This document shows positions 1 through 64,000 of a stretch of DNA of 64,000 nucleotides, one piece after another (position 1 is the first letter of the stretch; each line of letters begins with the position of its first letter). The stretch is taken from IMG/VR virus record IMGVR_UViG_3300037312_000757; one strand, given 5' to 3'. The notes beneath the pieces were generated by a model. The model did not search any database. It saw only the letters and a list, made by a program, of their open reading frames with translations, and was not told where the DNA came from. The DNA is from a virus. Its lineage: Duplodnaviria > Heunggongvirae > Uroviricota > Caudoviricetes. The position numbers were made by a program, and so were the translations under genes.

Positions 1-422
1 ATGGATTTTTCTCTCAATTGTTTAGTGGCAACAGAGTCGGATAGACTTTGTGCCAACTTGATTTCCTCTGTGTTTTGGCAGTGGATGCGTACGATACTAC
101 CAAGACCGAAGGAATAGCTAATATTATTTTCTTCGAGAAGCCCCAAAAGCTCTTCTCGTGCTTCAAACTTAGGAAACTTGCAAGTCAGAGTTACGCTCTC
201 CGTCTTGACCTGTTCTGGTTGCTGAGCAGGTGCATTATCCAACGCACCATCCTTCTGCAACATTGGAGCCAAAAGATCCTTGATCTTACCATGATCACCG
301 TCATGAACCAAGTTCATCAAAGTGTAAATGTCATCAAATGACATTTCACCAATCAGATCCTGAATGTCACCAGGAACCTTTCCAGTGATACGGCTGAGTT
401 CATCAATGAAATTCTTGTCCAT
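1..422 (-). CDS. Hypothetical protein, runs off window start (MDKNFIDELSRITGKVPG...)
   Basis: Not in the ORF track. Hand translation from ATG 422 stays open to position 1; late-promoter core TAAATA at 454-449 upstream. Confidence 0.7.
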   Translation of the reverse strand, partial: MDKNFIDELSRITGKVPGDIQDLIGEMSFDDIYTLMNLVHDGDHGKIKDLLAPMLQKDGALDNAPAQQPEQVKTESVTLTCKFPKFEAREELLGLLEENNISYSFGLGSIVRIHCQNTEEIKLAQSLSDSVATKQLREKS

Positions 423-465
423 AGCAGTCCTAAGTAAACGTCTTTAATTATTTAGCAGGCAAAAG

Positions 466-492
466 AAAAGGCTCGTAAAAACGAGCCTTTTC
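466..492. terminator. Intrinsic terminator (AAAAGGCTCGT-aaaa-ACGAGCCTTTT)
   Basis: Perfect inverted repeat with A/T tracts on both sides, downstream of the 530-946 gene. Confidence 0.75.
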
Positions 493-529
493 AAACTTAC
501 CAACTTACCGAATCACTTCGGTCATCAAA

Positions 530-946
530 TTACAGTGTGTTCAGTGTAACAACTGTGTTTGATGAAGTGAATGGTGACACAACGTTAGCCGCTGGGTTCA
601 ATGTTGTACCTGTCAGAGCACCTGATGCGTTTTCTGATTCGAAAACTTCAGCAACTGTAATTGCTTCAATAGCTGTCAGCAATGTTGCTGCTGTCCATGC
701 ACCTGTGTGCTCAACTGCAAACTTCAGAACTGTTGTGTTGCCTGTCAGGCCTGATGATGCTGAAGCTGCTGCTGGAGCTTGCAGTGCTGAAATAACTGGC
801 TGACCATTCAGAGCGATTGTTTCGATCAGAACGTTCAGAGCTGATGCGTTTGTTGTCAGGTCAACTGTTGTCTCAACTGTGAAGAAGTCGAGCTTTGAGC
901 CCAATGACATACCAGCTGCTGCGTTCTTATTTGGTGATGTAATCAT
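530..946 (-). CDS. Ala/Thr-rich putative virion (decoration/structural) protein
   Basis: Perfect TATAAATA at 989-982, AAGGA RBS, composition like the structural genes. Confidence 0.6.
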   Translation of the reverse strand: MITSPNKNAAAGMSLGSKLDFFTVETTVDLTTNASALNVLIETIALNGQPVISALQAPAAASASSGLTGNTTVLKFAVEHTGAWTAATLLTAIEAITVAEVFESENASGALTGTTLNPAANVVSPFTSSNTVVTLNTL

Positions 947-981
947 GATTTGGTTTCCTTAAAAGAAAGGGTTTCTAATTC

Positions 982-989
982 TATTTATA
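982..989 (-). promoter_or_regulatory. T4-type late promoter TATAAATA
   Basis: Exact T4 late consensus. TAAATA cores also on - at about 449, 1219, 7777, 11405, 22702, 25331, 27334, 29795, 32815, 36435, 40991, 42118, 54253, 56439, 59288 and on + at about 11470, 15157, 42547, 43382, 59329, 60652. Confidence 0.8.
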
Positions 990-993
990 ACGG

Positions 994-1197
994 TTAGTCA
1001 TTTCGCTTAATAACTACCGGCTTATTACCCTTTTTCTTCTTGGTCTTCTGAGGAGCAACCTGAGCATAAATGCTACGAGCTGCGGTCTCCTTGGGATCAG
1101 AAGAGAAAAATGGTTGTACCGATGTGGCAACACCGGCCGATGAACTAGCGCCACATGACGCATTCTCATTGAGACAAGCAAAGTCTGTATATCGCAT
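994..1197 (-). CDS. Small protein with basic C-terminus, possible head internal protein (MRYTDFACLNE-N...)
   Basis: Strong AAAGGAGGAG RBS before ATG 1197; late promoter core at 1224-1219; N-terminus resembles a T4 capsid-targeting leader ending L-x-E. Confidence 0.6.
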   Translation of the reverse strand: MRYTDFACLNENASCGASSSAGVATSVQPFFSSDPKETAARSIYAQVAPQKTKKKKGNKPVVIKRND

Positions 1198-1247
1198 AGT
1201 CTCCTCCTTTGTTACCACTATTTACAACCAATTATACGGAAACCTGG

Positions 1248-2252
1248 TTACAGTGCCAAATTAGGAATCTCCTTACCAATCTCAACCAACCGCTCACAAA
1301 ACAACTTCCAAATCAAATCCTTCTCCTCATACAACTCAGGATTCCCCAAAATACACGCTCTGACACTCTCATACGTCTCCAACGCCTCAGGACAAATACC
1401 CTCACCAAACAACTGTCTGGCAATGAATACTGGGTCGGTAGACGTCTTGGTGATCAACTCATCCTCAGAATATGCATCGATCTCATCCGGGTAACGAGCC
1501 ATAAAGAATCTCGGAAAGAAATCACCCACAAATTCATCAACATTCTGAGCAGTAACAGGGATCATCTTCTTGACATATCCCTTACCATCCTTCCGCTTAG
1601 GAGCAAATCGCCCACCATGAACCAAACCCTTATCATGATTCAAGGTGTACCCCAATCTCCCAACCATCTCCCCAGGATTATACTCATGATCCGATTCCAA
1701 TACCATGGTCCAATCAGATAACGCCTTCGCCACAGCCTTGATCAACTCAGTTCTATGGCTACCCGAATAACGACTGGTACCAGGAAAAGGGCTCCAATGA
1801 GTAAACTCCAATAACTCAACCTCACCCAACATATAATCAACTTGGTGCCATCCACTACCAGGAACTAATACTCGAGTATAAACCTGATTGATAGATGGAT
1901 TGATCTTCACATTATCACTACCATATCTCTCCATAAGGAAAGATACTAGAGAGTCATACGTCCAGTCAGAAGACGATACCGCTATGTCTACATCACCACT
2001 CAGGTCCTTCTTACCAGTAGACCCCAATGTCCTCAAACCATTCTTCACGAATAATTCATGGAGGTTGTAGAACATGTCGCCGTTATCACTGGCTCTATCA
2101 GATGTTTGTGTCAAACCCAGGTAGAACTCTTCAAATTTGGCGGGGTCATATTCCTGGTCCCGGAGCTCGAACAGAGTCAGAACCCAGGCACAGATACGGA
2201 TGCTGGTATGGCGTGGAACATCAACAACGTTGTCAAATGCTTTTCCGCCCAT
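1248..2252 (-). CDS. Pol-beta-superfamily nucleotidyltransferase-like protein
   Basis: hGS-x8-DxD motif (LGSTGKKDLSGDVDIAV) and a third acidic residue in QVDYM. Confidence 0.7.
   Translation of the reverse strand: MGGKAFDNVVDVPRHTSIRICAWVLTLFELRDQEYDPAKFEEFYLGLTQTSDRASDNGDMFYNLHELFVKNGLRTLGSTGKKDLSGDVDIAVSSSDWTYDSLVSFLMERYGSDNVKINPSINQVYTRVLVPGSGWHQVDYMLGEVELLEFTHWSPFPGTSRYSGSHRTELIKAVAKALSDWTMVLESDHEYNPGEMVGRLGYTLNHDKGLVHGGRFAPKRKDGKGYVKKMIPVTAQNVDEFVGDFFPRFFMARYPDEIDAYSEDELITKTSTDPVFIARQLFGEGICPEALETYESVRACILGNPELYEEKDLIWKLFCERLVEIGKEIPNLAL
2041..2133 (-). repeat. Single inverted copy of the 42-kb A/B element, inside the NTase CDS
   Basis: 2109-2133 matches the reverse complement of 42164-42188 at 24/25; 2041-2064 matches the reverse complement of 42420-42443 at 21/24. 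Confidence 0.9.
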
Positions 2253-2709
2253 GGTGGGCTCCTTTATTTTCTTTTGGCTTGGGTACGTATGGCTTCATCT
2301 CGGGTCTCTGCTCAGGCCCAAGATGATACAACACATTCGTTGCATCAGGATGATCCACACCCAAACGAGCAGCCACAGCTATTGCTTCGCTTGAGAAGCC
2401 AATAGTGATGCCATATGTTTTACGTCGATCTACTCCAATCACAAAGTCATTTGGTGAGATCAACTCTTTGTATTTGTTGTAGATCTTCCTGATCTCTGCT
2501 CTGAGACCACTGCCATTGTGCCATCTGAGCTTGTCACGCTCAGGCTTGTAATACAGCACGGTAACATGAGGCCAAGTGTAGGCGATTTCCGCTCCCATGT
2601 CGGGGCCATACGTTTTTGAACGCCAATCATTTCCTACAAGTTCTTTATAACGTTTGTCTCGCCATTCACGTAGAGGCTTAGTATCCGCCGCCGGTGACTG
2701 TGTGTCCAT
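2233..2709 (-). CDS. Small paralog family A (WPH...hGF-x5-AxAxxL)
   Basis: YTWPHVTV and IGFSSEAIAVAARL motifs shared with neighbours. Confidence 0.7.
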   Translation of the reverse strand: MDTQSPAADTKPLREWRDKRYKELVGNDWRSKTYGPDMGAEIAYTWPHVTVLYYKPERDKLRWHNGSGLRAEIRKIYNKYKELISPNDFVIGVDRRKTYGITIGFSSEAIAVAARLGVDHPDATNVLYHLGPEQRPEMKPYVPKPKENKGAHHGRKSI

Positions 2710-3064
2710 CTGCCAATTCCAAATTAAAACGCATTGCTATTGCATCCGACATATCAGTGAAACCAAATACGATTACTCGTTCATGAAAATCGAACGAACA
2801 CGCCAAGATATAGTTTCCTGGGCCACCCATGTATGCTTCGACCTGTTGGCAATAGCTATTGATCATGGCATACATCGTATCACGTCTATTAATACGTTTT
2901 GTGACATTCACGATGATGTGTGGCCAGAACCGTGGAATCAGAACCGTATAGGGAATACGCTCATCAGGATCAACCACACTTAGTTCGAGCAAACGATACC
3001 AATCTCTGATCGTGTTATACCCCTTGACCACTTCACCAGCCATATGTGACCTTGTAGAAATCAT
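2678..3064 (-). CDS. Small paralog family A
   Basis: RFWPHIIV; FGFTDMSDAIAMRFNL. Confidence 0.7.
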   Translation of the reverse strand: MISTRSHMAGEVVKGYNTIRDWYRLLELSVVDPDERIPYTVLIPRFWPHIIVNVTKRINRRDTMYAMINSYCQQVEAYMGGPGNYILACSFDFHERVIVFGFTDMSDAIAMRFNLELADGHTVTGGGY

Positions 3065-3386
3065 CTTTTATTTGAATTTGAAGCTTTGCGGCGACCGCAG
3101 TAGCGATGTTCTGGAAGCCTATGACCAATTCCTTTCGATAGGCTACCACCACAAAGTCTTGTACATCTATGATTTGCGCCAGCACGCGATGAACACCCCG
3201 GGCCCAGGTTGCGTTTTCGGCCATCGTATAACTTTCAAAGTTCTCCGGGGCGGTAACGCTGATGTATGGCCATTTTGCCTTCACGTCATCACAGAAATTG
3301 TGCAAGTGAGGACGATCAAACGAGTCTCTCAGGGCTTCAGCCCAGATACGGATGCATTCTTGTTCGTTATTTGTAAGAGTCTGCAA
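3033..3386 (-). CDS. Small paralog family A
   Basis: AKWPYISV; IGFQNIATAVAAKLQI. Confidence 0.7.
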   Translation of the reverse strand: MQTLTNNEQECIRIWAEALRDSFDRPHLHNFCDDVKAKWPYISVTAPENFESYTMAENATWARGVHRVLAQIIDVQDFVVVAYRKELVIGFQNIATAVAAKLQIQIKDDFYKVTYGW

Positions 3387-3687
3387 TTACATCACCAATC
3401 GTTAGTTTGAATGCCACCGCATCCGCATCAGTCGAGAATCCAATTAGAAGCACATCGTCGGGTATCACCCACCTGGTATACCAATCCCAACCGCCACAAA
3501 TGTTCTGAAGATGGCTGAAAATAGCTTGCTGTTGTTCATCATCAATGAGGTAGTCGCCAATGTCGTCTGCTTTAATGTAGACGTGGGGCCACTTTTCTAT
3601 TTCTTCTGTTGTTGGAACAGTTTCTTGATCGAAAGCCCAGCGGAGAATTGGGGGTTTATTTGAGTTCGAAATCGCTGTCATTTTCAA
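3367..3687 (-). CDS. Small paralog family A
   Basis: EKWPHVYI; IGFSTDADAVAFKLTI. Confidence 0.72.
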   Translation of the reverse strand: MKMTAISNSNKPPILRWAFDQETVPTTEEIEKWPHVYIKADDIGDYLIDDEQQQAIFSHLQNICGGWDWYTRWVIPDDVLLIGFSTDADAVAFKLTIGDVIADSYK

Positions 3688-3991
3688 TGTAATTTTCAGC
3701 CGCAGCTTTTTCTTGTTCGTTGTTGAAAAAGAAGATCATGAGGTCAGCTCTGACCATTAGTACCAGCGGGTAATATGACGATATGCCAGCTTCCTTCTTG
3801 ATCTGCTTGTTCAGCTTGAAGATGCGTCGCTGAAGCACGCCAGGGCTCATTGGGCCCTTCTTATCGCGCACATAGCGATATGGCCAGCGTTTTTGTGCTT
3901 CGTAGATCGCATCGTCTATCGATCTGAGCTTTAATTGATCGTTGATCCAATCACTTACTTTCATCTGGCATACCGTTCTTTGCGATGTCAT
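3656..3991 (-). CDS. Small paralog family A (divergent)
   Basis: KRWPYRYV; FFFNNEQEKAAA; start uncertain. Confidence 0.6.
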   Translation of the reverse strand: MTSQRTVCQMKVSDWINDQLKLRSIDDAIYEAQKRWPYRYVRDKKGPMSPGVLQRRIFKLNKQIKKEAGISSYYPLVLMVRADLMIFFFNNEQEKAAAENYIENDSDFELK

Positions 3992-4958
3992 TCAACTGGG
4001 CGCGAAGGCTTGCCAGAGATTCAAGATTACGCAAATGTGTGTTGGGTTGATAGTTGTGCCGATCCCAGTCATGGTAGAGCTTGAATTCCACATCAAGTTC
4101 TTTGAGTGAGTTCCAAGCCGCCACTTTCGGGTCACCATTCGCTGCTGCCGCATAGAAGCGATCCATGAGCGAATTCTTGATTCCTTTGGGTGAACGGAAG
4201 AGGCCGTTTCTGAACGCGTAGTTTTTCTTGTTCTGCTCGGTAAACCAATTACGGTCTACAACCTTGAACATCCATCCATCTTTGTGTTTGAAGATCATGC
4301 CTTCCATCCGCATGAAATGCCCAGGCGAGAAGTTGCTGCAATTTGTCTGCACCATGTGCAAGATTTCATGCTCGAGATCATCAACCGTCGTGATATATCC
4401 CATGTTCATCTCACCCTTCAGATGTGGGATCATACCATCAAGAAAATCGAGATTTGTGATATCGTATTCATATCGTTTTCTTGTTCGTTTGATGGTATAT
4501 CCATCGTCGGTATACGGTACGTCATCAAGTTCGATGCTCGTGCTGAAATGATATGCAGCAAGTGCAACTGGCGTATGTATGATGAGTCGGTTAATTGGGC
4601 CGTAATCGATCGTATTTGGCGTATCAGAGAACAGCATCTCCATCTCAAGCATCACACCTGGTGGATAGAATGCATCAGGGTAATTCCAGTGTGGATAGTT
4701 GATCCGTGGAAGTGCTTCAATGAATGCAGCATGGGATGCTCGGAACCCACGTGTCCAGAAGTCAGTTCCCCATTCATCTGGGCACGTATAGATGGGAGCG
4801 TTCTTGCCGCCCTTGCGCACAGCCCAAGGGAATGCTTCGTCGTTCTTGATCTTCAGATAACTACCGTCAAGCTTCTCTTGGACCTGGAAGTCTTCGATGT
4901 GATCGAGTGCGATCTTTTTGCGACGATCGGAGAGTGCAGAAAAGTGTGGGATGCCCAT
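3951..4958 (-). CDS. ATP-dependent ligase/RNA-ligase-like covalent nucleotidyltransferase
   Basis: Motif I QEKLDGS, motif IV-like EGMIF, motif V-like FKVV. Confidence 0.65.
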   Translation of the reverse strand: MGIPHFSALSDRRKKIALDHIEDFQVQEKLDGSYLKIKNDEAFPWAVRKGGKNAPIYTCPDEWGTDFWTRGFRASHAAFIEALPRINYPHWNYPDAFYPPGVMLEMEMLFSDTPNTIDYGPINRLIIHTPVALAAYHFSTSIELDDVPYTDDGYTIKRTRKRYEYDITNLDFLDGMIPHLKGEMNMGYITTVDDLEHEILHMVQTNCSNFSPGHFMRMEGMIFKHKDGWMFKVVDRNWFTEQNKKNYAFRNGLFRSPKGIKNSLMDRFYAAAANGDPKVAAWNSLKELDVEFKLYHDWDRHNYQPNTHLRNLESLASLRAQLNDIAKNGMPDESK

Positions 4959-5025
4959 ATAGATGCCAATTGTTTTTGCGCACTCTATATGATATTTGGC
5001 AACCTCGCAAGCCGCGAGGCCGTGA

Positions 5026-5052
5026 AAATGGCGAGGAATTATCTCGCCATTT
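5026..5052 (-). terminator. Hairpin terminator AAATGGCGAG...CTCGCCATTT
   Basis: Inverted repeat right after the stop of the 5055-7232 gene; the same stem recurs at about 54364-54390. Confidence 0.6.
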
Positions 5053-5054
5053 GA

Positions 5055-7232
5055 TTAGTCTTTACGACCGTTTGCTTGTTTCCATCCTCGATCAAGTATT
5101 TCGATCTGTGACGGATTTGTGACTTTGTTGCCCTTGCTATCAACCCAGCCATCAGCTTTTCGCTGTAGGACTCGATTCGTCTTTGGGATACGAAACGTAG
5201 CGTTCATTGGAACATCGTTCGTCTTGTCCGCTTGCTTAGGTTCCTGAGCATTTGCAGCTTGTGCTGGCTGAGCGGGTTTAGCTGGTTCGACCGGTTCGGC
5301 TGGCTTTGCCGGTTGTGCTGGCTGTGCGGTTCTGCTTGGCACAACACCTACCCAATCATCCGGCGCATCATCAGGTGCTGACTGTGTATCCTGGCGGGCA
5401 GGTTGCATCGGTTCGGGAGCACCGTTCTTCTGCTTCTCGTACTGATCGTTCAACCAGTCGATTGATTTCTGTGATGTAACTGGCTGTCCTTCAGCAGTCT
5501 TCCATTCGGAACCGTTGAACGTGTATGTACCACCATTCGCCTTGACCGTTGCATTGAATGGAATACTACCGTCATCTTCATCAGCTGCTGGCACTTCTTG
5601 AGGTTTGCTCATACCAGTAGCTTTCATGTACTCATCTTGCAAGTCTGTCAGCTTAGTAGCAAATCCGTTCTGTGCTGAGAACTGCTTACCATTACCACGT
5701 TCGACCCAGCCGCCACCGGCGAGTGGTTCGTAAACTCGAGTAATGACCTTTCCGCCATTACGTTCATCCTTCGTTGCGACCGTGAGTGTGCCTTGCTTCT
5801 CATCCCACTTCACATGTTCACCACGAACATTGATGAATCTGCCTTCTGAAGTTTCATCCGAGTCATTGGCTGCATCTTGACCCTTGCCAACATTGCTGAC
5901 ACCAGCTTGTTGCTTGCCGTGTTCTTGACCCTTCTCACCAGGGATTTCACCCTTGATGTTGAAGATCTTCTGGCAGTGCTTAATGAAGTTTTGATCCCAG
6001 TTGTTGGGATCTTCGTTCTTTAAGTCAGTCATGAAGTCGTAGAACATTTGTTTGTTCTTGTTACGGAACTCACGCAAATCCCACTTGCTCAAGCTGATGC
6101 CCAGGTAGTCACCAAGCTGTTTTGCCTTAGTCAGCAAGTCTTCCTCTTGTGGTGCTTGAGGGGCATTCTGGCCTGGTGTCGCTTGGTAGTTACCGTAGAA
6201 CTGACCACCTTGACGTAGATGGTCGGCATAGCCTTGTGCCGCATGACGGAACGCGCCTGAACGGATAGCATCTTGTGCAATCTTCACAAACAACTTACGA
6301 AGTGCCGCATCTTCTGCATCTTCGTTAATCTGGCTTTCAACCATCGTCAGTGTGTCACGAGTTGCTGCCTTTGTTGGTGTCTCTGACGGAATAGCCAGGA
6401 TAAAGCGATTCAACGCCTTAGGGTGGTTCTTGCCGTATAATTCAAGTGCTCGCACGCATGAACGGCGGAACAAGTCAGCTTCTTCTTCTGAACCAGCAGG
6501 AATACGTGATGCACCTGGGACCTTCGCTTTGAATTCTTCCCAAGTAACGAAGAATGCTTCACGCTTCATTTCTTCAGTTGTTTCAGCTGGTTTAGCATTA
6601 ACAACTTGGATGAGATCCTTCAGCTCTTCTTCCTTGTCCTCATCCGCAAACACGAAAGTACCATCTGGATTCTTTGTGAACGGAACGGCTGGGGAATCGT
6701 TGTAACCAGAAGCGTCGCGCTGACGGAGGAATTCCTTGTACTCAGCAGACTTCATGAAACGCTTGACGTTTGCTGTGTTTGGCTGGAACTCGTCTGGTGC
6801 TGGCTCATATGTACCAGAAGCACCTTCGCTATCACTACTTGAACTACCGGTTGAGCTTGTGCCGACCAGACTGTCGTATGAATTACCACCGTGCTGCGCT
6901 TGCGGCTGTTGTGGTTGACCACCCTGAGCTTCTGGCGCTGGACCGTTGTACTTGATCTTCAGCTCTTGGTTGACAAAGTCCATACCCAAGTTGACCTGGT
7001 GGATCAGAAAGTCAGCAACGTCGTTACGTGTGCCTTTCGCACCTACACGACCAGCCCACATTTTGAACTGGTTGTAAAGTTCTGTCGCAAGAGTGTGAGT
7101 GTCAAGTTGACCAGCGGCTTTCTTGTTGCCAAGAGCAGCCTTGGTTGTGAGACCAACTTCCTTTGCTTTGTTGACCAAAGCATCCCAGAAGCCTTCTGTG
7201 ATTTGTTGTTCGATGTTATCGTATTTCTTCAT
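5055..7232 (-). CDS. Large low-complexity protein, probable head-packaged internal protein
   Basis: N-terminal leader ending ITE-G; Q/P/A linkers; repeated small W-containing modules near the C-terminus. Confidence 0.6.
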   Translation of the reverse strand: MKKYDNIEQQITEGFWDALVNKAKEVGLTTKAALGNKKAAGQLDTHTLATELYNQFKMWAGRVGAKGTRNDVADFLIHQVNLGMDFVNQELKIKYNGPAPEAQGGQPQQPQAQHGGNSYDSLVGTSSTGSSSSDSEGASGTYEPAPDEFQPNTANVKRFMKSAEYKEFLRQRDASGYNDSPAVPFTKNPDGTFVFADEDKEEELKDLIQVVNAKPAETTEEMKREAFFVTWEEFKAKVPGASRIPAGSEEEADLFRRSCVRALELYGKNHPKALNRFILAIPSETPTKAATRDTLTMVESQINEDAEDAALRKLFVKIAQDAIRSGAFRHAAQGYADHLRQGGQFYGNYQATPGQNAPQAPQEEDLLTKAKQLGDYLGISLSKWDLREFRNKNKQMFYDFMTDLKNEDPNNWDQNFIKHCQKIFNIKGEIPGEKGQEHGKQQAGVSNVGKGQDAANDSDETSEGRFINVRGEHVKWDEKQGTLTVATKDERNGGKVITRVYEPLAGGGWVERGNGKQFSAQNGFATKLTDLQDEYMKATGMSKPQEVPAADEDDGSIPFNATVKANGGTYTFNGSEWKTAEGQPVTSQKSIDWLNDQYEKQKNGAPEPMQPARQDTQSAPDDAPDDWVGVVPSRTAQPAQPAKPAEPVEPAKPAQPAQAANAQEPKQADKTNDVPMNATFRIPKTNRVLQRKADGWVDSKGNKVTNPSQIEILDRGWKQANGRKD

Positions 7233-7480
7233 TTCTTGTCTTCTCGAAGTTGACGCATCTTACGTGCGAACTTTTCAACGTCATCATTTTTGATAGCGAG
7301 TAAAAGTCGTTTTGTGAGATCTTCGGAGACTTCCTCTGGAAAAGAATTTTCCAAAAGCTTGATTAAATGGCGTGCTGACGCGATAACTTGTTGAGCACGA
7401 CTTTCAATGAACAGCTCTTTGTTATTTGTAGGAGCGTAAGAACTCAGCTCTTCAATAATGCTGCGGAACTGCTTTTCCAT
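7229..7480 (-). CDS. Hypothetical protein
   Basis: Coupled to neighbours, GAGG RBS. Confidence 0.7.
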   Translation of the reverse strand: MEKQFRSIIEELSSYAPTNNKELFIESRAQQVIASARHLIKLLENSFPEEVSEDLTKRLLLAIKNDDVEKFARKMRQLREDKK

Positions 7481-7749
7481 TACATACCTCGTAAACGATT
7501 CAACAGGTTCTGCACCATATCGGCGGCACGATTCATGCCTGCTTCCACTCCTGCAGAATATTCACCAATGTCGGGATCTTGATAACTGCGAAGCTTGAAG
7601 ATGAGCTTTTCCATCTCTTGGACCAACTCTTCATCAAGCTGGGGTTGAGCCGGAGCCTCTGGCTCGAACACCACCGGTTGAGGAATAACCTCCGGTGGTG
7701 TCAGCAGACTCTCGGTCAACGCGATAAATTTACGGAAATCTTCATCCAT
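7480..7749 (-). CDS. Hypothetical protein (late; leader FRKFIALTE)
   Basis: TAAATA core upstream at about 7777. Confidence 0.65.
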   Translation of the reverse strand: MDEDFRKFIALTESLLTPPEVIPQPVVFEPEAPAQPQLDEELVQEMEKLIFKLRSYQDPDIGEYSAGVEAGMNRAADMVQNLLNRLRGM

Positions 7750-7808
7750 TCTAAATGGCTTCTCACAATATGTATCTATTTATTTCGTAAGAAACCAAGT
7801 GATTCTGG

Positions 7809-9371
7809 TTAGATATCACGTTGCACACGCTTCAAGATATCCATCATATTCGTACGAACTGCTGATGGCTTTGGTGCTTCCTGAGCTGCGCTTTGTGTGG
7901 CCGTATTTGCCGCACCGCGTTTCTCATCCATCCAAGGTGGTGTGCCTGTTGATCGGTTAGGATTATCGATTTCCTGACCTGGTTTCGCCTTAACTGCCCA
8001 GTTAGTTCCAATAGATGGTTTCTTTTCTGTTTCAGCTTCGGCTTCTTCTTCCTTCATGCGATTCTTAATCTGCTTGCCGATGCTCTGAAGATCGCGAGTC
8101 TGCATCAGTTCTTCACCTTCGTCTACGTCGGTAATACGCAGAGATGCAGTATCAAACTTCATGCTGATACGCTGACCAACAGCTGATGACGAACGAGTCT
8201 TCAAGAATTGCAGTTGGTATTCACCACGCTCACGCATAGGCTGTGAAGTGAAAATACCAAACACATTGTCCGCCGTGTTGATCTTTGAAATACCACCAGC
8301 GATGTGGCTGTGGTCAAATTCATGGGCTTCAACAGACGCACGGTTCAACTGCGATGCGGTAGCATTCAATACGTGGTATTCACTCATGAGCGCACGCATT
8401 TCTTCAGCCACGTACTTGTCCTTAACAAACATGTCACTTGGGTTGATTTTGCTGTTGTTTGGATACATCAAATCCAAGTAGTCGATCACGATAGCGTCAG
8501 GCTTGCGACCAGTTTGGATTTCGTATTCCTTCAAGTAAGCACGAATCACGTTGGCAGAAGTACCAGCTTCTGGCATCTTCTTCACAGTCAAACCACCGCC
8601 TGATTGCTTACCACGCATACGCACTTTCAGATCAACATCGTCAAGCTTCTTGAACACGTCTTTTGTTGACACGCCAGCAACCATTGCATCCAAACGTGTG
8701 GAGACCAAATTCTCCGAAAGTTCCAGCGTGATATAGATCACGTGAAGACCCATGAAAACCCAGTTCAGTGCGATGTTCTGGAGGAACAGTGACTTACCAG
8801 AGCCTGAGCCACCAGCAAAGATGTTCAGTGCGCCCTTAGTGAAACCGCCATACAGCTTCGCATCAAGATCACGCCAACCTGTACTCATAACGTCACTACG
8901 GTCCAACACTTGCTGAATACGAGCTTTCGGATCAGCAAAGTAGTCAGTACCAAGGTCACGTTGCAGAGAGATGGTAATCGCATCACGGAGTCGCTGTTCA
9001 ACTTCTGAATAGTGACCAGTTGTGATCAGATCAGCACCGTCATAGATCACGTTCTCAATTGCACGGTGACGACAAAAGCCTTCAATTTCCCTCAAGAACC
9101 ATTCAGTGTGTTGTGACTGAATGTTGTCTACCTTAGTGACCTGAATTTGTGTTTCTGCCTTGACTTGTTCTGGTGTTGGCAAAGCATGATATTCGTCTGC
9201 AAACTTCAACACATAACGAATAGCAGGCTTCAGTCGATCATTCCAGTGAGTGATATCCAAAATGTTTTGGCAACGCGTAAACGCAATAGGATCACTCATC
9301 AAGAAGTTCAAGTAGTTTTCTTGTACTTCTAGTGGATAGCTTTTGATTTCTTCTTTTTCTTTTTTCGCCAT
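7809..9371 (-). CDS. Replicative DNA helicase (T4 gp41/DnaB-like)
   Basis: Walker A GGSGSGKS, ITLELSE, IVIDYLDL, ATASQLNR, KTRSS. Confidence 0.93.
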   Translation of the reverse strand: MAKKEKEEIKSYPLEVQENYLNFLMSDPIAFTRCQNILDITHWNDRLKPAIRYVLKFADEYHALPTPEQVKAETQIQVTKVDNIQSQHTEWFLREIEGFCRHRAIENVIYDGADLITTGHYSEVEQRLRDAITISLQRDLGTDYFADPKARIQQVLDRSDVMSTGWRDLDAKLYGGFTKGALNIFAGGSGSGKSLFLQNIALNWVFMGLHVIYITLELSENLVSTRLDAMVAGVSTKDVFKKLDDVDLKVRMRGKQSGGGLTVKKMPEAGTSANVIRAYLKEYEIQTGRKPDAIVIDYLDLMYPNNSKINPSDMFVKDKYVAEEMRALMSEYHVLNATASQLNRASVEAHEFDHSHIAGGISKINTADNVFGIFTSQPMRERGEYQLQFLKTRSSSAVGQRISMKFDTASLRITDVDEGEELMQTRDLQSIGKQIKNRMKEEEAEAETEKKPSIGTNWAVKAKPGQEIDNPNRSTGTPPWMDEKRGAANTATQSAAQEAPKPSAVRTNMMDILKRVQRDI

Positions 9372-9373
9372 TC

Positions 9374-10450
9374 TTAAAATCTTTTTCTAGCTAGGTTAAT
9401 TTTCAGCTTGTTATCCGTTGCAGCGTCAATGATAGAACGTACCGTGTACAGTCTTCCATATGTATTCACTGCATCGTTGGCATCTTTAACACCAGCGTCC
9501 CATTCTGGGAGACTCACCATCCAGTTGTGTTCCAACGCAAGATCGATGAGCTTTTGACCAGCCTTATCGCGGTCGGGAAGAACGATAATTTGTTTCCCTG
9601 ATTGATTCAACCAGAATGCCTGTTGTTCTGATAGTTTTGCACCCTGTGTGGCAACGCCTTGGATTGCCAGTGCATCAAATACGCCTTCGACCAAGATTAT
9701 AAACTTGCGAGGCTTGTCTATCATAGAATTGTTAAAGAGGTAATGCGCTGGTACGTCTGAGTAATATTTTGGCTTCCCTTTCTTGACTAGGTCTTCATCA
9801 ATAAGTCGCCCTGACCATCCAACGAGTTTTTCTTTCCAGTAAAACGGCAGGATAACGCGCCGATTCATGAGGTGTTCTGTGTCCGGAGTCCAGTAATAAT
9901 CACTGGCGTTCCAAACCTCATCTCCGCGTGAGATGGCATATTGGGCAACTTCGAGAAAATCCAAACTAGTTTCACCAGCTTGCGCCCATTCTGAAATTGT
10001 CTTGGCGTTTTTGGGCAGTTGAACTTCGTCAAACGCAGGAACAAACACCGGACTTTCTGGTGTGAATGTCGTCTCTGCATTCTGCATGAGTTTCCACGCA
10101 GTGAAATTCAGTTTTTTCACTTCAAGATCGTTGATACCTAGATGTGAAAGAAAGTCTCTAACGTTGCGATTCAATGGCAATCCCGGAGACCAACGGGTTG
10201 CCAATCGACAGTTGAAGCAGTTAATAGCCAGGCTGCCACCAGGAAAGAAACGAATACCACAACGGTACTTTGTATCTGGTCTTGGTTCGCCTCGTGAAAC
10301 ACACATCGGACAATTGATATTGATACCGCCTTGTACTCGTTTTACAACACCAGGCAAGTTGGACTTGATTGCGTCTACGATGAAGTCGGGATCTTGATTG
10401 ACGACGGTGCCACTGTTTGCGAGTGCTGCTCTCAGCTCTTGCAAAGCCAT
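9374..10450 (-). CDS. DNA primase (T4 gp61/DnaG-like)
   Basis: Zn-binding CPMC...CFNC, TOPRIM VEGVFDA and PDRDKAG; GGAG RBS favours ATG 10450. Confidence 0.9.
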   Translation of the reverse strand: MALQELRAALANSGTVVNQDPDFIVDAIKSNLPGVVKRVQGGININCPMCVSRGEPRPDTKYRCGIRFFPGGSLAINCFNCRLATRWSPGLPLNRNVRDFLSHLGINDLEVKKLNFTAWKLMQNAETTFTPESPVFVPAFDEVQLPKNAKTISEWAQAGETSLDFLEVAQYAISRGDEVWNASDYYWTPDTEHLMNRRVILPFYWKEKLVGWSGRLIDEDLVKKGKPKYYSDVPAHYLFNNSMIDKPRKFIILVEGVFDALAIQGVATQGAKLSEQQAFWLNQSGKQIIVLPDRDKAGQKLIDLALEHNWMVSLPEWDAGVKDANDAVNTYGRLYTVRSIIDAATDNKLKINLARKRF

Positions 10451-10529
10451 TTTTACTCCGTGATTTTTATAGTTATAGAAGGCGATGGCCACCAATGTGG
10501 CCATCTTGTTGTTGATTGCCTATGCCAGC

Positions 10530-10558
10530 ATTGTATGGTGGCACTAACTTGGCATCAA
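10530..10558 (-). promoter_or_regulatory. Sigma70-like early promoter TTGATG-N17-TACAAT for primase/helicase
   Basis: 17-bp spacing, near-consensus boxes. Confidence 0.6.
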
Positions 10559-11379
10559 TTTTTAAGTAGAACTTGCGAAATGCTACCGTTGTTGTTCACT
10601 GGGGAAACGTACTGAATAAAACGAAGCCACATGTAACTTCCGACAAAAGAAAAATGCTTAATGCCAGTAAAGTTCGTAAAATTGAAGCTTGTGTCACCGG
10701 TATTTAAGGTAACATCAAACCATTGACTATCATCATTTGGTGGTGAATTCTCCAAGCTTGCTTGGACCCACAATGTACCAGTGAAGTTATTTGCGTAGAC
10801 AGCAATTGTCTGCAAACCTGAACGGTTATCTGATTGTGCGGCACCAGGATATTCCTGGGCTACCAAATATGAAGAGATGCTTGTGTCTGTCCCCCATGAT
10901 TGTGCAGTAAACGCATCAGGCGTCAGCACAACAGCCTTCTGTGGTTGGGGGAGGGGACCCTCTTGGAACTCAAAGTATCCCTGCACCACGCGTGATTTGT
11001 CGACGTACAGCATTGTTTCTTTGCCGTTGGCATCGGTTACTGAAATACTGTACCCGAAATACCCGGCAACCCACTCAGCAGTGTCTTGCTTCAACAGAGT
11101 AAGGCGGCAATGGCCACGAGTAGGGTTGACGATTGTCAAAACTGGGTTCGTAATGGACATCAGCTTTTGGGCCTGTTGGTCAACAATGTAAATAGTTACT
11201 GTCAGGTTTGTAAGGTTGACTGGCTTGTTGTCCCAATCTTTGATCAAAAACTCAACGTCATTATCGACATGCTTGAATGCATTAAAGTCGGTGCGGTTAA
11301 TAACCGTAGCCACCGAAACGGCATTAGGCTTTGAGACTTGAATGACTTGAGGAAATTGGTATAGGTTGACGTTTGCCAT
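10555..11379 (-). CDS. Putative virion protein (beta-rich, baseplate-upper-like N-domain)
   Basis: TATAAATA at 11412-11405; PVNLTNLTVTIYI...G.Y.YSI pattern. Confidence 0.55.
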   Translation of the reverse strand: MANVNLYQFPQVIQVSKPNAVSVATVINRTDFNAFKHVDNDVEFLIKDWDNKPVNLTNLTVTIYIVDQQAQKLMSITNPVLTIVNPTRGHCRLTLLKQDTAEWVAGYFGYSISVTDANGKETMLYVDKSRVVQGYFEFQEGPLPQPQKAVVLTPDAFTAQSWGTDTSISSYLVAQEYPGAAQSDNRSGLQTIAVYANNFTGTLWVQASLENSPPNDDSQWFDVTLNTGDTSFNFTNFTGIKHFSFVGSYMWLRFIQYVSPVNNNGSISQVLLKN

Positions 11380-11482
11380 GTACAGATGTCCTTGTAGGTA
11401 GGAATATTTATAACCTGCGGCTTACAAGGATATTAAGATTCATGTGGCATAAATACCTGCAACACTTTGTAAATAACCGTTC

Positions 11483-11869
11483 ATGAACGAAAATATCTCA
11501 AAAATCCTAGAAGCATTTCCCTTTCTGAGCTACGGCCAGTTTGATGAGCGGGAGTACATCGGTATCATTCAAAACAGCGACAACAGCCTGTTGTCAATGT
11601 ATGTCTTGGACATGATCCCAGACGAATCACTTCGACTACAGTTCTTGAAGTATGGTGAGGAATGGTGGTGGGGCAGTAATCGCCAGATTCCTATCAACAT
11701 CTTCTTCAAGGAGCAGTTTCTGATTTTCCGTCCGTACTTGCGTCATTTCAGCAGAAAGGACTTCAACTTAGTATCAGGCCACGCAGTTAGCCTGCAAGAG
11801 ACGATATCACGACGCATTCGCAAGCGTCAGATCACGTTAGTTCGCAAATTGCCAGCAGATCAAAAATGA
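11483..11869 (+). CDS. Hypothetical protein
   Basis: Divergent gene with TAAATA 7 nt before ATG. Confidence 0.7.
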   Translation: MNENISKILEAFPFLSYGQFDEREYIGIIQNSDNSLLSMYVLDMIPDESLRLQFLKYGEEWWWGSNRQIPINIFFKEQFLIFRPYLRHFSRKDFNLVSGHAVSLQETISRRIRKRQITLVRKLPADQK

Positions 11870-11870
11870 A

Positions 11871-12113
11871 TTAGTAAGCCCAGGTGAGCTTAAACATCAG
11901 GGCTTCTAATTCATCATTAAATGCAAAGGCAATGCTGGTGGGGAGTTCTAGTCCCGACAAAACCTGCAAATTCCACTCAGTGCAGTTCGCACAACACCAA
12001 GAATAAATCACCGCAAGTTCTTTTAGAGTATTGACTCGTGTAAGTACCACTCTATGCTTCAACGACGCAAAGGGCGGAAGCTTGGGGAATGGTATCACAC
12101 ATAAATCGCTCAT
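11871..12113 (-). CDS. Small paralog family A
   Basis: C-terminus FAFNDELEALMFKLTW. Confidence 0.7.
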   Translation of the reverse strand: MSDLCVIPFPKLPPFASLKHRVVLTRVNTLKELAVIYSWCCANCTEWNLQVLSGLELPTSIAFAFNDELEALMFKLTWAY

Positions 12114-12571
12114 GACCAGAGCAATTTGAATGCAACGGCAATAGTAGGATTGTCAAAGGAAAAGTGGATACTGACGTCATGAACAGAATGTGGTTCAATA
12201 GTCAGAGACCATTTACCACCATTCTCTTCACACATATCAGCGCACCATTCGGCCTGCTTTTGCACGACAGCGTTAAAGGTAGCGAATTCCATGCAAGCAT
12301 AAACTGGCAATGGCTTTCGTATATCGAGGCGAACAGATGCTTGAAGTTCAAGAGAGTCTTGAACGTAGTTGACGAAGCGACCAAGGTTTAGTCGCTTCTC
12401 GTGATCATAAAGGGGAAAAAGACGTAGCGTGTACAACACTTCGTTGCCACGCATGACTTCAGAACAAACCCACGGCTGACGATAGCCATCTGGAATGACA
12501 CAAATTTGTGTTGTCACGCTCTTTAATCTTTCGTCATTCGCTACCACTGCTTTCCAACGCCTGTTCGACAA
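12110..12571 (-). CDS. Small paralog family A
   Basis: C-terminus FSFDNPTIAVAFKLLW. Confidence 0.7.
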   Translation of the reverse strand: MSNRRWKAVVANDERLKSVTTQICVIPDGYRQPWVCSEVMRGNEVLYTLRLFPLYDHEKRLNLGRFVNYVQDSLELQASVRLDIRKPLPVYACMEFATFNAVVQKQAEWCADMCEENGGKWSLTIEPHSVHDVSIHFSFDNPTIAVAFKLLWS

Positions 12572-13121
12572 TGAGATTCATCTGAACGACTAATGTCACA
12601 GCATAAGCCACGGCATGGGCGCGCTTGAAATGGTACGCACCATCAGTTGGCGGCACCCAAATTTCCTGATCAATCTCGGTTCTACTTTTATTTAGTAGGT
12701 GACGTTTACCAGGACGAATCAATGCCAAACATACAGCCAAGTCCATAACACTTCGGGGCTTGATTGTATCAACAATGTCAAAGTGGCCACGAACGTGTGC
12801 CAGCATATCGACAAAATCTGGTGTGCAAAGCAGATCCCAAACAGGCTCGCGCGAGCGAAGCTCTTCGAGATGTTCACCATCACGCACACCACTGTAAATG
12901 GTGTTGTTCAAGAAGTCTAGCTTGATGTAACCAAGCTTTTCAGCTTCTTGATAAGGAATACTAGCCAGCTCAGTAAACGGATTGATGGGAATGTTCTGAA
13001 AATATACGCCACTGTTATGGCGTACAAATTCACCATTCTTTTCAATAGCAGCCGGAATATGAGCAAGCTGTGCCAATGCGAGATCCCGATTGGCAAAGTC
13101 CATGTCAATGTCCGTGCTCAT
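12534..13121 (-). CDS. Miniature DNA polymerase III alpha (DnaE)-like protein
   Basis: DIDMDF, HNSGVYF, KLDFL, KPRSVMDLAVCLALIRPG and FKRAHAVAYA are collinear with the DnaE motifs PDFDVDF, HAGGVVI, KFDFL, EDMIALVALFRPG and FNKSHSAAYA. Confidence 0.85.
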   Translation of the reverse strand: MSTDIDMDFANRDLALAQLAHIPAAIEKNGEFVRHNSGVYFQNIPINPFTELASIPYQEAEKLGYIKLDFLNNTIYSGVRDGEHLEELRSREPVWDLLCTPDFVDMLAHVRGHFDIVDTIKPRSVMDLAVCLALIRPGKRHLLNKSRTEIDQEIWVPPTDGAYHFKRAHAVAYAVTLVVQMNLIVEQALESSGSE

Positions 13122-13600
13122 TACTTGTCCGTGTTGTCGACAACCACTGAGAAGGTTGGTTTTGGTTTATCTGGTTGTTCGTTTGTGCGAACAGCCATCA
13201 TGCTCATAGTGAACTCATAGCTGCAATCGAGATCACCAGTGCGGATGATCTTCACTGTATCAATGTGACCATATTCGCAACGTTCTTCCAAGCACAAAAC
13301 CAAACCCATGATCATGCGATGAAAACTCGCAACCGTTGGGTTTGTCATGTCTTCTTGTTCTTCTGGAGGAAGTGAATCCAGTGAACGGAAATTTGTAGCT
13401 AGGATCAGTTGCCAATGCAGAGGATCAAGATCACCCCACTTCGTGCAACCAGCAAACATGTCAACTTCATGGCTGAGATCAACCAACAGTGCATCTTCAC
13501 GATCCCACGCGTCAATCACTTCGGAGAAGTCTTCACTCTTGAAGAACAAGCATGAACGAATGTTTTTCGTGTAATCGGTAATATAGCAAGAAGTAGCCAT
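13121..13600 (-). CDS. Hypothetical protein
   Basis: Translationally coupled on both sides. Confidence 0.7.
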   Translation of the reverse strand: MATSCYITDYTKNIRSCLFFKSEDFSEVIDAWDREDALLVDLSHEVDMFAGCTKWGDLDPLHWQLILATNFRSLDSLPPEEQEDMTNPTVASFHRMIMGLVLCLEERCEYGHIDTVKIIRTGDLDCSYEFTMSMMAVRTNEQPDKPKPTFSVVVDNTDK

Positions 13601-13920
13601 CAGAAAGGTTTGTCCAATTTGTTATCGAGTTGTGATTCGAGGTTGCTCACAGCTCTTATTAGTTGGTTCAATGATACTACCAATCTACGGTTTGCGTTAT
13701 TTGCATTTTTGAGCTGACGCTCAAGGATGGCAATACGGTGTTCCAATATTTTGGTGTATGCAACAGTTGGAACAGTTGCAGTGGCCTCGCCCACTTTGAT
13801 AGCTACCATTCCACCACCTGCGTTCTCTAGCGCAGTTTCAACTTCTTCCGGCTCTTCTACATCCAGTTCCGCATCTTCTTCAATTGATGCGTACATAGCC
13901 GCTCGTTGTTCAGGAGTCAT
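13600..13920 (-). CDS. Hypothetical coiled-coil protein
   Basis: GGAGG RBS, heptad C-terminus. Confidence 0.7.
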   Translation of the reverse strand: MTPEQRAAMYASIEEDAELDVEEPEEVETALENAGGGMVAIKVGEATATVPTVAYTKILEHRIAILERQLKNANNANRRLVVSLNQLIRAVSNLESQLDNKLDKPF

Positions 13921-14729
13921 TAAACACCTGCCTCCTTCAAAAGATCTTTGATGAACTTAAAGTCATCTTGTTGTTGCTCAAACTTGCGTGTCCAAAACCG
14001 CGGATCAACACTTTGTTCGATCATCTTCAGCTGTTCATCACTAAGACGCTCAAATAGCTGCTCAGATGTTGTTGCTGCGTACAGCACCCACGGACTTACA
14101 CGGCCCCCTTGGATCCACTTTGTGGCAAGCCCCGGGCTGATCTTCTTGAAGAAGTCGTTCCAGTCTTCACCAGTGTCCATTGACCATTGCTGCATCAGCA
14201 GCACATTGCGCTCAAATGCCGCATCAGCTGGCTCACGCTTGTTCAGTTCACGAATGTATTGTTCATAGACGAAAGGCTTTTCCCAATTCTTCATGGGGAC
14301 CTGCGCCTTGAGGAGGAATTCAACAAACGCTTCTGGGTTTATCGCATTGATGTCAAGTATGTACCGACCAAACTTTACGAATGCAGTGTAGTGACTGCTT
14401 TTCATGAAATCGTCATATGTACGCGGCTTGGCATTTCGATAGTTCATGTCATAAAACTTCTTGAAGATCATGAACGCGACCTTGACATACTTCTCGTCTC
14501 GGTTTAGCCATCTTTGTTTGTTTACGCAAAGATGGACAGTAAAAGAACTTTCTCGTGAGAAAGTCTTTTTGCAGAACTCACATTCAAGCTTTGGCTTTTC
14601 GCTTGCTGGTTCCACTTGCTCTTTCTTTTTTCGGGGCGCTCGTGCCGTTTTCGGCGTCGTACTGCTTGAGGAGTTCTTTGAGTTCTTCGTCGCTTGCGCC
14701 GGTTGATTTAACAAACTGCTCGAATCCAT
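13920..14729 (-). CDS. Zinc-finger (CxxC...HxC) protein
   Basis: CEFCKKTFSRESSFTVHLC; start uncertain (146-nt overlap with upstream gene). Confidence 0.7.
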   Translation of the reverse strand: MDSSSLLNQPAQATKNSKNSSSSTTPKTARAPRKKKEQVEPASEKPKLECEFCKKTFSRESSFTVHLCVNKQRWLNRDEKYVKVAFMIFKKFYDMNYRNAKPRTYDDFMKSSHYTAFVKFGRYILDINAINPEAFVEFLLKAQVPMKNWEKPFVYEQYIRELNKREPADAAFERNVLLMQQWSMDTGEDWNDFFKKISPGLATKWIQGGRVSPWVLYAATTSEQLFERLSDEQLKMIEQSVDPRFWTRKFEQQQDDFKFIKDLLKEAGV

Positions 14730-15129
14730 CTCTGTTCATTCCTGACATAATAATTCCAAGTTCCATATCGTTGGCACTTGGATACCATCGCAGCATAAAC
14801 TCTGCGATCTTGCCGATCTTCTTGCGCTTGGCCATTGGAATCCATGAGTGGCGCATTTTTACACCACTACCTGCTAATGCCATTAGCTTCCATTGTAACT
14901 CTGGGTGATCTCGCAAGGACCAAAAATCGACGTTGACAATACCATTCACCATCATTATATAGTAATCTTTATACGGTGAACTATCGGGAACAGCACTCAT
15001 CCAACGCATTGCCACAAGTGGCGAAAATTGTTTCTGCAGCTCTGGCTCAAGTTTGGCATAGAAGTCCATGTTCTTGAGGTCTGCATTTGCCATCTCGTCG
15101 AAGATGTCTAGCTTTGGTGTTTCGCTCAT
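14584..15129 (-). CDS. Putative clamp-loader small subunit (T4 gp62-like)
   Basis: FSPLVAMRWMS...N...HPELQW...RHSWIP pattern recalls gp62-like proteins; replication cluster. Confidence 0.5.
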   Translation of the reverse strand: MSETPKLDIFDEMANADLKNMDFYAKLEPELQKQFSPLVAMRWMSAVPDSSPYKDYYIMMVNGIVNVDFWSLRDHPELQWKLMALAGSGVKMRHSWIPMAKRKKIGKIAEFMLRWYPSANDMELGIIMSGMNRDGFEQFVKSTGASDEELKELLKQYDAENGTSAPKKERASGTSKRKAKA

Positions 15130-15162
15130 TATCTTTGTATCTTTTGAGATCTATGATAAATA

Positions 15163-15267
15163 TTTTTGTAGGGGAAAACAAATCCCCAAATGATTTTTAC
15201 CTGAGTCTCCCCAAACGCACAGGTCAGTGAGCCCGATGAGGAATTGTTTCTCATCGGGCTTTCTTTT
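15163..15267 (+). ncRNA. Candidate ~100-nt late small RNA
   Basis: TAAATA at 15157-15162, two hairpins, then a plus-oriented terminator; no substantial ORF. Confidence 0.45.
15230..15267 (+). terminator. Intrinsic terminator AGCCCGATGAG...CTCATCGGGCT-TTCTTTT
   Basis: 11-bp stem, U-tract on the + strand only. Confidence 0.75.
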
Positions 15268-15766
15268 AGACGATCTTTGTGATGTCTAATACGTCAGGCA
15301 GCTTGTTTGTGTCTTTCACGAAATAGACACAGAGTGGTGAATCACCATCCTCAACAGGCACAGCCAGAATATGACCGTACTTGAGTTTAGGGAAATACCA
15401 ATTCACATCTGGGAAGATGTTCAAGATGGTGATATCCAAGAAGTGTGGCATATAGCCATTAATTGGATTCATAGCAAACGCCGTAAATTCACGGTCGTTG
15501 ATATTCTTCAGTTCCAAGATCTCCATTGCACCGCTAATCTTGTCAACAATCATGATTGACCAATCAAGTGGCATTTGGATACGATACGGCCCGAGTTGCA
15601 AGTCTGCGGCAGGACGTGGAAAGTTATCCAAAAAGATCAAAGGAATGAAGAAAAAGTCAACGTCCTGCTGATTGCTGTAATCCAACACACAGTATCGGAG
15701 ATCATCCACCTCATCAGGGATCTCGTTCATATCGAACGATTTGTTTTCGGGTAGAAGTATTCTCAT
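15266..15766 (-). CDS. Hypothetical beta-rich protein downstream of uvsW
   Basis: ATGA-type overlap with uvsW. Confidence 0.75.
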   Translation of the reverse strand: MRILLPENKSFDMNEIPDEVDDLRYCVLDYSNQQDVDFFFIPLIFLDNFPRPAADLQLGPYRIQMPLDWSIMIVDKISGAMEILELKNINDREFTAFAMNPINGYMPHFLDITILNIFPDVNWYFPKLKYGHILAVPVEDGDSPLCVYFVKDTNKLPDVLDITKIV

Positions 15767-17280
15767 TTCTTTTTCTTTAAAATAAGTGAATCGCCGTCCA
15801 CATCTTGAAGGTATTTCACCTTCGTGGTTTGATATGGATAATTCGCATCCTTGTAGTAGGACTTACGCTTCGACAGATGCTTCGTACTATACTTGAGTGT
15901 GCTGGTAATGTCGAAAATCGCGACATAATCTTTGTCCTTGGCCTTACGAATACCACGACCAATACTTTGAATCACACGCACAAAACTCTTACCGGGTTCA
16001 ACTAACACCAAGTTAAAGATACGAGGAATGTTAATACCCACCGCAGCAACACCATATGTTGCAATGATGATCTTATTGGATGACGTATTTACTTCATCAT
16101 ACTGCTCAAAACGTTCTGAGTTCTTGGTTTGGCCATACACAAACACGCTGTCAGGGATGAGTGCCTTCAGCATATGTCCAGTTTCAACCTTCGCCACCAG
16201 AATCAAAGTGTTACCGTCAGCGTTTACAGTCTGAGCAAATTTGGCTACCCACTCCATGCGTCGCTTGTCTGACACTAGGTAATCATGCTCTTCAGCATAT
16301 GAACTATGCTCGACATGGTCGTCGTCAAGTTGAACGATATTGATATCGCATTTTGACAACACGCCCTTTTCTTGCAGTTCTGCCGCTGTGATATGCCCCA
16401 CAACGTCACCAAGACCGACCTTCAAGCTGACCTTGTCCATTTCGTCTTTAGGGACAGTGCCAGTAACACCCCAACGCAAGGGAACACGCGCCAGAGGGCC
16501 AGTAAGCAATGTTTTCAGATCATTTGACTTTGCTGAGTGAACTTCGTCAACGATAACCGCGACCATGCCTTCCAGGAATTCGCCGATAGTGTATTCGTCA
16601 GCTTCACCGGCGGCGGTCTTCTTCATCAGTGCAGCAAGTGACTGCCATGTTGAGATAGTATGAGTTTTGTTCAGTTCCTTGCGCTCACCGTAGTAAACAC
16701 CAACATCCAATCCCATGTTGCGATAGTCAATTTCAGTTTGTACAACTAATGACTTAGATGGGACGATGACAATAGAACGGCCATACTTCTCGGCCATCAA
16801 ACTCAGAACCGCAGTCAACAGGGTCTTGCCGGCACCAGTTGAAATTTCTTGGATGCAAGCATGGTTTTTCAGAAACGTATTGATAGCTCCGACTTGATAG
16901 TCACGAACCATAATAGGCTCACCTTCGGCTGGGTGACCCTTTGGCCAGCAGCGTTCGGAAACCACAAACTCGTCAATCTCATCAAATTCGAAGTCCCAAA
17001 CTGGTCGTTCGTCGATAATTTCGAGATCACGTTCGAGATCGTAGCCATTCTCTGCCAGGATTGGCAGAATACGATCCAGCAAATTGAGGTATGATGCACC
17101 ACCTACAGTAGCGAAGCTGACTGTGCCGTCCCAACGACCCAGCTTGTAAGCTGGCGTGTGACGTGCGTGTGGCATGAAATACTTGAGACCTTCTACAATC
17201 TTTCTTCGGGTATGGGGATCAAGATCAACAAACTTGATATTGACCTCATCCTCGATTTTCAAGATTACCTTTTGTGACAT
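15763..17280 (-). CDS. uvsW: UvsW-like SF2 DNA helicase
   Basis: RDYQ, STGAGKT, DEVH, GVTGT, GINIP, QSIGRGIR. Confidence 0.92.
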   Translation of the reverse strand: MSQKVILKIEDEVNIKFVDLDPHTRRKIVEGLKYFMPHARHTPAYKLGRWDGTVSFATVGGASYLNLLDRILPILAENGYDLERDLEIIDERPVWDFEFDEIDEFVVSERCWPKGHPAEGEPIMVRDYQVGAINTFLKNHACIQEISTGAGKTLLTAVLSLMAEKYGRSIVIVPSKSLVVQTEIDYRNMGLDVGVYYGERKELNKTHTISTWQSLAALMKKTAAGEADEYTIGEFLEGMVAVIVDEVHSAKSNDLKTLLTGPLARVPLRWGVTGTVPKDEMDKVSLKVGLGDVVGHITAAELQEKGVLSKCDINIVQLDDDHVEHSSYAEEHDYLVSDKRRMEWVAKFAQTVNADGNTLILVAKVETGHMLKALIPDSVFVYGQTKNSERFEQYDEVNTSSNKIIIATYGVAAVGINIPRIFNLVLVEPGKSFVRVIQSIGRGIRKAKDKDYVAIFDITSTLKYSTKHLSKRKSYYKDANYPYQTTKVKYLQDVDGDSLILKKKK

Positions 17281-17410
17281 TCTTGTTGTAATTTTGCCTG
17301 AAAGACTGGTTTATTCCAGTTCTTATGGACAGGTATTTTACAACCAGCTATTCACTTTCAGCAAAATGTAAAAGGCCCCACAATGCGTGGGGCTCGTCTA
17401 CAACAAGAAT

Positions 17411-18259
17411 TTACTTGATGAGGTCTGTGTAGATGTTCAGCAGTGGTGCCAGCCTGTTAGGTGTAATGGTTAGGAAGCCGGCGTTCTGGAGAGTTTTGTT
17501 GCTTCCCTGATCAAAGAACGTATGGAACTCAGTGTCAGGGAACATTGCAGGAAATGCTTGAATGAAGTTTCGTGTGTCATGCCACTCAAGCTTCCGTTCG
17601 CGGAAATAAGGATCGTTGTTGAAGCGATGAACGAAAGTATTCATCGCCATGCCGATGATCAAGTGCTTGAATTCATACCCAAGCATGTTGTAGTCAACCA
17701 GCCGATCACTCTCTTTCACCTTATCAGTGTAAAATTGAAAATGCTGAGTAGCAACAACACCCGATTGATTGACGCAGATTCCGTGCCGTAGTGCGCGAAG
17801 TGCTTGGTGTGTCAACTTGCCAGGAGTAGCGATCACGATGTCTTCAGTCAAGCCGGTGAAGTTTTCTTCGAGCTCTTGGTACTTGATGTTCGCCTGAGTG
17901 AGAAAATTCTTCACAGCGTTGATGCTATTGGACTTGCCGTCCGATGTAAGGAACGTAATCGGTTTCAAGCCACTAGCCAGTGCTGTCAACAGCATCACAC
18001 TGAGCATATCGTACTGCGTCTTAGCAAAGACCATACAGCGCCAGTCGCAATCCGCAGCGTATTCGATAGCGGGACGCAACTCGTCAGTAGCAAGCGTGGC
18101 AAGGTCGGCTGGTAGCGTTTTGTAGAAGCTTTTGGTGTCGAACACTTCAAGCTTCGCAAGATCAGCGACCACCGGGTCGATATTGATGTTCATCATCGAA
18201 CTGTAGCGCATGAGCTTGCGAGCATTCGCCGGCGTTGGTACTACTTCAAAAGTATTCAT
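17411..18259 (-). CDS. Hypothetical protein
   Basis: 282-aa ORF coupled to upstream gene; hairpin at about 17374-17394. Confidence 0.7.
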   Translation of the reverse strand: MNTFEVVPTPANARKLMRYSSMMNINIDPVVADLAKLEVFDTKSFYKTLPADLATLATDELRPAIEYAADCDWRCMVFAKTQYDMLSVMLLTALASGLKPITFLTSDGKSNSINAVKNFLTQANIKYQELEENFTGLTEDIVIATPGKLTHQALRALRHGICVNQSGVVATQHFQFYTDKVKESDRLVDYNMLGYEFKHLIIGMAMNTFVHRFNNDPYFRERKLEWHDTRNFIQAFPAMFPDTEFHTFFDQGSNKTLQNAGFLTITPNRLAPLLNIYTDLIK

Positions 18260-18903
18260 ACGGCTTCACCACCCATCGTTGCTTCGACCATTTGAGCCAA
18301 AAAGACATTGTTCGGGATTGTAACACGAAGGTTGCCAGTCTCGTTGTCATACGTGACTGTGGGCACCTTGTCCCGTTGCTGGGTGACTTTCATGAAGTAT
18401 TCGAGAACCGCATGATCGTATGCAAACTTGTGCCGCTTGATCAACGACTGGATGGCTTCAACATTTCCACTGGTGACTGACGCAACCCAGACACGACACT
18501 TCTTGTTGAAGTAAGGGCGTTCTTTGTTGTTGCGGTTCTTCAGCGCTTTGAGATCTACGACGACCGTTTGGTCGAGCTTGAAGCGAAATGCGATTTTGTT
18601 ACCACCCAAGTATCGCACTTCGCGAGGAATGTTCTGACTTTGCCAGACAGGCCGCTGATAGGCAGGGTTGCTGATTGCCTGTTGGATCTCTGCAACTTGC
18701 TTGCCTAGCACCTTCACCAAATGACTAGCATGCTGATTGGCTAATTTGAGAATCACTTGAGATTGAGCGGTTGACAATGCACGGCCACCGTAAGCAACGG
18801 TGTCATGCACGTTCATGATGAAGTTGCTCTTCCACGGATCCTTCTCGTGGCCGGTCAATACGAGATCGTTCAGCCCAGACAGCAAATTCTCTACGGTTAG
18901 CAT
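18256..18903 (-). CDS. Hypothetical protein (possible HARP-like segment)
   Basis: FRFKLDQTVVVDLKALK...FNKKCRVW; AGGA RBS and sigma70-like promoter upstream. Confidence 0.65.
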   Translation of the reverse strand: MLTVENLLSGLNDLVLTGHEKDPWKSNFIMNVHDTVAYGGRALSTAQSQVILKLANQHASHLVKVLGKQVAEIQQAISNPAYQRPVWQSQNIPREVRYLGGNKIAFRFKLDQTVVVDLKALKNRNNKERPYFNKKCRVWVASVTSGNVEAIQSLIKRHKFAYDHAVLEYFMKVTQQRDKVPTVTYDNETGNLRVTIPNNVFLAQMVEATMGGEAV

Positions 18904-18958
18904 ACGTGTTTCCTAAAGTATGCCAAAGTATAACGCAATATTCTAACTGGCAACAAGA

Positions 18959-19333
18959 CTATCGCGGTGGTTCTGGCTTGGCGATGATTCGATAGAACAG
19001 CGTAGGATACATGAGCTTCAACTGAATCGCAGTTTCTTCATCAACTTCTAGCCACTGGCCGTACCATTTATGGTCAGGCCGTTCACCCTCGTAGAGTGCA
19101 AGACCGTCCATCCAAACGATGTTACCGTAGCCTTCTTCCAATCGCCATTTGGCGGCAAACATTGGAATTCTGAGCTTATTGCCGGCTGGGTAACCAAGCG
19201 TGTCGTTTAACCAGCCTAGCATATCTGTCTGCTCTTCTGTGAGATTGAGCACCAAATCATTCGCATCGTAGCGAAATGTAGCCATGCCGTAGTACCGTGG
19301 TACGCTATTGATCTTTACTTCTAGTCGATACAT
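18959..19333 (-). CDS. Small paralog family A-like
   Basis: LEVDEETAIQLKLMYP. Confidence 0.65.
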   Translation of the reverse strand: MYRLEVKINSVPRYYGMATFRYDANDLVLNLTEEQTDMLGWLNDTLGYPAGNKLRIPMFAAKWRLEEGYGNIVWMDGLALYEGERPDHKWYGQWLEVDEETAIQLKLMYPTLFYRIIAKPEPPR

Positions 19334-19598
19334 GTGGAAATCTCAAACGGTATTCAACTGCTAGTGGTGTATCAAAGATGTGCAGAGTGTGCTCTCTGAT
19401 TGACCACACGTCACTGTAGACGGTGAATGTATGTTGGTCGTATGACACTTTTGTTGCTTGTTCAACTAACCAATCGAAAGCTTCTTGCACTGGACGAGAG
19501 GGGCAGTAATGTCGCCATGGTGGATCTTCACCTTGTCTGTACATTAGATGCCAGTCATCTCCAAAGTAGAAAGTGTACATGATTGTGAAGAAAGCCAT
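19305..19598 (-). CDS. Small paralog family A-like (start probably 19580)
   Basis: HIFDTPLAVEYRLRFP. Confidence 0.6.
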   Translation of the reverse strand: MAFFTIMYTFYFGDDWHLMYRQGEDPPWRHYCPSRPVQEAFDWLVEQATKVSYDQHTFTVYSDVWSIREHTLHIFDTPLAVEYRLRFPHVSTRSKDQ

Positions 19599-19630
19599 CT
19601 TTCGATGGCTTTCTTTGCAATGTGGCTTGC

Positions 19631-20098
19631 TTAAATTGATGCGTCTTCAATACCTGCAACACGCAGCTTCGTAATGTTACCAAGCTGGAAGTGCAAGTAT
19701 TCCAAACCCTTCATAATCGCAAGGAACTTGTTACGCGTGAGCGCAACCTGGTTAATGAGCAGTGCAAGGTCAAGCACCTTTGGATCAGCATCAGCATACT
19801 TGTCAGCGTCACGACTGGTTAGTTGTCGTGCATACTTCTCCATGTAGAACTGATAACGCTCACCCTTAATTTTGCGCAACTGAATGTTCAAATATTCAAG
19901 GATTGCTTCAAGCTCTTGCAATTGTGCAAAACGATATGCTGACCAACCAGGAATCAGTTTTGCAATGTGTTCGATCTTACCCTTTGTTTTCACCTCGGCG
20001 AGTGCGTCTGCGTGCTCTTGTTCATAGTGCAACAAACATTCGACGAGGGGTGTTAGATCTTCGGGATCCGCAGTAATGCGGCCATACCACCCGCTCAT
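19631..20098 (-). CDS. uvsY: UvsY-like recombination mediator
   Basis: Helical 155 aa, LTSRDADKYADAD motif, next to uvsX. Confidence 0.7.
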   Translation of the reverse strand: MSGWYGRITADPEDLTPLVECLLHYEQEHADALAEVKTKGKIEHIAKLIPGWSAYRFAQLQELEAILEYLNIQLRKIKGERYQFYMEKYARQLTSRDADKYADADPKVLDLALLINQVALTRNKFLAIMKGLEYLHFQLGNITKLRVAGIEDASI

Positions 20099-20113
20099 TT
20101 ATTTTTTGTCCTT

Positions 20114-20392
20114 TTAATCGAAGTCTAGTTCGCGATAGTCATCATCGTCCTCGTCTTCATCATCGACGATTTCCATGCCAAATAACGCTTCATACGCATT
20201 ATGCAGGTTGCGGTCTTCCTCCGCAATAATCCCCAACTCTTTTGCCTCAACCCCGAAGTTGATCAACGTGCTGAGGAATTCCTCAGCAACGTCGTCACGT
20301 GATTTCGAAGGGATGAAGTCTTTGACGGAGTCCCAGAGTTCCAGGAGCATCTCAACTTCAACTTCAACGCTCATCTTATTCTTCGTCCTCAA
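20114..20392 (-). CDS. Acidic hypothetical protein (start probably 20374)
   Basis: GAGG before MSVEVE; acidic tail. Confidence 0.65.
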   Translation of the reverse strand: MRTKNKMSVEVEVEMLLELWDSVKDFIPSKSRDDVAEEFLSTLINFGVEAKELGIIAEEDRNLHNAYEALFGMEIVDDEDEDDDDYRELDFD

Positions 20393-21464
20393 CTACTGGG
20401 TCAACCAGGTTGGCTTCATCAGCGCCCAGCTTCGTGTTCCACTCAAGCATAATCTGCATGAGCAGGTCATCTGAAATCTGCTTGCGGAACAACTTGTGTT
20501 CCGTGCCGTCGTTAGCCACATATTTCAGCTTGTTACCATCCTTCACGAGAACATTCTTGCTCTCGAACAACTCGATCAGACCAGAGTATGGATCCATGCC
20601 TGTGTCGTATGGAATCTTGACTTCCATTGTTTCGAATGGTTTCGCATAACGTGACTTCATGACCTTAATCGCTGCGCGAATACCAGTCACATCTGAAGTC
20701 TTGTTGCCATCAGCGTCTTCCTTCAGCTTACGCTTCTGCATCGCAACCACAATTGATGCAGCATACACAACACCCTGGCCACCAGAGATCTTGTCATCTG
20801 GGTCAAACATGTCTTGTGACGCATATGAGTGGTTGGTTGTGACCAGACCAACATCATATTCACCGAACATGTTGGTAACGTTTGTCACCAGCGCCTTCAG
20901 TGCCTTTGGCTTACGACCCATGTCACCCTTCAGCTCACCAGCTTCAAACTGTGCAACGTCAGTTGCAGTCATCAGCATGCCCAGTGAGTCGATGATGAAC
21001 ATAACCTTTGGTCGTTCTGTAGCATCGAGTGAACCGTAGTTCGTTTTGTAGTCCTTCATGAAGTCGCTGATGATCTTAGCCACGTCATCGATCATCGCTG
21101 CGCTAATACGCATCAGCTTTGTCTCATCCGTGTCAACGCCAAGTGCCTTCAACCATGCTTCATCAAGTGCGTTTTCCGTGTCAATCATGACAACGAAAAT
21201 ACCTTGTTTCTGTGCTTCGCGCGCAATGTTGCCCGACACGATAAACGACTTGCCTGAGCCTGACTGACCAGCAAACATTGTTGACTTACCAAGAGGAACA
21301 CCCTTGAAGAAGTCGTTTGAGATCATATAGTTCAGTGCATAGTTGCCAGTGCTGACCCAAGTCTTTGGGTCATTAAAGCCAATGCTAATGCCGTTAATGG
21401 CACTAGTGATTGACTTTCTGAATTTGGATACGTCGATTGCCTTCATTGTTATTATCTTTGCCAA
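20376..21464 (-). CDS. uvsX: UvsX/RecA-like recombinase (start probably 21446)
   Basis: STGNYALN, AGQSGSGKS, IDTENA, IIDSLG, SGGQG. Confidence 0.93.
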   Translation of the reverse strand: MAKIITMKAIDVSKFRKSITSAINGISIGFNDPKTWVSTGNYALNYMISNDFFKGVPLGKSTMFAGQSGSGKSFIVSGNIAREAQKQGIFVVMIDTENALDEAWLKALGVDTDETKLMRISAAMIDDVAKIISDFMKDYKTNYGSLDATERPKVMFIIDSLGMLMTATDVAQFEAGELKGDMGRKPKALKALVTNVTNMFGEYDVGLVTTNHSYASQDMFDPDDKISGGQGVVYAASIVVAMQKRKLKEDADGNKTSDVTGIRAAIKVMKSRYAKPFETMEVKIPYDTGMDPYSGLIELFESKNVLVKDGNKLKYVANDGTEHKLFRKQISDDLLMQIMLEWNTKLGADEANLVDPVVEDEE

Positions 21465-21530
21465 TTTTTAGTGTGAACATCGCAGCGGGAAGTCATTGCT
21501 GACTTCCCTGACAAACATGACTAATTGGAA

Positions 21531-22502
21531 TTAGTTTGTTGTGCGAGCCTTGATACGTGCAAGGATATCTTGCGCGTTTGGCTTACCAGCTGCTGCGGCT
21601 GGTGCTGCTGGAGCTGACACTGCTGGAGTGTATGACTCTTCGTGTGACTCATCCTGAGCAGGAGTAAAGCGTGGTGCTGCCGCTGCTGGAGCTGCTGCGC
21701 CGCCTTGCTTGAATGCGCCTTGTGGACGGTAAACCGAACCGTAGCTTGCTGAGTCGAATGGACGACCAGCCAGGCTGTCTTCGAACATGGCCTTGATCAT
21801 GTCAATGCCATCACGGTCTGGACGTGCGCCCAGGAATTCCTTCAGGTTCCACAAACCATATTGATCAACCGCTGCCAGTTCTGTGTCGTTCAAAGCACGA
21901 ACCTTGAATGACCACTGTGAAGTTGAGTAGTTTGCGTACTCGCCCTTCTTTGTCTTTGTCAGCTTGAAGTCACGACCACCGATGAAGTCGGTTGGCAGAT
22001 CTTCCATTTCTGGGTTCATCAGTGAGTTCTTGATGATCTCATAGATGGATGGGTTGATGATAAAGCGACGGATTGGATTTTCCGGTGCGTTTTGTTCTTC
22101 AAACGCGCTGTTCACAACAAAACCTTGGAACAGGTAGCTCTTCTTCTTGTAGTAAACGCGAGCCAAGTCCTTCTTGCTTTCGTCCTTCCACCATGGGCGG
22201 ATGGCTTCAGTAATCGGGCAGCGGTCACCGAACATGTCAACGCAAGGAACTTGAACTGTAACTTCGTTGTCTGATTGACCAACCACACCGCTGAACGGCA
22301 GCTTGATGATCTGACGTTCTTGCCAGAAGAATGTGTTGTCTTGGTCGCCGTCAGGAAGGAAACGGATCAGGGAAGTTTGACCTTCTGGTGTGTTCCAGAA
22401 TGGATAGGACGCGTTGTCGCCAGTGCTTTGTGCTGGACGCTCGCCGCTTGACTTGTTAGCTTGCTCGAGAAGCTTTGCTTGGATTTCTGCCAATGTTGCC
22501 AT
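21531..22502 (-). CDS. Single-stranded DNA-binding protein (T4 gp32-like)
   Basis: IRFLP, CxxxxGxxCP, GRDFKL, YANYSTS. Confidence 0.9.
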   Translation of the reverse strand: MATLAEIQAKLLEQANKSSGERPAQSTGDNASYPFWNTPEGQTSLIRFLPDGDQDNTFFWQERQIIKLPFSGVVGQSDNEVTVQVPCVDMFGDRCPITEAIRPWWKDESKKDLARVYYKKKSYLFQGFVVNSAFEEQNAPENPIRRFIINPSIYEIIKNSLMNPEMEDLPTDFIGGRDFKLTKTKKGEYANYSTSQWSFKVRALNDTELAAVDQYGLWNLKEFLGARPDRDGIDMIKAMFEDSLAGRPFDSASYGSVYRPQGAFKQGGAAAPAAAAPRFTPAQDESHEESYTPAVSAPAAPAAAAGKPNAQDILARIKARTTN

Positions 22503-22747
22503 TTTGTTTGCCTTTATTATTTTTGTTTATTGTTGTTGTAATTTGTAGTTGCCTACTTCTTACAGTTTACGCTACCAGCTCTTAAACTGCAAAATAAAAG
22601 TTTTATATTTTTGTTTGCCTTTATCTTGCCGTTTTCTTTAAGTGCTTCTAGTGTAACTGTGTTTGCCTAGACGCCGCAAAATGTTTTTGCGCCGACATTT
22701 TTATTTATCTTCCTGGTTTCTTTCTAGAACACTAGAAATCAATAAAA

Positions 22748-22780
22748 TGGCACATGGTGCATTTCTACACCATGTGCCAT
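22748..22780 (-). terminator. Terminator ATGGCACATGGTG...CACCATGTGCCAT
   Basis: 13-bp stem followed by TTTATT on - strand. Confidence 0.75.
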
Positions 22781-22810
22781 GTTACGCTTACCTACGCTGG
22801 TGTGTCAAAA

Positions 22811-25300
22811 TTAGATTTTGTTCAGACCAGCAAGTGTACGCATACGGTCGATCATTGACTGGTCGGCTGTGTGGCCGTCCTTGTCCTTTGATTCAACTTC
22901 ATCAGCAAGGCTGTGTGATTGATCACGTGGCATAATGAAGTCTTCCAGACTCAAACCTTCGATCACATCAAGTGAATCATCGGTGTGACCACCGTCACCT
23001 GAAACATATGACTCGTCTGTTTCTTCGTCTGTTTCGTTGCAAGCACTGCTATCGTGCATGTTTGCGCCATTGTGATCAACGTAACCAGGACCACCAACAG
23101 CTTCATCAACTTCGTCGTCTTGCATACGTGACAGGCGATCTTGCAGCTTGTCATGGCGCATCTTTGTTTCCTTGTACTCAGGATGGAATGCGTTCATGTT
23201 CTTCAGCTTTGCCTTAACACCTGGAAGTTCACGCTTTGCATCTTGGAAGCTGATATCCGATGCTTCGTCGGTACGCTGCTTTTCTTCACGTGCCTTACGA
23301 CGTTCTTCGTCCTTTTCCTTCTTGGATTGAGAATCTTCGTCGTCATTGCGCTTGAATGACTTACCTTCCTCAACAGGTTCGTTACGACGTTGTTCACGGC
23401 GTTCCTTATCCTGCTTCTTCTTCTCATCTGCGTCTTCGTCCTTGTTACGCTTGAATGATTTGCCTTCTTCTACTGGCTCATTCTTACGTTCTTCACGACG
23501 CTTCTGGTCTTCATTGCGCTTTTGCTTGACGTCACCTTCTTCGTCATCATTACGCTTAAATGACTTGCCTTCTTCTACTGGTTCTTGCTTGCGAGAATCA
23601 CGACGCTCTTTGTCGTCCTTCTTCTTTTGATCAACATCTTCGTCTTTATTACGTTTGAAGCTCTTGCCTTCTTCGACAGGTTCCTTCTTGCGTTCTTCAC
23701 GACGTTGCTGGTCTTGCTTCTTCTTGTCATCAGCGTCTTCATCACGATTACGCTTGAATGTCTTACCTTCTGACATCGCGTGCATATGCGCATCGCTAAT
23801 CCAACCTTCATTGCGATCGTCATACCACTTTGCAACGAGCTTACCACCGTATGAAGCAGCTGAGCCATTGTCATCGTCAACATCAATGCTGTGCAGCGCG
23901 TTGAGCCATTGTGACTTGTTCTTGAACCACTTAGCACCGTAAACGCCTTCGTCAGTGCGACGCTTTTCTTCACGTGCTTTACGGCGCTCTTCGTCCTTTT
24001 CCTTCTTTGACTGTGAGTCGTCGTCATTACGCTTGAATGACTTGCCTTCGAACATGGTGTCAACATCAAACTCTGCCATCCAAGCATTGAATGCTTCAAT
24101 CACTTCGTTGTTTTCTGCCAGGCCTTCTTCATCTGGGTCAGCGTTAGCCATTTCGTCTTCTTCGAGATCGTCCATGTCATCCATGTCTTCATCTTCGTGG
24201 AATGCACCGTCTTGGCCTTCGTCTTCCTTGTCATCACCGTCATCTTGAGCACCTGATGGTGAAACAGGCTTTTGTGGTTGCTGTGGCTGCTTTGCCAGAG
24301 CGTCTTGCTGCTTGTCAGCTGAATCGTCCTGTGGGTTTGTAGCTGGACGCATATCTTCTGCTACGTCAACATGCTTGCAAACTGATTCAAGAACAGTGTC
24401 AGCCAGTTCAATACCTTCGATTGCCAGGAATGAACGCAGAGCTTCGACTGACTCGCTCAGTGCTGATTCTGTCAGTGCTTCGCCTTCTGTGATGCGTGCC
24501 GATTCACGAACATATGACGCGTCGTCACGGCAAAGACGCTCGAATGTGTGGCGCAGTGCCTTTGCGCTTTCGCGTACTGACTCACGAACGTTCATAGCTT
24601 CCGCTGGGAGGCTCTTCTGGTGTGCGTAGATGTGATTAGCGACGTTTGACAGATTTGAAAAATCTTGTGCCATACGGATAATTTGCTGACCTACTTCGTC
24701 TGCAAATGTACCACCATGGTTAACGTGTTGTGTCATGGCGCGTGCGCCTGACAGAACGTTCACTGGGAACAAGAAACGTTCTCCTTGTGCGTTCTCGATG
24801 AAGATGCTCTGAATTGAACGTCCACGGCCACCAATCATGTTTTCATTAACACGGGCGCTATGACGAACGATCATTCGAGCATTTTCAAGCTTCAGGTATG
24901 AGCTCTTGCTCGTACCGTACAAACCTTCCATAATGTTCATTGAAGAATACTCCTTTTGCTCTTGTACCGCTGCTTGGGTTGCGAAATCCTTAGGCACGAG
25001 TTGTTTGTTGTACTTGCGGAGATTGAAAAGCACATTGAATTGTGTGGCGATGTGGCGAAGCACTGTCGCAAATTCCATGACTTCAGCAATAGTGATGTGA
25101 TCACTCAAGTACACCTTAATCGCGCTGTTATCCCCGTCCTCAAGCACGCTCACGAGAATGTTGTCATCCTCGAGATAAAAACGGCGAGCGTCTGATGGTT
25201 CAAATACTCGGTTACCATTTTCGTCATAGAGGACAATTTCCTTGCCATAGGCACGAAGTACCTGAAAGGTTTCAAGGGCAAGTTCACTAAAATCGATCAT
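22811..25300 (-). CDS. Large late protein with charged repeats; putative prohead core/internal polyprotein
   Basis: Late promoter core, six GK(S/T)FKRN repeats bounded by x-x-E/G, C-terminal RMRTLAGL. Confidence 0.7.
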   Translation of the reverse strand: MIDFSELALETFQVLRAYGKEIVLYDENGNRVFEPSDARRFYLEDDNILVSVLEDGDNSAIKVYLSDHITIAEVMEFATVLRHIATQFNVLFNLRKYNKQLVPKDFATQAAVQEQKEYSSMNIMEGLYGTSKSSYLKLENARMIVRHSARVNENMIGGRGRSIQSIFIENAQGERFLFPVNVLSGARAMTQHVNHGGTFADEVGQQIIRMAQDFSNLSNVANHIYAHQKSLPAEAMNVRESVRESAKALRHTFERLCRDDASYVRESARITEGEALTESALSESVEALRSFLAIEGIELADTVLESVCKHVDVAEDMRPATNPQDDSADKQQDALAKQPQQPQKPVSPSGAQDDGDDKEDEGQDGAFHEDEDMDDMDDLEEDEMANADPDEEGLAENNEVIEAFNAWMAEFDVDTMFEGKSFKRNDDDSQSKKEKDEERRKAREEKRRTDEGVYGAKWFKNKSQWLNALHSIDVDDDNGSAASYGGKLVAKWYDDRNEGWISDAHMHAMSEGKTFKRNRDEDADDKKKQDQQRREERKKEPVEEGKSFKRNKDEDVDQKKKDDKERRDSRKQEPVEEGKSFKRNDDEEGDVKQKRNEDQKRREERKNEPVEEGKSFKRNKDEDADEKKKQDKERREQRRNEPVEEGKSFKRNDDEDSQSKKEKDEERRKAREEKQRTDEASDISFQDAKRELPGVKAKLKNMNAFHPEYKETKMRHDKLQDRLSRMQDDEVDEAVGGPGYVDHNGANMHDSSACNETDEETDESYVSGDGGHTDDSLDVIEGLSLEDFIMPRDQSHSLADEVESKDKDGHTADQSMIDRMRTLAGLNKI
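23270..24050 (-). repeat. Six copies of a ~100-bp coding repeat (E-GKSFKRN...EPVEE)
   Basis: Visible in protein and DNA (cgcttgaatgacttgccttc variants). Confidence 0.9.
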
Positions 25301-25337
25301 TGGTTATCCGATTGGGTTAATAACTAGACTTATTTAT

Positions 25338-26921
25338 TTAGATGATTACTGGCATTGGCATGATGTTCATTGCATCTTCCGGATCGATTGTTTCCTTCAG
25401 ATCTTCATGATCGATGCCCTGAGCCCACATCATAACCGTTTCAAGCATACGCACTACTAACAAAGTAGCAGAAACCAAGTCGTCATGTTCGCCCAACTTG
25501 GCAGCATAGCTTGGGCCTGAGCTAACAAACATTTTGAGTTCCTTGACAAGCTCTCGGCTCCAGACGCGCATACGTCCACTTTCAATCAAACTCTTCATTT
25601 TGCCGCACGCAGCCAACTTCTTACGGTTATCAGTGTTCAAACCTTTACGGAATCGACGGGTTGCACCCGCTTTGCGAGGTTCACTAATAAAGATACCAGG
25701 GAAATTTTGCTCGCCAGTATCATCAATGATTTGCAAGACGGTCTCACCGATTGTGTTGTTCTCAACAGTCCAGAACAATTGTGGATCGCCATCTTGATTT
25801 GGATCTTCACGCAGTGTCTGATGGAGAATCAAAAGAATCTGCATGAGGATACGAACTTGTCCGGCAGCCGGGGTTTGGTTATGCTTCCACTCGGCCACCT
25901 GTACCATCTCAGGATACTGGAAAACCTGAATTGCCGCAAAATCCCCACCAGTTCCCAAAGAGGGATCCAATGCAACCATGTATGCTTTGTTTGCTTCTGG
26001 CTCTTGGAACCAACGCACTTGACCAGTGTAATGCTCTGGTTCCTTTGACTTCATAGTAGCCAGAACCATTGGAGCGATCAATGTTTCATCGTCTGAAACG
26101 AATTCACATTCAAATTCCTGGCGGAACTTAGCTTCGCCCAAGCTCAAACGGAATGGTGCCGCCCATGCTTCGTCTCGTTCCGGATGAGCGTCCCACTTAA
26201 CCAAGATCGGTTTAAAGCCGTTAACACCAAGACCGCCTTCGATTGGATTACCATATTCGTCGGTATTGTCGTTAGCACCCTTCCAGATTTGAGCAAATTG
26301 GTCTTCGTCTGACTTTGGGGTTGATGTGATAATGCAGCTACCACCGGTTGACAGTGTAGGTTGAATAGCGGTCCAGAATTCCTGCGCCATTGTTGGTCGT
26401 ACGAATGCGAACTCGTCTAGGTACAGCAGAGTAATAGAAAGACCACGACCAGCATCTGGTGTTGTTGCACGAGCAATAATTCGTGAGCCGTTGTCAAATG
26501 TAATCGTACCCTTGTTGTATTCAGTTACACCAGCACGGATGAAGTTCGGACATTCTTCGTATGAATAACGGATACGATCCATAATTTCCATCGCAGCAGA
26601 AAATTTGTTTGCGGCGATCAGAATCTTGGTATCCGGACGGAACATTGCCAACCAGAGCAGATATGCACCAGCGGTCGTTGTTTTACCCATCTGGCGAGCA
26701 GTAAGGCCAACTACGAAGCGATTTTCAGCAAATGCTTCGATCATTTCCTTCTGGTAGTCATACAGATTGAAGTTGATAGAACCCTTCTTAGGGTGCTGAA
26801 TCTTCACAAATGTTTCTGTGAAGTAAACAGGATCGTCAATGCAGCGCATCAGCATTGCCAACTGTTCTTTGTTATAGGAGTCCTTGGTGTGACTCTTCTT
26901 AATGATTTCTATATTAGCCAT
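25338..26921 (-). CDS. Terminase large subunit (gp17-like)
   Basis: ARQMGKTT, LYLDEFAF, ITSTP, FRQEFEC, ALDPS, HDDLV. Confidence 0.95.
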   Translation of the reverse strand: MANIEIIKKSHTKDSYNKEQLAMLMRCIDDPVYFTETFVKIQHPKKGSINFNLYDYQKEMIEAFAENRFVVGLTARQMGKTTTAGAYLLWLAMFRPDTKILIAANKFSAAMEIMDRIRYSYEECPNFIRAGVTEYNKGTITFDNGSRIIARATTPDAGRGLSITLLYLDEFAFVRPTMAQEFWTAIQPTLSTGGSCIITSTPKSDEDQFAQIWKGANDNTDEYGNPIEGGLGVNGFKPILVKWDAHPERDEAWAAPFRLSLGEAKFRQEFECEFVSDDETLIAPMVLATMKSKEPEHYTGQVRWFQEPEANKAYMVALDPSLGTGGDFAAIQVFQYPEMVQVAEWKHNQTPAAGQVRILMQILLILHQTLREDPNQDGDPQLFWTVENNTIGETVLQIIDDTGEQNFPGIFISEPRKAGATRRFRKGLNTDNRKKLAACGKMKSLIESGRMRVWSRELVKELKMFVSSGPSYAAKLGEHDDLVSATLLVVRMLETVMMWAQGIDHEDLKETIDPEDAMNIMPMPVII

Positions 26922-26924
26922 GTA

Positions 26925-27305
26925 TTACCACGCAAGTTTGAATACAAGGGCATCCATAAGCTTTTCAAAATGGAACGTGAAGATCATCTTCTTGTAGTAC
27001 ATCTTGTTGGCTTTGTTGGTCTCGAAACGTGCTTCATAAAACCAGAGACCCGTACTGTGGGTATCAAACCATTCCTGAACGTCAAGCGGCAACATACCAC
27101 TCAATTCAATGTTGGTACCCTTCTCACTGTCCTCCCACAAAAGTTTATCTTCGAACGAGTAAGGCGGCATGGTCTTATCAACGTTCACGATAAAGCCTTC
27201 GTCATCGGCTTCCCATGAAGAGAAGTCGACGCCACGACGCTCCATTGGCGTCATGGTGTTAAGGCATCCTTTTATCCTTGGATGAGAATCGAACAATACG
27301 TGCAT
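26925..27305 (-). CDS. Small paralog family A
   Basis: C-terminus FHFEKLMDALVFKLAW. Confidence 0.7.
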   Translation of the reverse strand: MHVLFDSHPRIKGCLNTMTPMERRGVDFSSWEADDEGFIVNVDKTMPPYSFEDKLLWEDSEKGTNIELSGMLPLDVQEWFDTHSTGLWFYEARFETNKANKMYYKKMIFTFHFEKLMDALVFKLAW

Positions 27306-27344
27306 ATGTATCCAAATAAATGAGTTATATCTTTATTTAAAAAG

Positions 27345-27369
27345 AAAGGGACGGTTTCCCGTCCCTTTT
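27345..27369. terminator. Terminator AAAGGGACGG-tttc-CCGTCCCTTT
   Basis: Perfect stem with flanking tracts. Confidence 0.75.
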
Positions 27370-27389
27370 GTGTAAAAAGTGCTGAAAAT

Positions 27390-28979
27390 TTAGATATTCA
27401 GACCAATTTCATTGCCTTCCGCATCCAGTTGGCCATCCATCGCGTGTTCGTACTGTGACAGGATTTGCTGTTCCATGTCTTCATCGCCACCCGCTTGTTC
27501 AATGGCACCAAGGAATTCTTGTGCATCTTGACCCTGCAGATACAGACTCGCACCAGTTACGGCATCAGCAATTTGCACATTACCCATTGTGTCTGTGACA
27601 TAGCTGTAACGATGTTCACCACCAATAAACTCATTCAGATGTGTATCTGATTCGTCCATTTCGTGTGGCACGTGTTCTTCAAGCTTACCAGCCAATTGGT
27701 GGATTGCATGCTTACAGTAGTCCTTAGCATCAGCATCACTCATTGCTTCGCTTGACAGCTTATGTGCCAGCTTTGTGTAGCCTGTTGGTGTTAGCTCGAC
27801 ATCACCACTGATGATTGCTGAATCGTGAATGCCAAGAGCATGGAGCAGGTTGTGCAGACGCTCGATTACTTCTGGTGGAATAGCTCGCTTGATGATGTCC
27901 ATCACACCTTCTTCCAAATCGTCTTCACCTTCACGGCCCAGATAACCCCAGCTATCAACAACGGCTTGAATCACTTGTTGAGTCAGTTCTGGTGGGACAA
28001 TGTGTTGACCTGCGATAGTTGCCAAAATGCCTTCGTAGCAAGCTTCCTTACCTTCTTCATGTGTCATGCCTGGCTGTACCCAGTCTGAAGCGTGACTGTC
28101 CAAATACATACGATTGATCTTATCAACGTAACGCTGAACTTCTGGATCCAAAGACTGAGCTGCTTCATCAACCTCACCCTCCGTTACACCAAGATCACCA
28201 CCATGATAATCGACCATAAAGTCATCTACATATTTTTGTGCTGACTTTACACCAAGACATTCTTTAACAGCTTTGTCCAAGATTCGTGCTGCTTGCAAAT
28301 CGTCATAACCCTTAGCAATCATAGCATTAATCATCATGTAGATTGCATCACCATCAGGATAATCAGAAACAAAGTTTTGGAATTGCGTTGCGATACGACG
28401 CAATGCTGCCTTTTGTCTTGCTGCCTTTTCTTCTTCTTGCGCTACCAGTTCGGCTTTCTGCGCATCACGGTCTTGAGCCATACGCTGTTTGTTCTGCTGG
28501 GCCAATTGCTTTGCCCATGAAGGACCAGCCTCATCTACTTCTTCCGATTCACCAACTGGTGTATCATTGTCTGCTTCTGGTGCATTCAGGCTGGCTTCGA
28601 ATTCTGAACGTGGTACTGTGTTTGTAGAACCGTCAGCATCGCGGTAAGTAACGAACATCTTACCAGCAAATTGAACCGTTGCGTCGGATGGCATACCGTC
28701 AACGTAGCGCGTAACGGTTTGACCTTGTGACAAAGTAGTTTGTGGTTCGTCAGATGGTTGTTCTTCACCTTGCATTGGTTCTAGATCATCTTCGTCAACC
28801 ATCGGATTGTCACCCTGGTTGTTGATCATGCGAACTGGCAGATCAGCTTGACCTGGTTTGCTGGCGATTTGCGTAACCTTGTGAGTGCGTGGCTCGACGT
28901 GACCGAAGTCAAAATCGGCGTTTTCATTCAGCTTAACGCCAGCCAGCTGCAACATGCGCTTAATGTCTGATGTGCTCAT
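27390..28979 (-). CDS. Acidic multi-segment protein, putative processed head protein
   Basis: N-terminal RMLQLAGV; recurrent LNE/VDE/VTE/LEE/MDE sites between segments. Confidence 0.65.
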   Translation of the reverse strand: MSTSDIKRMLQLAGVKLNENADFDFGHVEPRTHKVTQIASKPGQADLPVRMINNQGDNPMVDEDDLEPMQGEEQPSDEPQTTLSQGQTVTRYVDGMPSDATVQFAGKMFVTYRDADGSTNTVPRSEFEASLNAPEADNDTPVGESEEVDEAGPSWAKQLAQQNKQRMAQDRDAQKAELVAQEEEKAARQKAALRRIATQFQNFVSDYPDGDAIYMMINAMIAKGYDDLQAARILDKAVKECLGVKSAQKYVDDFMVDYHGGDLGVTEGEVDEAAQSLDPEVQRYVDKINRMYLDSHASDWVQPGMTHEEGKEACYEGILATIAGQHIVPPELTQQVIQAVVDSWGYLGREGEDDLEEGVMDIIKRAIPPEVIERLHNLLHALGIHDSAIISGDVELTPTGYTKLAHKLSSEAMSDADAKDYCKHAIHQLAGKLEEHVPHEMDESDTHLNEFIGGEHRYSYVTDTMGNVQIADAVTGASLYLQGQDAQEFLGAIEQAGGDEDMEQQILSQYEHAMDGQLDAEGNEIGLNI

Positions 28980-29767
28980 TATTTCTTCTTCGCTTTAGGC
29001 ATCTTTGGCGCAAGCGTCTTAGCGGCACCAGTGCGTGGGTTAATAAAATCTTTCTTGAAGTTGACTTCCTGTGTGGAGAAGTTGCCTGTTGGCATAACTT
29101 CAACCGCTTCCTTGTCAGCCTTCTCTACCTTTGGTGTCTCGATGTCAGCATTGAAATCAGATGCAACTTGCACTGGTTCTTGGCTGTCCTTTGGCATTTC
29201 CAACCAACCAAACAATGGCGCAGGAGCATCAAACTTTGTTGGCTTGCGTGAATCTTCTACGCCTTTGAGTGCATCAAGGAAACGACTAGTGTATGAGTTA
29301 CCAAAGTAGTTTTGACCGTCAGCAGTTTGTTCGCTTTCTGGATATTGTGAGTCAGTACCCAAAAGTGGTGCTGGCTTCATGTCTTTCTTTTCAGCCGCTT
29401 CTTCAACTTCCGCCTTCTGGTTCATCAGCTTAGTTTCGATTTCGATTGGTTCGTTTGCACCACGAACAACAATTGAACCACCAGGAACACCAAGCAGAGT
29501 ACGCAATTCTTCTGTAGCCACATAGCTGCTCAGAGGAAATGCGGTCTCGAAGTCGATCATGAAGACTTCGGCATTTTGAACGTTAGGAAAGTCGAGAGGC
29601 GCCTTCTGAAGAATTGTCTTGAAGGGACTTGAGATATCGACCAATTTGAAGCGTTGCAGGTAACCTTCAATGCGAGCCAGTGTGTAACGGTCGCTGAAGT
29701 CCACAACGGCTTTCATACGGTACTTGTATGTCTTAGTGCTTTCTTCCAAGTAGTGTCTGAAATTCAT
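28979..29767 (-). CDS. Putative head-associated protein (leader MNFRHYLEE)
   Basis: Late promoter core at 29795; capsid-targeting-like leader. Confidence 0.65.
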   Translation of the reverse strand: MNFRHYLEESTKTYKYRMKAVVDFSDRYTLARIEGYLQRFKLVDISSPFKTILQKAPLDFPNVQNAEVFMIDFETAFPLSSYVATEELRTLLGVPGGSIVVRGANEPIEIETKLMNQKAEVEEAAEKKDMKPAPLLGTDSQYPESEQTADGQNYFGNSYTSRFLDALKGVEDSRKPTKFDAPAPLFGWLEMPKDSQEPVQVASDFNADIETPKVEKADKEAVEVMPTGNFSTQEVNFKKDFINPRTGAAKTLAPKMPKAKKK

Positions 29768-29805
29768 TCGGAGTCTCCGGAGCTATAATCCTTGTATTTA
29801 TTGGA

Positions 29806-30342
29806 TTAGTCACCACGCAAGCGGCGAATCAATTCATTGCGATCTTCGATCACTACACTACCAGTATCCAGAGCACCGCTGTTAGATTCGCTATCATTTT
29901 CACCACGGGCTTTACGTTCAACGATATCGATCTTCTGTTGTTCTTGTTCCAGCTTTGTCTTGTCAAACTGAGCTTTACGCTTTGAGTTCTTCGCCTCAAT
30001 CGCAATCTTGTACATGTTGGCTGCGTTTTCGAAGATACGACCAGCTGAGCGAGTATCAACGTTATAACCCAGATCCATGAGATCGCGTGCGTGTTGCAGA
30101 GTCTCACCATAGACAACATCCATGCTATCGGCATGGTCTTTTGCTTGTGCATCTTCAGCAACTTGTGGTGGCAGAGCGCCGGCCCCTAGAGCCGCGCCCA
30201 GTTGCATTGCCATTTGATCCTGATCATCTTCAGGAATGTCTTGTTCCGGTTCTGCGTTTACTGCCGCTGTATCTTGAGCGCTGGTTCTCAGCAGGTTCTC
30301 AAGTGTAGGCAGATCCAACGCTTCTTGGATTTTCTTACTCAT
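29806..30342 (-). CDS. Probable terminase small subunit (gp16-like)
   Basis: Helical ARDLMDLG...RIFENAA core, size and position near gp4/gp17. Confidence 0.45.
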   Translation of the reverse strand: MSKKIQEALDLPTLENLLRTSAQDTAAVNAEPEQDIPEDDQDQMAMQLGAALGAGALPPQVAEDAQAKDHADSMDVVYGETLQHARDLMDLGYNVDTRSAGRIFENAANMYKIAIEAKNSKRKAQFDKTKLEQEQQKIDIVERKARGENDSESNSGALDTGSVVIEDRNELIRRLRGD

Positions 30343-30782
30343 TTCTTACCAGTATGGAATAGCTGGTCCTCGGTGAGGACACGGAAAGTTAAACCGTTTT
30401 TGTGGCACCATGCCATGGCAGCGGCCCACTTGGCCTTGTTCACTGCCAATACTGCTTTATCACGTTTACTCTTGGCGCGATCATCATACGCTTCCTTTGC
30501 TGGCTTGATTTCAACGAGTTCAGCACGTTTGTTGCCGTTCTTATCAGTGAAAACGATCAGCAAATCTGGAATGTAGAATGTCCACTTGCCTGTGAGTGGA
30601 TGCATATATGGGATTGTGATACTTTCACTTGCCCATTGTGAAACATTTGGATGTGCATCCAAAACACGAAATACGGACAATTCCCATGAGGAACGGTACG
30701 CAATCGGATATTTACCGATATACTTACCAGGATTCACAGGTGTGTATTCACCTTGACTATATTTTGTACTCATGTTGATCAA
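30339..30782 (-). CDS. Head completion nuclease (T4 gp4, TnsA-like)
   Basis: YRSSWE, WASESITIPY, YIPD, VEIKP, NKAKWAAA. Confidence 0.9.
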   Translation of the reverse strand: MINMSTKYSQGEYTPVNPGKYIGKYPIAYRSSWELSVFRVLDAHPNVSQWASESITIPYMHPLTGKWTFYIPDLLIVFTDKNGNKRAELVEIKPAKEAYDDRAKSKRDKAVLAVNKAKWAAAMAWCHKNGLTFRVLTEDQLFHTGKK

Positions 30783-32191
30783 CCATAATTTGACGGATCA
30801 TCAAAACCGCCGGTAGGTGTAGACAAAACACCGACTTGAGCACCAACTGGACTTGCCGCATTAATCGCACCGAGCATTGCATTGCTTGGAGCCAAACCGG
30901 AAGAAGTAGTACCAGATGCGACGTTGCTCACTGGGGTTTTGCCAGACAGCGCAGCAGATGTTGCAGCCGCAGCAATGCCTTGAAGAGTTGACGTTGGAGC
31001 ATTTGAACTAACAAACTTACCAAGCACACCTAATGACTGACCGTATGTTGATGCTGGAATCTGGTTTTGACCAATCGTGCTGAGTGATGCCAATGCAGCA
31101 GATGGGTTACGCGAGATACCATTAATCAACTGATTTGAGAAGCTTGCACCAGAGAAGCTGCCATTCATGATACCAGGAATAGCACCAGCAACAGCGCCAC
31201 TCAATGGATTGTTCTGGCCAAATACCGCCGTACCGAATGAACCGAGAATACCCGAACCAATTGTCTTTGCTGCGTTTCCAAGTTGGCCTGTACCACCAGG
31301 CGCAAGGAATGTTGCAGCCAAGCCCAAGAGCGATGAACCCAAGTTGGTTGAAGATGCAAGGCCGGTTGATTTCGCGTAGTCACCAGGAGCGCCATCACCA
31401 GGAATGTAGTTCGGAACTACGAACGGGTCGTAAGCTGGATTCAGCTTCTTCATCCATGAACTCAGGAATGCATTCGATGATATCGATGCAGGCAAGTTCT
31501 GGTTCTGATACTGAATAGCTTCGTATTCGACCGTCATGTCGATACCATGGAAATCTGAGTGTTCACTCTCGAATGCGTCAGGATCAAACGATGAAATCTT
31601 TGGGTTAATCAAATCAAACTGCATGTATTCACCAGCATAGAACTGGTAGCATTCGATTCTGTCAAAGAAGTAAGCCGTCTTGGATAGATCTGAAACTGAG
31701 TCAAAGCCAAGATTAGGAGAAAAACCGAAACCGTTTTCCGTACCCTGGAATTGGGCAGCAGTTACGTCATATGACCAAGCCTGACCTGTACTCTGGCGGA
31801 AGTCACCAAAGTAGAAATTTGTGTATTCATACCACATTTGCTGAACAGCAGCATCAATGGTATCGTAGAACGAGATTTTACAAGGGCTGTACTTGACGCC
31901 TGTTTGAACCAATCGTTTCTTGTTGTACTGATTGAGTTCTTGGATTTGCGGTGTAATCTTTGGACGATCAAACGTTCGCACGGCAAAAGACATTCCGTCA
32001 GCCCATGTTGGACTGCCAGAACCACTTGCGCGGACAAAACGCACCATGAACAGATAACGGGGGCGTGGTGCCCCCGCATAGTTCTGAGCATTTGCGTTGA
32101 ACGCCTGTTGGTTTTGACCAAAGACTGTCGCCGCATCCCCGGACCCGGCGAAAATAACCGGGTTACCGAAATTGTCAGTTCTTGTTGCCAT
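30779..32191 (-). CDS. Tail-tube-fold baseplate/tube initiator (gp48/gp54-like) with Gly/Ala/Ser-rich tail
   Basis: DRPKITP...NQYNKKR...ISFYD tube-like N-domain; next to tube gene. Confidence 0.6.
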   Translation of the reverse strand: MATRTDNFGNPVIFAGSGDAATVFGQNQQAFNANAQNYAGAPRPRYLFMVRFVRASGSGSPTWADGMSFAVRTFDRPKITPQIQELNQYNKKRLVQTGVKYSPCKISFYDTIDAAVQQMWYEYTNFYFGDFRQSTGQAWSYDVTAAQFQGTENGFGFSPNLGFDSVSDLSKTAYFFDRIECYQFYAGEYMQFDLINPKISSFDPDAFESEHSDFHGIDMTVEYEAIQYQNQNLPASISSNAFLSSWMKKLNPAYDPFVVPNYIPGDGAPGDYAKSTGLASSTNLGSSLLGLAATFLAPGGTGQLGNAAKTIGSGILGSFGTAVFGQNNPLSGAVAGAIPGIMNGSFSGASFSNQLINGISRNPSAALASLSTIGQNQIPASTYGQSLGVLGKFVSSNAPTSTLQGIAAAATSAALSGKTPVSNVASGTTSSGLAPSNAMLGAINAASPVGAQVGVLSTPTGGFDDPSNYG

Positions 32192-32195
32192 TCAA

Positions 32196-32783
32196 TTAAC
32201 CAAGCATTGAGCCGGTCAGCAATTGAACTGTTGTTGGCATCAAGCCACCGCTCTGTGTTGCGTTGTCGTAACGGACAGTCATTGTGATTGTCATGAATTC
32301 TGAGCTTGAGTACTCGAACTCGTCGTATTCGACGTCAGCCAAGAAGCAGCCTTCCAGGTACCATTGTTCCAGAACAGTGTCATCACCACCGTCCAGAGTT
32401 TCAATGTACATGTTGAACTTGTAGTTGATACCAGCCAATGCACTTGTTTGATCGAAGTGGTTCAGCTGTTTCTGAACTTGGTAACCAACCAGTGTTGAAA
32501 CTGAGTTAGTAACGTCGTCACGAACCTTCAGACTGAGCGTTTCGAACTGGCCCTTGCCAGGGTAGTACATTGTTGAGTTGTATGAGTGTACAGCTACTGG
32601 TTCGTGTGAAATCTTTGGGCGCCCAACAGAAACGACCTGTTGTGACAGCTCTGTACCACCTTGCAGTGGACCAAAGTTAATTACACGGACACGGAACTTG
32701 TACTTTGCCTTTGGTTGCAGAATACCACCACGGCCAGCACCGCTACCAAGTGGCACACCAAAGCGTGAAAGTGTAGAAGACAT
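32196..32783 (-). CDS. Tail tube protein (gp19-like)
   Basis: TATAAATA at 32822-32815, GGAGG RBS, EQWYLEGCF...ITMTVRYD. Confidence 0.88.
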   Translation of the reverse strand: MSSTLSRFGVPLGSGAGRGGILQPKAKYKFRVRVINFGPLQGGTELSQQVVSVGRPKISHEPVAVHSYNSTMYYPGKGQFETLSLKVRDDVTNSVSTLVGYQVQKQLNHFDQTSALAGINYKFNMYIETLDGGDDTVLEQWYLEGCFLADVEYDEFEYSSSEFMTITMTVRYDNATQSGGLMPTTVQLLTGSMLG

Positions 32784-32857
32784 ATCGTCCCTCCAAAGTT
32801 GGATATCCAACTCGTATTTATAGGAGAACGATATAGACGCAGATAATTCAGATGAAA

Positions 32858-33085
32858 GTGCTCATGGTTTCCTCCACTACGTATTGGAGGCGGTTTTCTT
32901 GCCGACCGGACAGGCAAACCATGAACATGTCCTAGTGGCCTATGCGTGTAATCTCACGCGTGCTTTTCTACCCCTCAGAGCTACCCGAGACCTACCATTG
33001 CGCGGACGGCTTCCGCAGCCTAGTCACCAGTAGAAAGCTTTATAGGTTCAGGACATACGTCCTTTGACCACTAGCTTTACAGCTT
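32858..33085 (-). ncRNA. Candidate ~230-nt multi-helix structured RNA
   Basis: TTGATT-N17-TAATAT upstream; about eight helices with G-U pairs favouring the - strand; no credible ORF. Confidence 0.6.
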
Positions 33086-33123
33086 CGTGTATATTAGCGA
33101 TTAGCTAATTGCCAATCAATATT

Positions 33124-33453
33124 TTATTTCAATCTTGTGACTTCCATCGCCACTTCAATTCTGCGTCTAGTGGTAGTAGTCATACGATATGACTTCATAA
33201 CCTCAACTGGCAGGAAATAAAAGGTACGGACCTTTTTCTTGGTACCAATTGGGGGAAATGCATTACGGATTCCACCCTTCATCAGAGTGTGGTAACTGCG
33301 CCAGTATGCTCGAGATTCAGTGTATCCCTTGTTGCGAATGATTCCGCTGAAACGGCGGAAGACTTCAGCATGATCCTCAGCCTCCACCAAATATGTGGTG
33401 GTTGGCAGATCAATGTTGTGAAATCTAACCTTGAAATTTCTTGTAGTTTTCAT
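33124..33453 (-). CDS. Small basic (Arg/Lys-rich) hypothetical protein
   Basis: ORF between sheath terminator and the RNA candidate; start chosen after the terminator. Confidence 0.55.
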   Translation of the reverse strand: MKTTRNFKVRFHNIDLPTTTYLVEAEDHAEVFRRFSGIIRNKGYTESRAYWRSYHTLMKGGIRNAFPPIGTKKKVRTFYFLPVEVMKSYRMTTTTRRRIEVAMEVTRLK

Positions 33454-33465
33454 ACCTGAAATGAT

Positions 33466-33501
33466 AAAAGCTCCGCCAATTATATGCAATTGGCGGAGCT
33501 T
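33466..33501 (-). terminator. Terminator after tail sheath
   Basis: AAGCTCCGCCAATT...AATTGGCGGAGCTT plus T-tract on - strand. Confidence 0.8.
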
Positions 33502-33523
33502 CGTGTTGCTTAAAATTCAGCTA

Positions 33524-36403
33524 TTAGTGTGTCGCACCAGTATTCTGGATACGGACTGGCAAGTAGATGAATTCGATTGACTTGATTGGCTGGATGTAGA
33601 TATCGCACCACAATTCATTTGCGTCAATACGTGCTGGTGTGTTGTTTGTTGTATCGCAAACCACAGCATAGTCATTCAGCGCTTGCAGACCAACCAGGCC
33701 ACTCAGGAAGCGGTCAATTGCTGTCTTGAACGCATCACGTGTTTGCTGGTCATTCTGTTCGAACAGGAATGGCTTAGCAACCAGATCCAATTGATACTGC
33801 AGGTAAGCACAGAGACGTGAAACGTTCACACGATCTGTTGCTTCTGATGTTGGATCCAGTGTCTTCTGACCGTACACAACCAAACCGCGGTTTGGAATGT
33901 AAGCGATCGGGTTGATGCGGTTTTCGTACAGCGTATCACGTTGACCTGGGTTCAGGATAACTGTTGTGAACTCGTCATTGTTTGTTGAATCCAAGTAACC
34001 AACTGATGTTGCGTTTGAAACCAGACCACGCGTAAAGCCCGCTGGAGCAAACCATGGGTAAGCGATTTGGTCGTTGTACGCATATGTGTACAGTGCGATT
34101 GTTGATGGTGGAACCACAACGTTTGAACCGTCAATGTTTGTGCTGTAACCCCATGGGTAGTACAGAGCAACATGTGAGTTCTTTGTTACCAGACCATCAT
34201 CACCGTCTGTCGCCACATTGTTTGTATTTGATGCCCAACGTGAGACTGATGTGCTATCTGGCGCCAAACGTGCTGGTGTATCACCAACTACGAATGCCAC
34301 ATTCTTACAATCCGTGTTCAATGTGACCATGTCGCTCAGCAGTTCAACATAGCCTGGGCAAGCGATCAGGTTGAAATGCACAACTTCAGAACGGATGTCC
34401 TGGTTGCTTACAAACTGAGCTGCCAATGCCTTCACGATCATCTGGCGTTGTGCCTTACGGCCCATGTATGGGGAACCGTCAGTCTTGTTACCAGATGCTG
34501 TAACCCAACGACCAGCTGATGCAACCGCTGGGAATGTAGTGTCACCCACATCGTATGAGTTTTGTGTGAAGTCTGAAGCTGTTTCGAAACCACCCTTCTT
34601 GAACCAGTTTGGCTTCCATTCCTTCACGTTATATGTTGAGTAACGTGTGTTGAACAGCATCATGCCCAGTGGGTATGTACGTGCATCTGGAGCATCTGGA
34701 TCACAGTAAGCTGACAGTGTCAGGTCACCAGCTGCTGTTGAGTTGAATTGATAGTTTGAACCAGCACCTTGGTATGATGGACCGCTGTTTGCACGGGCAT
34801 CAGCAAATACCACACCGTATGGTGATGTCTGGTCGGCGTTGTCTACCAATGTCCACTCAGCGGTTGCTGCGGTGTAACGATAGATTGCTGGGTAGTTCTC
34901 TGTATCTGATGTGTCGATCCACAGGTCATTATCAACCAGGATTGTACCGTCACTTTGCAGTGATGGTTGTGAACCTGCCAGAATTACGCCCTTTGGATCT
35001 GTATTTGGATACAATGTGCGGTAACCAACCCAACGTTCACCATCTTGGTTAACCATCATGTCAACCTTGAAGTCTGTGTTGTACCAGAAAGTACCTTCAG
35101 CTGGTGTTGTTGTTGGTGCTGTTGCGCTTTGTTCAAATACCAGGTCGTTCCATGATGCGCCATCGTACATACGCAAATCGAAACTTGCTGTAGCGTAGCC
35201 ATTCAGTGGAGCGGCATTGTACTTTACGTACACTGAGTACGCTACCAGACCAGTAATTGAAGTTGAAGCTGTTGTGTCATCTGCGTACAGACCAACTGTC
35301 TTAGTTGTCCATGCACCTGATGATGTGCTGTACTGCTTAACAACGTAGTTCGCACCTTGGTTTGGTGTTGTTGTCTTGATCCAAACGTCACCCTGTGTGC
35401 TGCCTTGTGGAATCTTGTTGTTTGGCGCAAATGTGAGCTTGACGCTCTTAAATGTGCCAGCTGTCAGACCCATGAAAGCCAGTGGTGTGTTTGTGCTGTT
35501 AGCCAGAACCATATCAACAGCGTATGACAGGATGATTCGACCAGATGAGTCATATGATGCTGTGATCAGACCAGTTTGGTTTGAACCACCAATTGCTGTG
35601 TTGATTGCTGTAACGATACCAGCAGCAGATTGATCTGAACCAATAACGACTGCAACACCGTTAATTGTGAATGAGTCACCGTTTGCTACTGTTGCTGATG
35701 TTGAACCAGCTGGTGCTGATGCACGCAGAATGTTCTTCGCCAGTGTCCACGCCTTGGAACCAATTGGGTACCAAGAGCTAACGTTGTTTGTATTGATGCG
35801 CTCAAACATCACGAATGGTGCATTAGCTGTCACAATACCGAAGTCACCGTCCTGACCCAGTGTCGCGAGAGGGTAGCCGTTGCTATCGAGCTCTGATGCG
35901 TCACCATACACTGTGACTGCCTTAACGTTGAATGGGTTCAGGCTTGTGTCGCCTGAGCTTTGGAAAGCACCAAACAGAGTGTCAGCAGTGTCAAACCAGA
36001 AAGTACCATTAACTGGCGCGCCAGCTGGTGCTACTTCATTTGGTGACAGTTGAGCTAGGTCGATATCAGCGCGGAGTGCATAAATGCTGTTGCTGATGCC
36101 AAGATATTGATAAGCGGCGTGCAAGCCGAATTCGTTAAGTTCGGAACCGTAAACTGTTGTCCCGTTAACTGAGTCGAAATGTGGATTACCGAATGTCTGA
36201 ATTAGCTCACGTTGGCTAGTGATGTTGTACAACTGGCCAGCAGTACCCGGAACAGTACCAGGAGCTACGCCTGAACCTGTTGGGGAAGCTTTGTTTTCTT
36301 CTGTTGCGAAAACAATCAGAGGGACGGTACCAGTACCGGACGAAGTATAAAATGACTCGTCCGTAATCTCGACGTCTACGCCGGGACTGAGCAATGTTGC
36401 CAT
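33524..36403 (-). CDS. Tail sheath protein (gp18-like) with large inserted domains
   Basis: LLSPGV, YPWFAPAGFTRG, RINPI, GQKTL, RVNVSRL, IQPIKSIEFIY. Confidence 0.95.
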   Translation of the reverse strand: MATLLSPGVDVEITDESFYTSSGTGTVPLIVFATEENKASPTGSGVAPGTVPGTAGQLYNITSQRELIQTFGNPHFDSVNGTTVYGSELNEFGLHAAYQYLGISNSIYALRADIDLAQLSPNEVAPAGAPVNGTFWFDTADTLFGAFQSSGDTSLNPFNVKAVTVYGDASELDSNGYPLATLGQDGDFGIVTANAPFVMFERINTNNVSSWYPIGSKAWTLAKNILRASAPAGSTSATVANGDSFTINGVAVVIGSDQSAAGIVTAINTAIGGSNQTGLITASYDSSGRIILSYAVDMVLANSTNTPLAFMGLTAGTFKSVKLTFAPNNKIPQGSTQGDVWIKTTTPNQGANYVVKQYSTSSGAWTTKTVGLYADDTTASTSITGLVAYSVYVKYNAAPLNGYATASFDLRMYDGASWNDLVFEQSATAPTTTPAEGTFWYNTDFKVDMMVNQDGERWVGYRTLYPNTDPKGVILAGSQPSLQSDGTILVDNDLWIDTSDTENYPAIYRYTAATAEWTLVDNADQTSPYGVVFADARANSGPSYQGAGSNYQFNSTAAGDLTLSAYCDPDAPDARTYPLGMMLFNTRYSTYNVKEWKPNWFKKGGFETASDFTQNSYDVGDTTFPAVASAGRWVTASGNKTDGSPYMGRKAQRQMIVKALAAQFVSNQDIRSEVVHFNLIACPGYVELLSDMVTLNTDCKNVAFVVGDTPARLAPDSTSVSRWASNTNNVATDGDDGLVTKNSHVALYYPWGYSTNIDGSNVVVPPSTIALYTYAYNDQIAYPWFAPAGFTRGLVSNATSVGYLDSTNNDEFTTVILNPGQRDTLYENRINPIAYIPNRGLVVYGQKTLDPTSEATDRVNVSRLCAYLQYQLDLVAKPFLFEQNDQQTRDAFKTAIDRFLSGLVGLQALNDYAVVCDTTNNTPARIDANELWCDIYIQPIKSIEFIYLPVRIQNTGATH

Positions 36404-36478
36404 GTGGGTATCCTCCAAAAATTACTTTGTAGAGTATTTATCTGGAGTTACCCGAAACTGCGCACTTCTTACATTAAG

Positions 36479-37069
36479 TTAGCTGTTTATTTGTAATGGC
36501 GTGTAACCCATAAGCGCCCTAATCGCCTGTTTGCCAGCTTGGTTGAGATCGCGAGTACCCACACCCGCCCATATACCGGAAGGGGATGGTGGTGCCTCTA
36601 TTGCTGTCCAATCACTATGTTCGCGCTTGTACCAGACTTCCTCGTCTTGGTCGAACACGTAGCACTCAGGATTTTCGGGGTGGAGATCCAGATACATCTG
36701 CGTGGCCCATGCCGTGCCACCCTGAACCTTGCCTTTCTTGATCGTTGATACCGCATAGACTGAATTCGAATTACCAACTTGATAATAATTGCGACGCAGC
36801 AGGTTGATAACCCATGGTTTGTCGAATGGTAGCTTTCGCTCCAAACTTACATTGGCTACCTTCAAATGCTCGTCAGCCAAGATCAACAAATCATAAGGAA
36901 TACGAACTAACTCAGTTTCCGGAGCATCGCTTTTATGACCGTCGAAACTCCAGTGAATAACTTGGTGACCGGCCATACCAGCGCACATTCCCCACTGCAA
37001 ATCTGCGCCAATGGCTCCGCCTGACATACAGACATTCGCGTTATCAAAAACATTTACGGCAACTTGCAT
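36479..37069 (-). CDS. SLOG/DprA-like nucleotide-binding protein
   Basis: SGGAIGAD, RRNY, GGTAWA, GVGTR. Confidence 0.6.
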   Translation of the reverse strand: MQVAVNVFDNANVCMSGGAIGADLQWGMCAGMAGHQVIHWSFDGHKSDAPETELVRIPYDLLILADEHLKVANVSLERKLPFDKPWVINLLRRNYYQVGNSNSVYAVSTIKKGKVQGGTAWATQMYLDLHPENPECYVFDQDEEVWYKREHSDWTAIEAPPSPSGIWAGVGTRDLNQAGKQAIRALMGYTPLQINS

Positions 37070-37695
37070 ATAGTTTTAACTCGTTGATGCAACTCTTCAG
37101 CAGGACAGTCATTTTCTACGACATAGTCGATCAATGGACTACCAATCCAAGCCCACTCACTTATGTGAACATCCTTGTAAGTGGTCATCATTTGATCGAA
37201 GTATTCATCATGACTATCTCGATCAGGAATATTTGCCCACTCGGCAATGTCATACCACACTGGTTCTGGGCCACGCTTTATTCGAATAATACCGCCACCC
37301 AAATCCTTGATCATTTTCATCTCATTGGGGAAGCGACAATCAGTAATCACCCAGTCACCACCAGTCTTTCTGATCTGATTCTCGACTGCGTAGATCCAGA
37401 TATTGTCGTTGAAATGGTTCCTGATTGTATCAGTACCGATTTGTTGGAATGCGCGCCGTGGACTGAAGCCGGGACGTCTCAGCTTTTCAGCCCACCACAA
37501 ATCTGTTTCTTCGCGCTTTAGACGACTCTCAATGTCAGTGCCCTCAAGCATTTGTCGATCCCAACCAAATATGGCTGCGCAACAATCCTTGAGAACACCA
37601 GCAAATGAGGTCCTTTGATATCCTTGTTCGACCAAGGGCTGTGATGCAGTATCTTTACCTGAGCCTTTGAAGCCCACGAAACCAATAATTTTCAT
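37054..37695 (-). CDS. Deoxynucleoside monophosphate kinase (T4 gp1-like)
   Basis: GFKGSGKDT, PRRAFQQIGTD, ITDCRFPNE, HISE. Confidence 0.92.
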   Translation of the reverse strand: MKIIGFVGFKGSGKDTASQPLVEQGYQRTSFAGVLKDCCAAIFGWDRQMLEGTDIESRLKREETDLWWAEKLRRPGFSPRRAFQQIGTDTIRNHFNDNIWIYAVENQIRKTGGDWVITDCRFPNEMKMIKDLGGGIIRIKRGPEPVWYDIAEWANIPDRDSHDEYFDQMMTTYKDVHISEWAWIGSPLIDYVVENDCPAEELHQRVKTICKLP

Positions 37696-37745
37696 ATGTC
37701 CCTTTGTTGTAATTTTTATGGGAAATTGGTTTCATGATACTGCTC

Positions 37746-38306
37746 TTACTTCAAGTCTTCAATAAACGTACCAAGATGGATAAATTGCTCGTAGCCATCA
37801 AGCAGTTTGATACGCATTGCCGCGTCATCATCAAATAGCACAATCCAGTCGCCTACTTTTTTGTAGGTTCTTGAGCTACAGCCCAGTTCAGTCAGACGTT
37901 CACGAAAAGCTTTGTAGTCCTCCTTGACCTGTACCAGATATTTGGCACCTTCAAACTTGGGGGTGCTTGTGACTTTTTGCCACAGACAAAAGAAGGGATA
38001 GCCATATTTTGTCATGATTGCGACTCGCAGTTTCATTGCTGCAATCGCGTCCTCTGTAGGGATTTCATTGAGGACTTCTGTCGTGTTATCGGGATTTACT
38101 TCCTCGATCACCACCAAACTTGCGAGTGTGGGAGTTCGACCGTTGATATTTCGAATTCTAATTCTTGAACGATCGATATCAAAAGCGGCGTCCAAAGCTG
38201 ATTTGAAAACCTTGCCACTCAGACTAAAGACGCCACCGTGTCCATTCCAGTATTCGCTTGTTTCCTTGTGTTTTACCTTAAATGCGCGTTTAGCCAATTT
38301 CTCCAA
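37746..38306 (-). CDS. Hypothetical protein with family A-like C-terminus
   Basis: VLFDDDAAMRIKL. Confidence 0.65.
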   Translation of the reverse strand: MEKLAKRAFKVKHKETSEYWNGHGGVFSLSGKVFKSALDAAFDIDRSRIRIRNINGRTPTLASLVVIEEVNPDNTTEVLNEIPTEDAIAAMKLRVAIMTKYGYPFFCLWQKVTSTPKFEGAKYLVQVKEDYKAFRERLTELGCSSRTYKKVGDWIVLFDDDAAMRIKLLDGYEQFIHLGTFIEDLK

Positions 38307-38553
38307 AATCCTTCTCGAATGGCTCTGATGCCAGCCACAGCTTGAAGGCTACCATATCGGTCTGCTCTTCGAAGATGAAGAGATGCTTGCCGCTGCCTTC
38401 GTCCATGTGGTACCAGTAGCCTTGCGTCGCATTATACAAATGCTTTTCCGCAATCTCAAAAAGGAACTTCGGCCACGTTTCCTGACGGACACGCATCCAC
38501 TGAAAAGGTGGCTTCAGATCGTGCCACTCTTCAGAAGTGAGTCGCTTACCCAT
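38290..38553 (-). CDS. Small paralog family A
   Basis: FIFEEQTDMVAFKLW; GGGGGA RBS before MGKRL. Confidence 0.7.
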   Translation of the reverse strand: MGKRLTSEEWHDLKPPFQWMRVRQETWPKFLFEIAEKHLYNATQGYWYHMDEGSGKHLFIFEEQTDMVAFKLWLASEPFEKDFGEIG

Positions 38554-38956
38554 TGTTGTCCCCCAGTAGTTCACGAATCTTGTTGTATTCGTCTAGCACA
38601 CGCTGGCCGTCTGCTCGTGTCATTACGCGACACGAGAAGAAGCACGGATAGCCGTTGATCGAACGCGGACCAGCTTCGCTGTAGTATTCGTAGAATACGT
38701 CGATTTCATCTGTCTGCCACTGCTTCAGGGTGATCGGGTCCGCGAAAATCAGAACCATGAACACCGACATCAGCATTTGCTGGCGATGATTTTGATGGAT
38801 TTGGAAGCTGAAGAAGACCTCGTTGCGGTAAAGCTCTTTTGCAAGCTTCTTCACTGCTTCGTCGGTCAGGGGAATGTAAGAGCTGCCCGTGATCGCACCT
38901 TCTTCGATTTCGGGAGGGGCGTCATTGTATTCAGGGCTTCGTTCTTCAGACATCAC
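38546..38956 (-). CDS. Hypothetical protein
   Basis: AAGGA RBS; own promoter. Confidence 0.7.
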   Translation of the reverse strand: MMSEERSPEYNDAPPEIEEGAITGSSYIPLTDEAVKKLAKELYRNEVFFSFQIHQNHRQQMLMSVFMVLIFADPITLKQWQTDEIDVFYEYYSEAGPRSINGYPCFFSCRVMTRADGQRVLDEYNKIRELLGDNNG

Positions 38957-38986
38957 GCATCCTTTCTTAAATGATTAGATGCGTGA

Positions 38987-39015
38987 AGTCTAGTACGCCA
39001 TGTGAGCGGCGTCAA
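38987..39015 (-). promoter_or_regulatory. Sigma70-like promoter TTGACG-N17-TAGACT
   Basis: Near consensus, 17-bp spacer. Confidence 0.65.
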
Positions 39016-39021
39016 GTGAAT

Positions 39022-40458
39022 TTACAACTGAAGGCGCCAGTAGCCTGGGAAATAGACACCGTCGATAGCCATTTGCCAACGTCCAGCCTGTGGGTCAAAC
39101 TTCAATTGCGCACCTGAGCTCAGGTTAGCCACGAACTGAACCGTGTCAGCCTGCGATGCGTCAAATGAGATCATCCATCCAAGCGGTGTGTTTTCGATGA
39201 TATCACCAGCTGAAGCATTGATGTGGTTGCCCCAGGCATTACCACCAGCCACATCCTCAGTAATCATGTATCGCTGACCAAGAGCGGCTGCTGGAAAAGC
39301 GGAACCGTTCGGTAGGATCTTCCCTGGATAGGTTGTCAACGGGTTGATAATCGCGTTGATCGCGCCAAGTGTGTTGCCTGGAAGTGTGTCTACTTCTACT
39401 TGCCAGATAAGTTCGTTAGGTTGTGAGCCATACTGAATTGAGCCGATCACGTCCAAGTTTGAGTAACCGTCTTCAATACTGTGCATCAATCGCAATGTGC
39501 TGTGCGCTGGCACCAGGGTACCATACTTTTGCAGCAATGTGGCCCAACTGTAGATATTACCATCTTTGTCGGTTTCCTCACCGTCAGCACCAAGCAGTGT
39601 GATAGTATCACCAACAATGCTGATTTGAAAGTCACCTGGTGTTGTGATAACGCGTTGCAGTTGTCCACCAACACCGCCGCCGGACTCGTAGCCAGCAGCG
39701 TCAGGCAATGCATCAGCATGATCCTGATCATGGTAGATCTGTGTTGAATCGTTGTGGATATTCGTAACCACTTGGTGGATCAAGCGTTGCTGCTTGACAA
39801 TAGCAGGTGGTGAGATCCACATCGGCAGCTTGAACGTAAACGTCAAGATGTCGATTTCACTGCTGGTACCAATTGGAATTGCTCGCGAACTCCATGTGAT
39901 ATCATTCAATGTCATTGTTGTCTTCGCTGACCAGTCAACAGCATTGTCTGAGTTCTGAATCTCAAAGCCAACATTGAACATCATGAAGATTTGTTCAAAT
40001 AGCTGATGCTTTTGCAGTTCGTTGCTAGTCCATACGTCAACTTGAAGTGTCACATCTAGTGGATGTGGCATCATGCGAGAAACTGAGTATTGGTGACCCA
40101 ACTCTGAGGTGTATGCGCCAGTGGCTGGATCTACTGCACGTTCATTAACATGCACCGTGCTGATATGAGACGGTGACTGTGTACGGTCTCGATTGAGTTC
40201 CACACCCTTAATGAACACGGTAATCATCGGACATGATGTCATTGTGTTCTCGGAGTTGTTTTGCAGAATATAACCAACTTGACGATTTTGAGTTGCCATG
40301 CGGCAAGGTACGACTCGCAGTTGTTGAGTACCATCTGCGAGTACGCCAGATTGATATTGGAACCCAGAAAACGCACGGATGACTTGAAGCAGATAGCGTT
40401 TAATCTGCTCGTCATAGAAGAAATCGACGGGCGTAAATGTTGGGGTCACTGATGGCAT
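39022..40458 (-). CDS. Tail terminator/sheath stabiliser (gp15-like) with C-terminal extension
   Basis: FFYDEQIKRY, PHPLDVTLQVDVWT, QLFEQI, WISPP. Confidence 0.8.
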   Translation of the reverse strand: MPSVTPTFTPVDFFYDEQIKRYLLQVIRAFSGFQYQSGVLADGTQQLRVVPCRMATQNRQVGYILQNNSENTMTSCPMITVFIKGVELNRDRTQSPSHISTVHVNERAVDPATGAYTSELGHQYSVSRMMPHPLDVTLQVDVWTSNELQKHQLFEQIFMMFNVGFEIQNSDNAVDWSAKTTMTLNDITWSSRAIPIGTSSEIDILTFTFKLPMWISPPAIVKQQRLIHQVVTNIHNDSTQIYHDQDHADALPDAAGYESGGGVGGQLQRVITTPGDFQISIVGDTITLLGADGEETDKDGNIYSWATLLQKYGTLVPAHSTLRLMHSIEDGYSNLDVIGSIQYGSQPNELIWQVEVDTLPGNTLGAINAIINPLTTYPGKILPNGSAFPAAALGQRYMITEDVAGGNAWGNHINASAGDIIENTPLGWMISFDASQADTVQFVANLSSGAQLKFDPQAGRWQMAIDGVYFPGYWRLQL

Positions 40459-40955
40459 TATTGATCGTCCGGTGAAAGGAACAAGTCACGTTCAGCATTA
40501 CGACGGCGAGTCAAGCCAGGCAATGCAACCAATTGGCCATTTTGACGAGCCTTGTTCCATTTTGGAAACTCATTTGCCGCCGCTTGGAAGTTACCAGCAT
40601 TGACATACTTCAACAGAGTTGAGCTCTTCAGATTTGCTGCACCTGCGTTGTAGCAGAAGTCAACCAGAGCGTCGAACTGATTCTGTGTGAGCGGTACTTG
40701 AACCATAGAGTTAACAGCATCAATGAATTGTTGCAGAACTAGCTCGAGCAGTTGTTCGGCTTGATCTACAGTCATTGGTGGTGTTTGCATTGTTACTGCA
40801 TTTGAGTTCAGGTCGATACGGCTACCATAACCAATTGTTGGCAAGCCGATTGGATCCTTGTATGGGTAAACCAGACCTGTTGAACGGTCGTAACGAGCTA
40901 GACCTTCAAATTGCTTGATCAGATCGATACAAGCGTCGCTAATTTCCATTGCCAT
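40458..40955 (-). CDS. GH24 lysozyme (endolysin)
   Basis: IKQFEG, YKDPIGLPTIGYG, QNQFDALVDFCYN, GLTRRR. Confidence 0.93.
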   Translation of the reverse strand: MAMEISDACIDLIKQFEGLARYDRSTGLVYPYKDPIGLPTIGYGSRIDLNSNAVTMQTPPMTVDQAEQLLELVLQQFIDAVNSMVQVPLTQNQFDALVDFCYNAGAANLKSSTLLKYVNAGNFQAAANEFPKWNKARQNGQLVALPGLTRRRNAERDLFLSPDDQ

Positions 40956-41009
40956 GTTTGTTCTCCTGTAGGCGCAGTTGTGCGCCTACGTATTTATGGC
41001 AAATGAGAA

Positions 41010-42095
41010 TTAGAAATCCGCTTTCGGAAGAATAGCCTTGCTCAATGGCTGCTTCTGCTGGATCACAGTACCATCGTCCAGTGTGGAGGTCTTCTGGTTC
41101 TGGATGAAGCTTTCGAGCAAACGACTTGCCATACTCCAGTCTTGCTGGCGATAATCAAGCTCTTGACGGATCCACGAGCCATTTTCGTCCTTGCGATACA
41201 ACACGTTTGGTTCATAGTCCAGTCGCAAGTAGTAATCACCAGTCGAAGCGTTGTCTGGGAATGCATTCCCAGATCCTACTAGCTGAGCGCCGTTTGGAGG
41301 TACACCGTCACCAGCAAATACCCATGGATATTGGTTTCCAAGTTCTTCACCAGGAACGATGTAGTATTGGCGAGTTTCGAAGTAACGAGCAGACACATGT
41401 GTCTTCGCTTCCTCAACCACAGAATTGTCAATGCCCATGGTTGCGGCCACGTTTGACATCAAATCACGCAACTTGGTATCTGTTTCGAGACCAAATGGAT
41501 CCAATGCGTTCTGGCTGAGGATTTGATCGTATTCCTGGGAGTCTGTCAGTGGCTTGCACTTGATACGCCAGATATGAGGATACCAAGTCTGAGAGTAACC
41601 ATCACTTGCTCGAGTTGCGTCCTCAATGGAGTAAAACTTGTTGATCGCCTTCGCCTCAGGATCAAGCAACGCATCATCACGAAGGTGAGGGAGTTCGATC
41701 ACATCACCAGACATGAGCTTGCGCCCAATGAGCTTTATCATGTCGTTGAGGTGCAATTCAATGAAGATAGTGTCGTTGTCCAGGAAGAGGCCAAACTGAC
41801 TCAGGTCGAATTCTGAGTCCTGAATGTTGTAGATGCCACGCAGTTCGTAGACGTCTGGTGCGTAGGCTCGATCTCTGTTCTCCAGGAACAGAACATCTTG
41901 GATCTTTGTCTCACCACCAGCTGCAACTCCTGTTGGATTCCCATCCTCATCTACTCCATTGGGATCTTGGACACCAATGTATTTGTGGACTAGGACAGCA
42001 GTTCCACTGATGGAGAAGTATTCGGCTATGGAGCGGTCCAGGAACTTGTAGTTGTTGGACTTCTGTCCAGAGTTCCAGATGGATAGTTTTGGCAT
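41010..42095 (-). CDS. Neck protein (gp14-like)
   Basis: IQDVLFLENRDR, DLSQFGLF, GDVIELPH; clustered with gp13/gp15. Confidence 0.75.
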   Translation of the reverse strand: MPKLSIWNSGQKSNNYKFLDRSIAEYFSISGTAVLVHKYIGVQDPNGVDEDGNPTGVAAGGETKIQDVLFLENRDRAYAPDVYELRGIYNIQDSEFDLSQFGLFLDNDTIFIELHLNDMIKLIGRKLMSGDVIELPHLRDDALLDPEAKAINKFYSIEDATRASDGYSQTWYPHIWRIKCKPLTDSQEYDQILSQNALDPFGLETDTKLRDLMSNVAATMGIDNSVVEEAKTHVSARYFETRQYYIVPGEELGNQYPWVFAGDGVPPNGAQLVGSGNAFPDNASTGDYYLRLDYEPNVLYRKDENGSWIRQELDYRQQDWSMASRLLESFIQNQKTSTLDDGTVIQQKQPLSKAILPKADF

Positions 42096-42163
42096 GTGTG
42101 TCTCCCTCTTGTTGAGATATTTATCGGGAGCTTCATATGGCTGATTATCGTGTCGTGGAAAAA

Positions 42164-42471
42164 TGAAGAGTTCTGCCTGGGTTTGACATCATCCGTGAAG
42201 GGTCCCAGACCCTGAAAATGATTGATTACCTCCATGAATATTCGTTGATATTTGGTTTATAAGTGGTGTTACCACTACCAATTATGAGGAGTTCTCTCTG
42301 GGTTTATTACTATCAATGATTAGTTTGGTAACCTCCATGATGTCTTTCTTGGTATTATTCCTCACGAATAATGGTGAGTTCTCTCTGGGTTTGGTAATAC
42401 TCGTGAGTGTATTTGGTTACCTCCATGAGTTCTTCGTGAGGAATTCCATTGAAGTTCTTTCATGAGGAATT
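42164..42471 (+). repeat. Alternating A-B repeat array (3x), candidate replication origin
   Basis: A=GAGTTCTnyCTGGGTTT at 42168, 42289, 42376; B=wTTGrTwACCTCCATGA at 42221, 42324, 42412; two AGTTCTT...TGAGGAATT at about 42428 and 42453. Confidence 0.85.
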
Positions 42472-42575
42472 GGTATTGGGAAGTGATTATTAGGTGGAAC
42501 CACCATTGTATATTGGTATGAGTATTAAATTTTGTGTGTTTTGCGATAAATATTATGGTTATGGAGGGGGTAGTG

Positions 42576-43352
42576 ATGAACACACCTAATCAGATTAGTG
42601 GTCGTATGCGCCTGATAAAGGAATTGCAGTTGCGTCTTGGTGGTGGGATGGTTGATTTGGAGTTGGATCCTGAGCATTATGACTTGGCGGTTCAATATGC
42701 GTTGGATCGTTATCGCCAGCGTTCGACCAATTCATTGGAGGAGTCGTATATCTTTTTGGATCTTCAGCCTGAGGTGACTCAATATACGATGCCGAATGAG
42801 GTTCAGGAGGTTACGAAGGTATTTCGTCGTGGTATTGGTGGTAATCAGGGTGGTCCTCAGATTGATCCATTCAGTCTTGCTTTTTCGAACAATTTGTATT
42901 TGATAAACAATCCTGGTGGTATGAGTGCTGGTGGTAGTGGTACTTTAGCCACATATGATTTGGCGATGCAATTTCAGAGCCAAGCTGGCCGCATGTTTGG
43001 TCGTGAGTTGTTGTTTCAGTGGGAGCCGGTAAGTCATCGTATCACATTTGACCGTGCTTTTGTGGCGGTTGAGACCATATTGCTTCAGGTATGGAATACT
43101 CGTCCTGAGGAGGTATTGTTTGCTGATACGTATGCACGTCCATGGTTGCGTGATTATGCGACTGCGGTGTGCAAGCAGATGATGGGTGAGGCACGTGGTA
43201 AGTTTTCGCAGATTGCTGGTCCACAGGGTGGTTTCACATTAAATGGTGAAGCTTTGAAGACTGAGGCGGCGGCTGAGATGGAGCGTCTTGAGAAGGAGCT
43301 CAAGGATCTTATCGATCAACGTGCCGGTGGATACGGTTTCAGTATCGGATAG
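42576..43352 (+). CDS. Neck protein (gp13-like)
   Basis: LRLGGGMVDLELD, WLRDYATA, GKFSQIAGPQGGFTLNG; late promoter core at 42547. Confidence 0.88.
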   Translation: MNTPNQISGRMRLIKELQLRLGGGMVDLELDPEHYDLAVQYALDRYRQRSTNSLEESYIFLDLQPEVTQYTMPNEVQEVTKVFRRGIGGNQGGPQIDPFSLAFSNNLYLINNPGGMSAGGSGTLATYDLAMQFQSQAGRMFGRELLFQWEPVSHRITFDRAFVAVETILLQVWNTRPEEVLFADTYARPWLRDYATAVCKQMMGEARGKFSQIAGPQGGFTLNGEALKTEAAAEMERLEKELKDLIDQRAGGYGFSIG

Positions 43353-43392
43353 AGCTAAGTTACGAGTTCTTTTTTGGTTAATAAATACCAAT

Positions 43393-44157
43393 ATGGAACT
43401 TAAACAAAAACTTCAAAATTACTTGGTGGCCAATACTGATCGCCACAATACTAAATGGCTTAACAGTAGAGACCCTGAACTTTGGGTCTCTATTCTTAAC
43501 GCAACTTCTTTTCTCCCCGAAACAGCGGCACCAAAGCAGCGTTGTTGGCATATCATCAACGACTCGTATGCTATACCAACTTGTCCAATAACAGGTAACA
43601 ATGTTAAATGGCAAGATAATCGTTATTTGACGTATTCATCTATTTCAGCCGCTTCATCAGACCCTGAACTATACCAAAAGAAAGTAGATACTTATATTTC
43701 AAAAACAGGGTTCAAAGGACATTGGAAGAATAATCCAGAAGTTAAAGAGCAGTGTCGGGAAACTTTTGCAAAAACAAAAGCTCAAGGAAAACATAAGAAA
43801 GTTGTGCGTTCGGAAACTTGGAGAACCAAAGTTCAAGCCACTTGGGACAAGAAATATGAAGAACAGAATTTAGCTGATTATGAGAAGTATAGAGTTGTTG
43901 TTAACAAAATAACACGCAGGAATTACACAAAATATAAAAATTTGATTGAAACTAATGGTTTGACCAAGTGCAAAGAAAATCATCTAGATCACATCTTTAG
44001 TGTATCTGAGGCCTGGAGGAATGGAGTAGACCCAGAAATTGTTGGTCATTGGACAAATCTACGCGTCATACCTGCTGTGGAGAATATGTCAAAGAATGCT
44101 AGAAGTGATAAAACGTTGGAACAATTGTATGACGATTACAAGAATGCCATTCAGTGA
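43393..44157 (+). CDS. Free-standing HNH homing endonuclease
   Basis: HLDHIFS...NLRVIPAVENMSK; AT-rich; flanked by duplicated gp13 3' end. Confidence 0.8.
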   Translation: MELKQKLQNYLVANTDRHNTKWLNSRDPELWVSILNATSFLPETAAPKQRCWHIINDSYAIPTCPITGNNVKWQDNRYLTYSSISAASSDPELYQKKVDTYISKTGFKGHWKNNPEVKEQCRETFAKTKAQGKHKKVVRSETWRTKVQATWDKKYEEQNLADYEKYRVVVNKITRRNYTKYKNLIETNGLTKCKENHLDHIFSVSEAWRNGVDPEIVGHWTNLRVIPAVENMSKNARSDKTLEQLYDDYKNAIQ

Positions 44158-44226
44158 AATGGATTTTCGATAGGTGATGAGCTGAAATACGGTTTCAGTA
44201 TTGGTTAATTGAAACCAGATATGATG

Positions 44227-44251
44227 AAAGGCTACCATTTGGTAGCCTTTT
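44227..44251. terminator. Terminator between convergent genes
   Basis: AAAGGCTACC-attt-GGTAGCCTTTT. Confidence 0.75.
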
Positions 44252-44596
44252 CTATTTGAGCATTGCTATGATGATGTCATCTTCGTCGTTGATTTCGACG
44301 GTTGGGTTTTCTGCTTTCTTCATCATGAATGGGAAGCCGTGATTGGTTTTTATCCAGTCAACTGCTTCCTTCAGAGTATTGAAGTAGATTTGTCCGTAAT
44401 CTGCAGGTTCGAACTGTTTAGTGTCTGTATTGTAGTAACCGACTTTTCCAACTTCAATTGAGAAGTGAGGTTCACCGTCTTCGCCTATTCCCTTGAAAAA
44501 GAATTTGCGTTCTGCGTACACTACCCATGAACTACCTTCTGGGTCATACCAGCTTGCTGATATCAGGAATGGTCTTATGAATACTTCTTCTAGCAT
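44252..44596 (-). CDS. Small paralog family B
   Basis: KTNHGFPF...EINDEDDIIIAMLK; resembles 48277-48531. Confidence 0.72.
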   Translation of the reverse strand: MLEEVFIRPFLISASWYDPEGSSWVVYAERKFFFKGIGEDGEPHFSIEVGKVGYYNTDTKQFEPADYGQIYFNTLKEAVDWIKTNHGFPFMMKKAENPTVEINDEDDIIIAMLK

Positions 44597-44898
44597 GAGT
44601 ATCTCAGGATTGCTTCTACTGCATCGGTTTCATTTTCGACTAGCATCCAGTCGGAATGACTGAATGAATCGACGTTGTGGTCAGGTACTACCAGTATTGG
44701 TACACCAGAACAGTATTGCAATTTTTGCGGTTGTATGAGTGCGTACTGCAATGCGGCTCGAAAGTTTCTTCCCAATGCCACGATGTCGCCACCACCGTAG
44801 TCATTGAATTCATGACTATCCATTCTCACCGTAGCACTGCGAAACATGTACCACGCTTTGGCGTGTCGGTCTAGGTATTGAAGAAGGATTACTCGCAT
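44590..44898 (-). CDS. Small paralog family B
   Basis: FRAALQYA...PILVV...VENETDAVEAILRY. Confidence 0.72.
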   Translation of the reverse strand: MRVILLQYLDRHAKAWYMFRSATVRMDSHEFNDYGGGDIVALGRNFRAALQYALIQPQKLQYCSGVPILVVPDHNVDSFSHSDWMLVENETDAVEAILRYSC

Positions 44899-45170
44899 TT
44901 TGTCAAGACCGCAGCCACCGCTTCGTATTCGTCTTTAACTAGCACAACCTTGAAGTCGTCATTGAGACGTAATGCTACGGGTTTACCATTACTGATTGAT
45001 AATGCGTATCGGCAAGCCAACAGAAGCGTTGCAAAACTGTTACGAGCAACTCCCCAACGGTTCAGTTCGCACTTACCGTCATCGTATTCATATATTTCGC
45101 AATATTGGTGAATCACCCATGCTTCATTGGTGATTGAGGCACGAACTGTTATCAAGCTGTGGACTTTCAT
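44889..45170 (-). CDS. Small paralog family B
   Basis: VKDEYEAVAAVLTK. Confidence 0.7.
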   Translation of the reverse strand: MKVHSLITVRASITNEAWVIHQYCEIYEYDDGKCELNRWGVARNSFATLLLACRYALSISNGKPVALRLNDDFKVVLVKDEYEAVAAVLTKCE

Positions 45171-45448
45171 TCGTAACTCAACAAAGCTTCGACCTTAGTC
45201 GCGTCATCCGTTATAGTCATACGTTTGTCTGGATGCACAACCAGAATTGGCAAATCAACCAAAAGGGAACTCTGGAGTCGTTCCAATGCTGCTTTGAAAG
45301 GAAGCATCAGTCTGTACGCTCCTCCGTTCAATATGACATCTAGTGTCGCCGTGTCATACTGAACGTGGTAACAGAGCATCCATGCTCCCGTATCGTCACT
45401 CCATAAGAGTGCAGGACCGACGTGATCGGTGATTGGAAGGTCAGCCAT
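45167..45448 (-). CDS. Small paralog family B
   Basis: FKAALE...LPILVV...ITDDATKVEALLSYE. Confidence 0.7.
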   Translation of the reverse strand: MADLPITDHVGPALLWSDDTGAWMLCYHVQYDTATLDVILNGGAYRLMLPFKAALERLQSSLLVDLPILVVHPDKRMTITDDATKVEALLSYE

Positions 45449-45626
45449 GGCCGATGCGAGTTACAACCTTGTTTTCATCCAAGTACACATTCACTCGTCC
45501 GTATACGAAATCGGCGGTGTAAATGAAGCCTGGTTGTTTCACGCGGACACCGTGCTGCTGAAGCTTTTGAATGTCGTCCTCGGTTAGTTTCGTGCCTACG
45601 AGGTCTTCGAGTGTTTTTGCCTGCAT
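45441..45626 (-). CDS. Peptidase inhibitor I78/I13-like protein
   Basis: LVG...VRVKQPG..YTADFVYGRVNVYLDENKVVTRIGHG fits the (T)MDY-RLNV-D family pattern. Confidence 0.7.
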   Translation of the reverse strand: MQAKTLEDLVGTKLTEDDIQKLQQHGVRVKQPGFIYTADFVYGRVNVYLDENKVVTRIGHG

Positions 45627-45772
45627 GGTTGCCAATTCATGTAAAAGCCGTAGTGTGTTACTGCGGGTGGCAACAGTCAAGCGCTTATAACCTTCTTACT
45701 GATTTTGTAAACATATTAGGTTTGCGCGGTGCTATTCTTACGGTCTCGCTTCCCTTCATACATGATTCCACT

Positions 45773-46036
45773 ATGTTCATCGGAGATGCAAGCTTCGATG
45801 CGGATGCGCTCGCTCATCATTTGGTGAATGAAATCTGCAGGCTGGAGACGCCATTTGGTGATATCATCATACGGCGCGGTCGATGGATAATGGATGAGAA
45901 GAAAGCACGTTATTGGGTGTTTGCGCCTAAGTTCAGGTTTGGTGGAGGTATGTATGATGAGGCCAATCTTGTCAAGGTGGTGAACAGCTTGCTAGAGCAG
46001 GCTATTATTGATGCCAGTTTGCGTGCAACGCGCTAG
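45773..46036 (+). CDS. Possible hypothetical protein, start uncertain
   Basis: Fills the gap before pth2; no clear RBS. Confidence 0.3.
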   Translation: MFIGDASFDADALAHHLVNEICRLETPFGDIIIRRGRWIMDEKKARYWVFAPKFRFGGGMYDEANLVKVVNSLLEQAIIDASLRATR

Positions 46037-46071
46037 ATTTGGTGTTACCATTCATTCCGTTCTAGGAGTGA

Positions 46072-46503
46072 ATGATGTCAAAACAAAAAGAAATGAAGTA
46101 CGAGTTTTTGTCCGAACCGTACCTGTATATCCTGATGCGCACCGATATGGCCAGCATGAACCCGGGCAAAGCTGTTGCTCAGGGTTCGCATGCGACAAAC
46201 CTGTTCGAGAACGCGATGAAGCACGGCACTCGTTCTGATCTGCAGAAGCAAATGTTCGAACATTGGAAGGGTGATCGTGGCTTCGGCACGGCAATCACTC
46301 TGAGTGTTGACGGTTCGCAGTTGCAACAAAAGCTTCTGGCTGCTGCACAGGAAGGCTATGTCACGGGTGTTTGTCATGACCCCACCTATCCCCTACGAGA
46401 TGGCTCTGTAACGCATTTGATCCCGTTGGACACGTGCGGATATGTATTTGGTCTGAAAGGGGAACTGGCGTCGATCCTAGGGGATCTATCGCTAATGTCG
46501 TGA
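46072..46503 (+). CDS. Peptidyl-tRNA hydrolase, Pth2 family
   Basis: YILMRTDMASMNPGKAVAQGSHA...W...CHDPT...DT. Confidence 0.8.
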   Translation: MMSKQKEMKYEFLSEPYLYILMRTDMASMNPGKAVAQGSHATNLFENAMKHGTRSDLQKQMFEHWKGDRGFGTAITLSVDGSQLQQKLLAAAQEGYVTGVCHDPTYPLRDGSVTHLIPLDTCGYVFGLKGELASILGDLSLMS

Positions 46504-46556
46504 TGCTATGTCCGACACTATAGGGGTAATGCATCACTAGCTAAAGTACGGTTGAT

Positions 46557-46814
46557 ATGATAAGGTCGATAACAATAACAAAAGACGGCACCACCAAACA
46601 TCCTTGGACAGTTCGTTACCCACACGAATACCTTGGCAAGGGTAACAACTACACACGTATGCCAGACTTCAAATCTGCTTTGCATTATGCAGCAGATCTG
46701 CGCGAGGCTATTCAATATTACAAGCATCTTGAAATTCTGGTTATGGATGAAGACGGCGTCTTTGTTATCGAAGACGATAACGCTGCTATGACCGCTCTTC
46801 TCATGTTCGAGTAA
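46557..46814 (+). CDS. Small paralog family B
   Basis: FKSALHYA...EILVM...IEDDNAAMTALLMFE. Confidence 0.72.
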   Translation: MIRSITITKDGTTKHPWTVRYPHEYLGKGNNYTRMPDFKSALHYAADLREAIQYYKHLEILVMDEDGVFVIEDDNAAMTALLMFE

Positions 46815-46817
46815 ACA

Positions 46818-47123
46818 ATGAATAAAACACCGCTCGATTTCTATCATATTGGCATATACTGGGACGCTGAAGATTTCGTCTGGAACGTCCTTGCTCCTGA
46901 TGTTTACGAACATCATGGTCTGATCATCTATTACGATGATCAACAGCAATATCAAAAAGAACCTGATGTTGAACTGATCCACGCTATCAAGGACGCACAA
47001 AAACGCCAAAAGAAAGAACCTTTGCTTGAGGCGATTCCAATCATTGTCATGAAAGAAGGCGAGTGGATGCGTATTGAAAGTGATGCTGATGCAATTGAAG
47101 CAATCTTGAGGTTTGCATCGTGA
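46818..47123 (+). CDS. Small paralog family B
   Basis: IPIIVM...IESDADAIEAILRF. Confidence 0.72.
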   Translation: MNKTPLDFYHIGIYWDAEDFVWNVLAPDVYEHHGLIIYYDDQQQYQKEPDVELIHAIKDAQKRQKKEPLLEAIPIIVMKEGEWMRIESDADAIEAILRFAS

Positions 47124-47395
47124 GATTCAACATGCATTACCAGATTACGCTGTATCAAGGTGATAGGGGATGGACGGTGTTATATCCACGCCTTGACAGG
47201 GATACTGGGAAGCTTGGTGAAAATCTCTCGTTCTTCTACCACGACCTATCGATGGCAATAAACGTTGTTCGATCTGTCAAGCGGCTTTATACTTACAAGG
47301 ATTTGCCAGTTGTAATTAAGCCAGATAACGGAGATGAACCATATGTTCTTCGCGATGATAATGACTTTGTGGCAGCGCTTCTTACCCACGGTTGA
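47120..47395 (+). CDS. Small paralog family B
   Basis: YKDLPVVI...LRDDNDFVAALLTHG. Confidence 0.72.
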   Translation: MRFNMHYQITLYQGDRGWTVLYPRLDRDTGKLGENLSFFYHDLSMAINVVRSVKRLYTYKDLPVVIKPDNGDEPYVLRDDNDFVAALLTHG

Positions 47396-47400
47396 CAAAG

Positions 47401-47688
47401 ATGGTAAACGTAGCGATTTCGATCGAAAAGAATGACAATACTTGGCGAGTACTAGTACCACGGCTAATCAAGTTAAATGGTGAGTTCATTCTCACCAGCC
47501 ATACCACCGTGGGTGTAGGTTCACTGACTGAAATGGTAAAGGTTGCTGAAAACTACAAAAGCCGCCTGTGGCTCAACGATCCTGAAAAGGATGCTCCGAT
47601 CGTTCTGATAATTGATGAACAGGAAGTTGCGTGGGAAGGCCAGACTGACGCACAGAAAGTGGCCATCATTCTGCAATACGGACCATGA
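47401..47688 (+). CDS. Small paralog family B
   Basis: WRVLVP...APIVLI...QTDAQKVAIILQY; start 47392 or 47401. Confidence 0.7.
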   Translation: MVNVAISIEKNDNTWRVLVPRLIKLNGEFILTSHTTVGVGSLTEMVKVAENYKSRLWLNDPEKDAPIVLIIDEQEVAWEGQTDAQKVAIILQYGP

Positions 47689-48044
47689 TTATAAACGTAC
47701 GAAAGCAAAATCCACCAATGATTCTTGTTCAAAGGAATCGGTGGTATTCAAGCCGCAATCGAAATTGGGAAGTGATGTTGCCATACCGTCAATATGGTGT
47801 CGCGCAACCGTTAACTGTCCAAAATCACTGGTCTTGTCACTATGAATCATTCCAAACGTTGGGCGCCGCGTGTAAGCGAGCATTTCGTGCAAAACAGATG
47901 GTGAAGGCATATAAAGACCTTCCAATCTATCTTGAAGCGGCACCATACCAACCTTCGTGGTCTCCTAATTCCCAGAAGGAATATGAACTGCTTGAGTGCG
48001 AGACTGACGCAATTGTCCACATCCTCACACAAGATGCCAAATGA
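47685..48044 (+). CDS. Small paralog family B
   Basis: YKDLPIYL...LECETDAIVHILT. Confidence 0.72.
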   Translation: MIINVRKQNPPMILVQRNRWYSSRNRNWEVMLPYRQYGVAQPLTVQNHWSCHYESFQTLGAACKRAFRAKQMVKAYKDLPIYLEAAPYQPSWSPNSQKEYELLECETDAIVHILTQDAK

Positions 48045-48280
48045 CAATCATTCCATTGACATACCGAGTATCGCATATAAAGGTGTTTGATCAAGAACTC
48101 TGGCGTGTTCAATGGGGTGCCGAGATGCGTTTGCGCTCTATGCAGATGGCGGTTAAGTTCGCATTGAATCACAGAAACCAAAACAACCCAGACGCACAGA
48201 TCATTCTTCTGCATAATGGCAAAGCTGAAGTCATTGAGAGTGAGAACGACGCATTTTACGCTTATTTGAAGATGTCATGA
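48041..48280 (+). CDS. Small paralog family B
   Basis: WRV...IESENDAFYAYLK. Confidence 0.72.
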   Translation: MTIIPLTYRVSHIKVFDQELWRVQWGAEMRLRSMQMAVKFALNHRNQNNPDAQIILLHNGKAEVIESENDAFYAYLKMS

Positions 48281-48531
48281 TCAAGTGTCCAGTCATAGTT
48301 CGGGGTCCCGCCAATTGTGGGATGTTCCCACAGGCTGATGTAAATCTAGAAACCCGAGATGTCTATTGGTTCAACGGTAGAGCTATTTTCAAGAACAATT
48401 TACGAGATATCGTGAACTACACGAAAACAGAACATGGTTATCCATTTCTGGTTGAAAAGAGTATTAACGCTAGAACGTATATCGTAATCAATGATGATTA
48501 CGATATGGTTGAATTTTTGCTGAAGATTTAA
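48277..48531 (+). CDS. Small paralog family B
   Basis: KTEHGYPF...INDDYDMVEFLLK. Confidence 0.72.
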   Translation: MIKCPVIVRGPANCGMFPQADVNLETRDVYWFNGRAIFKNNLRDIVNYTKTEHGYPFLVEKSINARTYIVINDDYDMVEFLLKI

Positions 48532-48532
48532 A

Positions 48533-48829
48533 ATGATTGTGATTAAAGGCGAAGCGCCACCAAGAAGAACAATTAGAATCGAACGCCTTGATTTTGAATA
48601 TTGGCAGCGTAACTGGCGTGTCTACTTCCCCACACTTGATGGTGATGTGTATTCAGACGCAGTCACCATTCGTGAGATCCTTGAGCTCATCAAAACAAAG
48701 ATGAAAGCAAACCCATACATGATGGGTTACCTGCTCAACATCAAGGATTTGGATGAAGAGGAAACACTTCAAGTCAACCTGTTCAATGATGTTGACATGG
48801 TAGAAGTTATTCTGAGGTACACACTGTGA
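48533..48829 (+). CDS. Small paralog family B
   Basis: WRVYFP...LFNDVDMVEVILRY. Confidence 0.72.
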   Translation: MIVIKGEAPPRRTIRIERLDFEYWQRNWRVYFPTLDGDVYSDAVTIREILELIKTKMKANPYMMGYLLNIKDLDEEETLQVNLFNDVDMVEVILRYTL

Positions 48830-49107
48830 CGCCAATTTATTCTATTGAACGACGGCGTATAGACAAGAAGTCAAAGTGGTGCGTGTACAAACTGGAATCA
48901 GCTGCAAAGGATGATGGCAGTTTCGACTCATATCGTATGCTTGACAAATATGATGACTTCCGTGTGGCGTATGGTGTCACGCGCGAAAAGCTTGACAAAG
49001 CAAACAAGCCGAATGCTCCGATTCGCGTCGTTTATAAAGATCACACCACCTACACTATTGAAACAGATGGTGATCTGATGTTGGTTATGTTGAAAGTTCT
49101 GTCATGA
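48826..49107 (+). CDS. Small paralog family B
   Basis: APIRVV...IETDGDLMLVMLK. Confidence 0.72.
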   Translation: MTPIYSIERRRIDKKSKWCVYKLESAAKDDGSFDSYRMLDKYDDFRVAYGVTREKLDKANKPNAPIRVVYKDHTTYTIETDGDLMLVMLKVLS

Positions 49108-49346
49108 AAGATTTAATGTTGCAAGTGGTAGGTGCCGACATCTACGTTCATATTACTAGAAGTGAACGATCGACAGAATCCTACTCTGTTGAAAACGCCC
49201 AAGCAGCCATTGATGAAGCAAAGAAACATCATAGCGCACTTGGTTATCCGTCAACTGTTCGTGTTTATACTAACGAAGGCAAGTTCTATCTTGATTTGTT
49301 GGATGACGCAGATGTTTTGGCATTCATTCTCAAGTATTCAGCATGA
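49104..49346 (+). CDS. Small paralog family B
   Basis: LLDDADVLAFILKY. Confidence 0.72.
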   Translation: MKDLMLQVVGADIYVHITRSERSTESYSVENAQAAIDEAKKHHSALGYPSTVRVYTNEGKFYLDLLDDADVLAFILKYSA

Positions 49347-49591
49347 TTACAATCAAAGCATCAACTGAGCCTGGGTTTAAGTGGTGTATGTTTGCGCCAA
49401 TTAGGGCGGACCGGTCAATCGTTGGTGGCACCTACTACGAAGACCTGAAAATGTGTATGAAGGTGGCATTGCACTTGAAGGAAAAGTATGAATTGCCGTA
49501 CTTCAGGTTTGTTCATGAGGGTGAAGAAATACAGGTTGAGACAGACGGCGACATAATGCAGATTATGTTGATGTATGGTTTTGAATCGTAG
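49343..49591 (+). CDS. Small paralog family B
   Basis: VETDGDIMQIMLMY. Confidence 0.72.
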   Translation: MITIKASTEPGFKWCMFAPIRADRSIVGGTYYEDLKMCMKVALHLKEKYELPYFRFVHEGEEIQVETDGDIMQIMLMYGFES

Positions 49592-49624
49592 AAATCGTAC
49601 AAGAGGAAGTTCTAAAGTACGAAA

Positions 49625-49801
49625 ATGGACCAACCTAATTATCCCGTTTGTCAAGTCTGTTCCAAGTCGTTCAAGATCATAACAGCAACACACCTTAAGT
49701 CTCATGGGCATTCCTTTGAGACTTATAATGTTGGCCAACATATACCAAAAGACTGGCTTGACATTTTAAAGCTTCAAGGCTTCAAACTTTTTGACCAATA
49801 A
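49625..49801 (+). CDS. 58-aa Ros/MucR-like zinc-finger protein (below ORF-track cutoff)
   Basis: Hand translation MDQPNYPVCQVCSKSFKIITATHLKSHGHSFETYNVGQHIPKDWLDILKLQGFKLFDQ. Confidence 0.6.
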   Translation: MDQPNYPVCQVCSKSFKIITATHLKSHGHSFETYNVGQHIPKDWLDILKLQGFKLFDQ

Positions 49802-49803
49802 AC

Positions 49804-49830
49804 AAAAACCCCGCCGAAGCGGGGTTTTTT
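49804..49830. terminator. Bidirectional terminator after MCP
   Basis: AAAAACCCCGC-cgaa-GCGGGGTTTTTT. Confidence 0.85.
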
Positions 49831-49890
49831 GTGACTTCAAATTCTTTAATTTCAATAATTACACTAACAAGTAGTGTAATTTCTTGATTT

Positions 49891-51114
49891 TTAAAGGAAT
49901 TTAAGGTTGCTGGTATTAATCCCTACAAGACCCAAGTAGTCAGCTGCGTTACCCAAGCTGCTTGAGCTGTTTGTCAGTTCGAGGAAGCCGTAACGTGTCA
50001 TGAAGCTTACGACTGGTTCGAATGTGTTTGGATCGATCACAACACCTGATGATGTCAGTGGAACGTATGGGCAGTAGTAAGCTGCTGCATCGATCTCGCC
50101 TTGACCCTTGTAACCAACCAGCACTGGTGTGCTGTCTTGTGCGTACTGGTCAACGTAAACACGCATTGAGTTGTTCAGCATACCAACATACTTTGTGTTT
50201 GTTGGAGCTTCGAATGCGCCTTCTGTTGTACGTGCGAAAGCTGATGTTGTTGCTGACTGCAGAATTGTCAGTGCTGTTGGTGAAACAACAACCCAGTTAC
50301 CTGCACCGCGACGTGTACGTGCAGCGATCAGGTTAGCCTGACGGTTGATCAGGATAGCCAGAGCAGCGTGTACGTCACCGACGAAGTGTGGTGTGCCTGA
50401 AACTTGTGCTTGATCGAAGATCGCTGTTGGAGCACCTGGCAGAGCACGCAGAGATGTCAGGATTTCCTGGTCGATTTCTGCAGTGATTTCTTGTGCCAGC
50501 GCAGCCATGATTTCAGCTTCGATGTCAATACCTTGCTGTGCTTGTGCATCTTGCGCAGCTTCGAATGTCCAACGTGCTGACAGCTTACGTGTCTTGGCTT
50601 CAACAACTTCCTTAACGATCTGGATGCTCAGACGCTTACCAGCAACACCTTCCAGTGCTGTTGTTGCAGCAGCCTTAGGAGCTTGAACGTTGCTTGTGTC
50701 ACCTGAATACGCACGGGCGATATCGAATGGTGACAGTGCTTCGTTACCAGCTTGCACGTAACCAGGAACTGTGTCAGCGTAGCGGACGCGCAGTGTGTGG
50801 ATTTGTGCAACTGGACCAGTCATTGGCTGAACACCAATAATTTCGTTAGCGATAACTGTTGGCATCACACGACGGATAACTGGCAGGATAACCTTGTTCA
50901 GTGTTGCAACGTTTGCGCTGTTTGTGGCGCCCATTGTTGCGTTTTCCATCAGTGCTGCTGTTTGCTTGATTTCACGATATGTGTTCTCAAGCACTGTTTC
51001 CATGATGGCCTTCTTAGTTGGGTTAACTGAGCCATCTTGGTTGTGTGTCAGATCCTTACCTTCGCAGAGAGCTTTCTTAGTAACTGACCACTGGGATTCA
51101 AAGAGTTTAGTCAT
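49891..51114 (-). CDS. Major capsid protein (gp23-like)
   Basis: GVQPMTGP, AKTRKLSARWTFEAAQD, EITAEID, YYCPYVPL, FMTRYG. Confidence 0.96.
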   Translation of the reverse strand: MTKLFESQWSVTKKALCEGKDLTHNQDGSVNPTKKAIMETVLENTYREIKQTAALMENATMGATNSANVATLNKVILPVIRRVMPTVIANEIIGVQPMTGPVAQIHTLRVRYADTVPGYVQAGNEALSPFDIARAYSGDTSNVQAPKAAATTALEGVAGKRLSIQIVKEVVEAKTRKLSARWTFEAAQDAQAQQGIDIEAEIMAALAQEITAEIDQEILTSLRALPGAPTAIFDQAQVSGTPHFVGDVHAALAILINRQANLIAARTRRGAGNWVVVSPTALTILQSATTSAFARTTEGAFEAPTNTKYVGMLNNSMRVYVDQYAQDSTPVLVGYKGQGEIDAAAYYCPYVPLTSSGVVIDPNTFEPVVSFMTRYGFLELTNSSSSLGNAADYLGLVGINTSNLKFL

Positions 51115-51133
51115 GGTAAAATTTACTCCAAAT

Positions 51134-52567
51134 TTACTTTTTCAAACCGGCTAGTCGCAGAATTGTGGCTGTATCGTCTGATACGGCTGCTTGTTCTGTT
51201 CCTTCAGCCTGGACTGTTTCACGCAGTCGATTAGTGCGCTGATCGCCGGTAATAGCAACAGTGCTCAACTCCTTAACAGGTGCCTCGGTCAAAGTACGTT
51301 GGCGGCTCTGCGGAGCGTTCTTCTTGCTGTCCTTAGCTGTTGATTCATTAAGGACTGCTGGAAGATATTTATTAAAGGACTCACGGAGCTGTGCAGTTTT
51401 GACAGTTTCCAGGAGTTCTTCCATCACGGCCTTCTTCTCACGTGACAAATTGCCAGTAAGTTCAGCCATAATTTGTGTGCGGTTAGCTTTTTCTTCAGCC
51501 AACTTAGCCTTACGTGAAGCAACATCTGCTGCACGTTGTGACTCTTGAAGTTGTGCCTTCAGTGATTCCATCTCGTCCTTTTGGGATTCGAGGATGGCTT
51601 CCATCTTTGCAACTTCTGTGTTTTCGCCGAAATAGCTAGTCATGAACTCAGCAGCAACAGCTTCGAAAATACGGCGTCCGAACATGTTCTGACGATTCTT
51701 TTCGAGCTCTTCGTGGAGTTGTGTAAGTTCAGCCTTCAATGTTTCTGTGACTTGTTTGTCAACCATCTTAGCTGCCTTAGCCACAAACTCGCGTTGAGTT
51801 TCAGCCAGCTTTGTACGTGATTCAGAAACCAACTGAACACGCTTTTCTACCAGGGCACGCTTGTCTTCTTGGAATTCACGCAGTTCCTTGGAAACTTGAC
51901 GTACAACAAACTCATCAATTTGTTTGATGCGTTGTGCGTATGACTCTTCCAAAGCGGCTTTGTGTTCTGCTGTTTCAGCAACTAGTGCTTCACGTTCAGC
52001 TTCCAGAGCTGCTGCTGATTCCTTGACTTGCGCCAGTTCACCGGACAGCTTTTCTAGAACAAAGTTACGCATCAGAGCCATGTGCTCCTTCAGGCGTGCC
52101 TTGTACATGTCTTTGCCTTCTGCTACTTGGGTAGCAAGCTTGACACGCATTTCGGCTACTGCATTCTTGTCTTCGTTGAATTCAGACAGCTCAGTGTTGA
52201 GCTTCTGCATCACGAAGGATTCCAATACTTGGGCGTGTTCCTGGACGCGAGTCTTGTAAGCGCCACGTGCTTCCTTAACGGCTGCATCGTAACGATCACG
52301 AGCTTCACGCAGTTGAGCAATTTCGCTTGCGCGTTGTTCCTCAACCTTCTGAACTACATCAGTGAGCATACGATCCATTGCTTCGACGAGAGTTGACTTG
52401 TCGTGCTCGAAACGCTGTGCCATTTCTTCGCGAACTTGTGTTTCAATAGATTCGCGGAGACCAGCAGTAGCTTCTTGCACACGAGCGTCAAAGCTCTCTT
52501 GCAATGTCTGTGTGTCTTCCTCACTGAGCAATCCAGCTTCAAACAACTTTTTAACAATGTTATCCAT
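51134..52567 (-). CDS. Prohead scaffold/core protein (gp22-like)
   Basis: Long coiled coil between protease and MCP; C-terminal ILRLAGL. Confidence 0.85.
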   Translation of the reverse strand: MDNIVKKLFEAGLLSEEDTQTLQESFDARVQEATAGLRESIETQVREEMAQRFEHDKSTLVEAMDRMLTDVVQKVEEQRASEIAQLREARDRYDAAVKEARGAYKTRVQEHAQVLESFVMQKLNTELSEFNEDKNAVAEMRVKLATQVAEGKDMYKARLKEHMALMRNFVLEKLSGELAQVKESAAALEAEREALVAETAEHKAALEESYAQRIKQIDEFVVRQVSKELREFQEDKRALVEKRVQLVSESRTKLAETQREFVAKAAKMVDKQVTETLKAELTQLHEELEKNRQNMFGRRIFEAVAAEFMTSYFGENTEVAKMEAILESQKDEMESLKAQLQESQRAADVASRKAKLAEEKANRTQIMAELTGNLSREKKAVMEELLETVKTAQLRESFNKYLPAVLNESTAKDSKKNAPQSRQRTLTEAPVKELSTVAITGDQRTNRLRETVQAEGTEQAAVSDDTATILRLAGLKK

Positions 52568-52579
52568 GGACCACTCCAA

Positions 52580-53215
52580 TTAGGCTTTCAAATTTTTGAT
52601 CCAATCCAGAAGCTCCTTTTGCAAGTGCTTCTTAGCCTTTTCATCATGCGATACAGCATGAGCTAGATCTTCGATAATTGCACCGCGCTTGCCGTTCTTC
52701 GCTTCGTAAACCGCTCTTGGGTAAGCGTTTGGCGCGCTAGGACGAGCAACGATGTCAACTGTTACGATTTGGAAATCAGACACTTCACCTGCGTCGTTCA
52801 CGTTACCGCTACCACGACTAGAAACGCCCAACTTCACACCACTCTCAAGGAGAGTGGTTACGATGTTACCCATCGGTGTTGGCAAAATTTGCAGCTTACC
52901 AATACCATTAGGACCATCCATCCACATTTGAGTAATCATGTGGCTGACGCGATCCAAGTTAATGTTTAGTTCTTCTGGGTGATCTGCCTCACCCAGAACA
53001 CTTTCACCTTTAGCAAGGATCTCGTTGACACTTTCAACAGCACGGCGGATTTCTGAGACCGGATACACTCGTTCGTTCAAGTTACGAACACCACCTTGAA
53101 TAAAGATGCCGTTCATGTAAAGCTTCTTTGGAGCACCCTCAAAAGCTGGTGCAACCGCTTCAACTTGAATATTGGCTTGATCGAATGTCAAACGTTCGGT
53201 TAGAAATCTGTCCAT
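52580..53215 (-). CDS. Prohead protease (gp21-like)
   Basis: GIFIQ, NERVYP, GEADHP, GVSSRGSG, DIVARPSAPNA. Confidence 0.95.
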   Translation of the reverse strand: MDRFLTERLTFDQANIQVEAVAPAFEGAPKKLYMNGIFIQGGVRNLNERVYPVSEIRRAVESVNEILAKGESVLGEADHPEELNINLDRVSHMITQMWMDGPNGIGKLQILPTPMGNIVTTLLESGVKLGVSSRGSGNVNDAGEVSDFQIVTVDIVARPSAPNAYPRAVYEAKNGKRGAIIEDLAHAVSHDEKAKKHLQKELLDWIKNLKA

Positions 53216-53217
53216 GT

Positions 53218-54207
53218 TTAGTTCTTACCCATTGGGACTTTTGTAGAACCGATCAAGCTCTTGTCGTTTTCTTTGCTCAGCAATGGATCATTCAGCTCAG
53301 CTGACTTGTCACCTTCCTTGCTAACCTTAGTACGACCATCTGCTGCCTTAGCCTTTGTGTTGCGTGCCTTAACGATCTTTTGATCAGCTACGCTTGGGGC
53401 TGTTTCTTTTTCGAAACCGGAATGTTCCTTAGCCTTGATCTCGACTGGCTCACCCTTGAGTGCGCGGTCGCCAAGCTTAGGTTGCAGAGCTGGGCTCTTC
53501 TTGTTTTGTGTGAATGACTTACCACCTTGTTCGACGCCGTCAGCCATTGTGACCTTAACCTTCTCGAGGTCGCTCAGTGCTGATTCGCCCAGTGGGTCAA
53601 AACCTTCTTCTTCAACTTCTGCGTCGCCGCCGAAATCGTCGCCGCCGAAGTCATCTTCACCAGCAAATGCATCGTCGCCATCTTCTGCGCCGAACTCACC
53701 GCCTTCCAGATCACCACGAACGCCATCAACAACTTCGTCTTCACCAGCAACCAGAGCGTCAAACTCAGCTGCCAGACGTGTCAACTCAGCTTCGAGGTCG
53801 TCTACGCGTGTTTCGATATCTTGATCTTCGCCTTCAACATCGCCTTCTGCGTCAATAGCTGAATCTTCAGCTGCATCGTCAGCGGCCATATCGTCTGCAT
53901 CGGCTTCAGCATCTGCTGAAACTTCTTCGCCGTCTTCGCCAGCAACTTCGTCGTCGCCTGCAAATTCGTTAACTTGTTCGTCTTCTGCTGTGTCGTCTTC
54001 TTCACCGATCAGGTCTGATTCGGTGAACATTTCGTCCATAGCAAGACCAGCTTCCCAGCTTTCATCGAGAACGAAGTCCTCACCCTGACGCAATGATTCA
54101 TGAATCTGGCGAGAACGTTCAAGAATGAAATCGTGGAAAAGCGCATCTGCCTTTTCGCGCTCTTCATTGAGCAGCGCGATCAGTGCTTTTTCCAAAATTG
54201 AACGCAT
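53218..54207 (-). CDS. Acidic prohead core protein
   Basis: Very acidic, between portal and protease; GGGAG RBS; late promoter core. Confidence 0.7.
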   Translation of the reverse strand: MRSILEKALIALLNEEREKADALFHDFILERSRQIHESLRQGEDFVLDESWEAGLAMDEMFTESDLIGEEDDTAEDEQVNEFAGDDEVAGEDGEEVSADAEADADDMAADDAAEDSAIDAEGDVEGEDQDIETRVDDLEAELTRLAAEFDALVAGEDEVVDGVRGDLEGGEFGAEDGDDAFAGEDDFGGDDFGGDAEVEEEGFDPLGESALSDLEKVKVTMADGVEQGGKSFTQNKKSPALQPKLGDRALKGEPVEIKAKEHSGFEKETAPSVADQKIVKARNTKAKAADGRTKVSKEGDKSAELNDPLLSKENDKSLIGSTKVPMGKN

Positions 54208-54407
54208 TTTAAGTCTCCCTAAATTAACGCACATATAATGTTCGTTCTTTGTTATTTAGTTCGTAGTTAATTCGAAGTCGCCATAAGGTCGAAAAAACGC
54301 GATTTTTGTCAAAACGTGGTAGATTACGGATTGGTTACCTTGATACATAGCAACCAGAAATGGAAATGGCGAGGAAAATTCCTCGCCATTATTTGAACTA
54401 GGTTTGG

Positions 54408-54662
54408 TTAGAAACCACCACCTTCATCTTCTTCGCCACTACCCTGGCCATAAATCACCGCTAGAGTATCTTGGCGCTTCAGCATTTCAAGCTTACGGAA
54501 AGCGCGCAGCTTTTTTAGACGGTTAAGATCTCGCAGTGAGAGACGATCTTTACGAGTGTCCATGATATCTGCTGCACCCAACTCGTCTGAGTCCGGATCG
54601 TAGTTTGCTGGAACATCAGCATCAAAGTCTTTATTGAAATCATTCGTTTCCATCGTCTTCAC
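54408..54662 (-). CDS. Small hypothetical head-cluster protein
   Basis: Follows portal; RLSLRDLNRLKK. Confidence 0.7.
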   Translation of the reverse strand: MKTMETNDFNKDFDADVPANYDPDSDELGAADIMDTRKDRLSLRDLNRLKKLRAFRKLEMLKRQDTLAVIYGQGSGEEDEGGGF

Positions 54663-56406
54663 CCTCGTCTGGAACTGCGTCTACGCCGCTATCACCACCT
54701 TCGTCACCACCACCTTCGTCATCACCGAGATCGAAGTCATCGCCGCCTTCTTCTCCACCCAAATCGAAGTCACCTGCACCCGAGCTAACACCGACAGAGC
54801 TCAATCCGTCTGGTGATGCACCATCGGCAGCGGTACTACCAACAGCACTCTTCATCTTGCCAGGATTTTCTTCCGCCCAGAGACGTTCGTTCTCCAGAAT
54901 TTCGTCTTCTGTCAGGTTCAAGAAGCGTTTGAACTTGAAACGTTCAGCCAGCTTCTTGTTGTCTGCAATCTGTGCATAGACGTTCATTTGTGCTTGGTCG
55001 AGTTCGATCTGGCGATACTTTGTGAAGTTCTGTGGTGGATTGAATGTCATCTCAAACAGACTGTCTTCAATCTGAATACCATTTTCCTTCATGTACAGCT
55101 TGAATTCCTTGTCAAACACTGGTGCAAGCATGTTCTGCAAACGCATACAGTATTTGTTGAAACGGAATTCCTGAATCATTGCTGCACCCATTTTGCCATC
55201 GTTGAAAGCAACTTGTTGGTTGTCTTCACCACCAGGCAAATACGATGATGGGATACGCAGACCAGCTCGCAGTTTCTTGTTGAAGAACTCCAAGTCTGAA
55301 ATCTCACCCAAGTTATCACCACCAGGCAATGTTTCAACCTTGGAACCACGGCCTTCTGGTGATTGCGCAAAGAAGTAGTCTTCCATCATAGTCAGCGGGT
55401 TGTATGCCGCGTCCATGATTGAGTTGCCACCACCTGTACGGTTTGGAATACGTCGCTGGTGAATGTCGTTCTTGATCTTTTCAACGTGTGCGTTAGCCAT
55501 CACAGGGTTCATACCACCAACGTCAATATAGAAAATACGACGTTCCGGAGCACGTTGAACACGGTAAATGATAACCGCGTCTTCCAATAGTTCCTTCTGC
55601 TTGAAGGTCTTGAATACTGGCTCAAGCACTGAAGAACCGAATGGCCAGTTTTCGTCCATACCAGTTGACAAGCTCAGGTGGACAACGTGCTTTGCATCCA
55701 CCACGTGACTTTGTGGAACTGATTGATTACCCATACGAGGATCAGCGCCTTGACCCGGCAATGTGAACATGTTGCCTGGTGATACAGATGCGCTTGATGT
55801 ACGAGTAAACGGTGATGTAGCCATGCCCATTGGAGTGTTGTACTCGTTTGGATCGGCCGGTTTGGTTGCAAACTTGTCCTGTTTGCCGTAATCGAGATTA
55901 CGGATAACATATTCCATTGGGACTTTACCAGCAGCTTCGTCAACACGAACGAGCTCAACGTCAAAGTGGCTAATCCAGAGCCATTCCTTTGTTTCTGGGT
56001 CACGCAAGAAGAACTGATCACCGTTCTTGATAACGTTACGGAATGCTTGATACAAACGACTACGGAAGTTGTTCATTCTCACCCACTTGTGTAGCATTTG
56101 GTGGATCAGAGTAACTTCAGTATTGGTTGCGTCTTCGTTGTAGTTGATGAAAAACGGTGTGTCGTTTTGCTCTTCTGTCTGGGTGCAGAAGTCAGCAATA
56201 GTGTCGAGCGCAGCGTTAATTTCGCTGTCTCGATCCATATCTTCATATTGAAAATATCGTTGAATGCGGTTTGGATGGCCTGCGTAAATTTCTGGCAAAT
56301 AACTAGAGAATTTACTACCAGAGCCACCAAGACTTCCACCTGACGATGAAGACTGGGTTTTCTGCCCTGGCACTTTAACCATACGCATGTGCTTACGCCA
56401 TGTCAT
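54640..56406 (-). CDS. Portal protein (gp20-like)
   Basis: LLEDAVIIYRVQRAPERRIFYIDVG, EDYFF, VETLPGG, LRIPSS. Confidence 0.96.
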   Translation of the reverse strand: MTWRKHMRMVKVPGQKTQSSSSGGSLGGSGSKFSSYLPEIYAGHPNRIQRYFQYEDMDRDSEINAALDTIADFCTQTEEQNDTPFFINYNEDATNTEVTLIHQMLHKWVRMNNFRSRLYQAFRNVIKNGDQFFLRDPETKEWLWISHFDVELVRVDEAAGKVPMEYVIRNLDYGKQDKFATKPADPNEYNTPMGMATSPFTRTSSASVSPGNMFTLPGQGADPRMGNQSVPQSHVVDAKHVVHLSLSTGMDENWPFGSSVLEPVFKTFKQKELLEDAVIIYRVQRAPERRIFYIDVGGMNPVMANAHVEKIKNDIHQRRIPNRTGGGNSIMDAAYNPLTMMEDYFFAQSPEGRGSKVETLPGGDNLGEISDLEFFNKKLRAGLRIPSSYLPGGEDNQQVAFNDGKMGAAMIQEFRFNKYCMRLQNMLAPVFDKEFKLYMKENGIQIEDSLFEMTFNPPQNFTKYRQIELDQAQMNVYAQIADNKKLAERFKFKRFLNLTEDEILENERLWAEENPGKMKSAVGSTAADGASPDGLSSVGVSSGAGDFDLGGEEGGDDFDLGDDEGGGDEGGDSGVDAVPDEGEDDGNE

Positions 56407-56480
56407 TTATTCTACTTCCTCTTTTTGGGAATTTTGAGTATTTATTCTAATGATGTTACTCATCACCGTCAAAAAGTCGG

Positions 56481-59258
56481 TTAGGCACGATTTGGATCTA
56501 AATTCGAGCCCATTTTCTTCATAGCGTCGTTGGCTTGCTGCGCTATTGCACGTTCCTGAGCATTACCGTGGTTCAGGGCTTCAAGCATCTTCATCATAAT
56601 CTGGTTGGTAGACGCCATCTGTCTCTGCATGTCGGCATTTTGCTTTTGCAGAGTGTTAACCAGATTTTGCAGATTTGCTACCTCAACATTCGGTGTTGCT
56701 GTTGTAGATGTTGATGGAGTTGATGGGCCGGAAGTATTACCAACTGCACTGTCAAATGCCTTGACCAACAGTGAACCGCCTGGTAGGGCCAAGATGGCCT
56801 TCTTCATAATACCAAACACATCGAAGTTCTTTAGCCAGGTAAACTTAGAAGACAACCAGTCACCGATACTGCTGAAGACGTTACCCAAACTGTCGAAGAA
56901 ACCGCCGATGTTGGTTTTTATTGCATCCCAAGTTGCAGTGAACCCGTTATCTCGGATTGAGTTGAACAATGTGATGGCCGCACCGAGTGGTGTGAACTTG
57001 AACGCAGTCTTGAACCATCCAAATACTTTACTCAAAGCACCACCGACCCAGTCGAGTGCCTTACCCAGAGCGGTCTTGATCGGGTCCCAGTTAGAGATAA
57101 TGATGCCTGCCAATGCACCTACACCTCCACCAATCAGTGTTCCTAGGGGACCAAACATCGAACCTATCTGCGCACCTAGGCCGCCCATTGACAGAGCGTT
57201 GGAGAGCGTTTCCTTCCCCTTAAAATCTGGTGCAAGATCCAATGCTGCACCGCCAGCAGCCGCAGCCAGACCACCAAAGCGGGAAGCACCTGCAACCAAA
57301 CGCCCTGGGTTACGCATCAAATTACGAGCACCAAGACGGGCGGCACCGACACCATATGAGACTGTGTTTCTGATGTTGCTTGGCAAGGCACGCAGGTTGT
57401 TCATGAAACCGCCAACACGTTGACCAGCACGACGGCCTGCTCTGCGCCAACGAGCACCACGTGGAACACGTGAGCCTGTACCATGCAACTCGTCTTCGGC
57501 GGCTTCGATAGCATTACCATAGCTTGCCCCACCAGGACCTGTTGTTCGCAGAGCTGAACCGTTACCGTAACGACCCAATGCTTGACTCATACCTTCAGCA
57601 ATGGCTACACGTTGACGTGATGCCTCCTTGGTTTCTTTGTATTTCTTTGCCAGATACTTCGTACCAAAATACAGAGCCAGAGCGCCAGCCACTGTACCAA
57701 GCACACCGAATTTCTCTACTAGCTTGTTGACAACACTGACAACCTTTGTCAATCCTTCAGCCGCAAGACTTACGCCACTGATGAGCTTTTCGCCGATCCA
57801 GAAGACCGCATTACCTAGCTTTGTGAGGTTCTCTGGTGTGAACACACGGCTGAACAGTTGCTCAGCCTGGGCACCAAGTGCCTTGAAATTAGTCACCAAT
57901 GTTGCAAACGCAGGTGTTTCTGACCAAGCAATGATGGTCTTTAGGAATGTTTCACGGATCGCCCCACTGACCTCCTTGAAGATTTCCTCCAAGTTGCTGA
58001 TTGCCTTAGTGGCCGCCGTTTGCATTTGGGCTTGTTCGCGCTGTTTGCGGATATTATCGGCCGAGAAGTTGCCAGCTTGGTTTTCCATATCCTTGATCAT
58101 TGCAATTGCCTTGATTGCGGATTGATTACCAGCCTGAGCTTGCAAGTTCAAGGTTGCCATATTGGCCTTGCCTTGAGCCAAGAAATCTTGATAGAATTTT
58201 GCTTCGTCTTCAGGAGACAGATCTTGGCCACTCTTAATCTTGTTGGCCATCTGATCCATCATATTAGCCACGCCATACAGACCAGCATTTGTGAAGTCTT
58301 TCACCGCTTGAGTCATGTAAGCGCCACCACTACCGATGGTATCAGCAAGCATACCTGACAACGCCTTACCGGCCTCACCCGGGAGTGACGACAAGAACAT
58401 CACTGCCTTAGTAGATGCCTGGATAACTGCTTGGCTGTTATTGCCTTCCTGGGTAATAGCAGCAGAACGCAATGTTGCTGATTGCAATGCAGTATTTGCA
58501 TCCTTCAGCAAATCCATACGATTCTTACCACTAACCGCAGCCAATGCGCTTGACTCAATAGCCAAGTCACGCATTGAGCTAACTGCTTGACTAGTTGAGG
58601 TATTTTGCAGACGACCAAAGAGAGACAAAGTCTGAGTGTAATTACCAACGACGTCATTCAAGTCGCTAGTTGACATCCCCAGTTCGCCGACATCCTTCAA
58701 ACTTTCACGAAGACCGCGACTCCATTGTCCAAGACCTTGGGCACCAAGAGTTGCAGCAGCTTGACTGTTCTTCTTGATCAGATCAGCAAATTCACCCAAT
58801 GGCAAACGTGCTTGAGCAGCAGCCAGAGACAATTGCATCAAGCTACCGTTGAAAGTCTGGCCTACAGAACGGAGCGCTTGATAGTTCTGGAATGTTTGCT
58901 TGATGCTTTGCTCAATCGCGACACCGATCATGGCACCGGCAGTTACGAATGTGGCAGCAGTCTTGGTGAAGATACCGCCAGTTGACTCTGTCGCAGCCTT
59001 CAATTGCTTGAAGGAACCGGACATGTTGGTGGTATTTTGTTCCAAGTGCAGCGCAAAGCGCTTTGCCCCGTTACCAAGAATTGTCAACGACTTACCAAAG
59101 TCAGTTGCGCCATCCTTTACACCCTTGAACAAATCATTGTTTTTCTTGCCGGTAGTATTATCGCCGTCACTGGCTTTCACCAATTTGTTCATAGAACCGC
59201 TGATGTTACTCAGATGAGTCAACATCGCATTGATGTCTTGTGGATTGATGTCAGCCAT
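56481..59258 (-). CDS. Tape measure protein
   Basis: 925 aa, Ala/Gly-rich helical, periodic W/F and hydrophobic segments, divergent from hub chaperone. Confidence 0.7.
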   Translation of the reverse strand: MADINPQDINAMLTHLSNISGSMNKLVKASDGDNTTGKKNNDLFKGVKDGATDFGKSLTILGNGAKRFALHLEQNTTNMSGSFKQLKAATESTGGIFTKTAATFVTAGAMIGVAIEQSIKQTFQNYQALRSVGQTFNGSLMQLSLAAAQARLPLGEFADLIKKNSQAAATLGAQGLGQWSRGLRESLKDVGELGMSTSDLNDVVGNYTQTLSLFGRLQNTSTSQAVSSMRDLAIESSALAAVSGKNRMDLLKDANTALQSATLRSAAITQEGNNSQAVIQASTKAVMFLSSLPGEAGKALSGMLADTIGSGGAYMTQAVKDFTNAGLYGVANMMDQMANKIKSGQDLSPEDEAKFYQDFLAQGKANMATLNLQAQAGNQSAIKAIAMIKDMENQAGNFSADNIRKQREQAQMQTAATKAISNLEEIFKEVSGAIRETFLKTIIAWSETPAFATLVTNFKALGAQAEQLFSRVFTPENLTKLGNAVFWIGEKLISGVSLAAEGLTKVVSVVNKLVEKFGVLGTVAGALALYFGTKYLAKKYKETKEASRQRVAIAEGMSQALGRYGNGSALRTTGPGGASYGNAIEAAEDELHGTGSRVPRGARWRRAGRRAGQRVGGFMNNLRALPSNIRNTVSYGVGAARLGARNLMRNPGRLVAGASRFGGLAAAAGGAALDLAPDFKGKETLSNALSMGGLGAQIGSMFGPLGTLIGGGVGALAGIIISNWDPIKTALGKALDWVGGALSKVFGWFKTAFKFTPLGAAITLFNSIRDNGFTATWDAIKTNIGGFFDSLGNVFSSIGDWLSSKFTWLKNFDVFGIMKKAILALPGGSLLVKAFDSAVGNTSGPSTPSTSTTATPNVEVANLQNLVNTLQKQNADMQRQMASTNQIMMKMLEALNHGNAQERAIAQQANDAMKKMGSNLDPNRA

Positions 59259-59364
59259 GAAAAAGTCCTACTTATAGGTTATCTGAATATTTATTCAGGC
59301 ATTAAGTACGTAGATAATTAGTCACTCATAAATAGAGAAAACAGCGTACTTTATAGAGGAAGCT

Positions 59365-60204
59365 ATGACAACTATGACTCCAAATCCTTTGGCAAAATAC
59401 TACCGTGCGCCTGGCATCAATGTCCGTTTGCCAAGCGGGGGTCGTTTCCAACCAGAAGGTAACGTCACCTTCGCCCCAAACGGCGAACTGCCAGTGCTAC
59501 CAATGCGTAGTGCTGATGAGATGCTCATGAAGAGCCCTGATGCTCTGATGAGTGGTCACGCCATCGAATCGTGTATCAAGAGCTGCGTTCCGTCAATTCA
59601 GGATCCACAAGCTCTACCATCTCCTGATGTGGATGCAATTTTGCTGGCTATCCGTGCTGCAACATTTGGTGACCAGATGGATATCGAATGCGAATGCCCA
59701 AAGTGCAAGGCTGAGAACTCATTTGCGTTCAGTATTACAGCAATTTTGGACACAGCCATCCCTCTTGCCGAGGAATATCCAGTCCGTCTGTCTGACGAAG
59801 TGATTGTCTACGTGCGCCCTTTTAATCTGGTTACCAGCACTGCGATCAGTACACTGGCATTCCAGGAAGCACGTAAGATGCAATTCCTTGAGCAGTCAGA
59901 GGCAACGGAAGAAGAAAAGCAGCGCGAGCTCAACAAGAGCTTCGATAACATCAACGCCATGAACAACCGTTCAGTCGTTGACAGTATTCAGATGGTTGTG
60001 GTACCAGAAGGACATGTGGTTGATCGTGCCCAGATTGCTGAGTTTATCAACAACATTCCATCAGACTGGTCAAAGAAGATCGAACTGCAATTGAAGGCAG
60101 TGAATGAGGCTGGGGTTCAGAAGCAGCAGAAGGTACAGTGTGCTAAATGCGGCGAAGAATTCGAAACCAATGTTGAATTCGACCCATCGAATTTTTTCGA
60201 ATAA
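59365..60204 (+). CDS. Baseplate hub/tail assembly chaperone (gp26-like)
   Basis: NPLAKYYR, RLPSGG, DVDAILLAIRAATFG, two CxxC. Confidence 0.8.
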   Translation: MTTMTPNPLAKYYRAPGINVRLPSGGRFQPEGNVTFAPNGELPVLPMRSADEMLMKSPDALMSGHAIESCIKSCVPSIQDPQALPSPDVDAILLAIRAATFGDQMDIECECPKCKAENSFAFSITAILDTAIPLAEEYPVRLSDEVIVYVRPFNLVTSTAISTLAFQEARKMQFLEQSEATEEEKQRELNKSFDNINAMNNRSVVDSIQMVVVPEGHVVDRAQIAEFINNIPSDWSKKIELQLKAVNEAGVQKQQKVQCAKCGEEFETNVEFDPSNFFE

Positions 60205-60428
60205 AGCTCCTCCATACCCCTCCTGAGAAGGTACCAGGTCTCCTGGAATACATGAAAAAGGAACGGGATGAGCTAACAGATCAAATTCACGAACTTATGT
60301 GGCATTACCGGGGTAGTTTGTCACGTGATGAGGCCTGGACCGTTTGCGTTGAAGAACGCAAGAGGATGATCAAGGCGATCGAGAAACGCATTAAGACGGT
60401 TGAACAATCTGGTTTGCCGTTGCTCTAA
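60198..60428 (+). CDS. gp51-like/tail chaperone second ORF (ATG 60252, or reached by -1 frameshift)
   Basis: Hand translation ...MKKERDELTDQIHELMWHYRGSLSRDEAWTVCVEERKRMIKAIEKRIKTVEQSGLPLL; frame open back to the T TTT TTC site. Confidence 0.75.
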   Translation, partial: RIKLLHTPPEKVPGLLEYMKKERDELTDQIHELMWHYRGSLSRDEAWTVCVEERKRMIKAIEKRIKTVEQSGLPLL

Positions 60429-60433
60429 AAGGA

Positions 60434-60465
60434 AAGGCCCTAGATTCATTTTCTAGGGCCCTTTT
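60434..60465 (+). terminator. Terminator GGCCCTAGA...TCTAGGGCC-CTTTT
   Basis: Stem plus T-tract after the 60428 stop. Confidence 0.75.
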
Positions 60466-60731
60466 ACTACCAGTTTGCGATCTGTGTATTCTAATTTGTC
60501 TTAGATCGCGCTTTTCTACCAACTCTATATTATACTAATCATTATATATTATATCAGTGCCGTCACTGCTCGGCGAATGATTAGACTTGCCATCATACCT
60601 GCAGTTACAATGGCCCAATCATTCAGTTAGTTACACCCTCTAACAAGTTAGTAAATAAAAGAGGGCGTGTCTACCATGCCATAACTATAACAAAGGAAGG
60701 CAACTGCTTCAATAGTTGCCAAACCATTAAG

Positions 60732-61244
60732 ATGCCAAGTAAAGCAAAAGCAAAAGGCAACAGCGGCGAACGCGAGCTGTGCAAAATCCTAGCAGGAATT
60801 TTCGAAGGTTCATTCATCCGCGTCCCAGGTTCAGGTGCCTACATCGGCGGCACCAACGCAATCCGTCGTGAGTACATGAGCGAAGGTCAAGTTCGTCATG
60901 CCAAGGGTGACATTCAACCACCTGACTTCATGCCAAAACTCGTGCTCGAATGTAAGTTCTACGCCGATTTCCCATTCCATTCACTTATGACACCAGGTGC
61001 CATTCCTCAATTGGACACATGGATTGAGCAAACACTCGACTGTGTAGAAGAAGGTGATGTATGGTACGTGGCATTCAAAATCAACCGTAGAGGTTTCTTT
61101 GCTACTGTACCTTTTGAAGGATCAGAAAAATATACATTTGGCAACCATTCAGTATATACTGGAAAGCACGGTAAGTTTGTTGTTACCGAGTTGTCTGAGT
61201 TCTTTACACTAAACAAAGACATCATTTTGCAAATCACAGCATAA
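60732..61244 (+). CDS. Holliday junction resolvase (Hjc-like PD-(D/E)xK)
   Basis: KAKGNSGEREL, RVPGSGA, GDI, LECK. Confidence 0.85.
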   Translation: MPSKAKAKGNSGERELCKILAGIFEGSFIRVPGSGAYIGGTNAIRREYMSEGQVRHAKGDIQPPDFMPKLVLECKFYADFPFHSLMTPGAIPQLDTWIEQTLDCVEEGDVWYVAFKINRRGFFATVPFEGSEKYTFGNHSVYTGKHGKFVVTELSEFFTLNKDIILQITA

Positions 61245-61248
61245 ACTA

Positions 61249-61731
61249 ATGGCAAAGAAAAGACACCCATCTAGATCCGCACCACCAGGTGCGGTGCGGG
61301 GTAGAAGAGGTCGGCGCCGCGGCAACATGTCATCATGGCGTCGTTCGTATTCTTCGCCGTCGAAGGTCGAATGGACGACGAAGAAGTCTGGTAAACGTCG
61401 TCGTATAGCTACGCTTCAGAATCTGAATATTCGTGAAGTTCAGAAACCAGAAGGTGAGATTCATGAGTATCGGGTTTACATCAAAACTGAAGCGAGCTGG
61501 GCGACACTTACCAAGATCGACGAAGAGCTGACACAATGGGTCAAATCCTGCCTGTCAGGGCAATTTAAAATGTATCGTACACGGTGCCGTCAATGGTCTT
61601 GCCTCACAAGCATTAAGCTTGAGAGCGAATCAGACCTCATGATGTTCATGCTATGCCATCGCGAGCATGTACGAAAAATCTTCCGAATGGTAGACGAGCC
61701 CACTAAGGGCTCGTCTGCTGTCAACGTCTAA
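61249..61731 (+). CDS. Arg-rich protein with family A-like C-terminal domain
   Basis: IKLESESDLMMFML. Confidence 0.65.
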   Translation: MAKKRHPSRSAPPGAVRGRRGRRRGNMSSWRRSYSSPSKVEWTTKKSGKRRRIATLQNLNIREVQKPEGEIHEYRVYIKTEASWATLTKIDEELTQWVKSCLSGQFKMYRTRCRQWSCLTSIKLESESDLMMFMLCHREHVRKIFRMVDEPTKGSSAVNV

Positions 61732-62091
61732 TCAGCGAATTCGCTTTTCAATCCGCAAAATCTTCGGCAAAGCTTCGTGATCGGGATTCACAAGCTTTGT
61801 CAGGATCATCCAGCCAGTGTTCTGGCAGTACAGTTCAATTCCGTATTCGGCATCCTTGTTGAACTCGTAACGGATGAACCAATCCTTGCCTTCCTCACCA
61901 CACTGTGAGTTCATCAAGTCTTCGAGCTCGTTAGCCAGATAGTTGTTGTAGAATTCATTCTTGTTTTCAAACAGCAGGCGATATTGAATGTCCTTGAACA
62001 GGGAGCGGGGATCCCAGTACTCGTCAAAAGCATTGACTTCGACGTTTTCAATCTTGCGTTCTTCTTTTTGTTCTTTGTCTTGATCCGTCAT
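61732..62091 (-). CDS. Small family A-like protein
   Basis: CGEEGKDW...LYCQNTGWMILTKL. Confidence 0.6.
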   Translation of the reverse strand: MTDQDKEQKEERKIENVEVNAFDEYWDPRSLFKDIQYRLLFENKNEFYNNYLANELEDLMNSQCGEEGKDWFIRYEFNKDAEYGIELYCQNTGWMILTKLVNPDHEALPKILRIEKRIR

Positions 62092-62381
62092 TTGTTATCC
62101 GTATAGGTAATGGTTGCGTATTTTAACAGAAATTGCTCGGCTGTTGATGGATCCAGTTTCATTGTAACCAGCCAGTTCGAATCTGGTGATACGATCTTGT
62201 AGACATCAACTGCTATTCCCTGTTCGTCATATTCTGACGCTATCTGCGTCACCAAGCAGCCATCGGTCGAGCCGTAATAAGACTCCAGCCGTTCAAGTAT
62301 GGCGTCAGATAGGCGAGCATACTGCAATGCAAATGCAATCACTCGCAGACGATTGATCTTCAAGATTACTGTTGATGGCAT
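62088..62381 (-). CDS. Small family A-like protein
   Basis: IVSPDSNWLVTMKL; similar to neighbour. Confidence 0.55.
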   Translation of the reverse strand: MPSTVILKINRLRVIAFALQYARLSDAILERLESYYGSTDGCLVTQIASEYDEQGIAVDVYKIVSPDSNWLVTMKLDPSTAEQFLLKYATITYTDNK

Positions 62382-62441
62382 AGTTGTTCAAATGAATATG
62401 GCACCCATCGTGGGTGCCATAGTTTACTGCAAAGTTGTCAA

Positions 62442-64000
62442 TTACTCAATGTCGTCGGCTTCGTTGTCGAAACGCGTGAACGAGTTCTCTTTCTTCACCA
62501 GCAAGAGTTTGTTCACTCGACCAACCAAATCATCCTTGTGAGAGATCAGGAAGATGTTCTTGTTTCGATCACGCGCCATACGCTTCATGAGATCAAGGGC
62601 ATTTTCACTGCCCTGCTGATCCAAACCATTGTCGATCATTTCGTCAACGAAAAGCAGATTGACCGTCTGGTTCAAGCTTTCCCACACATCACGGAATGCC
62701 CAGCTAGTAGCCAGAATAACGCGTGTTGATTCACCACGGCTCAACTGCTCAAAGTCGAAGTCACGACCCAGCAAGTTGATCTCAACGCTCAAGTCAGAAC
62801 CAAACTTTACTTCGTGCGGAAGTGCCAGCTTTTCCAAGTAGAAGTTCAGTCGGTGGTTCAAGTGATTGATATTCTGGTCGATAATCTTCTTACGGATGAA
62901 TGAATCTTTGCTTGTCAACAATTTGATCAGGAAATCCTGGTGCTTCAACAGCGTTTGCAACTCGTTCAGTGTCTCGTAAGTGACTTCCTGAATACCGCCT
63001 GTTTCCAGTGAAACAATCTGGTCTTGGTATGGATTCATGACCGTAGTTTCACGTTCAATTGTCTCAAGCAAATTGTTGATTGTGTTGCGGTGTTCGTACG
63101 CTTGCTCCAAGCTTGAATAAGTTGTGATTGGCTCGTCACCAATCAACGCCAAACCCTCTTCCAGTTGTTTTACAAGTGTGGAGTTCTCTTCCATCTCGGT
63201 CGCAATGGTGACGATATCTGGTTCAATCTTGGCGATCTTTGCTTTCAAGTCGGCAATAATGCGCTCGTTACTACCATCGTGTGTTTCCTGACCACATGTT
63301 GGACACTGATGGTTTTCCGCAGCGGTCAAGTCTGTCAAATAGCGTTCCAAGCTGGCATTCTTAGTAAGCAGGTCATTTTCTAGACGACGCATATCGCGGC
63401 GCGCCCTAGTCAACTCTGATGACAGGACTTTGAAGTCGCCAAGTTTCTTATGCTTGTCGATTTCGTCTTCAATGTCCAAGTTACGCAAATTGTTGAGTTG
63501 GCTCTCAGCCAACAATACTTTACGGTCACGTTCCTTGTCCCACGCTTTGCTCTTCAACTGCAAATCACTGATCGAAGCTTGCATCTTCTTGTTGGCTTCA
63601 AGCACTGCCTTGATACGTGATTCCTCGTCCTTGATTGAATCCTTGGTGTTTTTGATCAGTTCCTTCAGCACTTCAGCACGAGTACTGATCTGGGTGATAC
63701 CAAGAAGTTCTTCGATGATCTGGCGTTGGTCACCAGGTCGCATCTTCAAGAACGGCTCTGTGTATGTATTCAGAGCGATAATGTGGCGGAACATGTCATG
63801 ACTAAATCCAAGCACGCGCTCGATTTCAACCTGGGTGAACTTGTTTTCGCCTTGAGCTTCATCATTCGTTGGATCTACTTGCAAATTGTCGCCAACGTAA
63901 TATCGCATGAACGTGGGCTTACGACCACGTTCGATACGATATGACTTGCCATCCTTCTCGAATTCAATACTAACGACCATGTTCTTGACGTTAATGTTGT
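62442..64000 (-). CDS. Recombination exonuclease ATPase subunit (T4 gp46/SbcC-like), 5' part outside window
   Basis: CPTC hook, LSRGE signature, LLFVDE, ISH. Confidence 0.93.
   Translation of the reverse strand, partial: NINVKNMVVSIEFEKDGKSYRIERGRKPTFMRYYVGDNLQVDPTNDEAQGENKFTQVEIERVLGFSHDMFRHIIALNTYTEPFLKMRPGDQRQIIEELLGITQISTRAEVLKELIKNTKDSIKDEESRIKAVLEANKKMQASISDLQLKSKAWDKERDRKVLLAESQLNNLRNLDIEDEIDKHKKLGDFKVLSSELTRARRDMRRLENDLLTKNASLERYLTDLTAAENHQCPTCGQETHDGSNERIIADLKAKIAKIEPDIVTIATEMEENSTLVKQLEEGLALIGDEPITTYSSLEQAYEHRNTINNLLETIERETTVMNPYQDQIVSLETGGIQEVTYETLNELQTLLKHQDFLIKLLTSKDSFIRKKIIDQNINHLNHRLNFYLEKLALPHEVKFGSDLSVEINLLGRDFDFEQLSRGESTRVILATSWAFRDVWESLNQTVNLLFVDEMIDNGLDQQGSENALDLMKRMARDRNKNIFLISHKDDLVGRVNKLLLVKKENSFTRFDNEADDIE

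What the first reader, a model, noticed from the sequence alone, without database searches (positions are those of the whole stretch)
32858..33119. Unannotated ~230-nt structured RNA with its own promoter between tail sheath and tail tube
Seen on the minus strand: TTGATT-N17-TAATAT (33119-33091), then AGCU-GUAA-AGCU. A long-range helix CUAGUGGUC/GGCCACUAG (33074-33066 with 32940-32932) encloses AGGAC/GUCCU, CCUAU/AUAGG, GCUUUCUAC/GUAGAAAAGC, GCGGA/UCCGC, CUCGG/CUGAG and GCGUG/CACGC. A second domain GUUCAUGGUUU/AAACCAUGAGC contains CCUCCA/UGGAGG. Three helices have G-U pairs on the minus strand that would be A-C mismatches on plus. An alternative pairing AUGUCCU/AGGACAU suggests a switch or pseudoknot. 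Sheath and tube are normally adjacent, and the tube has its own late promoter downstream, so this is not simply its leader. I could not match it to tRNA, tmRNA, RNase P, hammerhead or a riboswitch I know.
Basis: partly seen in the sequence, partly recalled or inferred. Interest (0 to 1): 0.78.

Follow-up and report, generated by a model that had tools for sequence, protein, structure and literature searches.

The report
New pseudoknotted RNA gene in jumbo phages
Between the tail sheath and tail tube genes of this 524-kb phage lies a real folded RNA gene of about 155-235 nt; I found it in at least 40 related giant phages, one of them culturable, it matches no described RNA family, and its function is unknown.

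Summary
Window 33086-32929 (minus strand) encodes a ~155-nt core. A clade-specific second domain follows at 32926-32860.

A covariance model built from close relatives found 40 distinct copies. They come from uncultured jumbo-phage contigs with RNA G+C of 31-61% and from the isolated Sinorhizobium phage Phosso. In this alignment 93.4% of cells form standard pairs and 39 of 46 pairs show compensatory double changes. The covariation score is 0.81, against 0.21 when shuffled and about 0.1 when the partners are slid. G-U pairs outnumber A-C by 128 to 9, which fixes the strand. Rfam 15, ARAGORN and a comparison with T4 rnaC/rnaD give no match.

The gene almost always lies between sheath and tube, but its neighbours vary. 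They include small unrelated ORFs, a Ro60 cassette and tRNAs. In three loci (two distinct lineages) the RNA lies on the strand opposite to tube.

Many copies have a sigma70-like promoter, and several have a canonical terminator directly after the core. I read it as an independently transcribed, trans-acting structured RNA of a new family. Its partner or ligand is unknown. A riboswitch-like or ribozyme role is not excluded. In the window itself the 3' end is not defined.

The parts
33467..33502 (-). Palindromic terminator-like hairpin just after the sheath stop codon (sheath gene 36418-33524). It marks the end of the upstream unit.
   Evidence: 16-bp stem followed by a U-rich tail; sheath, phrog_10581
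33124..33453 (-). Orphan 109-aa basic ORF upstream of the RNA. It is present only in the window's own clade and is not part of the conserved RNA unit.
   Evidence: No Pfam or PHROG hit. Only one other protein cluster found. Not homologous to the small ORF at the same place in Phosso. Absent from many RNA-bearing loci.
33091..33119 (-). Sigma70-like promoter candidate TTGATT-N17-TAATAT. The predicted start is about 33084, just before the 5' hairpin.
   Evidence: The hexamers and the 17-nt spacing are kept in L002, L003, L004 and Phosso while the spacer sequence changes. Better matches sit at the same place in other lineages. 19 of 39 upstream windows score >= 9/12, against 9 of 39 controls. The consensus scan did not call it in the window.
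33072..33083 (-). 5' hairpin AGCU-GYAA-AGCU with a GNRA-type loop. It is invariant in the window clade only, and its 3' half overlaps the start of P1.
32929..33086 (-). Conserved core (domain 1).
- P1: 33074-33066 with 32940-32932.
- P2: 33063-33059 with 33054-33050.
- Joining strand GAA-CCUA-UAAA: 33049-33039.
- P3: 33038-33029 with 32972-32962.
- P4: 33017-33012 with 33006-33001.
- A-U and C-G pairs: 33024-33023 with 32995-32994.
- P5: 32990-32985 with 32978-32973.
- P6: 32959-32955 with 32948-32944.
   Evidence: Models R1 and R2 score the window at 169 and 135 bits. 40 distinct homologues give 93.4% standard pairs, 39 of 46 pairs with double changes, and covariation 0.809 against 0.209 shuffled.
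33019..33046 (-). Pseudoknot: CCUA (33046-33043) pairs with UAGG (33022-33019) across the 5' strand of P3. It stacks on the AC/GU pairs to make a 6-bp helix whose complementary strand is discontinuous.
   Evidence: Pair types in 40 sequences are CG:40; CG:39 and UA:1; CG:25, UA:14 and AU:1; AU:39 and CG:1. No cell is unpaired. At least 8 switches of the third pair occur on a tree.
32860..32926 (-). Domain 2: an 11-bp closing stem (32926-32916 with 32870-32860) that holds a small hairpin and CCUCCA/UGGAGG (32890-32885 with 32876-32871). It is specific to the window clade and may be a branched terminator or 3'-end structure.
   Evidence: Compensatory changes among the window, L002, L003 and L004. 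Other lineages have a simple terminator, a tRNA-like fold, a ~270-nt extension or nothing here. In the window it is followed by ACUUUCAUCU, which is not a canonical U-run.
32781..32822 (-). Tube gene leader, which is not part of the RNA: T4-late-type TATAAATA (32822-32815), a 5' hairpin, the Shine-Dalgarno GGAGGG (32794-32789) and the ATG (32783-32781). The tube gene runs 32783-32196.
   Evidence: Almost invariant in the clade alignment. Tube protein matches phrog_4542.

Best explanation
This is a gene for a stable structured non-coding RNA of a family not described before.

Proposed unit (inferred):
- In the window it is transcribed on the minus strand from its own sigma70-like promoter, starting near 33084.
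- It folds into a compact core of about 155 nt. A closing helix (P1) encloses a hairpin (P2), a three-way junction (P3, P4, P5) and a hairpin (P6).
- The core is locked by a 4-bp pseudoknot between the strand that follows P2 and the junction strand.
- The junction strands GAACCYAUAA, GGYGACURGG and UAAAGGUA vary little, while the helices change freely by compensation.
- This pattern suggests a specific three-dimensional pocket or protein-binding face.

What is shown: the fold, the strand, the conservation, the single copy per genome, and the variable neighbours.

What is inferred:
- The RNA acts in trans as the RNA part of a ribonucleoprotein or as a decoy, rather than as a leader of the tube mRNA.
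- Its role may lie in RNA or tRNA metabolism or quality control, because its relatives sit beside a Ro60 cassette and among tRNA genes. This is my weakest step. I give it about 0.25 on its own.

The window's phage has no Ro60 gene, so the RNA must work without a phage Ro60 there.
For: Structure:
- 40 distinct sequences give 93.4% standard pairs and compensatory changes in 39 of 46 pairs. Covariation is 0.809 against 0.209 in 500 shuffles (none as high) and 0.09-0.13 with slid partners.
- The pseudoknot is compensated at 3 of its 4 pairs and switched at least 8 times on a tree.
- GU/UG outnumber AC/CA by 128 to 9.

Autonomy:
- Sigma70-like hexamers with a 17-nt spacing lie just upstream in many lineages, for example TTGACA-N17-TATATT in L095 and TTGACA-N17-TAATAT in L107.
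- Four lineages have a late-type ATAAATA or CTAAATA motif there instead.
- A terminator of the upstream gene often precedes the promoter.
- Canonical terminators lie 5-60 nt after the core in L094, L104, L105, L116, L117, L150, L099 and L109.
- In L130 and L134/L135 the RNA is on the strand opposite to tube.
- In L100 the core sits between two tRNAs in a tRNA array.
- In L093 an 82-nt tRNA-like fold follows the core.
- The next gene downstream differs between lineages: tube, the orf396-orf397-Ro60 cassette, or others.
- The genomes of the window and of Phosso, and the partial record behind L002, each hold one copy.

Not a known family: no Rfam match.
Against: - No transcript data exist for any member.
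- In the window clade no canonical terminator lies between the RNA and the tube gene. Transcription from the candidate promoter could therefore run into tube, which would make the RNA a long leader of an early transcript.
- The window's promoter is a weak consensus match (8 of 12) and was not called.
- Promoter enrichment over the control is moderate (19 against 9 of 39).
- The layout of promoter, P1-closed fold and terminator is also the layout of a transcriptional riboswitch.
- The near-invariance of two core motifs is partly due to how members were found. 24 members were found with a pattern that required those motifs. The 11 members found through the tube protein do show variation in them.
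- No partner protein is identified.
- Ro60 occurs without the RNA (L149; Atu_ph07), and the RNA occurs without Ro60.
Confidence: 0.55

Rival explanations
1. It is a cis-acting riboswitch or attenuator. The core would be an aptamer for a metabolite or signalling nucleotide, and the structure after it would be an expression platform that decides whether transcription from the upstream promoter continues into the downstream genes (tube in the window, the Ro60 cassette in others).
For: - The fold is closed by P1 and has a pseudoknotted junction with little-varying joining strands.
- In eight lineages a strong terminator follows the core within 5-60 nt.
- In L118 and L119, P1 is followed directly by a U-run.
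- The RNA is nearly always co-oriented with the next genes. The RNA keeps its orientation relative to the genes after it in the inverted cassette of L134.
Against: - The downstream genes are not of one functional kind.
- In the window the tube gene has its own conserved late promoter after the RNA.
- I found no conserved alternative pairing between the core and the terminators.
- What follows the core ranges from nothing to about 270 nt.
- One copy lies inside a tRNA array.
Confidence: 0.2
2. It is a non-canonical Y RNA, the RNA partner of the phage Ro60 (TROVE) protein. It would have been kept in the window's lineage after the Ro60 gene was lost, or it would be used with a host Rsr protein.
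For: - In Phosso, L103, L108, L110, L111, L112, L114, L156, L157, L190 and L200 the RNA lies upstream of Ro60, and in all but L200 also upstream of orf397, on the same strand and within about 1-2 kb.
- Known bacterial Y RNAs are likewise encoded beside rsr and can be co-transcribed with it (PMC4201824).
- Rfam finds no canonical YrlA near these phage Ro60 genes.
- In the Ro60-type lineages aligned the RNA carries a shared 3' extension of about 270 nt.
Against: - The window genome has no TROVE gene.
- Most RNA-bearing lineages lack Ro60.
- Ro60 occurs without the RNA in L149 and Atu_ph07.
- The core has no conserved GNCGAA(N)G or GGUCCGA motif and no T- or D-arm, and at about 155 nt it exceeds the 80-130 nt of Y RNAs (PMC4201824).
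Confidence: 0.12
3. It is a self-cleaving or otherwise catalytic RNA, or a processing signal, that separates the sheath and tube transcripts.
For: - The core is pseudoknotted with little-varying junction nucleotides.
- It lies between two highly expressed structural genes.
- tRNAs or a tRNA-like fold flank it in L100 and L093, which would make RNase P or RNase Z cuts at its ends.
Against: - There is no resemblance to any ribozyme in Rfam.
- It has its own promoter and terminator in many lineages.
- Nothing in the sequence marks a cleavage site.
Confidence: 0.08
4. It is not an RNA gene. The pattern would come from a DNA-level element, a small protein-coding gene or chance.
For: Small ORFs overlap the region on both strands.
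Against: - Substitutions are compensatory in stems, and indels of 1-2 nt occur in loops.
- G-U tolerance is one-sided.
- No overlapping ORF is shared between lineages.
- The mini-ORF has a different start codon, length and peptide in L002 and L004, and L003 has no ATG there.
Confidence: 0.01

Closest known systems
Bacterial and phage Y RNAs (YrlA/YrlB, Yrn1), partners of Ro60/Rsr
   Same: Both are small stable structured RNAs that phages can encode. In about a quarter of the lineages this RNA lies upstream of a Ro60 gene on the same strand. Both have a modular build, here a conserved module plus variable modules.
   Different: There is no Ro60 in the window genome. The RNA lacks the Ro-binding motif and the tRNA-like T and D arms. 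It is larger, has a pseudoknotted three-way junction, and gives no Rfam match.
Orphan structured RNAs of bacteria and phages (for example raiA, ROOL, GOLLD, HEARO) and the stable RNAs rnaC/rnaD of phage T4
   Same: These are conserved, ornate, independently transcribed RNAs of unknown or recently found function. They sometimes lie beside tRNA genes, and covariation is the main evidence for them.
   Different: There is no sequence or structure match to any of them. This RNA is much smaller than ROOL or GOLLD. Its fixed position between sheath and tube is peculiar to it.
Transcriptional riboswitches with pseudoknotted junction aptamers (for example THF-I, SAM-I)
   Same: The fold is closed by P1, has a multi-helix junction tied by a pseudoknot and conserved joining strands, and is often followed by an intrinsic terminator.
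   Different: No consistent regulated gene, no conserved anti-terminator pairing and no ligand is known. It occurs in a tRNA array and, in some lineages, on the strand opposite to tube.

Membership tests
Any Rfam 15 family | Covariance-model match at or near the gathering score | tested here: not met
   No match at gathering score in the whole window. No match at E <= 10 over the RNA in the window. No match over the RNA in 11 homologous loci.
Y RNA / YrlA | Encoded beside a Ro60 (TROVE) gene | tested here: not met
   There is no TROVE gene in the 524-kb genome of the window. The feature is met only in a minority of homologous loci.
Y RNA / YrlA | 5' motif GNCGAA(N)G or GGUCCGA in the stem formed by the two ends (PMC4201824) | tested here: not met
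   The strand after P1 is (N)RAGG and varies. The motif is seen in L002 only (alignment).
Y RNA / YrlA | tRNA-like T and D arms; length 80-130 nt | tested here: not met
   ARAGORN finds nothing over the core. There is no tRNA or YrlA-type match in Rfam. The core is about 155 nt.
tRNA / tmRNA | Cloverleaf or tRNA-like domain with a tag reading frame | tested here: not met
   ARAGORN finds 0 genes in the window. tRNAs flank the core in L100 but do not form it.
Group I intron | Interrupts a gene; P3-P7 core; Rfam RF00028 match | tested here: not met
   The RNA lies between complete genes. There is no Rfam match. I noted no group I (P3-P7) arrangement among the supported helices (my reading).
Phage T4 stable RNAs rnaC / rnaD | Homology to the T4 species 1 and 2 RNAs | tested here: not met
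   R1 run without filters on T4 68.0-76.0 kb gives a best score of 10.6 bits, and that hit is not at rnaC or rnaD.
Riboswitch (generic) | Conserved aptamer fold closed by P1 | tested here: met
Riboswitch (generic) | Consistent association with downstream genes of one pathway | tested here: not met
   The next gene is tube, orf395/396/397-Ro60, a tRNA or something else. In L130 and L134 the RNA is on the strand opposite to tube.
Riboswitch (generic) | Expression platform with mutually exclusive pairings | tested here: inconclusive
   Terminators follow the core in eight lineages. I found no conserved anti-terminator by inspection, but I did not make a formal search.
Riboswitch (generic) | Specific ligand binding | not testable with these tools
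   This needs in-line probing or ITC.
Independent sRNA gene | Own promoter and own terminator | tested here: inconclusive
   Both are clear in several lineages. In the window the promoter is a weak match and there is no canonical terminator.

The most novel reading that the evidence does not exclude
The ~155-nt core is a new ligand-sensing or catalytic RNA class of giant phages. One possibility is an aptamer for a nucleotide signal that times tail-gene or RNA-repair gene expression. Another is a new ribozyme. The evidence also allows a new RNA partner that recruits a conserved host protein.
Probability: 0.25. Interest if true: 0.9.

Novelty: categorically new. Interest (0 to 1): 0.78.

Why it matters
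- New RNA folds that are backed by strong covariation and match nothing in Rfam are uncommon.
- This one has persisted across contigs whose RNA G+C ranges from 31% to 61%, so it is probably important to the phage.
- It is present in a culturable phage, Sinorhizobium phage Phosso, which infects S. meliloti. Its expression, partners and knock-out phenotype can therefore be tested directly.
- In some lineages it sits beside Ro60 cassettes and tRNA genes. This hints at a role in RNA quality control or in countering host nucleases, an area where giant phages are poorly understood.

Tried and rejected
Searches that found nothing:
- Rfam at gathering score and at E <= 10 gave nothing over the RNA.
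- A DNA search of the phage collection with the window region gave no match. With the Phosso RNA it found only Phosso.
- The first pattern, AGCTGYAAAGCTA...CCTGAACC, found only the window's own clade in viral contigs and metagenomes. The other hits were chance matches rejected by the model.
- A pattern scan of bacterial and archaeal genomes gave 4 stretches, none confirmed at E <= 0.01. The best was L121 at 16.9 bits, E 0.03.
- The model found no copy in Atu_ph07, PA5oct, two large contigs related to Rak2-like phages or the Ro60-bearing contig of L011.
- The supplement of the IMG/VR candidate-RNA survey (PMC10690425) is not held. I could not check whether this motif is among its 8,495 unnamed candidates.

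Readings rejected:
- Homology to T4 rnaC/rnaD.
- An obligate pairing with the upstream 109-aa ORF. That ORF is confined to one clade, is unrelated to the small ORF in Phosso, and is absent where sheath is followed directly by the RNA.
It is not conserved.
- A trans-pairing target for the conserved strand. The window holds no excess of complementary sites.
- A resemblance to 5S rRNA (CCUGA-CCCAU, AUGGUAG). The topology differs and Rfam gives no match.

Full report
**Setting.** The window is part of a 523,836-bp virus record with direct terminal repeats. The genes around the finding run on the minus strand:
- A 964-aa tail sheath (36418-33524, phrog_10581).
- A palindromic terminator-like hairpin (33502-33467).
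- An orphan 109-aa ORF (33453-33124).
- The candidate RNA.
- A T4-late-type TATAAATA (32822-32815).
- The tail tube gene (32783-32196, phrog_4542).
- A second tube-like gene and a gp4-like head completion gene.

The closest isolated relatives by tube protein are Sinorhizobium phage Phosso (64% identity), Agrobacterium phage Atu_ph07 (56%) and PA5oct (54%).

**The observation.** The minus strand folds at -83 kcal/mol with z = -3.0, and none of 200 shuffles folds as well. The plus strand gives z = -1.6. Rfam 15 has no match at gathering score in the window and none at E <= 10 over the region. ARAGORN finds no tRNA or tmRNA.

**Homologues, found in four steps.**
1. The tube protein brought in three close lineages (L002, L003, L004) with the same small ORF and a spacer of about 340 nt. 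Their alignment already shows compensatory changes in nearly every helix: 29 of 65 predicted pairs.
2. A covariance model of domain 1 (R1) found one copy in the window's genome and one in the 290-kb partial record behind L002. It also found a full-length match in the isolated phage Phosso at PV764938.1 288267-288419 (49 bits).
3. The strands shared with Phosso gave the pattern CCTGAACCYATAA-N10-20-GACTRGG. That pattern hit 34 viral contigs, some up to 561 kb long. R1 confirmed 28 of them over the full model length.
4. To escape the bias of a pattern search, I fetched 80 loci of this phage group with a tube-protein alignment and searched 77 of them with a second model (R2).
   - 22 hold the RNA.
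   - 11 of these are new lineages that depart from the search pattern.

The final alignment has 40 distinct sequences with RNA G+C from 31% to 61%.

**Structure.** On these 40 sequences, 93.4% of cells form standard pairs. 39 of 46 pairs show changes on both sides. The covariation score is 0.809, against 0.209 in 500 shuffles (none reaches it) and 0.09-0.13 when the partners are slid by 1-3 columns.
- The alignment was fitted to the model, which favours the model's helices. The slid controls and the number of pair types per position still leave no doubt.
- G-U pairs outnumber A-C by 128 to 9, so the RNA is read from the window's minus strand.
- The core is P1 (a closing helix that varies in sequence), P2 (AGG...CCU), a joining strand GAA-CCYA-UAA, P3 (10 bp) closing a three-way junction with P4 and P5, then P6 with an invariant G-C closing pair, then the 3' strand of P1.

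**The pseudoknot.** Relatives do not keep that pairing. CCYA instead pairs with URGG in the junction strand GACURGG.
- Pair types in 40 sequences are CG:40; CG:39 and UA:1; CG:25, UA:14 and AU:1; AU:39 and CG:1. No cell is unpaired.
- The third pair switched at least 8 times on a tree built without those columns.
- This pairing crosses P3, so it is a pseudoknot. It stacks on the neighbouring AC/GU pairs.

**Domain 2.** The second domain (32926-32860) covaries within the window's clade but is not part of the family. Other lineages have in its place:
- A simple intrinsic terminator.
- A long closing stem.
- An 82-nt fold that ARAGORN calls tRNA-like (L093).
- A shared structured extension of about 270 nt.
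- Nothing, with a U-run directly after P1.

**Context.** Wherever the flanks are long enough, the RNA lies after the sheath gene and before the tube gene, with two exceptions: L100, where it sits in a tRNA array, and L119. What else lies in that interval varies.
- In some lineages there is nothing else (L105, L093, L118).
- Unrelated small ORFs occur in others. The window's 109-aa ORF and the Phosso ORF are not homologous.
- L106 has a tRNA between sheath and RNA.
- Phosso, L103, L108, L110-L112, L114, L156, L157 and L190 carry an orf396-orf397-Ro60 cassette, whole or in part, and L200 has Ro60. These lie between the RNA and tube.
- In L130 and L134/L135 the RNA is on the opposite strand to tube, within a block of opposite-strand genes in L134.
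- The window genome has no TROVE gene.
- Ro60 occurs without the RNA in L149 and Atu_ph07.
- About half of the sheath-tube intervals in this phage group lack the RNA. In more distant relatives sheath and tube are directly adjacent.

**Transcription signals.**
- The window's TTGATT-N17-TAATAT is a weak consensus match and the scan did not call it. The hexamers and the 17-nt spacing are kept in its clade and in Phosso while the spacer changes.
- Several lineages have near-consensus promoters at the same place.
- 19 of 39 upstream windows score at least 9 of 12, against 9 of 39 reverse-complement controls.
- Four related lineages have a late-type ATAAATA or CTAAATA motif instead.
- Canonical terminators follow the core within 5-60 nt in eight lineages.
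- In the window clade no canonical terminator separates the RNA from tube. L002 alone has a good U-run after domain 2. The 3' end in the window is therefore not established.

**Reading.**
- The fold, its strand and its conservation are shown.
- The RNA has dedicated promoters and terminators in many lineages, variable neighbours, and either orientation relative to tube. One copy lies among tRNAs, and the window and Phosso genomes each hold a single copy. From these I infer an autonomous RNA gene whose product acts in trans. I give this 0.55.
- The little-varying junction strands around a pseudoknot suggest a defined pocket or protein-binding face.
- Its recurring place beside Ro60 cassettes and tRNA genes points, weakly, to RNA quality control or tRNA-related functions.
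- It fails every defining feature of Y RNAs that I could test (PMC4201824).
- A riboswitch-like role (0.2), a true Ro60 partner (0.12) and a catalytic or processing role (0.08) remain open.

**Novelty.** It matches no Rfam family and neither T4 stable RNA. A 2023 survey predicted 8,495 unnamed candidate RNAs of at most 151 nt from IMG/VR (PMC10690425). Its files are not held, so I cannot exclude that part of this motif is listed there. Earlier notes of this scan flagged the same stretch in this genome, but none reported it on other DNA.

Noticed in passing
L092:5420-5760 (Phosso) and the same place in L110, L095, L108, L103, L111, L112, L102: In lineages that carry orf397 and/or Ro60, the core is followed by a shared structured extension of about 270 nt. 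It has conserved blocks such as GGUGUUAAGUAG and GAUCGAA, and a terminator only at its far end. The whole RNA there may be about 430 nt. The extension may be the part linked to Ro60.
   Followed up: partly
L100:3373-3635: On a 5-kb contig the RNA core, without clear P1 and P2, sits exactly between two tRNA genes inside an array of at least six tRNAs. It overlaps the next tRNA by 2 nt.
   Followed up: partly
L093:5460-5541 (minus strand): Directly 3' of the core, ARAGORN calls an 82-nt tRNA-Gln-like fold. It has a 7-bp acceptor-like stem and a UUG anticodon loop. It could direct RNase P processing.
   Followed up: no
window 33097-33113 and the same spacer in L002, L003, L004: The 17-nt spacer between the -35 and -10 hexamers holds a small dyad that differs in each lineage: ATTAG/CTAAT, ATTG/CAAT, TTGGCA/TGCCAA and CAACC/GGTTG. 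It could be an operator, or a hairpin at the 3' end of the small ORF's mRNA.
   Followed up: no
window 33124-33453 (minus strand): An orphan basic 109-aa protein with no Pfam or PHROG match. Only one other protein cluster was found among 5.8 billion clusters, and homologues occur only in the window's own clade. The listed TTG start at 33489 lies inside the sheath terminator hairpin, so the ATG at 33453 is the likelier start.
   Followed up: partly
L010-L013:1290-3000; L026:1853-2504 (Atu_ph07): Ro60 genes lie directly upstream of tube in phages without this RNA. They are followed by 0.65-1.7 kb with no convincing ORF and no Rfam YrlA match. These are candidate sites for other, undescribed Y-like RNAs.
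   Followed up: no
L027:793-2409 (PA5oct): A Hef-like homing endonuclease gene occupies the sheath-tube interval. This interval is a hot spot for accessory insertions across the group.
   Followed up: no
window 30779-32191 (minus strand): A second tube-like protein of 470 aa (phrog_13438, phrog_4542) with a long Gly/Ser/Ala-rich C-terminal tail directly follows the tube gene. It is conserved in all relatives.
   Followed up: no
L002 and L004 have GTG starts with different lengths and peptides, and L003 has no ATG there.
   Followed up: yes

Follow-up and report, generated by a model that had tools for sequence, protein, structure and literature searches.

A dispersed hairpin repeat in a T4-related jumbo phage is followed by one-way, kilobase-scale G/T-rich tracts: candidate sites of replication initiation

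The window analysed here is a stretch of 64,000 nucleotides that corresponds to the reverse strand of positions 104,518-168,517 in a 523,836-bp virus record with direct terminal repeats. By its gene content, the phage is placed among the T4-related jumbo myoviruses. The T4-related content includes a gp13-type head-tail adaptor, a gp15-type sheath stabiliser, a lysozyme and TATAAATA-like late promoter boxes. Among GenBank phages, weak gene-level or DNA matches were found to Agrobacterium phage Atu_ph07 and Sinorhizobium phage Phosso, and nothing stronger. The phage (G000) was compared with a 290-kb relative (G001), to which its DNA is ~72-80% identical, with a 457-kb relative (G002; gp13 58% identical), and with other IMG/VR and metagenome contigs.

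Near 42 kb of the window, a non-coding gap holds three copies of a two-part element made of motifs A and B (Table 1). The gap had been described as lying between the gp14 and gp13 genes. This label was wrong, as the gap extends from a virion structural gene to the gp13-type adaptor gene. The reported alternation A-B-A-B-A-B is present on the plus strand, and the units follow each other at 121 and 87 nt. The array sits between two outward-facing late-type promoter boxes and is therefore upstream of both flanking late genes. Genome-wide, the arrays at 67.1, 95.7, 126.3 (the 42-kb locus of the window) and 522.1 kb each start 19-50 nt behind an outward-facing late-type promoter box; single units have no such box at this distance.

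Table 1. Features at the two element-bearing sites of the window
Feature	Position	Strand	Remarks
G/T-rich tract downstream of copy 4	1100..2000	-	GT 0.54-0.70 per 100 nt, then 0.42-0.46
Nucleotidyltransferase-like gene	1248..2252	-	GS..DxD motif; GT3 0.71 overall
Element copy 4	2041..2140	-	A 2129-2113, 40-nt spacer, B 2072-2056
Virion structural protein gene (phrog_11591)	41010..42095	-	Divergent from array; unskewed
Late-type promoter box of the divergent structural gene	42117..42126	-
Element copy 1	42158..42260	+	A 42168-42184, 36-nt spacer with its own GGGTC/GACCC hairpin, B 42221-42237, short palindromic tail
G/T-rich tract on element strand	42240..43380	+	GT 0.58-0.72 per 60 nt
Element copy 2, short-spacer class	42279..42346	+	A 42289-42305, B 42324-42340
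Element copy 3, short-spacer class	42366..42445	+	A 42376-42392, B 42412-42428, tail hairpin to 42445
T4-late-type promoter box CGATAAATAT	42544..42553	+	23 nt upstream of the gp13-like start
gp13-type head-tail adaptor gene	42576..43352	+	GT3 0.80

From alignment and predicted folding, the A-B pair is one unit of a family of imperfect-hairpin repeats of ~100-120 nt. The layout of the unit was derived from 40 non-identical units of this phage and its relatives. Its 5' block consists of ~12 weakly conserved bases and the conserved GAGTTCTnYCTGGGTT, and its 3' block of the conserved AACCTCCATGA and a short palindromic tail of the GAATnATTC type. The spacer between the blocks is 23-34 or 41-49 nt long and falls into several subfamilies unrelated in sequence. 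In the minimum-energy fold, GGGTT of A pairs with AACCT of B in 37 of the 40 units, and this closing helix contains a conserved G.U-type pair. The spacer is predicted to fold on itself into a hairpin in all 40, despite its differing sequence. The folding energies are only modestly below those of shuffled controls (mean z -1.1), so the support for the fold lies in the recurrent architecture. The hairpins are not followed by T runs, one weak site excepted. As to the identity of the unit, a known RNA family and a sigma-70 promoter were both rejected: the unit matched no Rfam family, and no sigma-70-type promoter was found in or near the elements. A perfect 12-bp palindrome, CCTCCATGGAGG, recurs between units, upstream of gp13 in relatives (L095:3350-4000, L096:1500-2150) and at ~226.3 kb of the genome. 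Motif B resembles half of it, which hints at a common DNA-binding protein.

Motif A matches four times in the window, where 0.03 matches are expected by chance, and 23 times in the genome (reversed control, 1). The preliminary description had spoken of two sites. Both of these are real, but the genome carries ~20 complete A-B units at ~15 loci, located at ~67, 96, 126, 166, 197, 226, 265, 308, 342, 370/374, 418, 467/469 and 522 kb. Five loci are tandem arrays of 2-4 units with irregular spacing (59-163 nt), and nine or ten hold a single unit. All copies but one or two lie outside long ORFs. The gaps between loci measure 28-54 kb, a more regular spacing than random placement would give. For the 15 unmerged loci, the gap lengths have a coefficient of variation of 0.47 against a random mean of 0.91 (P=0.002); with two close pairs merged, a post hoc step, it is 0.29 (P about 2e-5). 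Such regular spacing fits initiation sites. A decayed unit at 27,735 of the genome (30,417 in G001) has an intact A and a B with a 1-nt deletion, lies in an ORF of ~340 codons and shows no downstream skew; its inclusion makes the spacing more regular still.

Single units at 370-375 and 466-470 kb of the genome lie between tandem small paralogous ORFs (110-135 aa) that share an N-terminal W..E/L..N/G motif. At these places the unit extends with its 3' tail over the start codon that follows, and no clear ribosome-binding site is seen.

The positions of the loci are syntenic between this phage and G001, and no presence/absence polymorphism of units was seen between the two. Orthologous units of the two phages do not always have spacers of the same subfamily, and this points to exchange among copies. 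The element is absent from G002, as are tracts of the kind described below. Separately, G002 has at 1-23 kb (L207-L208) a continuous ~23-kb stretch with an A/C-rich plus strand (GT about 0.37) that has no counterpart in the genome of the window.

The second site in the window is within a coding sequence rather than intergenic. The inverted copy reported ~40 kb from the array was found on the minus strand, with no mismatch to the degenerate pattern in A and three mismatches in B. Its 25-mer differs at one position, as claimed. The claim of a 24-mer with three mismatches holds for the 17-nt core of B and fails for the full 24-mer, given a 1-nt indel directly after the core. The host gene encodes a nucleotidyltransferase-like protein that matched no Pfam or PHROG family. 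In several jumbo phages this gene family adjoins an RNA-ligase-like gene (weak PF09414 matches; L228:2103-3011, L231:294-1289), an adjacency that suggests an RNA repair or modification module.

Copy 4 is translated in frame as ~40 residues (..EEFYLGL..NLHELFVKNG..). In homologs of ~272 aa, a conserved N-terminal helix runs straight into the LGSTGKK..GDIDIAV motif with no insert. In this phage and its closer relatives, ..EFYLGL..NLHELF.. sits between the two. By this alignment, copy 4 is an in-frame insertion of ~40 codons relative to the shorter homologs. Because one copy is such an insertion in a gene, the element was mobile at one time. The converse reading, that the units are decaying fragments of the nucleotidyltransferase-like gene, was ruled out: only A and B are conserved across the 40 copies, and the copy in the gene is the insertion relative to its homologs.

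Downstream of each intact copy, the strand that carries it is rich in G and T for 0.4-1.2 kb. A footprint of ~1 kb of strand-specific C>T and A>G change had been proposed for the two window sites, and this was borne out: the footprint begins at the motif and runs one way. Mean GT on the element strand in successive 200-nt bins downstream is 0.58, 0.63, 0.59, 0.58 and 0.55 before returning to 0.51; upstream it is 0.50-0.53. The downstream rise, to GT 0.58-0.63, holds for every one of the 20 copies over the first 800 nt. In an unbiased scan for tracts of at least 300 nt with GT of at least 0.61, the genome yielded 37 tracts, of which 13 start within 400 nt of a same-strand element (~0.4 expected). 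At 197 kb, the copy with a degenerate B marks the start of a fourteenth. When examined one by one, the loci at 67 and 521 kb conform to this pattern as well. The association extends to motif copies elsewhere. In G001, a tract was found at all eight intact loci and at neither of two A-only sites. In other contigs, GT downstream is 0.55-0.67 for true units and 0.43-0.57 for chance matches to a loose pattern, which served as internal controls.

The skew in the window also goes beyond ordinary coding-strand bias. Against a genome mean GT3 of 0.51 (sd 0.06; 773 ORFs), the gp13-like gene and ORF 1248-2252 rank first and fourth of 773. Third positions of the gp13-like gene are A3 0.11, C3 0.09, G3 0.35 and T3 0.45, and earlier hand counts of 40 G to 19 C at 42601-42720 and 10 G to 38 C at 1201-1320 were exact. 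The tract at 42 kb spans a non-coding leader and the entire gp13-like gene and ends abruptly at ~43380. Beyond it, at 43380-44157 (+), lies an A-rich ORF that probably starts at 43394 rather than 43288, behind a AATAAATA box of its own (43380-43387); its endonuclease VII/HNH-like matches are weak (phrog_1035, phrog_5104). It cannot be aligned with G001, and may be an inserted homing-endonuclease-like gene that truncates the G/T tract.

The preliminary description had suggested iteron-like origins. A classical iteron origin, in which tandem A-B units bind an initiator, adjacent DNA melts and replication proceeds in both directions, would agree with the tandem arrays at five loci, and the palindromic tail of B could bind a dimer. 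The origin of phage lambda likewise has iterons, inside a gene. The units are mostly single copies, however, and have the form of an imperfect hairpin instead of a phased direct repeat. The single-unit loci still carry a full tract, the arrays are irregularly spaced, and no set of at least three phased direct repeats per origin was found. Furthermore, the skew is strictly one-sided, with no opposite skew upstream, and no initiator gene was identified. An iteron origin is thus very improbable. The proposed contrast with T4, whose origins were said to depend on promoters and R-loops and not on iterons, was overstated: T4 oriF and oriG are R-loop-based, but oriE carries iterons, which also counts for the iteron reading (PMC3016281).

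A different kind of locus was observed at 515.3-517.4 kb of the genome (L181:2800-4900). A palindromic motif of the TTCCTCTGAGGA type occurs at least 12 times in this ~2-kb non-coding region, and skew diverges from the region both ways: left of it, at 514.1-516.5 kb, G and T are enriched on the minus strand, and right of it, at 516.8-517.4 kb, on the plus strand. This locus represents another type of skew centre, with skew in both directions, and makes a better candidate than the A-B units for an origin of the iteron type.

The compositional change in the tracts follows a single axis. Base composition is A 0.234, C 0.167, G 0.274 and T 0.325 in the tracts, and A 0.268, C 0.227, G 0.240 and T 0.265 upstream. 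C falls by 0.06 as T rises by 0.06, and A falls by 0.034 as G rises by 0.034. Since the purine fraction is 0.508 in both, the whole shift on the element strand consists of C to T and A to G changes. Synonymous and non-coding sites account for most of it, and codon positions 1 and 2 have hardly moved. No dinucleotide context was detected: odds ratios in the tracts equal those in the flanks, and on this ground a context-specific deaminase (APOBEC-like or CpG-driven) was rejected. An enriched oligomer, such as a Chi-like or primase site, was also rejected, as none exceeds the prediction from composition. Tract GC is 0.44 against 0.47 in the flanks, and a discrete AT-rich block is not seen. Between strains that are 99% identical, SNPs occur at 5.0 per kb in tracts and 3.1 elsewhere; the tract figure is based on only 22 SNPs, and their spectrum shows nothing distinctive.

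The direction of the genes in the tracts varies. The gp13-like gene and the nucleotidyltransferase-like gene point the same way as their units. Those that run antisense inside tracts include several genes conserved in G001, a gp5-like hub/SLT (transglycosylase) gene and an amidase-like gene. Coding-strand or codon-usage bias was therefore rejected, as the skew spans non-coding DNA and crosses real genes antisense. Explanations from codon usage and mRNA composition are excluded because the skew is non-coding or synonymous, context-free and independent of coding sense.

The skew also depends on the unit. In the nucleotidyltransferase-like gene of this phage, GT3 is 0.47 before the insert and 0.78 after it. 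Homologs with an intact unit, from three phages, have 0.47-0.54 before the unit and 0.67-0.78 after it; a homolog with a decayed insert has 0.52, and three homologs without an insert have 0.48-0.57. Likewise, GT3 is 0.71-0.81 in gp13 orthologs with upstream units (88-93% identical) and 0.39-0.58 in 76 gp13 orthologs without them. These two comparisons indicate that sequences become skewed where they stand, if an intact unit lies upstream of them. Import of G/T cassettes from elsewhere was rejected for the two window genes, which are unskewed before the unit or in unit-less homologs; the tracts, moreover, lack paralogs.

It might be asked whether the G/T tract is itself selected, as a loading zone for a recombinase, a template rich in primase sites or a sequence that favours R-loops, with no passive mutational footprint. 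Relatives keep the tracts as a feature even at places where the sequence itself is not conserved, and composition changes sharply after the unit. Little weight is nonetheless given to this explanation. A change exactly along the transition axis at constant purine content is predicted by mutation bias and required by none of these functions, and the lack of any oligomer beyond composition also speaks against it. Moreover, enrichment in T would weaken an RNA:DNA hybrid, not strengthen it.

Another explanation is that the unit is a selfish palindromic repeat, comparable to Rickettsia palindromic elements (RPEs) or MITEs, whose own copying, for example by hairpin nicking and strand displacement into the flank, leaves the footprint with no gain to the phage. 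The unit is short, non-autonomous and multicopy, with ~20 copies of ~100 nt; it forms an imperfect palindrome and has subfamilies defined by the spacer. One copy is inserted in frame in a gene, as described for the Rickettsia elements (PMC10969869), and the decayed copy at 27,735 also lies in an ORF. The differing spacers of orthologous copies imply exchange, and indels of ~0.75-1 kb between relatives occur directly downstream of some units. Against this stand the synteny across phages that differ by ~25% in DNA, the lack of presence/absence polymorphism, and an even spacing that speaks against random insertion. A and B are strongly conserved among relatives while the non-coding DNA between units cannot be aligned. 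No Y1 HUH nuclease or transposase gene was found in the genome. Neither insertion polymorphism nor terminal inverted repeats with a target-site duplication were found; no such duplication is evident at the in-gene insertion, and the terminal repeats of the units are weak. The tract DNA has no paralogs elsewhere, and nothing suggests captured sequence. A host-derived MITE was rejected, as 185,579 prokaryote genomes held no copy of the element, a result that also weighs against a selfish repeat in general. A selfish origin of the footprint is accordingly judged improbable.

Transcription alone could also produce such a pattern. On this view the unit would be, or adjoin, a phage-specific promoter or 5' leader, from which short transcripts of ~1 kb would be made at a high rate or with a tendency to form R-loops; part of them would be non-coding antisense RNAs. 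Deamination changes would build up on the non-template strand, and the unit would have no role in replication. Both the polarity and the C>T/A>G signature match what is expected of a non-template strand. At four or five loci the unit takes up the whole interval between small ORFs of one orientation, with its 3' tail reaching the next start codon, and the G.U-type pair of the closing helix suits an RNA. In addition, both window tracts stop at gene ends, beside the promoter of the following gene. However, neither a sigma-70-like nor a late-type promoter was found on the element strand inside the units; late-type boxes lie beyond the units or on the opposite strand. Between the array and the gp13-like gene lies a late promoter that belongs to this gene, and at no fewer than six loci transcription from the unit would have to cross real genes antisense, the baseplate hub among them. 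Other structural genes of the window that are presumably highly expressed show no such skew, and a regular genome-wide spacing has no obvious transcriptional rationale. This explanation, the antisense transcripts and deaminated non-template strand included, is considered unlikely.

Any account has to accommodate the element, its hairpin architecture, its distribution and a transition skew that is polar, dependent on the element and independent of gene orientation. The account tentatively preferred here, as a distinct possibility that falls short of being probable, is that the units are dispersed, one-directional replication-initiation sites with a shared sequence, at which synthesis would be primed from an R-loop, a D-loop or a nick. 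An intact unit would mark a site of duplex opening. From it, a process would run one way, 5' to 3' along the element strand, for ~0.4-1.2 kb, treating the two strands differently and independently of the local genes. DNA synthesis initiated from an R-loop, D-loop or nick would be the most plausible such process. The element-bearing strand would be either the displaced strand or the newly and less accurately made one. At unconstrained sites, it would gain C>T and A>G changes over evolutionary time. Single-stranded exposure would yield this transition signature; alternatively, it may come from repeated, less accurate synthesis of the element strand dominated by G.T mispairs. We thus infer that the cause is single-strandedness or error-prone synthesis linked to replication initiation.

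This account was ranked first because even spacing in a very large genome favours initiation sites. The polarity, the association of tracts with units, the mutational signature, the independence of orientation, the dependence on the unit and the precedents in other systems were also counted in its favour, as was the repeat locus at 514-517.5 kb, where the same polarity diverges to both sides. Several observations were counted against it. The elements have no sigma-70-type promoter in or near them and no marked AT-rich unwinding element. In T4 no motif is common to the origins (PMC3016281), so one sequence shared among origins would set this phage apart from T4. The in-frame insertion fits a selfish repeat equally well, and tracts that end at gene ends would also suit a transcription unit. 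The SNP excess in tracts is weak, and no gene for a PolA-type polymerase, a Y1 HUH enzyme or, in a search that had no positive control, a T7-type RNA polymerase was found in the genome.

A more far-reaching version, to which only a low probability is attached, would make the unit a portable, self-contained, one-way initiator of unwinding or synthesis, in effect a mobile origin. Wherever such a unit landed, even in a gene, the next kilobase would come under strand-specific transition pressure. The giant phage would have fixed ~15 of them evenly as a multi-origin system with a shared sequence, analogous to yeast ARS elements, and local fast-evolving zones beside each site would be a by-product.

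To our knowledge, the replication of half-megabase phage genomes is not understood, and most T4 origins are poorly defined. If replication initiation is the correct reading, this evenly spaced family defined by sequence would give a whole clade of uncultured jumbo phages a set of candidate origins, or of sites of loading or nicking, that can be put to the test directly. Such sites could then be found in other genomes by computation alone, from a repeat at the head of a short, polar tract of keto skew. The tracts also show that a small DNA element is able to impose a local strand-specific mutational regime on neighbouring genes, essential structural genes included, and a regime of this kind matters for models of phage gene evolution and codon usage.

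Each of the known systems comparable to the A-B units shares some of their properties. In T4, oriF and oriG are units of ~100 bp that combine a MotA middle promoter with an AT-rich unwinding element; an R-loop primes one-way leading-strand synthesis, and the non-template strand is single-stranded (Kreuzer & Brister, 2010; PMC3016281). The phage units resemble them in size (~100 nt), in one-way polarity and in belonging to a T4-related lineage, with the difference that initiation is here inferred. No promoter firing into a unit was found when sigma-70-type and late-type boxes were examined. The A-B units further differ from oriF and oriG in the reuse of one hairpin sequence at ~15 loci, the lack of a recognisable promoter and a compositional footprint on the scale of a kilobase. 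We know of no report of such a footprint for T4. The ColE1 origin matches the tracts in length scale and polarity: its polymerase-specific mutation footprint starts at the RNA/DNA switch and reaches ~1.3 kb in one direction (Allen et al., 2011; PMC3167613). That footprint, however, was produced experimentally with an error-prone polymerase, and the plasmid has one origin and no dispersed family. The ColE1 zone is also the work of DNA polymerase I, whose gene was not found in the phage.

In vertebrate mitochondria, strand-displacement replication leads to C>T and A>G changes, most strongly at synonymous sites, in the strand left single-stranded. This mutational axis is common to the phage tracts (for mitochondrial strand asymmetry, see also PMC10730292). 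The mitochondrial asymmetry is genome-wide and graded by the time spent single-stranded, whereas the phage has zones of ~1 kb, each tied to a unit. RPEs and prokaryotic MITEs are short, palindromic, multicopy repeats that can sit in frame in genes and be translated (PMC10969869), as the ~40 residues of copy 4 are. RPEs have not been reported to skew their flanks, to be evenly spaced or to be positionally conserved like the phage units. The PeSL cassettes of T4-type phages, which pair an early sigma-70 promoter with a terminator stem-loop (PMC2839356, PMC4122927), are likewise conserved intergenic stem-loop repeats in T4-type genomes that adjoin indel-prone, variable DNA. The phage units differ from them in having no early sigma-70 promoter, and no compositional footprint has been described for PeSLs. 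No description of a repeat-anchored, kilobase-scale polar skew in phages was found in literature searches. The unusual and well-supported property of the present family is the polar skew anchored on its repeat.
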